DNA of 64,000 nucleotides, from positions 251,038,001 to 251,102,000 of the forward strand of contig OZ024743.1 of NCBI GenBank assembly GCA_964016885.1, in the 5' to 3' direction. The translations under genes were made by a program, and so were the position numbers. Of the stretch, positions 1 to 64,000 are shown in pieces (position 1 is the stretch's first letter; each line of letters starts with the position of its first letter). The notes beneath the pieces were generated by a model. It searched no databases. It had not been told where the DNA came from and saw only the letters and a program-made list of their open reading frames with translations. This stretch comes from Eledone cirrhosa (Eukaryota).

Positions 1-170
1 AAACCCAAATAAGTTTCGCAACGGTGGAATGTGAATTGAAAAATAAAGAGAATCGAAATGGGATAGAAATAAAAGAGTGAAATACCCATTTCACTCTTTT
101 ATTTCTATCCCATTTCGATTCTCTTTATTTTTCAATTCACATTCCACCGTTGCGAAACTTATTTGGGTTT
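1..170. repeat. Perfect hairpin/inverted repeat, arms 1-83 and 88-170, loop ACCC (may extend beyond the window edge); probable inverted end of a PLE-type insertion
   Basis: Arms are exact reverse complements by eye; followed by unique sequence that runs into (TA)n at ~450. Confidence 0.85.
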
Positions 171-451
171 CGAGGTTCAAATTCGTCTACAGAACAGGTT
201 TGAATTTTGAAATTTAAATATGTCCAGGAATCATGGCTGTTGCCAATATAATATTGTCTTTATTGACTTATATCGAGACAGACAAATTGTATTCACTTTT
301 ATTAGTTTATTTCATTAATAGCTAACTTTGTCTGTTGCAATGTAAACACATTTCGTGTTTATCGTACACTTTAAATGTATTAACTGCTCGGAAGAGACCC
401 TTCCTGGAGCTTAATTATTGTAAATGACTGAGAGTTTATTCTCAAAATATA

Positions 452-482
<31 letters not shown>

Positions 483-926
483 GTATCTATCTATATATAT
501 GTATATGTGTATGTGTGTATGTATGTGTATATGGACGTGTGTATGTATATATATATGTGTGTATGTATGTGTGTGGGTATATGTATATATGCGTGTGGGT
601 AGGTATATATATATGTATGTATATATATGTATATACATATATATATATTAGTAAAAAGGGAAAGAAAATGCTGACAAATTGTTCCCAGTGAAATGGGAAA
701 AATTTGTCAGCATTTTCTTTTCCTTTTTACTAATATATCACAACTCGTGTGTCACACCTCTATTTTATATATATATATATTTTTTTTTTTTTCTTACCCT
801 ATAACCTTACGTTCTGCTTCAGTGTGTATATTTTATTTCTCATCTTTATTTTATTATATATCAGCCTCGCTTTCAATTATAATAGCCTTTGTTTTTAAAT
901 TCATATCTTATGTCCATATCAAATTG

Positions 927-995
927 TCATTCTGATGATCGATTTCAGACGTCTCTGTTCAGCTCGTCTGTCCTGGTGAAACCTTTGGTAAATGG
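927..995 (+). ncRNA. Type I hammerhead ribozyme motif in a small PLE-like insertion (~645-1090, with terminal hairpin ~645-738)
   Basis: tcatt-CTGATGA-t...cagacg/cgtctg...t-GAAA-cc ttt gg-TA-aatgg; stem I tcatt/aatgg, stem III Acc/ggT, GUA triplet; base of stem II partly degenerate. Confidence 0.65.
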
Positions 996-1089
996 AATAA
1001 TTGTCTTGTGTTGTTTATTACATAATTAGATAGCTCTGTAGCATACATAGAGCACTCTCGTTTCCTTTACCCCTCCTAATGAAATACTT

Positions 1090-1661
<572 letters not shown>

Positions 1662-2228
1662 CAACTAGAAATTGATTAACATATAAATAAACAAATGAAA
1701 CAATCACAGAGGATAATGTTTACAAGTGTGTAAGCACACATAGCTAGGTAGGTAACTAAATAAAGTTAACTAGAACTTCAAAAATAAATACCTTATAATA
1801 TGATTAATCTTCCCTGTATATATTCCATTAAAGAAATATATTTCACCAATTAATCGAATGGTAAACCACGGAGGCCGATACTTGGATTTTCAACAAGGAA
1901 GAAGTTCAGCTATCTGTGTTTACTTAATTTTGGATATATATATATGTACCGTCTCCTCCGTTATATATATATTGTATGCCCTTTGTGTGTGTGTAGCCTC
2001 TGCACACTCTCTGCACCCTACTGTCAACGCCACCCCATCTATGGCCCCACTAACCACTCGACTCCCGGGAATAAATATGACCACAGCTAGTAAACAAGGA
2101 CCCACACCCCACCCTCCCGCACCAAAATTAGACTTATCGTCCCCTGCTTTTGCTCTTTACTCTCTTTACTCTTTGTTCTTGAATGTTTGCTTGGTAGAGT
2201 CCATAACACCAATCAAACCCCATTTATA

Positions 2229-2273
2229 GCTCTGAAGAATTCTACGGTTACGTAAGGAAGAAACATTGTAAGC
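2229..2273 (+). ncRNA. Minimal type I hammerhead-like motif
   Basis: gct-CTGAAGA-attctacg gtta cgtaaggaa-GAAA-c att g-TA-agc; 3-bp stem I, tacg/cgta stem II, very short stem III. Confidence 0.5.
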
Positions 2274-2415
2274 CAATAAAAAATGTTTGATGTTGTAGAC
2301 GCTCTTCTGTTCTTTATCATATATACGGCTCTGCTCCAAAGCATAGAGCTAATTATTATGCTGCCAATACCTTAATGGGATACGGGTATACAATACCTAA
2401 CTCCTATTAACCTAA

Positions 2416-2450
<35 letters not shown>

Positions 2451-2452
2451 TA

Positions 2453-2646
2453 TAGGAACATGTATGACCCCGACGGCAGAGCTCAAGCCGTTTCGACGGC
2501 TATTTCGTCCAGAAATAGCCGTCGAAACGGCTTGAGGTCTGCCGGCGGGGTCATACTTGTGCCTATTACCCACTCTACTACCCTAAGTATTGAGTACTTT
2601 GGTGCGTTATGGTCCATCTGGTTCCTTACCACAATTCATTCGTTAT
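2453..2646 (+). mobile_element. Short PLE pseudo-LTR (pLTR) fragment, family A, with inverted 5' piece forming a hairpin of ~50-bp arms
   Basis: Homologous to 5692-5830, 8140-8195, 8830-8960 and 57795-57990; palindrome centred ~2506-2512; flanked by (TA)n on both sides. Confidence 0.8.
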
Positions 2647-2672
2647 ATATATATATATACACACATATATAA

Positions 2673-2722
<50 letters not shown>

Positions 2723-2743
2723 ATATATATATATATGTTTATT

Positions 2744-2878
<135 letters not shown>

Positions 2879-2930
2879 TAATAAAAACAATGAATAAAAA
2901 CAAAGAACACGTTCCCTATACTAAAAAATT

Positions 2931-3064
2931 CATCATTTTACGATCGTTTCTAGGATATATATGTGTGTTGGTATGTATATCATATAGATCTATGTAAAAA
3001 TATTACAAACTATGAGGGGAAATATACATACCTTCACATATATATGCTGTCTTCAGAAATAATG
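2931..3064 (-). ncRNA. Type I hammerhead motif with long (~100 nt) stem II
   Basis: Minus strand: cattattt-CTGAAGA-cagcatatata...tatatatccta-GAAA-cgatcg-TA-aaatgatg; 8-bp stem I (one GU), palindromic ACGATCGT stem III, GUA triplet. Confidence 0.65.
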
Positions 3065-3473
3065 ATATTTGTTTATTGAAAAAAAACAAAAAAGATATAA
3101 TAGGTCTGTTTGGGAACAGGTTTTGAATTGACCAATAGAAAAGTAGTAAGACGTTAAGTTGATAAAATAGTAGTAGTAGAAATTTAATTTAGGGGTGGAG
3201 GAATGCAAACTTAAGTTTTGAATGGAAATAATACTTTGAATGAAAATAATACTTTGGGGATGAAAAGAGGTCAAGCCGGTGAAGGGTACACGAAAATTTG
3301 ATGTTATTGAAGAATAATCTTAATGTTAAAACCGAAGGAGAGTAAATTTTAGGGTAAAGGTATTAGTGAGAAATACCAATCTTATTTAAAACACAAGGAA
3401 TTTAGATCTATAACAAAAAATTAAATTAATTGATAGGTATACTTATTTTATCCCTATAAGAATACCTATAGTT

Positions 3474-4430
3474 AACATATAGTTAACCATACATAATTAG
3501 GTACAAAATTAATGTTAGAAGAAAAAATGTACATAAACATACCAAAATCATCAAACTATCTCTACTACCGGCAGTTTCATTCCGTTTTTGGATATATGCG
3601 ATCTTAGATAAATCGACGAGATTGGAAATCATCAGAAGATAAACTCAATTGAACAAAGATTTCTCTCATAAGATCTCCGCCAGAAACGAATTCAAAATGG
3701 CTAAGAATCGTCACGTGGCTAGTGGTCAAGGCAGAAAGTTTGTGATTGGTGTCTGTCGGCGAGTAGGCTAGCTGCTAGAAAGCGCAGCCAAATACTGCCT
3801 AAAGTTTTACTCAACCTTACGGGGGGAGTATATAAAATTTAAAGGGTATATACACATAAACTAGACAGAGCCATAGATTTATGTATATTTTTGGCAACCA
3901 TTCACGGTGTGGCTCAATGACGAATTAATTAAATAAATAATTAACAATCAGAACAATATATAAAAAATAAGTCCATAGAATCATTAGATAAAATATATAT
4001 AGTATTTCTTCTCCCAATCAGCATAAATCAACCACACAAAAAATCATTTAAACGAGACTATAAGTTTAAAATATACTTATGAAGAAATAATAGGTAAATG
4101 ATACAGCTTATTATTCGCGACTCACAGCTACAGATAGCCTGTAGAAATTGACTAGACATATAGTTAACCATACATAATTATGTACAAATTAAAGTTACAA
4201 GAAAAAATGTACATAAACATACCAAAATCATCAAAATATGTCTACTACCGGCAGTTTCATTCCATTTTTGGATATATCCGATCTTGGATAAATCAACGAG
4301 ATTGGAAATCATCAGACTATTAGTCAAGGCAGAAAGTTTATGTTTGGTAGGCTGGTTGCTAGAAAGCGCAGCCAAATACTGCCTAAAGTTTTACTCAACC
4401 TTACGGGAGTATATAAAATTTAAAGTTTAT
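3474..4430 (-). mobile_element. Partial tandem duplication (period ~680 bp) of a non-coding HHR-bearing pLTR/retrozyme-like unit
   Basis: 3474-3850 is repeated at ~4156-4430 (second copy has an internal deletion); each copy carries a hammerhead core on the minus strand. Confidence 0.7.
3556..3642 (-). ncRNA. Type I hammerhead motif (damaged second copy at ~4238-4320)
   Basis: Minus: ttatctt-CTGATGA-t ttcc...ggaa t-GAAA-ctgccggtag-TA-gagatag; 7-bp stem I with GU pairs, near-palindromic stem III. Confidence 0.7.
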
Positions 4431-4556
4431 ATATATATATATGATTATATATATATATATCGACAGTCGATCGACTTTCGTCAAATCGGACCGAGGGAAC
4501 AATGTTTCCGTTGGTCTTTCCAATTGCTAATACTATCTATCGGTCGCAACTCCAGG

Positions 4557-4680
4557 TAGAAGGAGCAACGTGAAATAAAGTGTCTTGCTCAAGGACATAA
4601 CGCATCGCCTGGTCCAGGAATTGAACTCACAACCTTACGATTGCGAATCCAATTCTCTAACCACTCAGCCACACGACTTC
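4557..4680 (-). mobile_element. tRNA-derived SINE, 5' part
   Basis: Minus strand has A box tggctgagtgg, B box gagttcaattcc and the SINE body motif tccttgagcaagacacttt. Confidence 0.75.
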
Positions 4681-4682
4681 AC

Positions 4683-4711
<29 letters not shown>

Positions 4712-4714
<3 letters not shown>

Positions 4715-5243
4715 GAAAAACATGGAAAGAAAGAGGAATACTGCGGGCTTGCACATGGGTTACCTATTATAAAATTAGTCCCTCATCAGTGATTTGCCAA
4801 CCATCATTGGTATTTCATCGCATGAAAAATCAGATACCTCAGGTTGGTGCGAGTAATAACTAAAATAAGCTATTGGGACAAGTGAATCGCGTAAAGCGAG
4901 TGAGACAAGTAAACAAGATAGAAGGAAAAGCAAACCGAAGGTAGGAAAACAGCAAGCAACATGATGGTTATCCGGTCAGCATAAGCTGGGTGAATTTCAT
5001 GAGCGGTCAGAAAACAGACCGCCCGCCGTGAATGAGGTGTGAGAAAGAAGGAACCCCACTAATACGAACGGGAGGAAGTGAGAAGGGGAGAAACAGAGAG
5101 TGGGTGAGTGGAAGTGCGAGGAAGAGGTCAGTCGAGAGAAAGTGGAACTGACAGAGGGGGCGAAAGAAGGTGAGAGAACGGGGGAGCAGTAAGAGAGAAA
5201 CAGATAATCGCAGTCGAGGTAAATATGTATGAAAAACATGGGA
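4712..5243. mobile_element. ~515-bp non-coding dispersed repeat with terminal redundancy, related to 49160-49880
   Basis: Clear homology to 49160-49680; tatgaaaaacatgg-like sequence at both ends; inserted in (TA)n. Confidence 0.65.
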
Positions 5244-5264
5244 ATATATGTATATATTTATATA

Positions 5265-5306
<42 letters not shown>

Positions 5307-5420
5307 AAGGAAAAGCGAAGTAGTTTCGCTTTTCCTTATTCGATATTTACTCCGTCACTCCTATGTGGAATAAGTACGTTGAGTGCATGATTTGAATTGC
5401 ATCAATGTTTACCCTAAGTA

Positions 5421-5564
<144 letters not shown>

Positions 5565-5604
5565 ATATATATATATATAAATATATATATATATACATAT
5601 AAAC

Positions 5605-5635
<31 letters not shown>

Positions 5636-5691
5636 AATATATATATATTTATATATATATATGTTTATATATATAAATATATATATATATA

Positions 5692-8195
5692 AATAACGAA
5701 GGAAATGTGGTAAGGAACCAGGTGGACCATAACGCACCAAAGTACTCAATACTTGAGGTAGTAGAGTGGGTAATAGGAACCAGTAAGACCCCGACAGCTG
5801 AGCTCAAGCCGTTTCGACGGCTAATTCTGGACTAAATGAACATTTATCCTGGTATTTAAATAGCCGATCTTCTCAAGGGGTAATTCCATATATGGTCAAA
5901 GTGATTGTCAAAAATCAGTAGTAATTCTGTGGTTGCAAATTAGTAGGGGAGATGGTGGCTAAACCTGCCAGTAGGAGAAAGAGGGGAGGGGGTGGAGTAG
6001 ACCCAATCAAGCGTTGGTAGTGCCAGCTACAGCTGGGCATGAGGTCAAAGAAGATACAGGGGAGGGGGAGGGGGAGGAAGTCGGAACGGTAGGTAGAACA
6101 ATGGGGGGTAGAAATAGGAAAGAAAAATACTGAGAGTGAAGAAAAGCAAATAAGTGTAAAGAAAAAATTAAATTCTACGACCTAGGTGTCAGGCTATTGT
6201 TAGGCGAGAATAAAATAAAGAAAGAAAGAAAGAAGTAAATAAATAAATAAATAAATAAATAAGGAAATAAGTATAGAACTAGGTGGGACGAATTAGGCAA
6301 GGACCCTTTTAAGAGGTATAAGTACGTAAATGATACGGTGACTGGTCAACAAAAGGGGCCAAAATACTAAAGAGACTACCACGAAATAAACAATAAAGGT
6401 TTCCATCCCGGGCCAGCAACGACCCAGTGCAGCAAAGTGAACTTGTACGACATAATAATTCTGAGTCCCGAGAAAAATATATACTAATGCTAACTCTAAA
6501 AGATCTAAAACAAGCTACATGAAAGTTCGTACGAAATAAAGGTAGAATACGGAGAAATAAGTTCAGAATCCACCCCGCCCAGAAGAAAAGCGAAGCAAGA
6601 AATACTGAAACGAAAAAATAAGGCATAAGTGCCACTAAGAAATATAGAGGGCACAGAGAATAGTGGGAGCGGTCGGGAAAGGGGGGCAAGTATCCGGGGT
6701 CTAAGCCAACTGCTATAAAGGGCGGAGTCCGCCAAATCTATCAAAGACTAGGGGAGGGGGGGGGAGTGGGGGTACTAAGGCTACATGGGGCCAAAGGGCA
6801 GCCTCGGGTGGGCGAGAAAAGACGCCGACAAAGGAGAAGAGCTGGGGTAGAAGGACAAAGGAGAGAGGGGGGGAAGGAAATAAAGGATGCGATAAATGAA
6901 TACAAAGAAGATCTTACGTCTTCCTTGGCAAGCAGGGGTTACCCATTGAAAAATCGGCAACTGGGGTGTTATAGCCCTAGTCTACCCCCCCGGGTCATTA
7001 TGGGGTTTGAGGGCGAGGTAAGTCCTACGCAATCTATGTTTACATGCAGTAACCAGTAATCTTTGTATTCATTTATCGCATCCTTTATTTCCTTCCCCCC
7101 TCTCTCCTTTGTCCTTCTACCCCAGCTCTTCTCCTTTGTCGGCGTCTTTTCTCGCCCACCCGAGGCTGCCCTTTGGCCCCATGTAGCCTTAGTACCCCCA
7201 CTCCCCCCCCCTCCCCTAGTCTTTGATAGATTTGGCGGACTCCGCCCTTTATAGCAGTTGGCTTAGACCCCGGATACTTGCCCCCCTTTCCCGACCGCTC
7301 CCACTATTCTCTGTGCCCTCTATATTTCTTAGTGGCACTTATGCCTTATTTTTTCGTTTCAGTATTTCTTGCTTCGCTTTTCTTCTGGGCGGGGTGGATT
7401 CTGAACTTATTTCTCCGTATTCTACCTTTATTTCGTACGAACTTTCATGTAGCTTGTTTTAGATCTTTTAGAGTTAGCATTAGTATATATTTTTCTCGGG
7501 ACTCAGAATTATTATGTCGTACAAGTTCACTTTGCTGCACTGGGTCGTTGCTGGCCCGGGATGGAAACCTTTATTGTTTATTTCGTGGTAGTCTCTTTAG
7601 TATTTTGGCCCCTTTTGTTGACCAGTCACCGTATCATTTACGTACTTATACCTCTTAAAAGGGTCCTTGCCTAATTCGTCCCACCTAGTTCTATACTTAT
7701 TTCCTTATTTATTTATTTATTTATTTATTTACTTCTTTCTTTCTTTCTTTATTTTATTCTCGCCTAACAATAGCCTGACACCTAGGTCGTAGAATTTAAT
7801 TTTTTCTTTACACTTATTTGCTTTTCTTCACTCTCAGTATTTTTTCTTTCCTATTTCTACCCCCCATTGTTCTACCTACCGTTCCGACTTCCTCCCCCTC
7901 CCCCTCCCCTGTATCTTCTTTGACCTCATGCCCAGCTGTAGCTGGCACTACCAACGCTTGATTGGGTCTACTCCACCCCCTCCCCTCTTTCTCCTACTGG
8001 CAGGTTTAGCCACCATCTCCCCTACTAATTTGCAACCACAGAATTACTACTGATTTTTGACAATCACTTTGACCATATATGGAATTACCCCTTGAGAAGA
8101 TCGGCTATTTAAATACCAGGATAAATGTTCATTTAGTCCAGAATTAGCCGTCGAAACGGCTTGAGCTCAGCTGTCGGGGTCTTACTGGTTCCTAT
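5692..8195 (-). mobile_element. 5'-truncated Penelope-like element (family A) with ~1.13-kb near-perfect inverted pLTR/3'UTR arms (5773-6908 and 7060-8195)
   Basis: Arms are reverse complements with only homopolymer-length differences noticed. The 151-bp spacer encodes, on the minus strand, LLVTACKHRLRRTYLALKPHNDPGG*, colinear with the C-terminus of the PLE ORF at 29612 (AISACKHKLHKIFLYYSPTLYPSG*). Confidence 0.85.
8087..8180 (+). ncRNA. Type I hammerhead with U3-A8 core variant (mirror copy 5788-5881 minus; diverged copy 8771-8866)
   Basis: acccc-TTGAGAA-gatcggcta...tagccgtc-GAAA-cggct tgagctc agctg-TC-ggggt; stems I, II and III all pair; GUC triplet. Confidence 0.7.
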
Positions 8196-8205
8196 ATATA
8201 TAAAT

Positions 8206-8270
<65 letters not shown>

Positions 8271-8297
8271 TCTATCTATCTATCTAAATATATATAT

Positions 8298-8958
8298 GAT
8301 TTATTATTTCGTGGTAGTTTCTTTAGTATTTTGGCCCCCCACTTGTTGACCCGTCACCCTAAGATATATTCGGTTGTTTACTTATACCTCTTAAAAGGGC
8401 CTATTATAATTCCGTCCCACCTAGTAAACCCTTCTTTAGTCTAGCAGTACCTGTGAGTAACCAGAAATTGTTTTTTCTTTACACTTAATTGTTTTTTAAC
8501 AATCCCGGTATTTTTCTATATATTTACCCCATATTGTTTTACTTATTGTTTCGGCTCCCCCCCCCCCTAGTATCTTCTTTGACCTCCTGCCCAGCCGTAG
8601 TTGGCACTGTCAACGCACGACTGGGTTTCTTCCACCCCCTCTCCCTCTTTCTTCTACTGGCAGGTTCAGCTACCTCTTCCCTCCACAAATTGCCATGATA
8701 GAATTATTATGTCTCAACAACAAACTTTTGACCAATCCTTGTGACAATCACTTTTACCATATATGGAATTACCCCCTGAGAAGCTCGGCTATTCAAATAC
8801 CAGGATAAAAATGTTCATTTAGTCCAGAATTAGCCGTCGAAACTGCTTGAGCTCAGTCGTCAGGGTCCTACTCGTTCCTATTACCCACTCTACTACCCTA
8901 AGTATTGATTACTTTGGTGCGTTATGGTTCACCTGGTTCCTTACCACATTTCCTACGT

Positions 8959-8961
<3 letters not shown>
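8298..8961 (+). mobile_element. Older diverged copy of the family A pLTR
   Basis: Colinear with 7575-8195 plus the 3' extension seen at 5692-5772; ends cgttat|(AT)n. Confidence 0.8.
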
Positions 8962-8989
<28 letters not shown>

Positions 8990-9437
8990 GGAAATCAGTA
9001 AAATCGAATCTCTGGCGGTTTGCAAGTAAATTCGGCCTACTTATATGAAGTGATGAGTTAGCAAAGCACTCGATAAGATAGGTCTCAGAGTTATAACATA
9101 CGTTTAAATCGCTTGACAAATCGAACATTGTGGTAGGCTAAACTAACACACAATATATACCAAAAGAACGATAAAACTAATCAGGTTGAGAAAAATACAC
9201 CTGGACAAATCAAACGGGCGTTTGAAGTGTTTCTCTGACTCCGAAATCAAATATCAGACTTACTTGAATGGCAAGTTCGTGGTATTGGTGACTGAACAGA
9301 GGACTCAGTTTATCAACAGGTTTTCGTTCTGCTTAGAATCAGGAGTGATAAAATATGTTGCCGCTCGTATGGCTGCTAATCGAATCTATATATAGGAATG
9401 AGTAGGACCCCGACGCCTGAGCTCAAGCCGTTTCGAC

Positions 9438-9572
<135 letters not shown>

Positions 9573-9755
9573 ATACAATAACAGAGAAAGCTTTAAGCTA
9601 AACTCTGACTGGTAACCATCTCACTCAATAAACATTAGGATATACGTTACTATAATCCCAATTTTGTGTTTGGGGTGCTAACTATATGTATTTTGTGGAA
9701 AGCCAGTTGTATTATTTTATATGAGATATAATTAAAATTAAAATATATCTCTCTT

Positions 9756-9878
9756 TCCAAACAATTGTTTCATTATAAGTTTTCTACAAGTTGGGAGAAT
9801 GTTTCCAGTTTATGTAGAAGCCTCACATATTTTTCTGTAAGAATATATGTAGGTGGGCACTTATAAATCATCAGTGGA
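9756..9878 (-). ncRNA. Type I hammerhead with long stem II
   Basis: Minus: tcca-CTGATGA-t ttataagt...acttataa t-GAAA-caattg-TT-tgga; 8-bp stem II base, palindromic ACAATTGT stem III, GUU triplet. Confidence 0.75.
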
Positions 9879-10500
9879 TGCCCATTAAACTTTGATATAA
9901 GAAAAAATTTCTTACCGCAGTTACCTTTCGTGTCCGCTAAGTCATCCCTTCACGCATCAAATGACCGCCAAATTTGAAATTTCAGCAGTCTTTAGACTGA
10001 GGAAATATCGTAGCGTCACGAAGCGGAAAAGGGAAGCAATTGCGAGTCACAAGAAAAGTAAAATAATATACACGTGGGTTAATTAGTTTTTTCAAAAACA
10101 TTATCAATCCTGCGTGTTAAGAACTCAATTAATTTAAAACAAATAAATGTATGCATGTATTAATTACACACGCATATAGATATTTTCTTAGGCTAAAAAC
10201 AGAGAAGTGATACCTAAATAACAAACAATATCTCATAACAGTAATAAATACGGAAAGTTACGTTTAAGAGGTATTTGGAAATATAAATCTCTGGCCAAAT
10301 CAAGAGTAAAATATTTAATACAATAACAGAGAAAGCTTTAAGCTAAACTCTGACTGGTAACCATCTCACTCAACAAACATTAGGATATACGTTAGTATAA
10401 TCCCAATTTTGTGTTTGGGGTGCTAACTATATGTATTTTATGGAAAGCCAGTTGTATTATTTTATATGAGATATAATTAAAATTAAAATATATCTCTCTT

Positions 10501-10623
10501 TCCAAACAATTGTTTCATTATAAGTTTTCTACAAGTTGGGAGAATGTTTCCAGTTTATGTAGAAGCCTAACATATTTTTCTGTAAGAATATATGTAGGTG
10601 GGCACTTATAAATCATCAGTGGA
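10501..10623 (-). ncRNA. Type I hammerhead, tandem partner of 9756-9878
   Basis: Same core and stems, 745 bp away. Confidence 0.75.
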
Positions 10624-10942
10624 TGCTCATTAAACTTTGATATCAGAAAAAATTTCTTACCGCAGTTACCTTTCGCGTCCGCTAAGTCATCCCTTCACGC
10701 ATCAAATGACCACCAAATTTGAAATTCCAGCAGTCTTTAGACTGAGGAAATATCGTAGCGACACGAAGTGGAAAAGGGAGGCAATCGCGAGTCACAAGAA
10801 AAGTAAAATAATATACACGTGGGTTAATTAGTTTTTTCAAAAACATTATCAATCCTGCGTGTTAAGAACTCAATTAATCTAAAAAAAATAAATGTATGCA
10901 TGTATTAATTACACACGCATATAGATATATATATATATGTGT

Positions 10943-10977
<35 letters not shown>

Positions 10978-11087
10978 TATATATATATAGAGAGAGAAAT
11001 TATTTAGCCTGATAGTGGAATTAAGAACCCTCGGAGAAATGGAAAAAGATGAGTATTGACGTACAATTTGAAATGAAAAAGACAGGT

Positions 11088-11159
11088 GATGTGTTGGTGC
11101 AAATGGTAGCACAGTGGTCCGGATAACCAAAGATTTGGGTTCGACTCCCATGTACGTCA
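11088..11159 (+). tRNA. tRNA-like cloverleaf (pseudo-tRNA or SINE head), copy 1 of a 271-bp tandem unit
   Basis: 72 nt; acceptor gatgtgt/gtacgtc, D arm gtgc/gcac, anticodon arm tggt-ccggata-acca (lacks U33), T arm tggg-ttcgact-ccca; TTTTT shortly downstream. Confidence 0.6.
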
Positions 11160-11358
11160 ATACTCATCTTTTTCCATTTCTCCGAGGGTTCTTAACCCCA
11201 CTATCAGGCTAAATAATTTCTTTAATTTCTTTAGTCAAAATACGGCGATAGTTTACATTTCTAATAATTTCGAACCCACTCGCTGTTTCGAAAATATTCG
11301 TACTTGACATTAGAGTCGCTAAGTTTATAGCTTCTAATTTGAATGGAAAAAGACGGGT

Positions 11359-11430
11359 GATGTGTTAGTGTAAATGGTACTACAGTGGTCCGGATAACCA
11401 AAGATGTCGGTTCGACTCCCATGTACGTCA
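11359..11430 (+). tRNA. tRNA-like cloverleaf, copy 2 (more degenerate)
   Basis: Repeat of 11088-11159 at +271 bp, with B box ggttcgactcc. Confidence 0.5.
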
Positions 11431-11656
11431 ATACTCATCTTTTTCCATTTCTCCGAGGGTTCTTAACCCCATTATCAGGCTAAATAATTTCTTTAATTTC
11501 TTTAGTCAAAATACGGCGATAGCTTACATTTCTAATCATTTCAAACCCACTCGCTGTTTTGAGAATATTCTTACTTATATATATATATGTATATATATAT
11601 ATATGTTTATATATATATATATATATATATATATGTTTATATATATATATATATAT

Positions 11657-11775
<119 letters not shown>

Positions 11776-11828
11776 TATATATATATATGTTTATATATAT
11801 ATATGTTTATATATATATATATATATAT

Positions 11829-11873
<45 letters not shown>

Positions 11874-12021
11874 TATATATATATATATATATATATATAC
11901 ATACAAATATAAATTCAGTGAGAATCGTGTTTCGGCGGGTTGAAATTAGCGAAACGCAATTTCCGAGTTGTGTTGGCAAGTGCTCCATGGACCGAAAGAG
12001 ACCAGAGCAATAAACATGTAT

Positions 12022-12147
<126 letters not shown>

Positions 12148-13169
12148 CTCTATTGTTTTATATATATGCCATCATTGCTTCAAAGAGATGAGATGAATCG
12201 TTGCATTGTTGCACATGTGGGATTCCATACTGTAGAGCAATGTTATGTTTAGAAAAGAAATGATGCAATTGCCAATGTTTTAAAACTGCTAATTCTTTTG
12301 CGTCTCGTCTAGAATATAAAGTATGGTGTTTTGTTGTAAAGGTAGCCCAGGTCACCATACTCTGGAACAATTTAGAAATGTCAAAGGTCAACCTATATCT
12401 ATATCAATGAATTTTATACCCTCCAGCCTCCCTCAACCTTTATTCCTCTTGAGAATCAAGGGTTGAAAAGCTACAGACAAGTTATGAATGGTGGTGGTTT
12501 TGATGCTGGTGGTTTATGTGTGGTTTCAATAGTGGCAATGCTGGTGAGTGGTGATGATGATGCTATTGATCTTGTTGTTGATGCTATTGATGGTGGTAAT
12601 GAGGGGGATGGTACTAGTAGTGATCGGTGGTAGCAGTGGTGATTGTGTTGTTGTGGCAATGATGATGGTGATAGTGTAGGTCTCTGAGGTGGTCTGGACT
12701 GGGGGAGTGAAGGCAGATGTACAATTTCTAGATGAATAGAAATAGGAATACAAGTTACACCAATGAACAAATTTAACTGATCCCTCACCCCCTTTCTCTC
12801 TCCCATTATTTGTTTTCACTTTTCATCTGTCCACCTTTCTCAATCTCTAAAAGAACACCCACTTCTTGGGCTACCCACATGGGACAGTGTCTGAAAACTG
12901 AAACCAGTTTGTCTGATAACTCTGAATCATCAACCCCCAATTCTCTGATCGGTCATCCATCAATTCCTTGGGTCCTGATATTTATTCTCAGGCAGATAAC
13001 TCTCACTGGGAACTAACCTTTTCTCATATTATATATATATATATATATATATGTGTGTATGTGTGTGTGTGTGTGTGTGTATAACATCAGCTTTTAACAT
13101 CCGCTTTCCCTGATTGCAAAGGTTATATATATATATACTTATATTGTGATGTATAAAGTTATATTACAC

Positions 13170-29611: not shown

Positions 29612-31741
29612 CTATCCGCTAGGGTATAACGTGGGGCTGTAATACAGGAAAATTTTGTGCAATTTATGTTTACAAGCCGAAATTGCCTCAGATTTTTTGT
29701 TTAAGATGTGGTCTGTAGCGTAGAGTATTTCCAGGGCCTCAGCGGCGCAGAGGTCACATGGTCTTTTATTTCCGTTATACGATCTAGCCCTAGCTAGGAT
29801 CTCCCAGTGTAACTTATATTGGGTGTGGTTGTCTTTTAGACTCCAGATATAAGCTGAAAGTGACGTCATATTCCTTCTTAGAGGGTAACGAAAAGAATGG
29901 GTATGCATGTAAAGACGCTGCTTGAAACTATTGGCGGTTAACCCTATGTAGGCCCTACGGGACGTGGGTGTTACAACCTTACAATTGTAGACAATGTTAC
30001 TAGAGAGGCATTTCCCGGATAGGGGGCAATCAGCCCGATTCCTACAATTACAGTTAGTACTACCTACAGGGTTGCACGTGTTCCTACGGCTAGGTAGTTT
30101 AGCTAAATTTGAAGCTGTGATGTTATGTGCAAGGTTAGGAGTCGTAGAGTAAGAAATTTTAATAGTATTTCTATTAAAAATTTTACTATATTTATGTGTA
30201 GGGGGGAAATGCTTCGTAATAAGGGAAAGAAAGATCTTAGCTAATGGTGTGGCCACCTCCATATTATATGGTGGGTTACACCAACAAATGCGACGGGATC
30301 TATTTCTTCTAGGTCTATTTTCGTACACTGTATATGCTACCTTATCGACAAATCCACTTCGAGCAAGAGCTTCATTGTAATAAGTGGAATGGTCGTTGAA
30401 AATGCGCTCGTTGGTGGAAAGACGGGAAAGCCTCAACGAAACGTTTCTTACCAGGTTCTTGGTTATGCTGGCAGGATGGTTGGAATGCTTACTTATGTAA
30501 TTAAGCGTATCATTCGGCTTTCTATACGGGTAATACAACCCATTCAATAAATTGAGGGTAACGTCGAGGTAATTAACGACCGAGAGATTGGCCTCAACCT
30601 GTATAGAGAGATTGAAGTCTTTAAAGAAAGCTGTGAGTTCTTTTCTGAACCTGTCGCAAGCACGAGGTCCGCACTTAGTCATGGTCAAAAGACCATCGTC
30701 ACGGTACAAACCACCACCCGCGTTGGGGAATTCGTCCTTGATAGAGAAAAGAAGGAAAAGGCCAATAAGATCAGTAACCTCCGCAGAATCACTGGCGCCC
30801 ATACTCATGTCGAATGGGGTACTATTGGATTTTTCAATCCAAATAGAGTCGTCGAAATTAATCACCGACTTTCGGGCATTAAGGATGACATCAACTTCAA
30901 AATCCTTAACCACTGTGAGTGTTTTAGCGAAATTGATAGCTCTAAGGAGAAGTGGTAAAGTGATGGAGGAGTAGTAATTGTTGATGTCGAATTGGATAAA
31001 ACGGCAATGTTCCTTGTTACATATGCCGTTGAACCAATCAATCACCGCGAAAGAATTGTTCCACAGTGCGAGAGGTGCCAAACTTCTTATTTCAGGTATA
31101 ATTCTATCAAGAATCGTTTTACTAAGTCTACCTAAATCGGACTTCGTAGGGTTAATAAGCCGAATAGAGGGGTTGTTCGGAAAATTGGATTTGTGGTCCT
31201 TCAGGGTAAAGTGGGGAGAGATAGGGTCCAGGGGTTCGGTCCGGTCCAGGATGTTGAGATCAGATGTGATTTTAAACCCAGCATCGTTGATTTCATTGAT
31301 GACGCACCGATTAGTTTTACGGTAATCCTTAGTTACAGCATTATGTAGTAGTTGATGGTAAGTACTGCGCTCCACTTAATATAGGTTGCCAGTTTTGTCG
31401 GAATGGATGTGCACGGTGTTAGAATCCTTAATAGAACGAATTCTATTCTTCAGGTCTTGCTGGAAGGAATTGCTCCTATTCCGAAATTTGATATTCCGAA
31501 TGAGTTCCAAGACATCATTTTCGAAGGGTAGCAATACTGGGTTCCACGGAGGGTTATTATAAGTTTTAAATCCAAATTTATCCTGTTTGTTGTCTGCTTT
31601 TCGCGGATTAACGAAATAAAAGGCACGCCAACGCAACCTTTTAATGAACGCGTCTGTTTTCTGTATCAGGAGTTTTAGGTATGTTTTCCTGCTTGGTACG
31701 GGTATGTTCTTTGTAGAAATATTCAGATGTTGTTTCTGCAT
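29612..31741 (-). pseudogene. PLE ORF (~709 codons: RT, Cys-rich linker, GIY-YIG) with a single in-frame TAA at 31376-31378
   Basis: ORFs 31376-31741 and 29612-31375 are contiguous and in frame (DKTGNLY*VERS); FDINNYYSSI, FDMSMGA, YRDDG, YLDVTL, CNCRNRADCPL, NIVY...YIGLT...FKQR motifs. Confidence 0.92.
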
Positions 31742-32027
31742 GATGAATATAAGTCAGTAGAGTGCTCAACCGAAGGAGCCAAGACTTAGTATATCTTATA
31801 GATTTCCTAAGGCAATTGTCATATTAAACGTAAACATTAGCTGCGAAAATATGAAATTCAAGTTTACAAGATTGGTTTTCACCGCTCCAATTAATGACGT
31901 ATTATTCGTTTTTTCCCGTTCTTTGCCAGCGAACGTTACCACGAACCAAAATATCGTCTTCCTGGTCTTCCTCCGGTTGCAACGTTTTTTGAAATATCCA
32001 GTTCTGCGTTTACAGATTGACTTTGTT

Positions 32028-32078
32028 AGTTTCAGAAGATCCCGTTAAGGGTGAAAGCAGCGATTCTTTGCTTAAACT
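32028..32078 (+). ncRNA. Hammerhead-like motif with CAGAAGA core in the inverted pLTR
   Basis: Identical fold to 28667-28717; three stems pair; CUU triplet. Confidence 0.55.
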
Positions 32079-32190
32079 TTAATCTGTTATTTTAATAAAT
32101 ATTTGCTCTACGGTTCTTATATATTTGATATATATTTATCATTATCTAGCCCTCTTTGGATTTTAGTCTTCATTTTATTATTATTACTAT

Positions 32191-34560
<2,370 letters not shown>

Positions 34561-35140
34561 TGTACGGCCACTACTTTATATCCATGTACTAGAACCCCTA
34601 CCGATGTGCTGAACGAGTGTGACTTTTTAGTCCAGCAGCGACTTGAAAACTCTGGTACAAACACTACACTTGTGACAATTATTGACACATAGTGCTGGGC
34701 CCATGGTACCATGTGACGACAAGTGCAGGGAGATCTCTAGATATAAAGCAATGCCTGTGCCGTGAAGCTTTTATAGTGAGCAAAGGCATTGCACAAAGCC
34801 AGTCCCACTCTCTTAACCAAGACGATATTTACCAAAAAGAAGAACAAGTCAACATCATTGGATACCATCAGGGTTGCAGGTGTTATATCAGAGTTTTCCT
34901 TCTCCTAGAATTCTGCCTTGACAAAAGCTAAGGGGTCATCTCTCCCGGTGATTTTGGATGGCCATTGACTCTTAAGAGCTCCTTTGCCCTTTGACAGGTT
35001 TTGTTTTTAGTCCTGAGGTTGTCCAAAGTCACCGTTCTCACGAAGAAACCTTGGTGGGGTTGCCAGTTTAGTCGCCAACGACCCGACCATGAGACAGGTT
35101 GTACTGGGATACATGTTACCAGTAACTGGTGACCTGACAT
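34561..35140 (-). mobile_element. Non-autonomous RTE-like LINE derivative, lacking the last ~25 nt
   Basis: Closely homologous to 40453-41060. Confidence 0.7.
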
Positions 35141-37887
<2,747 letters not shown>

Positions 37888-38087
37888 NNNNNNNNNNNNN
37901 NNNNNNNNNNNNNNNNNNNNNNNNNNNNNNNNNNNNNNNNNNNNNNNNNNNNNNNNNNNNNNNNNNNNNNNNNNNNNNNNNNNNNNNNNNNNNNNNNNNN
38001 NNNNNNNNNNNNNNNNNNNNNNNNNNNNNNNNNNNNNNNNNNNNNNNNNNNNNNNNNNNNNNNNNNNNNNNNNNNNNNNNNNNNNNN
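37888..38087. other. Assembly gap (200 N)
   Basis: Run of N. Confidence 0.99.
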
Positions 38088-38171
38088 AAACACACAGACA
38101 AACCGGTTTTTAGAGTCATGCTGGTTTTTGAGGGAACACCTTCCCTCTATTCTCCAGAAAGCCAGACAAGG

Positions 38172-38216
38172 AATATTGAACTAGTTTCGTTGTTGTTACA
38201 ACTCATCAGCAATATT
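38172..38216 (-). ncRNA. Canonical minimal type I hammerhead
   Basis: Reverse complement of 38548-38592. Confidence 0.9.
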
Positions 38217-38547
38217 TACCTATCTACCGGCCCTTCTGGAGAATTGTAAAAGCACATATGGTTATATGCTTTTTCTATGAAAATTAGTAGTGGGCAGACT
38301 AATTTGCATAGAGTGTGAGTACGCACCGGTTCAGCGGAGACGATAAAAACAAATAACGAAACGAAATGAAATTTCGTTTCGTTTGTAACTCACTTTTGTA
38401 TGACTGACGCTTAAACAATTAAGTTAAAAAATTACATCTACATATGCATACTGAAATACTAGTGTGTATATGAATACACACACGTATACATATGTATATG
38501 TAACAAGTCTTTCACAACAATTCTCCAGAAGGGCCGGTAGATAGGTA

Positions 38548-38592
38548 AATATTGCTGATGAGTTGTAACAACAACGAAACTAGTTCAATATT
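38548..38592 (+). ncRNA. Canonical minimal type I hammerhead
   Basis: aatattg-CTGATGA-gttgt aaca acaac-GAAA-ctag-TT-caatatt; 7-bp stem I, 5-bp stem II, palindromic ACTAGT, GUU triplet. Confidence 0.9.
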
Positions 38593-38887
38593 CCTTGTCT
38601 GGCTTTCTGGAGAATAGAGGGAAGGTGTTCCCTCAAAAACCAGCATGACTCTAAAAACCGGTTTGTCTGTGTGTTTACATACAGAATAGCTGGGTGCTCA
38701 CAGTAAAGCAACCAGTGAAAGACTTGTTACATATACATATGTATACGTGTGTGTATTCATATACACACTAGTATTTCAGTATGCATATGTAGATGTAATT
38801 TTTTAACTTAATTGTTTAAGCGTCAGTCATACAAAAGTGAGTTACAAACGAAACGAAATTTAATTTCGTTTCGTTATTTGTTTTTAT

Positions 38888-38920
38888 ATACATATATATA
38901 TTCACATATATATATACATA

Positions 38921-38958
<38 letters not shown>

Positions 38959-39130
38959 CATATATACATACATACATATATGTACATATATATATACATA
39001 CATACATGTATATACATACATACATATATGTACATATATATATACATACATACATGTATATACATACATACATATATGTACATATATATATACATACATA
39101 CATATATATACATACATACATATATGTACA

Positions 39131-39180
<50 letters not shown>

Positions 39181-39182
39181 CA

Positions 39183-39218
<36 letters not shown>

Positions 39219-39267
39219 CATATATATATACATACATATATATATATATACATATATATATACATAC

Positions 39268-39298
<31 letters not shown>

Positions 39299-39727
39299 CA
39301 TATATATATACATACATATATATATATATACATATATATATACATACATACATATATATACATATATATATATACATACATATATATACATATATATATA
39401 TACATACATATATATACATATATATATATACATACATATATATACATATATATATATACATACATATATATACATATATATATATACATACATATATATA
39501 TACATATATATATACATACATACATATATATATACATATATATATATACATACATACATATATATATACATATATATATATACATACATATATATATACA
39601 TATATATATATACATACATATATATATACATATATATATACATACATATATATATACATATATATATACATACATATATATATACATATATATATACATA
39701 CATATATATATATATATACAAATATAT

Positions 39728-39760
<33 letters not shown>

Positions 39761-39774
39761 CATACATACATATA

Positions 39775-39806
<32 letters not shown>

Positions 39807-40059
39807 CATATATATATACATACATATATATATACATACATATATATATATACATACATACATATATATACATACATACATACATATATATATACATACA
39901 TACATATATATATATATACATACATACATATATATATATATACATACATACATATATATATATATACATACATACATACATATATATATACATACATACA
40001 TACATATATATATACATACATACATATATATATATATACATACATACATATATATATAT

Positions 40060-40090
<31 letters not shown>

Positions 40091-40159
40091 CATACATACA
40101 TATATATACATATACATATATATATACATACATACATATATATACATATACATATATAT

Positions 40160-40192
<33 letters not shown>

Positions 40193-40273
40193 CATACATA
40201 CATATATATATATATACATATATATATACATACATACATATATATATACATATATATATACATACATACATAT

Positions 40274-40306
<33 letters not shown>

Positions 40307-40452
40307 CATACATATATATATATATATACATACATACATATATATATATATATACATATATACATATACTTACATACATATATATATATACATATATATA
40401 TACATACATACATATATATATATATACATATATATATACATACATATATATA
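38888..40452. repeat. Compound TA/TACA microsatellite
   Basis: Direct reading. Confidence 0.97.
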
Positions 40453-41060
40453 TGGTGGCTGCCAACTCGTTTTCGAGTACGGCCACTACTTTATATCCAT
40501 GTAGGAGAACCTCTACCAATGCGCTGAACGAATGTGACTTTTTAGTCCAGCCAGCGACTTGAAAACTCTGGTACAAACACTACACTTGTGACAATTATTG
40601 ACACATAGTGCTGGGCCCATGGTACCATGTGACGACAAGTGCAGAGAGATCTCCAGATATAAAGCAATGCCTGTGCTGTGAAGCTTTTATAGTGAGCAAA
40701 GGCACTGCACAAAGCCAGTCCCACTCTCTTAACCAAGATGATATTTACCAAAAAGAAGAACAATTCAACATCATTGGATACCATCAGGGTTGCAGGTGTT
40801 ATATCAGAGTTTTCCTTCTCCTAGAATTCTGCCTTGACAAAGGCTAAGGGGTCATCTCTCCCGGTGATTTTGGATGGCATTGACTTTAAGAGCTCCTTTA
40901 CCCTTTGACAGGTTTTGTTTTTAGTCCTGCAGGATGTCCAAAGTCACCCTCCTCACCAAGAAACCTTGGTGGGGTTGCCAGTTTAATCGCCAACGACCCG
41001 ACCATGAGACAGGTTGTACTGGGATACATGTTACCAGTAGCACCAACTGGTGACCTGACA
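40453..41060 (-). mobile_element. ~600-bp non-autonomous RTE-like LINE derivative (putative 5' region joined to the ORF 3' end and tail)
   Basis: Minus strand ends with a C2H2 remnant [22 protein letters not shown], typical of RTE/BovB-type C-termini, then hairpin gtggc..actcg-aaaa-cgagt..gccac and (TA)n. Confidence 0.7.
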
Positions 41061-44476
<3,416 letters not shown>

Positions 44477-45480
44477 CCTATGATGTTATCATATGAGTGC
44501 AAAAGACTTGCTGTTACTTACATCTGGTGATAATCAAAGAATAAAAGACCAATTGTAACTAAACAGTTTCATAATGGGAACCACCCATACTATCATTCCA
44601 TTGTGTCATATTCCATCATTTACATCTGAGGCGGCAATTCTCACAGGGCTGTTCCATGACATCTTCCATATTTATGTAATTATCCAGAAATACAAGGATG
44701 TTATTCTAACAATCTTGAACTTGTTGATGCTATATCGTAATAAACAGCAAGGAGTCTTAGGGGAGGCTTGTAAAGTTTTCATAACACAATGTATATGTGT
44801 GTTCTGTATATATATACATGTCTTGCAAGCGTTTGAAGTTTTGAACACTGAATTGTTTTGGTAGTTGACCCACCGTTCAAAAGATGACGTCACTGATCAA
44901 AGTCTCGTTGTAGACTCAATGTAATTATCGCTTTGTTTCCGTGGCGTCACAATATTGATTATGGCTACTCCAATGTTTCCCCGTGTTCGTTGTGTTATAC
45001 TGAGTTATATCAACATGGCTTACAAACGTAAGTAGTGAGGATACTAGCAAGTCATACATAATACCTTGGAATCCAAAGTAGACATGGACATCATAAAACA
45101 AAATGAGATATGTAAGAAATGGTGTACCTAGCAGGTGTAGCATGTTGATAGACAAATATGGTATTATGAAGCATCGGGAAATTTTTGTACCAATATATTC
45201 TACAATATTTATTAAAAAAACGAAGTGTAGTGTGGGGAAAATGTAAGAAAGTTGCGAGTTTGTTGACAAACGGTCAGTATTAACACAGTTCTTCTATAAG
45301 ACTTTATTTAATTCAGTGAAAGAACGATGTAACTTTCTTTCGAAGATTTAAAGACCAAAGATGGCGAATCTGTTGTTGAAGAAAGTATTTTATTGTTAGC
45401 CTTGGTCCATTCAATATATTAAAGACTCACTCAAACTGACCTGGTCGTGTTAGTGGAGTGTTCCTATATTATTATTGGAA

Positions 45481-45580
45481 ATGATTACCTTGGAAGGAGA
45501 ATACTTTCCTGAACAGGTGTTTAATGGGGAACAGACAGTTCTATATAAAAGAGAAAATGCTTGAATGGACATAGATTTAT
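45481..45580 (+). mobile_element. Decayed pogo/Tigger transposase fragment
   Basis: Translates EGEYFPEQVFNGEQTVLY..KMLEWT, resembling the Tigger motif GYxPEQVFNxDETGLFWKKMPxRT. Confidence 0.55.
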
Positions 45581-46019
45581 ATATATTCTAACAACCCTAC
45601 AAGCAACGCCTGTTTCAATAATTAAGACAGTGTCAGCAATCAAGTAAGTGTAGTTATTTTGAATTATGCTTGTTAGATGTACTTAAAATAAATTGTATTC
45701 ACTGTTGTGTAAATAACATTACAAATGCGTAAATAACATTATGAATTGCTCGCAATTTGTTCAGAATAACTTACAAATATAATGTCGTTGATAAACACAT
45801 ATATTTGTGTTTATCAACGACATTATAATTATAATGTTCTTCTGAACGAATTGCAAGCATGTTAGATTATAAGCTGCTCCCACTCTGGTAATTTGACTAT
45901 TAGAATTAGTTAAATAAGCTTGGCCTATAAGCCCCTGAAGATGAAAAGACTGGACAGTCTTGCCAGTATGATTCGAACTTACAACTAGCCGATACATAAA
46001 AATTAAAATTATGGGTGTG

Positions 46020-46100
46020 TGGGTAGTCCATTTTGGTGTAATTGTAAGACAGTTATCTGACATACAACAGTTGTGAGTTCGAATCTCACAGGCGATACTG
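46020..46100 (+). mobile_element. tRNA-like SINE head remnant
   Basis: A-box-like tggtgtaattgt and B box gagttcgaatc at normal spacing. Confidence 0.45.
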
Positions 46101-46233
46101 ACAGCTTTTCCTGTCCAACGTGTTCGATTAATTTTCATAGTCAAAAACTAATATATATTAAACATTTGCACAGCAGTTCATAATTACGTATGATTTTGTT
46201 TACATGTATGACTATTAACATTATTAGATAATA

Positions 46234-46597
46234 CTAGACCACCCATGACCATTGGGTCGCGTTCTTTTAAAAATATTTTTAAAAAATCATGATCACTTAA
46301 AAATAATTTTTAAATGATTAAAATATATACAGACATGTATGTAATGTAAAATGACATTTTCAATCTACTCTCTCACAACCACTATCTCTTTCTCTCTATC
46401 TTTCTCTACACGAAGGTACACGGAAAAACAACGTATTTCAGGAACCCGTGCTCCGATTTACGCAAAATTTGTTTTTTTCTATTTGTTATCCCATTTTAGG
46501 AGCAACTTCCTTTCAAAGTATTTTCCCCTTTTGCGCCGTTTTGGCTGTATCAAATTACAGACAAGCACATAATCACAGAGTTTTAGTAGTATATAGA
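46234..46597 (-). mobile_element. Complete 364-bp non-autonomous Helitron
   Basis: Minus strand: A|TCTATATACTACTAAAA ... accca-atggtca-tgggt hairpin, ggtCTAG|T; second partial copy at 48885-49109. Confidence 0.8.
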
Positions 46598-46824
46598 TAG
46601 AGAGATAGATATTTTCAAAATAAACAAACACCACACTCCAACCACCACCGACCTCAACACTACCACTACCTCCAACCTCCCCCACAACATATTTTAAACT
46701 CCTGTCAAATAATTCAACAAAAGCACACCACAACAAAAAAGAAAGCTCCCCCCCCCCCACATCCCAGGGGTTCAAAAGGTGGGAGAGGGGGATGAAGACA
46801 TTTGTTGTTTCAAAGTAAAAAATA

Positions 46825-47750
46825 TTGTAGTGGAATATAGAGAGGAGAGAGAATTTGGTGGTCTAGTGAGAGAGATTGAGGTATGTAGTGGAATATAGTG
46901 AGGGGGAGAAAATGTGGTGTTCTAGTGAGAGAGGGGGGATTGTGAGTGTGAGTGAGGTATGTAATGGAATATAGTGAGCGGGATAGTATTAGTTGCTTTA
47001 GTGAGAGAGGGGGAGTTAAGAGAGTGAAAGATAGTGAGTATGTAGTGGAATAGAGAGAGGGGGAGAGAATCTGGAGGTCTAATGAGAGAGAGTGAGGTAT
47101 GTACTGGGATATAGAAAGGGGTGAGAGTATATTAGGCTAGTGAGAGAGGGGGAGTTAAGAGTAAATGAGTGAGGTACGTAGTGGAATATAAAGAGGGGAT
47201 AGAATTTGGTGGTCTAGTGAGAGAGTGACGTATGGAGTAGGATATAGAGAGGGGAAGATTCATAGGTGGTCTAGTGAGAGAGTATGTGCTATGTAGTGGT
47301 ATATAGAGAGGGCTGAGAGTTTATTGGCCTAGTGAGAGAGGGGGAATTCTGAGATAGTGGGATATAGAGAGAGTGGGATAATTTGTTTGTTTTGATGAGA
47401 GAGGGGGATTAAGAGAGTGAGGTATGAAGTGGAATATAGAGAGGGGAAGATAATCTGGTGATCTAGTTTGAGAGAGGGTAATTGTGAGAAAGTGAGGTAT
47501 GTTGTGAGATATAGAGAGTGATAGAGAGTTTGGTGGTTTAGTGAGAAAGGGGAAATTGTGAGAATGACAGAGAGTGGGGTATGTAGTGTGATAGAGAGAG
47601 AGAGGGGAAGTGTTTTGTGGTTGAGTGAGGGAAGGGGAATTGAGAGAATCAGTTATGTAGTCGGATATAGAGAGGGGGACATAGTTTGGTGGTTTAGTGA
47701 GAGGGAGGATATTGGTTTAGTGAGAGATTGAGGCATGTAGCGGTATGTAG
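46825..47750. repeat. Degenerate purine-rich minisatellite, units ~50-65 bp
   Basis: Recurrent gaggtatgtagtggaatatagagaggg...ggtggtctagtgagaga. Confidence 0.85.
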
Positions 47751-48099
47751 AGTGTGTATATATATATATGTTGTTGTGTGTGTGTTTATATATGTCTGCT
47801 TATTTATATGTATGTATCTGTGTGTGTGTTTGTTTATATATGTTGGTGTGTTTGTTTATATATGTTGGTGTGTGTGTTTATATATGTGTGTGTGTGCGTT
47901 TATATGTATGTGTGTCCATGTATATATATATATATAAATATATATATATATAAATATATATATATATAAATATATATATATATAAATATATATATATATA
48001 AATATATATATATATAAATATATATATATATAAATATATATATATATAAATATATATATATATAAATATATATATATATAAATATATATATATATAAAT

Positions 48100-48290
<191 letters not shown>

Positions 48291-48445
48291 CATACATACA
48301 TACATACATATACATACATATATATATATACACATACAGGGTGTCGCAAAGAAATTTATATAAACTGATTAGAATGGTATTGAAATCTGCATACATTCTT
48401 TGGGACACCCTCTTTATATATATATATATATATATGAGTGTGTAA

Positions 48446-48497
<52 letters not shown>

Positions 48498-48580
48498 AGA
48501 GTCGGCCTAGATCGATACAGATCGAATTTTGAGCTGATCAATGGCGAAATGAGCGTCACTACTCAATAAACGTAATGATG

Positions 48581-48628
<48 letters not shown>

Positions 48629-48884
48629 ATACATTGTCTGTATATACACACACACTTAGAAACCCTTCTTACTTGGCTGGGAATATTCGCTACACACATC
48701 CTCTCCTAACAAGTTATATGATACATATGACTTAATATTCAGTAACCAAATTCGAGTTAGATACAGTAATGCAATATTCGATTCTTTGAAGTCACTCGTT
48801 ATAATTTCATTGAAGAACACCACCAGCTCTCTCTTCCCTTTTCCTTCTCTGTCTCTTTTGCTCTCTCCATGTATCTCTTTCAAT

Positions 48885-49109
48885 CTACCCTCTCACAATC
48901 ATTATCTCTTTCTCTTTGTTTATGAAGGTATCCGAAAAAAAACCATAACTCGGGAACCCCGGCTCTGATTTACGCAAAACTACTTTTATTCCATTTGTAT
49001 TCCCATATCAGGGGCAAAGTCCTTTCAAAGTATTTTCCCATTATGCGCCGTTTTGGCTGTATTACATTACAGGCAATCACAGAACCACAGAGTTTTAGTA
49101 GTATATAGA
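48885..49109 (-). mobile_element. Helitron 5' fragment
   Basis: Homologous to 46370-46597, including the TC start. Confidence 0.7.
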
Positions 49110-49126
49110 CCGATAGATTATGTAAG

Positions 49127-49159
<33 letters not shown>

Positions 49160-49161
<2 letters not shown>

Positions 49162-49880
49162 TGAGTAGAATTGAGTGCTGCGTGGTTGCACATGGGTTAC
49201 ATATGAAAAAAATTAGTCCTTCATCAGTGATTTTCAAACTATCATCGGTATTACATCGCTTTGAAAATCATATACCTCTAGTTGGTGCGAGCAATAACTA
49301 AATAAAGCTATTGGGACAAGTAATATCGCGTAAAGCGAGCGAGACAAGTAAACAAACAAAATGGTATAGCAACGGAAAGATAGGAAGAAACAAGCACATG
49401 ATATCTATTCAGCTTAAGCTGGGTGAATTTCATGGGCGAGAGAGAAATACAGACCGTCTGATGTGGGTGAGGTGTGAGTGAGAAAGGACCCTACACAGGC
49501 CAAACGGGAGGAAGTGAGAGGGGGAGAAGCAGAGAGTCAGTGAGTGGAAGTGCGAGGAAGAGGCCAGTCGAGAGAAAGTGTGACTGACAGAGGGGCGAAA
49601 GAAGGTGAGAGATACAGAGAGAGGGGGGGAGTAGTAAGAGAGAAACAGACAAACGCAGCTGGGGAAAAATATATATAAAAATATGAGAAGAATTGAGTGC
49701 TGCGTGGTTGCACATGGGTTACATATAAAAAAAATTAGTCCTTCATCAGTGATTTGCCAACTATCATCGGTATTTCATCGCTTTGAAAATCATATACCTC
49801 AAGTTGGTGAGAGCAATAACTAAATAAAGCTATTGGGACAAGTAATATCGCGTAAAGCGAGCAAGACAAGTAAACAAACA
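49160..49880. mobile_element. ~520-bp non-coding unit plus ~200-bp direct redundancy (1.4-mer)
   Basis: 49160 onward repeats at 49681; homologous to 4712-5243. Confidence 0.75.
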
Positions 49881-52087
49881 CACACTGTTTAGTTACCGTA
49901 TTATTTGAAGGAAAAACCTCCGTCCAATGTGTGAGGGAACCGGTTGTTTATACAACTCTACCGAGATCATATTTTTCATATATCTTGTTTGAAAAAAATG
50001 CGTGTTTTATGATAATTTAATATTCATTTCGTATTTCATAAAAACAAATCTTTCTATTGCAAACTTTTCATTTTATAACCTGCATTGTATAACCCATGTT
50101 TTATATCGCGTATTGTAAGGTAGATTTCATTGTCATGATTGATTTGGTTTATCCCTGGAATGTTCCTCAAACAAACCTTTTTGTGGAAGATCAATTGTTG
50201 CTGATGTATGCCAGTCACCCCTCTCAATGCCATCAATGTTGTCCAAGTTTTATAACATGTTAGGGGACTTGCAATGTTATCGGTTCTGCACATAAGTAAT
50301 GTGATTAATTAACTTCACGTAGTATCATGAATAATACCTGCAGTTGGGGTGGGGGTTTAGCCCTGTGGTGGACTGACATCATGTCCCTAGATTCGGGTAG
50401 TTTTGTACTCTGTCACTTAACACCAATGGAATCTGGATAAGCCCTGGCCTGATGATTCTAGGTTTGTGAAGGACTTGTGACATGACTCATGGGAGGAGAG
50501 GAATCTTGTACGTAGTCACCAATGAAATCAGGATAATCTCCGACCTGTTGAGTGTTCAGGTATCGGACAGACTTAAACGTGTTAACCTTAATCACGTGTA
50601 TGTGTGTGCGTATGTAGGTGTGTATGAATTTCCCTGTTTTTCCGTTGCCGAACAGAATAAAATTCGGAAATACTTGGATTTATCCAGTAATTATTTTTTC
50701 TAGCTTCAGGAATTCGAAACGTTTGGAGTCGGGCCGCTGAAAGTGATGTTCTTGTCATCGCTGGTGGCTCGCCTCACGTGAGGGTGTTTGGTTGTTTCAG
50801 TGCCTTAGCTTCACCATCACCCATGGACATGCTGCGAGCGTCTTGGCTTGTCTCAAAGCGTTTAGTTAACTCCTATGATGTGATGTGTGCGCATAGTGGT
50901 GAATTTACTCTTCCCTCTTTATTTCATCTCTCTTTTATGTATTAATATTTGTATATATTATATATGTTTGTGTTTTCGTTTGTGAGCATTTATATTATTA
51001 TAATCTTATACAACTGTGAATTGTTTAGGGTGTTATGTAAAATATTCTGGATATTTTTGGTGGTACATCAAAGATAAATACAGAGGTAATAAATGTCACC
51101 TTATTTACAGGTGTACTGTGTGTTATTTTGTATAGTATATACAGTCATCTCTTCATAAATGTATGCATAGGATCCTACATTCTACCAAATGTATTTTAGA
51201 ATAGCATCAACATTAAAGAAGTTGACATGTCTTTGGAAAACTGAAGAGTGTTCCCAAAACTTTGTTTGGCAGGTATCTCTGATTTGATGCCCTTCTTATT
51301 ACCAACCATATTTTCCTTCCAGAAGCAAGCATCACATTTGTTATAAGCATAAATATTACAGAGTATACAGTGTGTGTTGTGCTAATCATCAACTTTTTTA
51401 CGCATATACATATAGAGACATATATTAGCAATAGTTATTTAAACACACACGCGTACATACACGCACATATACACATACGCACATACATACATACACACAT
51501 CCGTACACAAATACACACACACATAAATACACATATATGAATACACACATATATAAATGCACACATATATAAACACATATAAATGCAAACACATATAAAT
51601 GCACACATATAAATACACACATATAAATATTCATATATATAAATACTCATATATATACACATACATAAACACTCACACACTTGTTCATACATACACAAAC
51701 ACACATTACATTCCAACATGTCTTCCAGATTCTTGGTTTTCAAATATAGTTATCAAATAAGACTTCTGCCGACCCTCAAATCCACCTGCCTGCTTCCCTC
51801 CCCCTGCAAAATATAAAATTCACAATTATAGTGAAACCCTACCCACAAATACTTTTGCATAAAGGACGATGATAAAATAGATAATACAAATTCCTTTATT
51901 TTATAGTTTTTATTTTATTTTATCAATATCAAGTGCTTGCTTCTGGAAGGAAAATTAACCATCTTGTTATTAATGTTATTATTATTGGTATTATTATTAT
52001 ATTCAAGAATCATGCAGAATTTGGCATCACATTTGTTATAAACATAAAATGGTGTATTATAACTCTTGGGGCTATGATGGTTTTTTG

Positions 52088-52124
<37 letters not shown>

Positions 52125-52423
52125 TTTTTTTTCGAGGGAAGGCGTTATTGTGGGCTTGCTGTTGTTGTATTGCAAGGCATTGTCTTGTAATAGGGTTTCA
52201 TTCCTTTCTGGCACAATCTAACTACAAACTGCTTTGTGCTAGAGGGATTGGTTCAGTTGTGTGATTATGTGGGTGTGTATGTGTGTGTGTGAAATAGTAT
52301 ATCTATATCTGCGTGTGAAATTATATGCATATATATATATATGTGTGCGCGTGTGTATATATGTGTGTGTGTGTATATATATATATATATGTGTATATAT
52401 ATATATGTGTGTATATATATGTG

Positions 52424-53084
52424 TCATCATCATCATCACCACCGTTTTACATCCGTTCTTTCACGCTAGTATGGGTTAGACGGGTTGTCCTTTTGTAGGC
52501 AGTGTCCGGTCGGCTGACCTTGTCTTGCTCATACGGGAACTGATTCTGGCTTGATTTCTACAGCTGGATGCCCTTCCTAACACCAACCTCATTTACAGTG
52601 AGTGCTGGGTTTCCTTTTTTTCCGTGGCGCCTACACGTCCACATTACAGTGTGAGCTGGGTGCTTTTTTGCCGTGGCACCTCCACCATCACTTTGCAGTG
52701 GGAGGGGTGGGGCAATATTGTCTATATGCTTCAGCTTCGGCTTGTTCCTGTGGGGGGGGGGGGGGGGGGGTCGGTCTTCTGTATTACTGCGTGGCGCCAG
52801 AGATCACGGTCATGTGTCATCGCCCTTGCGAGGTGCATTGGGTAAGGTCAGCTTTTATCACCTCATCCAGGTCTTCTTGGGTCTCCTCATCCCAGGTCTT
52901 CTTGGGTCTCCCCACTCCGTGGCATCCATCGACTTCTAGTGCTCTGCACCTTTTTATGCAGCTGTCATCCTTCATAAGCATCACATGTTCATACCAACGC
53001 ACCCTCCTCTCCTGCACACAGCATTTGATTTCTCTTATGCTCAGTCTCTCTCTCTCAATTCCTTTGTGCTTTGCCGTTCGCGTA
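52424..53084 (-). mobile_element. 3' fragment of the RTE LINE family at 60972-63832
   Basis: [23 protein letters not shown]...GRPKKTW matches the C-terminus; (GAT)n tail at 52424-52440. Confidence 0.92.
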
Positions 53085-53088
53085 TATG

Positions 53089-53121
<33 letters not shown>

Positions 53122-53136
53122 GTATATATATATATA

Positions 53137-53169
<33 letters not shown>

Positions 53170-53703
53170 ATGAGTGTATGTGTATATATAACGAGTGTAT
53201 GTATACATGCTCAAAATGAAAACATGATCTTGCAAACTTTCACACATGTTCATAATCTCTTTCTCTCTCTTTCACACACACACACACACACCCATAACTA
53301 TATGTCTGTCTGACTATGTATACACAAAATACACACAATCAAGCGTTAACCTAATATATCCCTTCCATATACTGCACCGATTGTGTTGTTATTTAATTAT
53401 ATATCTATATTGTATATCTATATATATATAAAACTGATGTTGTCTGTGACTGTGTCCTCATTTTTGCAAAGTCTATACAAATCCACATTTCTACGTCGAT
53501 TGACTTCAAACTTGCATTTATATATTCCTTGCGGTCTAAAGATACTAACTTCTGCTTTTATTTTTCAATTTTCTGTTGTTAAAGGGGTGTTAGGCGCCGG
53601 TTATCGATCGCCGTCGAGCCCTTATAATATCTGTCTGTATGTCTGCCTGTCTGCATAATGACATTCTGACGAACATGTCATTGCTGACGTATTATCTTCG
53701 CTA

Positions 53704-53856
<153 letters not shown>

Positions 53857-54495
53857 TACACATATACAAATATATATATATATATATATATATATTGTTA
53901 TACTTGGGGAGGGTCATATTTGCGTAATATTGCCAGAATTAATAACAGAACACACTCACTGCTTGGTTGGTTTTCGCTTCTCGCTGTCTTTTATATATAT
54001 ATATCTGCGATCTAACTTACTCGGTCCTCAATGTTGCCATTGACTGACCGACGGTCAAAAATAATACAGATACAATATAGACACAAACACATATATATAT
54101 AGTTTACATAATTTACATAAATCTTTCGTTGCACATCTGCAACATCGTCAGTGGTGTTATATTCTTTGTTCCTCCTGTTGTGTTGTATGCCTACGCCATT
54201 TTTTATTCAGTCTGTCTATATATTTATTTATTTATTTATTTGCTTGTTTGTTTATCTTATTTTATTTTGTCTTCTTTGCGCATGCGTTTGCGTGTGTGTA
54301 TAGTGTTATGTGTGCTGTGTGACTAGTGTGTATAGTGTTGTGTCTGCTGGGTGACTAGTGTGTGTTTATGTGCTTGTTGTTATTGTGCTTGTGTATGTAT
54401 TTATTTATCTTATTTTATTTTATTTACTTATTTATACTTCTCTTAGGTCAGTGTTGTTTGTTTGGGTGTTGTTGTTGTTCCACTCATTCTTTCTG

Positions 54496-56076
54496 CGACG
54501 TCGACACAGACGAACTGGGCCTCCTACTTAGACTTACCTACGACACTGACTACCTAGACAGCCATGACCTTAGATGTTTCTGCCCTAGTAGACCTATAAG
54601 AGGTAGACCCGCCACCATAACCTCAATGGCTAAAAAGACTCCCATAGGAAGGTGGATTGGGTGGACCAAAGCTATACGGACCCCCAAAACACTGATCAGG
54701 TAAGAAAAATGGTCGCACATGCAATAGGGGCTAGTATCAAAACTACCCTAAAGGGCCACATATTTAAGTTCAATGAGAAAATCTACACCCAAAATGAGGG
54801 AGCAGCCATCGGCGTCAGCATAGCTGGTGATGTTGCCAACCTTTTCATGGTATGGTGGGAAAGGAGACTTAAAGATCTCCTTAATGAAAGCTCCATAGAC
54901 CTCATCATGTACTCTCGTTATGTAGACGATATCAATATAGTTATAAGAACACCCCCACTAGAGAGCACTAACAAGTTTGATTTAGAACGTAGCACGATGG
55001 AAAGCATCCAGCAGATAGCTAATTCCATACACCAGAGTATAACTGTAACTATCGACTTCCCTTCCAAACACCCTAACAATAGACTACCTGTATTAGACAC
55101 AGAACTCTGGATTAACGCTATAGACGAGCGAGCCCAAATTCTCCACTCACACTATGCTAAGCCCATGGCCTCCAAATACCTGATACTCAAAAACTCAGCA
55201 ATGTCCAGTAGTGCTAAGTTTAATATTCTGATCGCAGATTTGGTACGAGTGATGAAGAATGTGTCCAACATGTGCGACCCAACAGAAATGGAAAGACACA
55301 TCCAACACTTCATCAACCGCATGCAGTTCTCTGGCTACAACCAAAGAGACAGAGTCAGAGTATACGAAGGAGCCATGGAAAAGTATAAGACCCTCATAGA
55401 ACTGGACATGAAAGGAATTTGCCCACTATACAGGAGCAAATCATGGAATAGCTTAGATAGGGCTAGACATAAGATAGGGAAGGCCACATCATGGTACGAC
55501 AACCAGAGATATCTGAGTGTCATGTTTGTGGACGCCACCCCTGGAGGGAAATTAGCTAACCAGTGTAGAAAGGCCCTGAGAAAGACCCACTTAAAAATAA
55601 AGGTGGTAGAAAAGCCAGGAACCACCATAAAATCCCTGATCAGCAAAACCTACCCTTTTAAGAAAACCCACTGTACCAATAGGAAATGTATCATATGTAA
55701 GGTGAACCCCCGGATAAACTGTAAAACTAGAAACGTAGTCTATAGCATAAGATGTACAGAGGTTACTTGCAGAAACACGACAACAACATACATAGGTGAG
55801 ACAGCTCGTAGCATAGGTGAAAGGATAGACCAACACTGGGGGGAACTAAAAGGACGAAAAAACGGGTCAGTACTGTACGAACATGCTAGACAACAACATG
55901 ACGGTAACATAGACAACATAGAAATTAGAATAATATCTAAACATAGGAATGACCCAGCAGATAGGCAAATCAGAGAGGCCAGTGAAATAGAAATTAGAAG
56001 ACCAAAGCTAAACAGAAAGAATGAGTGGAACAACAACAACACCCAAACAAACAACACTGACCTAAGAGAAGTATAA
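54496..56076 (+). CDS. PLE RT (motif B onward) + GIY-YIG endonuclease; 5'-truncated, frameshift near 54685
   Basis: QNEGAAIG, RYVDD, LPVLD, CxxxxCxxC linker, NVVYSIRC...YIGETARSIGERIDQH...RQIREA...LN. Confidence 0.9.
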
Positions 56077-56354
56077 ATAAGTAAATAAAATAAAATAAAA
56101 TAAGATAAATAAATACATACACAAGCACAATAACAACAAGCACATAAACACACACTAGTCACCCAGCAGACACAACACTATACACACTAGTCACACAGCA
56201 CACATAACACTATACACACACGCAAACGCATGCGCAAAGAAGACAAAATAAAATAAGATAAACAAACAAGCAAATAAATAAATAAATAAATATATAGACA
56301 GACTGAATAAAAAATGGCGTAGACATACAACACAACAGGAGGAACAAAGAATAT

Positions 56355-56427
56355 AACACCACTGACGATGTTGCAGATGTGCAACGAAAGATTTATGTAA
56401 ATTATGTAAACTATATATATATGTGTT
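56355..56427 (+). ncRNA. Hammerhead-like motif in the pLTR (mirror copy ~54085-54157 minus; related copy ~58210-58268 minus)
   Basis: CTGACGA-t gttgca gatg tgcaac-GAAA-g...c-TA; stem II perfect, stem I interrupted by (TA)n. Confidence 0.5.
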
Positions 56428-56669
56428 TGTGTCTATATTGTATCTGTATTATTTTTGACCGTCGGTCAGTCAATGGCAACATTGAGGACCGAGTAAGTTA
56501 GATCGCAGATATAAAAGACAGCGAGAAGCGAAAACCAACCAAACAGTGAGTGTGTTCTGTTATTAATTCTGGCAATATTACGCAAATATGACCCTCCCCA
56601 AGTATAACAATATCTGTTTCGACACACGATTTCATATAAAAAACCTCGCTAAACTATATATATATATAT

Positions 56670-57242
56670 AAATGGAATAGAATGAAACGAAATTTCATTT
56701 CTCACTCTTTATATATACATACATGCACATATATATATATATATGCACGTATCGGTTTACCGAACATTTATTATAATGCTCGGTTTGTTTGTTTATAAAC
56801 AAACAGCCCGAATTACGCCGTGCAGTGTTTAAGCAACCACGTCACCTTTTTGTTCAACACTGACACAGGAACGATGTACTAGTTTCAAGCTTATTAGCTA
56901 TCGTCAGCATCGTATACCTTCCTGCCAGATGGTTGAACGTCTGAAAGTATATACTTTCCTCATGCATATTAACGGCTGAGCAGCCTAATTTGCATATCGA
57001 GTGAGTTCAGTCGGCCGGGCACACCGAAAACGATAAATGGAATAGAATGAAACGAAATTTCATTTCTCATTCTTAGTACGTCACTTACTTAAATGTAAGT
57101 ATGCATGTATGTATACGCACATACATATATGTATACAGACGTACAGTAGTATGTATATGTATACATACATGCACACATATATATATGCACGTATCGGTTT
57201 ACCGAACATTTATATTAATGCTCGGTTTGTTTGTTTGTAAAC
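56670..57242 (-). mobile_element. Retrozyme-like element, family C: ~440-nt unit with terminal redundancy
   Basis: gcacgtatcggtttaccgaac at ~56746 and ~57187; aaatggaatagaatgaaacg at ~56670 and ~57035; homologous to 26616-27230. Confidence 0.8.
56871..56913 (-). ncRNA. Minimal type I hammerhead
   Basis: acgatg-CTGACGA-t agct aata agct t-GAAA-ctag-TA-catcgt; compensatory stem I change relative to 26980. Confidence 0.88.
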
Positions 57243-57383
<141 letters not shown>

Positions 57384-57661
57384 CAGATACATTGTAGGTT
57401 GCTTTAACCCGTCTTTTATTATTCAAAAAACTTCTTGCCAATAAACATTAACCCTTTGTGCGCCATTCATCTATCTGTAGACCAAATAAAGATGGCGTAC
57501 AATGCAACGGGATGACAAGAACGATGGCGAATGAATATTCGAGATAAGCAGTTTCGCCCCGGCCTGTTAGTTCACGCGGGATTCTCTGCTACACCTTTTC
57601 GTAATAATACCGACCAACGTACTGCTGGTCACTCCTTCCTCCAAAAGCCGTAAAAAGCATA

Positions 57662-57684
57662 TCTCTCTCTCTGGCTCTCTCTCT

Positions 57685-57770
<86 letters not shown>
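57662..57770. repeat. (CT)n microsatellite
   Basis: Direct reading. Confidence 0.97.
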
Positions 57771-57772
<2 letters not shown>

Positions 57773-57794
57773 ATATATTTATATATATATATAT

Positions 57795-57986
57795 ATAGGA
57801 ACAAGTAAGACCCCGACGGCTGAGCTCAAGCCGTTTCGACGGCTAATTCTGTACAGAATTAGCCGTCGAAACGGCTTGAGCTCAGCCGTCGGGGTCTTAC
57901 TTGTTCCTATTACCCACTCTACTACCCTAAGTATTGAGTACTTTGGTGCGTTATGGTCCACCTGGTTCCTTACCACATTTCCTTCG

Positions 57987-57990
<4 letters not shown>
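57795..57990 (+). mobile_element. Family A pLTR tip with a perfect palindrome (57795-57910, centre ctgtacag)
   Basis: Same architecture as 2453-2646. Confidence 0.85.
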
Positions 57991-58024
<34 letters not shown>

Positions 58025-58032
<8 letters not shown>

Positions 58033-58470
58033 ATACTTGGGGAGGGTCATATTTGTGTAATAATATTGCCAGAATTAATAACAGAACACACTCACTGTTT
58101 GGTTGGTTTTCGCTTCTGTGTCTTTTATATCGGTTAATTTAATTTATTGGGTCGTCAATGTTGCCATTGACTGACCAACGGTCAAAAATACAGATACAAT
58201 ATAGACACAAACACATATATAGTCTATCAAAGTTCTTTCGTTGCACATCTGCAATATCGTCAGTGGTGCTATTATGTTTCCTCCCGTTGCATTGTATGCT
58301 TACGCCATCTTTATTTCGTCTGTTTATTTATTTATTTATTTATATATATGTTATAAGAACAGATTAAAGTTTAAGAAAAGAATCGCTGCTTTCAACCTTT
58401 CAACATTAAGGGGATCTTCTGAAACTAAAAAAATAATCTATGAACGCAGAAGTAAATATTTCGAGAAATG
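58025..58470 (-). mobile_element. Two adjacent solo pLTR fragments (related to 53892-54240 and to 28645-28760)
   Basis: 58025-58340 matches 53892 onward; 58355-58465 matches 28655 onward. Confidence 0.8.
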
Positions 58471-58539
58471 ATTTTGTGAAAGTATAGTTTTCGAAGCAAC
58501 AATGAAGTATTGACATAAATGGTATACATAACTGCTATT

Positions 58540-58571
58540 TGATACCCGAGCAACGCCGGGTACCTCTGCTA

Positions 58572-58572
<1 letters not shown>
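58540..58572 (+). mobile_element. Helitron 3' terminus
   Basis: tacccg-agcaacgc-cgggta hairpin followed by CTAG|T. Confidence 0.7.
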
Positions 58573-58620
<48 letters not shown>

Positions 58621-58975
58621 CAGACACACATGTATATTATCATATATATCTATAAATAACAAAGTCACATAGGAAAAAACCGAAATCCGTGGGATGCATG
58701 AGCAAAACTGTCACCTTCATCTTCTGCCACCTCGTGCATAAGGGTGGTATTGCATAATACTGAATCTCTGGAAAAATGCACACAAGGCAACACAACAGAG
58801 AAACAGGACAAATGAGTGACATTCAACTGGAAACAAGGGCATCACAGGAAAGAAGGGAATACAAATATACTCTCATCAAAAAAGAGGAGTGAGTTGTTGC
58901 ATTGGTAATGAAGCATGTAATACATATCCACACACACACACATATGTATGTATACACACACACATCTTTGCACAT

Positions 58976-59045
<70 letters not shown>

Positions 59046-59620
59046 TAGAGCACAAAGCATTACACAAATAAAAGAAAAGAAGTACTCAATGCATATTGCT
59101 CAGTGTTAACACTGTACATGACTAGAAGGTTCAGTGAAATGAGTCTTGGAGTTATGTTCACAATATATACACATATATGTGTGTGTGTGTTTGTGTGCAT
59201 GTGTGTATATATAAATTTAGATATGTGTGCCTGAGCATCGGTAAATGTATACATATATGTTTTAGTGTATGTGTATGTATGTGTTGATGTGCATAGATAT
59301 ACATGGTTTTGTGTGTGAACATTTATATATTGTGTGTAAGCATGTCTATATGTGTGCATACATACGTGTGTGTGTTAGCATGCTTACATATACACGTCTG
59401 TGTATATTAGTGTGCATGCACATACTCATGTGTTAGTGTGTGTGTTTAAACACATATATGTTAGTGTGAATATTTTGGTAACATTCTTTTGCTCCTTTGA
59501 CTGTTGGGAAGGTCTATCTGTAAGTTCTGAGAATGTTTCTGTGGAATACCTGAGAATCTAGCTAGAGGAAGTATTATCTCTAATCTCATTAATATGATAG
59601 GTGTTTCCACATTACCAGTT

Positions 59621-60513
59621 GTGTAATAGACCTCTCTAGCTACTGAGATGTAGTGTTTGTAACATCCATTGTCCTCTCATGTCTCTGGTACTAATCAACT
59701 GTGTAATAGACCTCTCTAGCTACTGAGAGGTAGTGTTTGTAACATCCATTGTCCTCTCATGTCTCTGGTACTAATCAACTGTGTAATAGACCTCTCTAGC
59801 TACTGAGAGGTAGTGTTTGTAACATCCATTGTCCTCTCATGTCTCTGGTACTAATCAACTGTGTAATAGACCTCTCTAGCTACTGAGAGGTAGTGTTTGT
59901 AACATCCATTGTCCTCTCATGTCTCTGGTACTAATCAACTGTGTAATAGACCTCTCTAGCTACTGAGATGTAGTGTTTGTAACATCCATTGTCCTCTCAT
60001 GTCTCTGGTACTAATCAACTGTGTAATAGACCTCTCTAGCTACTGAGATGTAGTGTTTGTAACATCCATTGTCCTCTCATGTCTCTGGTACTAATCAACT
60101 GTGTAATAGACCTCTCTAGCTACTGAGAGGTAGTGTTTGTAACATCCATTGTCCTCTCATGTCTCTGGTACTAACCAACTGTGTAATAAACCTCTCTAGC
60201 TACTGAGATGTAGTGTTTGTAACATCCATTGTCCTCTCATGTCTCTGGTACTAATCAACTGTGTAATAGACCTCTCTAGCTACTGAGAGGTAGTGTTTGT
60301 AACATCCATTGTCCTCTCATGTCTCTGGTACTAACCAACTGTGTAATAAACCTCTCTAGCTACTGAGAGGTAGTGTTTGTAACATCCATTGTCCTCTCAT
60401 GTCTCTGGTACTAATCAACTCTGTAATAGACCTCTCTAGCTACTGAGATGTAGTGTTTGTAACATACATTGTCCTCTCATGTCTCTGGTACTAACCAACT
60501 GTGTAATAGACCT
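59621..60513. repeat. Homogeneous tandem array, 80-bp unit x ~11.2
   Basis: gtgtaatagacctctctagctactgaga... recurs every 80 bp from 59621 to 60501 with few variant sites. Confidence 0.97.
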
Positions 60514-60971
60514 GTGTAATAGATCCTCATCATCGTTTAATGTCTATCTTCCACGCTAGCATGAGTTAGACGGAATATATATATATATGTATAGGCATAT
60601 TTGTGTATATATATATATATATGTATGTATAGGCATATATGTGTATATATATATATATATGTATATGTGTATATGTAAATATGTATATTTGTGTGTATAT
60701 ATATATATATATATGTATATGTAAATATGTATATATATATTTTTGGGTGTGTATATATGATATGCAAATATGTATATATATATTTTTGGGTGTGAATATA
60801 TATTTATGTAAATATGTATATATATATATTTGTGTGTATATATATATATATATATATATGTATATGTAAATATGTACATATATATTTTGGGGTGTGTATA
60901 TATGTATATGTAAATATATATATATATATTTTTGGGTGTATATATATATGTATATGTAAATATGTATATAT

Positions 60972-63535
60972 ATGGAGGCCATGGAGTTGGCACAAGGAAT
61001 GAGGAAGGATTCAGACTTCTAGAATTCTGCGACGCCAATGACATGTCGATATGTAACACAAACTTTAAAAAACCCGACAACCACTTGATCACCTATAGAT
61101 CAGGGGAGCACTCTAGTCAGTTAGATTTTATCCTCATCAGAGCACGTGACAGATGGACGGTCGTAAACACAAAATCCTTCCCTAGTGAGGAATGTACATC
61201 CCAACATAGCTTAGTTGTCAGCGACCTCACGGTCAGAACTAGACGAACCCGGAAACAGAGGCTAACCTGGAGAAGAAAGATCTGGAAGCTGAAAGTCCCC
61301 TCAACCAGTAACAGATTTAAAGATATTTTACTCAACGCCTACGACAGTAAAGAAGAACAGATAGAGACATTTAACGTAGAAGAGAACTGGGAGTTCCTAA
61401 AAAATAACTTACTAGAGGCGACGGATGAGGTTTGTGGCTGGAGTAAGACCACAAGCAGGAGGAGAGTGATTTGGTGGTGGAACAATAAGGTAGATGAAGC
61501 AGTCAAGGCCAAGAGACAGGCATGGAAAGAATGGAAGAACGGGGGGAGCAGGGTACATTACATAGAGACCAAGAGGGAAGCTAGGCGACAAGTATACTTA
61601 GCTAGGAGGGAAGCAGAGGATAGAAAATTCAAGCATGTTTTACAACGTGAGGACGAGAAACAGGAGGTATTCAAGATTGCGAGGCAGTGTGTCAGAGATA
61701 GTTGTGATGTCATTGGAGAGAAGTGTATCTGGAATGATAAAGGTGAGCTTGCCCTCACAAGTGCTGAGAAGAAAGATGCATGGAAGAGTCATTATGATAG
61801 ATTACTAAATGAGGAGAATGCATGGGAAGAAGAGACCCTACCCCATGTAGACCCTATAGAGGGACCAGCAGTACAAGTCAGCGGCAGCGTAGTAAGTAAG
61901 GGAATCAGAGATATGAAGATGGGGAAGGCAACCGGTCCATCGGGTATAGCTGCCGAGATGCTGAAGGCATCTGGGTCTGTAGGTCACACTATAACCACAC
62001 GTATCGTTAACCAGGTAATACTAGAAGGGGCCATACCAAAAGATTGGTGCAGTAGCATCATTGTCAACTGCTACAAATGTAAAGGCGATGCACTAGAAAG
62101 AGGAAACTATAGAGGTATAAAGTTGATGGACCAGGTCATGAAAGTAACAGAAAGAGTTATAGCACAGCTGATTAGGGACCGGGTGAATATAGACGAGATG
62201 CAATTTGGGTTTGTACCAGGGAGAGGCACCACTGATGCCCTCTTCCTTGTGAGGCAATTACAGGAAAAGTACCTAGCTAAAAGTAAGCCACTCTACTTGG
62301 CATTTGTCGACCTTGAGAAAGCCTTTGACAGAGTTCCACGTGCGGTAATCTGGTGGGCTCTTAGAAAACTAGGAGTAGATGAATGGCTTGTGAAAGCGGT
62401 ACAAGCCATGTATAGGGGAGCAGTCAGCAAAGTTAGGGTTAGCAATGAGTATTGCGAGGAATTTAGCGTACAGGTTGGGGTCCACCAGGGCTCTGTTCTT
62501 AGCCCTCTCCTGTTCATCATAGTCCTGCAGGCAATAACGGAGGAGTTTAAGACCGGATGCCCATGGGAACTCCTGTATGCTGATGACCTCGCACTCATAG
62601 CTGAATCTATGGTAGAACTAGAGAATAAATTCCAAACCTGGAAGCAGGGACTAGAGAGAAAGGGCCTCAAAGTCAACATGACAAAGACTAAGGTCCTTGT
62701 AAGTAGACGAGAAAACAGAACCCAGATCCCCTCAGGGAAATGGCCTTGCTCAGTATGTAGGAAAGGTGTAGGTAGGAACTCCATTCTCTGCCCCAAATGC
62801 AAACAATTGGTACACAAGAGATGTAGCGGGATCTCAGGAAGCTTAATTAAGAATGTAGGATTCACATGCAGCAGCTGTGCTGAAACAGCAAGCAAACAGC
62901 CACAGGAAACAAGTACCACCAATCTCTGGGAGGGCCCTGTAGAAACAGACAGCTTCTGCTACCTAGGTGACCGAATTAGCAACGGAGGTGGGTGCTCAGA
63001 AAGTACAATAACTAGGGTAAGAACGGGATGGAAGAAGTTTAGGGAACTACTACCACTGCTAGCTGCAAAAGGCTTCTCCCTCAGAATGAAAGGCAGACTG
63101 TATGATGCGTGTATCCGAACAGCGATGTTGCATGGTAGTGAGACCTGGGCGCTGAAGGTGGAAGACTTACGTAGATTAGAGAGAAACGAAGCCTGCATGC
63201 TCCGATGGATGTGTAACAGTAATATACGTGAACGACAAAGCATAAAGGAATTGAGAGAGAGACTGAGCATAAGAGGAATCAAATGCTGCGTGCAGGAGAG
63301 GCGGTTACGCTGGTATGGACATGTGATGCGTATGAAGGATGACAGCTGCATAAAAAGGTGCAGAGCACTAGAAGTTGATGGAAACCGCGAAGTGGGGAGA
63401 CCCAAGATGACTTGGGATGAGGTGATAAAAGCCGACCTTACCCAACTACACCTCTCAAAGACAATGACACACGACCGTGACTTCTGGCGTCACGCAGTAA
63501 TACAGGGTACCCGACCTCCCATGGGTACATGCTGA
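60972..63535 (+). CDS. RTE-clade LINE ORF: partial APE endonuclease + RT + PHD-like Cys cluster; 5'-truncated
   Basis: [82 protein letters not shown]. Confidence 0.95.
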
Positions 63536-63833
63536 AGCATATAAACAATATGCCCCCACTCCCCCCACCGCAAGGTGGTCGTGGAGGTGCCACGGCAAAA
63601 AAGCACCCAGCCCACACTGTAAAGTGGACGTGTAGGCGCCACGAAAAAGCACCCAGCACTCACTGTAAATGAGGTTGGTGTTAGGAAGGGCATCCAGCTG
63701 TAGAAATCAAGCCAGATCAGTTCCTGTATGAGCAATGCATGGTCAGCCGACCAGACACTGCCCACAACAGGACAACCCGTCTAACCCATGCTAGCATGGA
63801 AGAACGGACGTAAAACGGTGATGATGATGATGA
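60972..63833 (+). mobile_element. RTE LINE copy with 3' UTR and (GAT)n tail, inserted in an AT-rich minisatellite
   Basis: Tail ccgtctaacccatgctagc...gatgatgatgat; the tttttgggtgtgtata repeat continues on both sides (60600-60971, 63834-64000). Confidence 0.93.
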
Positions 63834-64000
63834 TATATTTTTGGGTGTGTCGGAGTATCGCTATTAGCATTCTCTGATAATGTATTTATATATATGTATA
63901 TATTAATATGTATATATATATTTTTGGGTGTGTATATATATATCTATATGTAAATATGTATATATATATTTTTGGATGTGTATATATATATGTATATGTA

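Follow-up and report, generated by a model that had tools for sequence, protein, structure and literature searches.

A 466-nt hammerhead ribozyme unit inserted as two inverted arms in Eledone cirrhosa, with a probable Penelope-type insertion footprint

Results

Two inverted arms merge into one closed unit

The stretch analyzed here, called the window throughout, comprises 64,000 nucleotides of Eledone cirrhosa contig OZ024743.1 (assembly GCA_964016885.1). Within it lies an island of about 800 nt, with long (TA/TACA)n tracts to either side and an adjoining gap of 200 N (Table 1). The island consists of two arms joined 5'-to-5' at 38515|38517, each built from a hammerhead ribozyme (HHR) and segments that we call X, B, and, in the left arm only, Y. 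HHR-X is identical between the arms across 160-161 common bases and segment B agrees at 172/173 bases, so that the shared bases agree at 333/334. Merging the arms yields a closed unit of 466 nt, and the minus-strand arm aligns to a head-to-tail dimer of this unit with 1 mismatch in 428. The unit has a GC content of 0.36, a longest stop-free frame of 60 codons, and a longest ATG frame of 43 codons. The single ORF combining reverse transcriptase (RT) and GIY-YIG domains that characterizes autonomous EN+ Penelope-type elements (PLEs) was not found within it.

Table 1 Coordinates of the inverted-arm locus, its flanks, the two paralogous loci, and the in-window control elements
Feature	Position in window	Strand	Remarks
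Paralogous locus L26, 423-nt unit	26622..27232	+	Inverted short left arm and partial tandem of ~1.2 units; one HHR at 26986
Second in-window control, PLE-like ORF	28652..32183	-	Inverted terminal copies with one common terminus
Left (TA/TACA)n tract	35520..37887		TACA 188, TGTA 0 on the + strand; true left flank across the gap uncertain
Assembly gap, 200 N	37888..38087		Conceals the left arm's 3' terminus; termination at the fixed site would imply 211 hidden nt
Left arm, inverted	38088..38515	-	B-Y-HHR-X; 5' end 38515; 428 nt visible, truncated by the gap
Type I hammerhead, left copy	38156..38227	-	Predicted cleavage after 38179 on the - strand; HH9 match, E 3.9e-8
Segment Y, 95 nt	38248..38342	-	Left arm only; hairpin conserved with the paralogs; invariant octamer-like 10-mer TATGCAAATT
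Segment B, left copy	38343..38515	-	Runs past the fixed 3' site TTTAT^CG (38343/38342) into Y, a partial tandem
Single base between the two 5' ends of the arms (inversion junction)	38516..38516		
Right arm	38517..38887	+	HHR-X-B; 371 nt; 5'-truncated; terminates at the fixed 3' site
Type I hammerhead, right copy	38537..38608	+	HH9 match; helices and core checked
Hairpin 12 nt upstream of the fixed 3' end	38847..38875	+	Hairpin at the equivalent place in both paralogs
Right (TA/TACA)n tract	38888..40450		TACA 187, TGTA 6; polarity equals that of the left tract
Coding Penelope-type element, in-window control	53892..56613	+	Inverted 5'-truncated left arm of ~600 nt; arms end at one 3' terminus
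Paralogous locus L57, 442-nt unit	56668..57247	-	Partial tandem of ~1.3 units; one HHR at 56907; ends exactly at TTTAT^, then (AT)n

The first-pass annotation of this DNA had proposed that the two arms carry differently permuted copies of one ORF-free unit of about 465 nt, arranged HHR-X-B on the plus strand and B-Y-HHR-X on the minus strand from 38514, and that they entered in a single insertion. Both orders were recovered in the arm alignment, although the minus-strand arm starts at 38515; the circle does close, one base longer than proposed, and the longest ATG frame of 43 codons agrees with a unit lacking an ORF. At five sites both arms carry the locus allele where nearly all of the family depth in one public sequencing run (X1, described below) differs, and at the lone mismatch between the arms it is the plus-strand arm that has the family allele. 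As the arms have five family-rare alleles in common, they point to one template source and one insertion event, the latter as proposed.

Flanks and gap

The two TA tracts have the same C-on-plus polarity, and the right tract is therefore not an inverted copy of the left. It should be noted that neighboring TA tracts are of equal polarity too, hence adjacency across the gap is not proven by polarity. TSDs are not distinguishable inside the (TA)n flanks of the locus. Two direct copies of a 560-nt sequence (34567-35124 and 40482-41039; 95.9% identity) flank the gap inside the TA tracts, and they may belong to a repeat family or reflect overlapping haplotypes at a scaffold join. Because the junction of the arms lies 428 nt inside the contig, a haplotype overlap would alter the choice of left flank but not the junction itself. 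A simple fold-back artefact was considered and excluded, as the arms are only 26% identical when compared in mirror register about the junction and the TA tracts share one polarity.

The hammerhead and the predicted folds of the unit

Both hammerhead copies match Rfam Hammerhead_HH9 with 38.6 bits (E 3.9e-8), below the gathering score of 52, and an Rfam scan of the whole window at the gathering threshold returned no ribozyme. In the right copy, helix I pairs 38548-54 with 38586-92 (7 bp), the core starts at 38555, helix II spans 38562-75 (5 bp), and the palindromic helix III at 38579-84 has 1-2 bp. The cleavage triplet, GUU, has its last base at 38585, which is where the first-pass annotation had placed the cleavage site. 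Its description of a single perfect, minimal hammerhead stood in part: a type I hammerhead is present in each arm, but it is not strictly minimal or perfect, its catalytic fold as a monomer (+0.1 kcal/mol) lying far above the MFE fold (-13.6 kcal/mol). According to the available text of Cervera & de la Pena (2014, PMC4209133), hammerheads with short palindromic helices III require a second copy for good cleavage.

Folded as a circle, the unit scores z -12.8 relative to 60 shuffled sequences, a strong fold, and its antisense strand, at z -8.0, is well folded too. Across the target locus and its two paralogs, 15/67 consensus pairs have changed on both sides, a count that comes from three sequences only. 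Counted together, these two-sided changes and the circular fold suggest selection at the RNA level, read with the caution due to three sequences and an antisense strand that folds as well. In sequencing reads of the family, both partners of one helix II pair are commonly changed, 38563 (T>A) and 38574 (A>T), and some family copies have GUC in place of GUU as cleavage triplet.

A pattern combining the octamer described below with the hammerhead had no match in metagenome contigs and none in viral contigs. A looser hammerhead pattern picked up 16 metagenome stretches. Proper helices were missing from all 15 stretches amenable to scoring, and 0/16 showed similarity to the units in BLAST. With improper helices and no such similarity, these matches were put down to chance. 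The Rfam miRNA matches on segment B are low-complexity TA/CA sequence far under the gathering score.

Paralogous loci and a fixed 3' end

Two further loci in the window, L26 and L57, are related to the target locus at about 60-62% identity (BLAST); their global alignment scores against it are 130 and 146, compared with shuffle maxima of -49 and -53 (100 shuffles each). Full periods are present in both, 423 nt in L26 and 442 nt in L57. At E 0.01, Rfam returned no match for the L26 hammerhead, despite the presence of the core and helix I. Three elements were kept across the three loci: the hammerhead, the Y hairpin with TATGCAAATT, and a hairpin just before the end of B. We propose the last of these, at 38847-38875 in the target locus, as a candidate RT start signal.

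The plus-strand arm stops at TTTAT^, where the minus-strand arm continues into Y, and L57 stops at the homologous position. In L26, the 3' end of the left arm falls about 4 nt short of this site and that of the right arm about 57 nt short. Three of the four visible 3' ends in the window thus cluster at one site, exactly or within about 4 nt. A common 3' terminus combined with 5' truncation, a feature of non-autonomous PLEs, was found at these window ends and in X1 contigs, and two other such features, a partial tandem (pLTR-like) and an inverted 5' copy, were found as well. (TA)n follows the visible 3' ends of all three loci and also occurs in X1 loose ends; the window itself is TA-rich. Two or more consecutive full HHR units were seen at 0/3 window loci, the partial tandems measuring 1.2-1.3 units and the left arm of the target being truncated by the gap. 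Among the window matches listed, there was no autonomous PLE partner with a common terminal sequence.

The octamer ATGCAAAT occurs at 38309-38302 (-), 26906-26913 (+), and 56995-56988 (-), in each of the three loci 80-100 nt upstream of the HHR core and on the 5' side of the conserved hairpin; these are three of the five octamers of the window. The octamer in Y is a candidate internal promoter. Newt satellite 2 has an snRNA-type promoter, which offers a parallel.

Penelope-type and other elements in the window

Penelope-type elements of at least three kinds were found in the 64 kb (53892-56613, 58010-58350, 28652-32183, 15468-18090, and 19028-20400). Two of them served as controls for arm structure. 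The element at 53892-56613 has a weak RVT_1 match (E 0.0025), and its C-terminus resembles the GIY-YIG ORF at 19028-19780 (E 1e-8). The ORF of the element at 28652-32183, which had no match in a Pfam search, is one that we take to be PLE-like from its motifs and weak similarity. Degenerate HHR cores were seen in the Penelope-type family at 54-56 kb, at positions 54151, 56362, and 58263.

The composition, tRNA-like repeats, and retroelement ORFs of the window suggest a repeat-rich animal genome. Non-LTR retrotransposon ORFs with RVT_1 are present at 21843-23711 and 60914-63535, the latter also having a PHD-finger match, and tRNA-like matches at 11088-11159 and 46027-46097 are probably SINE heads. 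A 1128-bp inverted repeat (5782-6908 / 7060-8186; 99.8% identity, 150-bp spacer) contains in its termini a palindromic element that is present too at 2466-2637 and 57805-57976. A 576-nt direct tandem with 97% identity and a period of about 745 lies at 9588-10908, where HHR-like core words on both strands failed the helix test. A minisatellite with an 80-nt period occupies 59620-60513.

The family in public sequencing runs

Of 23 public runs listed, 20 share part of the stretch; none is recorded as RNA. Four were compared (X1, X4, X5, and X21) over 38248-38714, the region that contains the unit once. The unit belongs to a multi-copy family, represented by 827 X1 contigs and 3109 raw genomic X21 reads, which are mostly 90-99+% alike. 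Copy number was judged without summing contig depth: an X1 contig depth of 2410, compared with 5.8-13.5 for single joints, indicates at least hundreds of copies.

The Y-to-HHR joint was found in 243 raw genomic reads (36 starts) and in one contig each of X4 and X5, the X-to-B joint was read by one X4 loose end, and the B-to-Y joint was crossed by one X4 contig. As all three joints occur in reads or contigs, the unit order also closes in other copies. At the 3' site, 11 X1 contigs exit at 38343 with a loose end carrying (AT)n, the largest X1 row among the matches listed. In X4, a contig starting at 38343 (depth 233.5) overlaps a read-through contig (depth 167.7) by 30 nt.

Six further candidate inversion joints lead from antisense on the left to sense on the right. 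Each was present in a single contig of low depth whose shorter side measures 25-30 nt, and no two share a 5' breakpoint. Three of the six are clear of the palindrome (38313|38597, 38412|38520, and 38465|38605), and the other three are ambiguous, lying in or beside it. The locus's own junction, 38515|38517, had no spanning record among the matches listed, in a comparison that skipped 38476-38504.

Other observations concern single runs. About 107 genomic reads of X21, all with one start, carry sense-strand A>G changes at 38638, 38639, and 38653-38657; the cleanest read has 15 differences, with more A>G at 38582, 38611, 38645, and 38677. A 5' T or A neighbor is found at 10/11 of the A>G sites, taking the family allele at 38644. 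These reads possibly derive from ADAR-edited RNA copied back into DNA; they may also stem from a single molecule copied repeatedly or from a sequencing artefact. In X5 (organism B), contig 16 covers Y-HHR-X in 223 nt with 8 differences over 220 nt under another species label, and it represents a close relative, horizontal transfer, or contamination. In X4, unlike X1, the family depth is just a few times that of a single inversion joint, and contigs make the circuit of the whole unit; this small run of unrecorded kind may be a transcriptome or a reduced library.

Discussion

Probable Penelope-type reverse transcription from a fixed site

We consider it probable, at roughly 0.75, that the locus is one insertion of a 466-nt hammerhead element whose arms were made by a trans-acting Penelope-type RT, with a fixed site primed twice. 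In the mechanism that we propose, a partial-tandem copy would be transcribed into a B-Y-HHR-X-B or longer RNA, and a PLE protein would nick both strands of the (TA)n tract and begin cDNA internally on each strand, just 3' of the hairpin. One cDNA would halt at 371 nt and the other would run beyond one unit (639 nt if it had the same start, 211 nt of it hidden in the gap), after which repair would join both 5' ends, adding one base. Since the 3' end of the left arm is inside the gap, a common start of both arms is not observed at the target locus itself. The involvement of a PLE RT in trans, as the first-pass annotation had suggested, is likely, judging from the insertion footprint.

Both arms and both paralogous loci cross the HHR cleavage site, which argues for an RNA template of more than one unit; to this extent, the circular or concatemeric template proposed earlier is supported. 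A cleaved linear monomer (HHR-to-HHR) was rejected as template: the fixed start lies 302 nt from the cleavage site, so that such an RNA would give at most 302 nt unless the RT jumps, while the plus-strand arm measures 371 nt and both arms cross the site. The template can instead be supplied by a circle re-ligated after cleavage, by a template jump, or by a partial-tandem transcript left uncleaved; the last of these, as a linear RNA, explains the same DNA. The DNA alone does not discriminate between linear and circular templates; within the Penelope-RT reading, we put an uncleaved linear multimer slightly above even odds and a cleaved, re-ligated circle slightly below. The predicted strong circular fold and the published circRNAs favor the circle; the weak monomer ribozyme, the in vitro result of Frangieh (2024) described below, and the fact that no window copy reaches two units favor linear RNA.

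Weighing other origins of the arms

In TPRT copies, the 3' end of the element marks the RT start and the 5' end the RT stop. The visibly different ends of the arms are 5' ends, and the permutation therefore reflects two stopping points rather than two entry points. This bears directly on the earlier proposal that reverse transcription entered a circular RNA at two different points, or on its variant, L1-style twin priming with an internal second primer, both of which we now regard as unlikely. Such a template would suit the crossing of the cleavage site by both arms, the strong fold of the unit as a circle, and, in the available text of PMC7229834, related retrozyme circRNAs in coral, mussel, and axolotl; the off-site end of the L26 right arm also suggests that alternative starts may occur. 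However, 3' ends gather at one site (3/4 in the window, and 11 X1 contigs), and the coding in-window elements with inverted arms have one common terminus. The permutation is best explained by RT starting at one fixed point on an RNA longer than a unit, with 5' truncation differing between the arms. That an autonomous PLE lost its ORF through 5' truncation and left these pieces behind as ordinary pLTR remnants is distinctly unlikely. Hammerheads do reside in pLTRs, many PLE-type ORFs lie in the window, and opposite-strand HHR pairs 100-700 bp apart in Schistosoma belong to a set mostly ascribed, in the accessible part of PMC4209133, to truncated PLEs. Yet an ORF has no place in the unit, whose joints close on themselves (minus-strand arm, B-Y and Y-HHR; plus-strand arm, X-B), identical joints occur in other copies, and L26 and L57 have ORF-free full periods, by which this explanation is largely refuted. 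The unit is likely derived from a pLTR, and it moves on its own.

Two explanations would dispense with an RNA step or with a real inversion. An assembly or library chimera at the contig end, suggested by a left arm that adjoins the gap, near-identical arms, a junction unspanned among the matches listed, and the 560-nt sequence on both gap sides that could mark a haplotype-overlap join, is improbable: the arms form no fold-back, the right TA tract is not an inverted copy of the left, the arms differ at one site where the plus-strand arm has the family allele, and like joints occur in other copies and at L26, distant from the gap. More improbable still is a DNA-level origin, in which recombination or replication template switching rearranged one copy of a tandem satellite. 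A palindromic hairpin and TA tracts can promote inversions, and satellite amplification of retrozymes has been proposed in the available text of Li, Clavereau & Pollet (2026, bioRxiv 10.64898/2026.07.22.740005), but there is no array at the target locus, and many copies combine variable 5' ends with 3' ends that are fixed and lead into (AT)n. This combination is a pattern of reverse transcription.

A more ambitious extension of the Penelope-RT reading is doubtful at present. The family would be an abundant one of hammerhead circRNA elements with their own octamer-type promoter and Penelope-RT hairpin, each insertion would comprise two rolling-circle cDNAs made on opposite strands at one site, and ADAR-edited templates would occasionally be fixed in DNA. 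If this were true, the genome would directly record PLE enzymes mobilizing animal retrozymes from circles.

What is new in relation to earlier work

Several parts of this picture are already published. Circles were proposed as templates for more-than-unit reverse transcription by Cervera & de la Pena (2014, PMC4209133), and the definition of non-LTR retrozymes, the demonstration of their circRNAs, and the suggestion that PLEs are likely to drive them come from the same authors (2020, PMC7229834); Li (2026) tied retrozymes to pLTRs by phylogeny. The idea of a circular template and that of non-coding hammerhead circRNA units probably moved by PLEs are thus already in the literature. In the portions of PMC7229834 and Li (2026) available, the link between retrozymes and Penelope rests on ribozymes in common, co-occurrence, and pLTR similarity, with the mechanism left open. 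The words "inverted" and "microsatellite" are absent from the main text of PMC7229834, and neither a 3' end fixed internally nor (TA)n targets are mentioned for non-LTR retrozymes in the accessible parts of that paper and of Li (2026). Retrozyme insertions with inverted arms are undescribed in the accessible text of the open literature searched (including PMC5680766 and PMC8969392); they may be recorded in supplements, subscription papers, or Repbase. What is modestly new is the Penelope insertion footprint on a retrozyme-like unit, which itself bears the fixed internal start, the inverted 5' arm, the partial tandem, and the TA target.

Purified PLE protein nicks both strands of AT-rich DNA and extends them, its RT starts at one internal stem-loop for both strands on uncleaved RNA, and HHR mutants insert normally, so that the PLE needs no HHR cleavage (Frangieh 2024, PMC11167929). 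A 466-nt RNA with a defined start hairpin would be a handy substrate for this existing in vitro assay, which could test a circle versus an uncleaved linear template, as well as the purpose of the hammerhead.

Comparison with known systems

As far as the available descriptions go, metazoan non-LTR retrozymes are like the target unit in being non-coding, a few hundred bases long (51-972 bp reported), and low in GC (36%), in having one type I HHR with a short palindromic helix III and a predicted circle that pairs with itself, and in being multi-copy, found with PLEs, and proposed to be mobilized by them. The type I hammerhead and the small, low-GC unit without a protein-coding ORF were both found here. 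Unlike them, the target family has no full tandem dimer at the three window loci and one HHR per arm, and circRNAs have been shown for those retrozymes, whereas the target unit is known from DNA alone. An "active" retrozyme is defined in the available part of Li (2026) by tandem repeats with at least two consecutive full HHR units, and the target loci fall outside this tandem-dimer definition. Plant LTR retrozymes differ in carrying a type III HHR in direct LTRs, where the target has a type I hammerhead in inverted arms.

In the sections of Craig (2021, PMC8557442) available, an inverted 5'-truncated copy at the 5' end, partial tandems, and a microsatellite bias are standard for PLEs. The target shares these, together with 5' truncation, a pLTR-like partial tandem, and an HHR; it differs in having no RT or GIY-YIG ORF and in being whole at 466 nt. 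Closer in organization is MRC1, a non-autonomous PLE of Chlamydomonas (Craig 2021), which in the text available is likewise ORF-less, with pLTRs, head-to-tail copies, and dependence on a PLE in trans. Chlamys elements, according to the same portion of the literature, mostly lack canonical HHRs, while the target unit has one, and their non-autonomous members generally resemble the 3' end of the autonomous partner, none having been identified for the target unit among the window matches listed.

The most detailed parallel is Poseidon PAc of Anolis, studied in vitro (PMC11167929). This element is autonomous, its AC-rich stem-loop start and RT-binding motif lie inside the ORF, and two adjacent starts make a "tail", in contrast to the target locus, where no tail is resolved. 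It resembles the target in an internal stem-loop RT start downstream of the HHR, in AT-rich targets, in priming on both strands, and in copies that span an intact HHR. Overall, the target appears to behave like a PLE-moved retrozyme, and the features that we tested in its sequence fit a non-autonomous PLE-type element.
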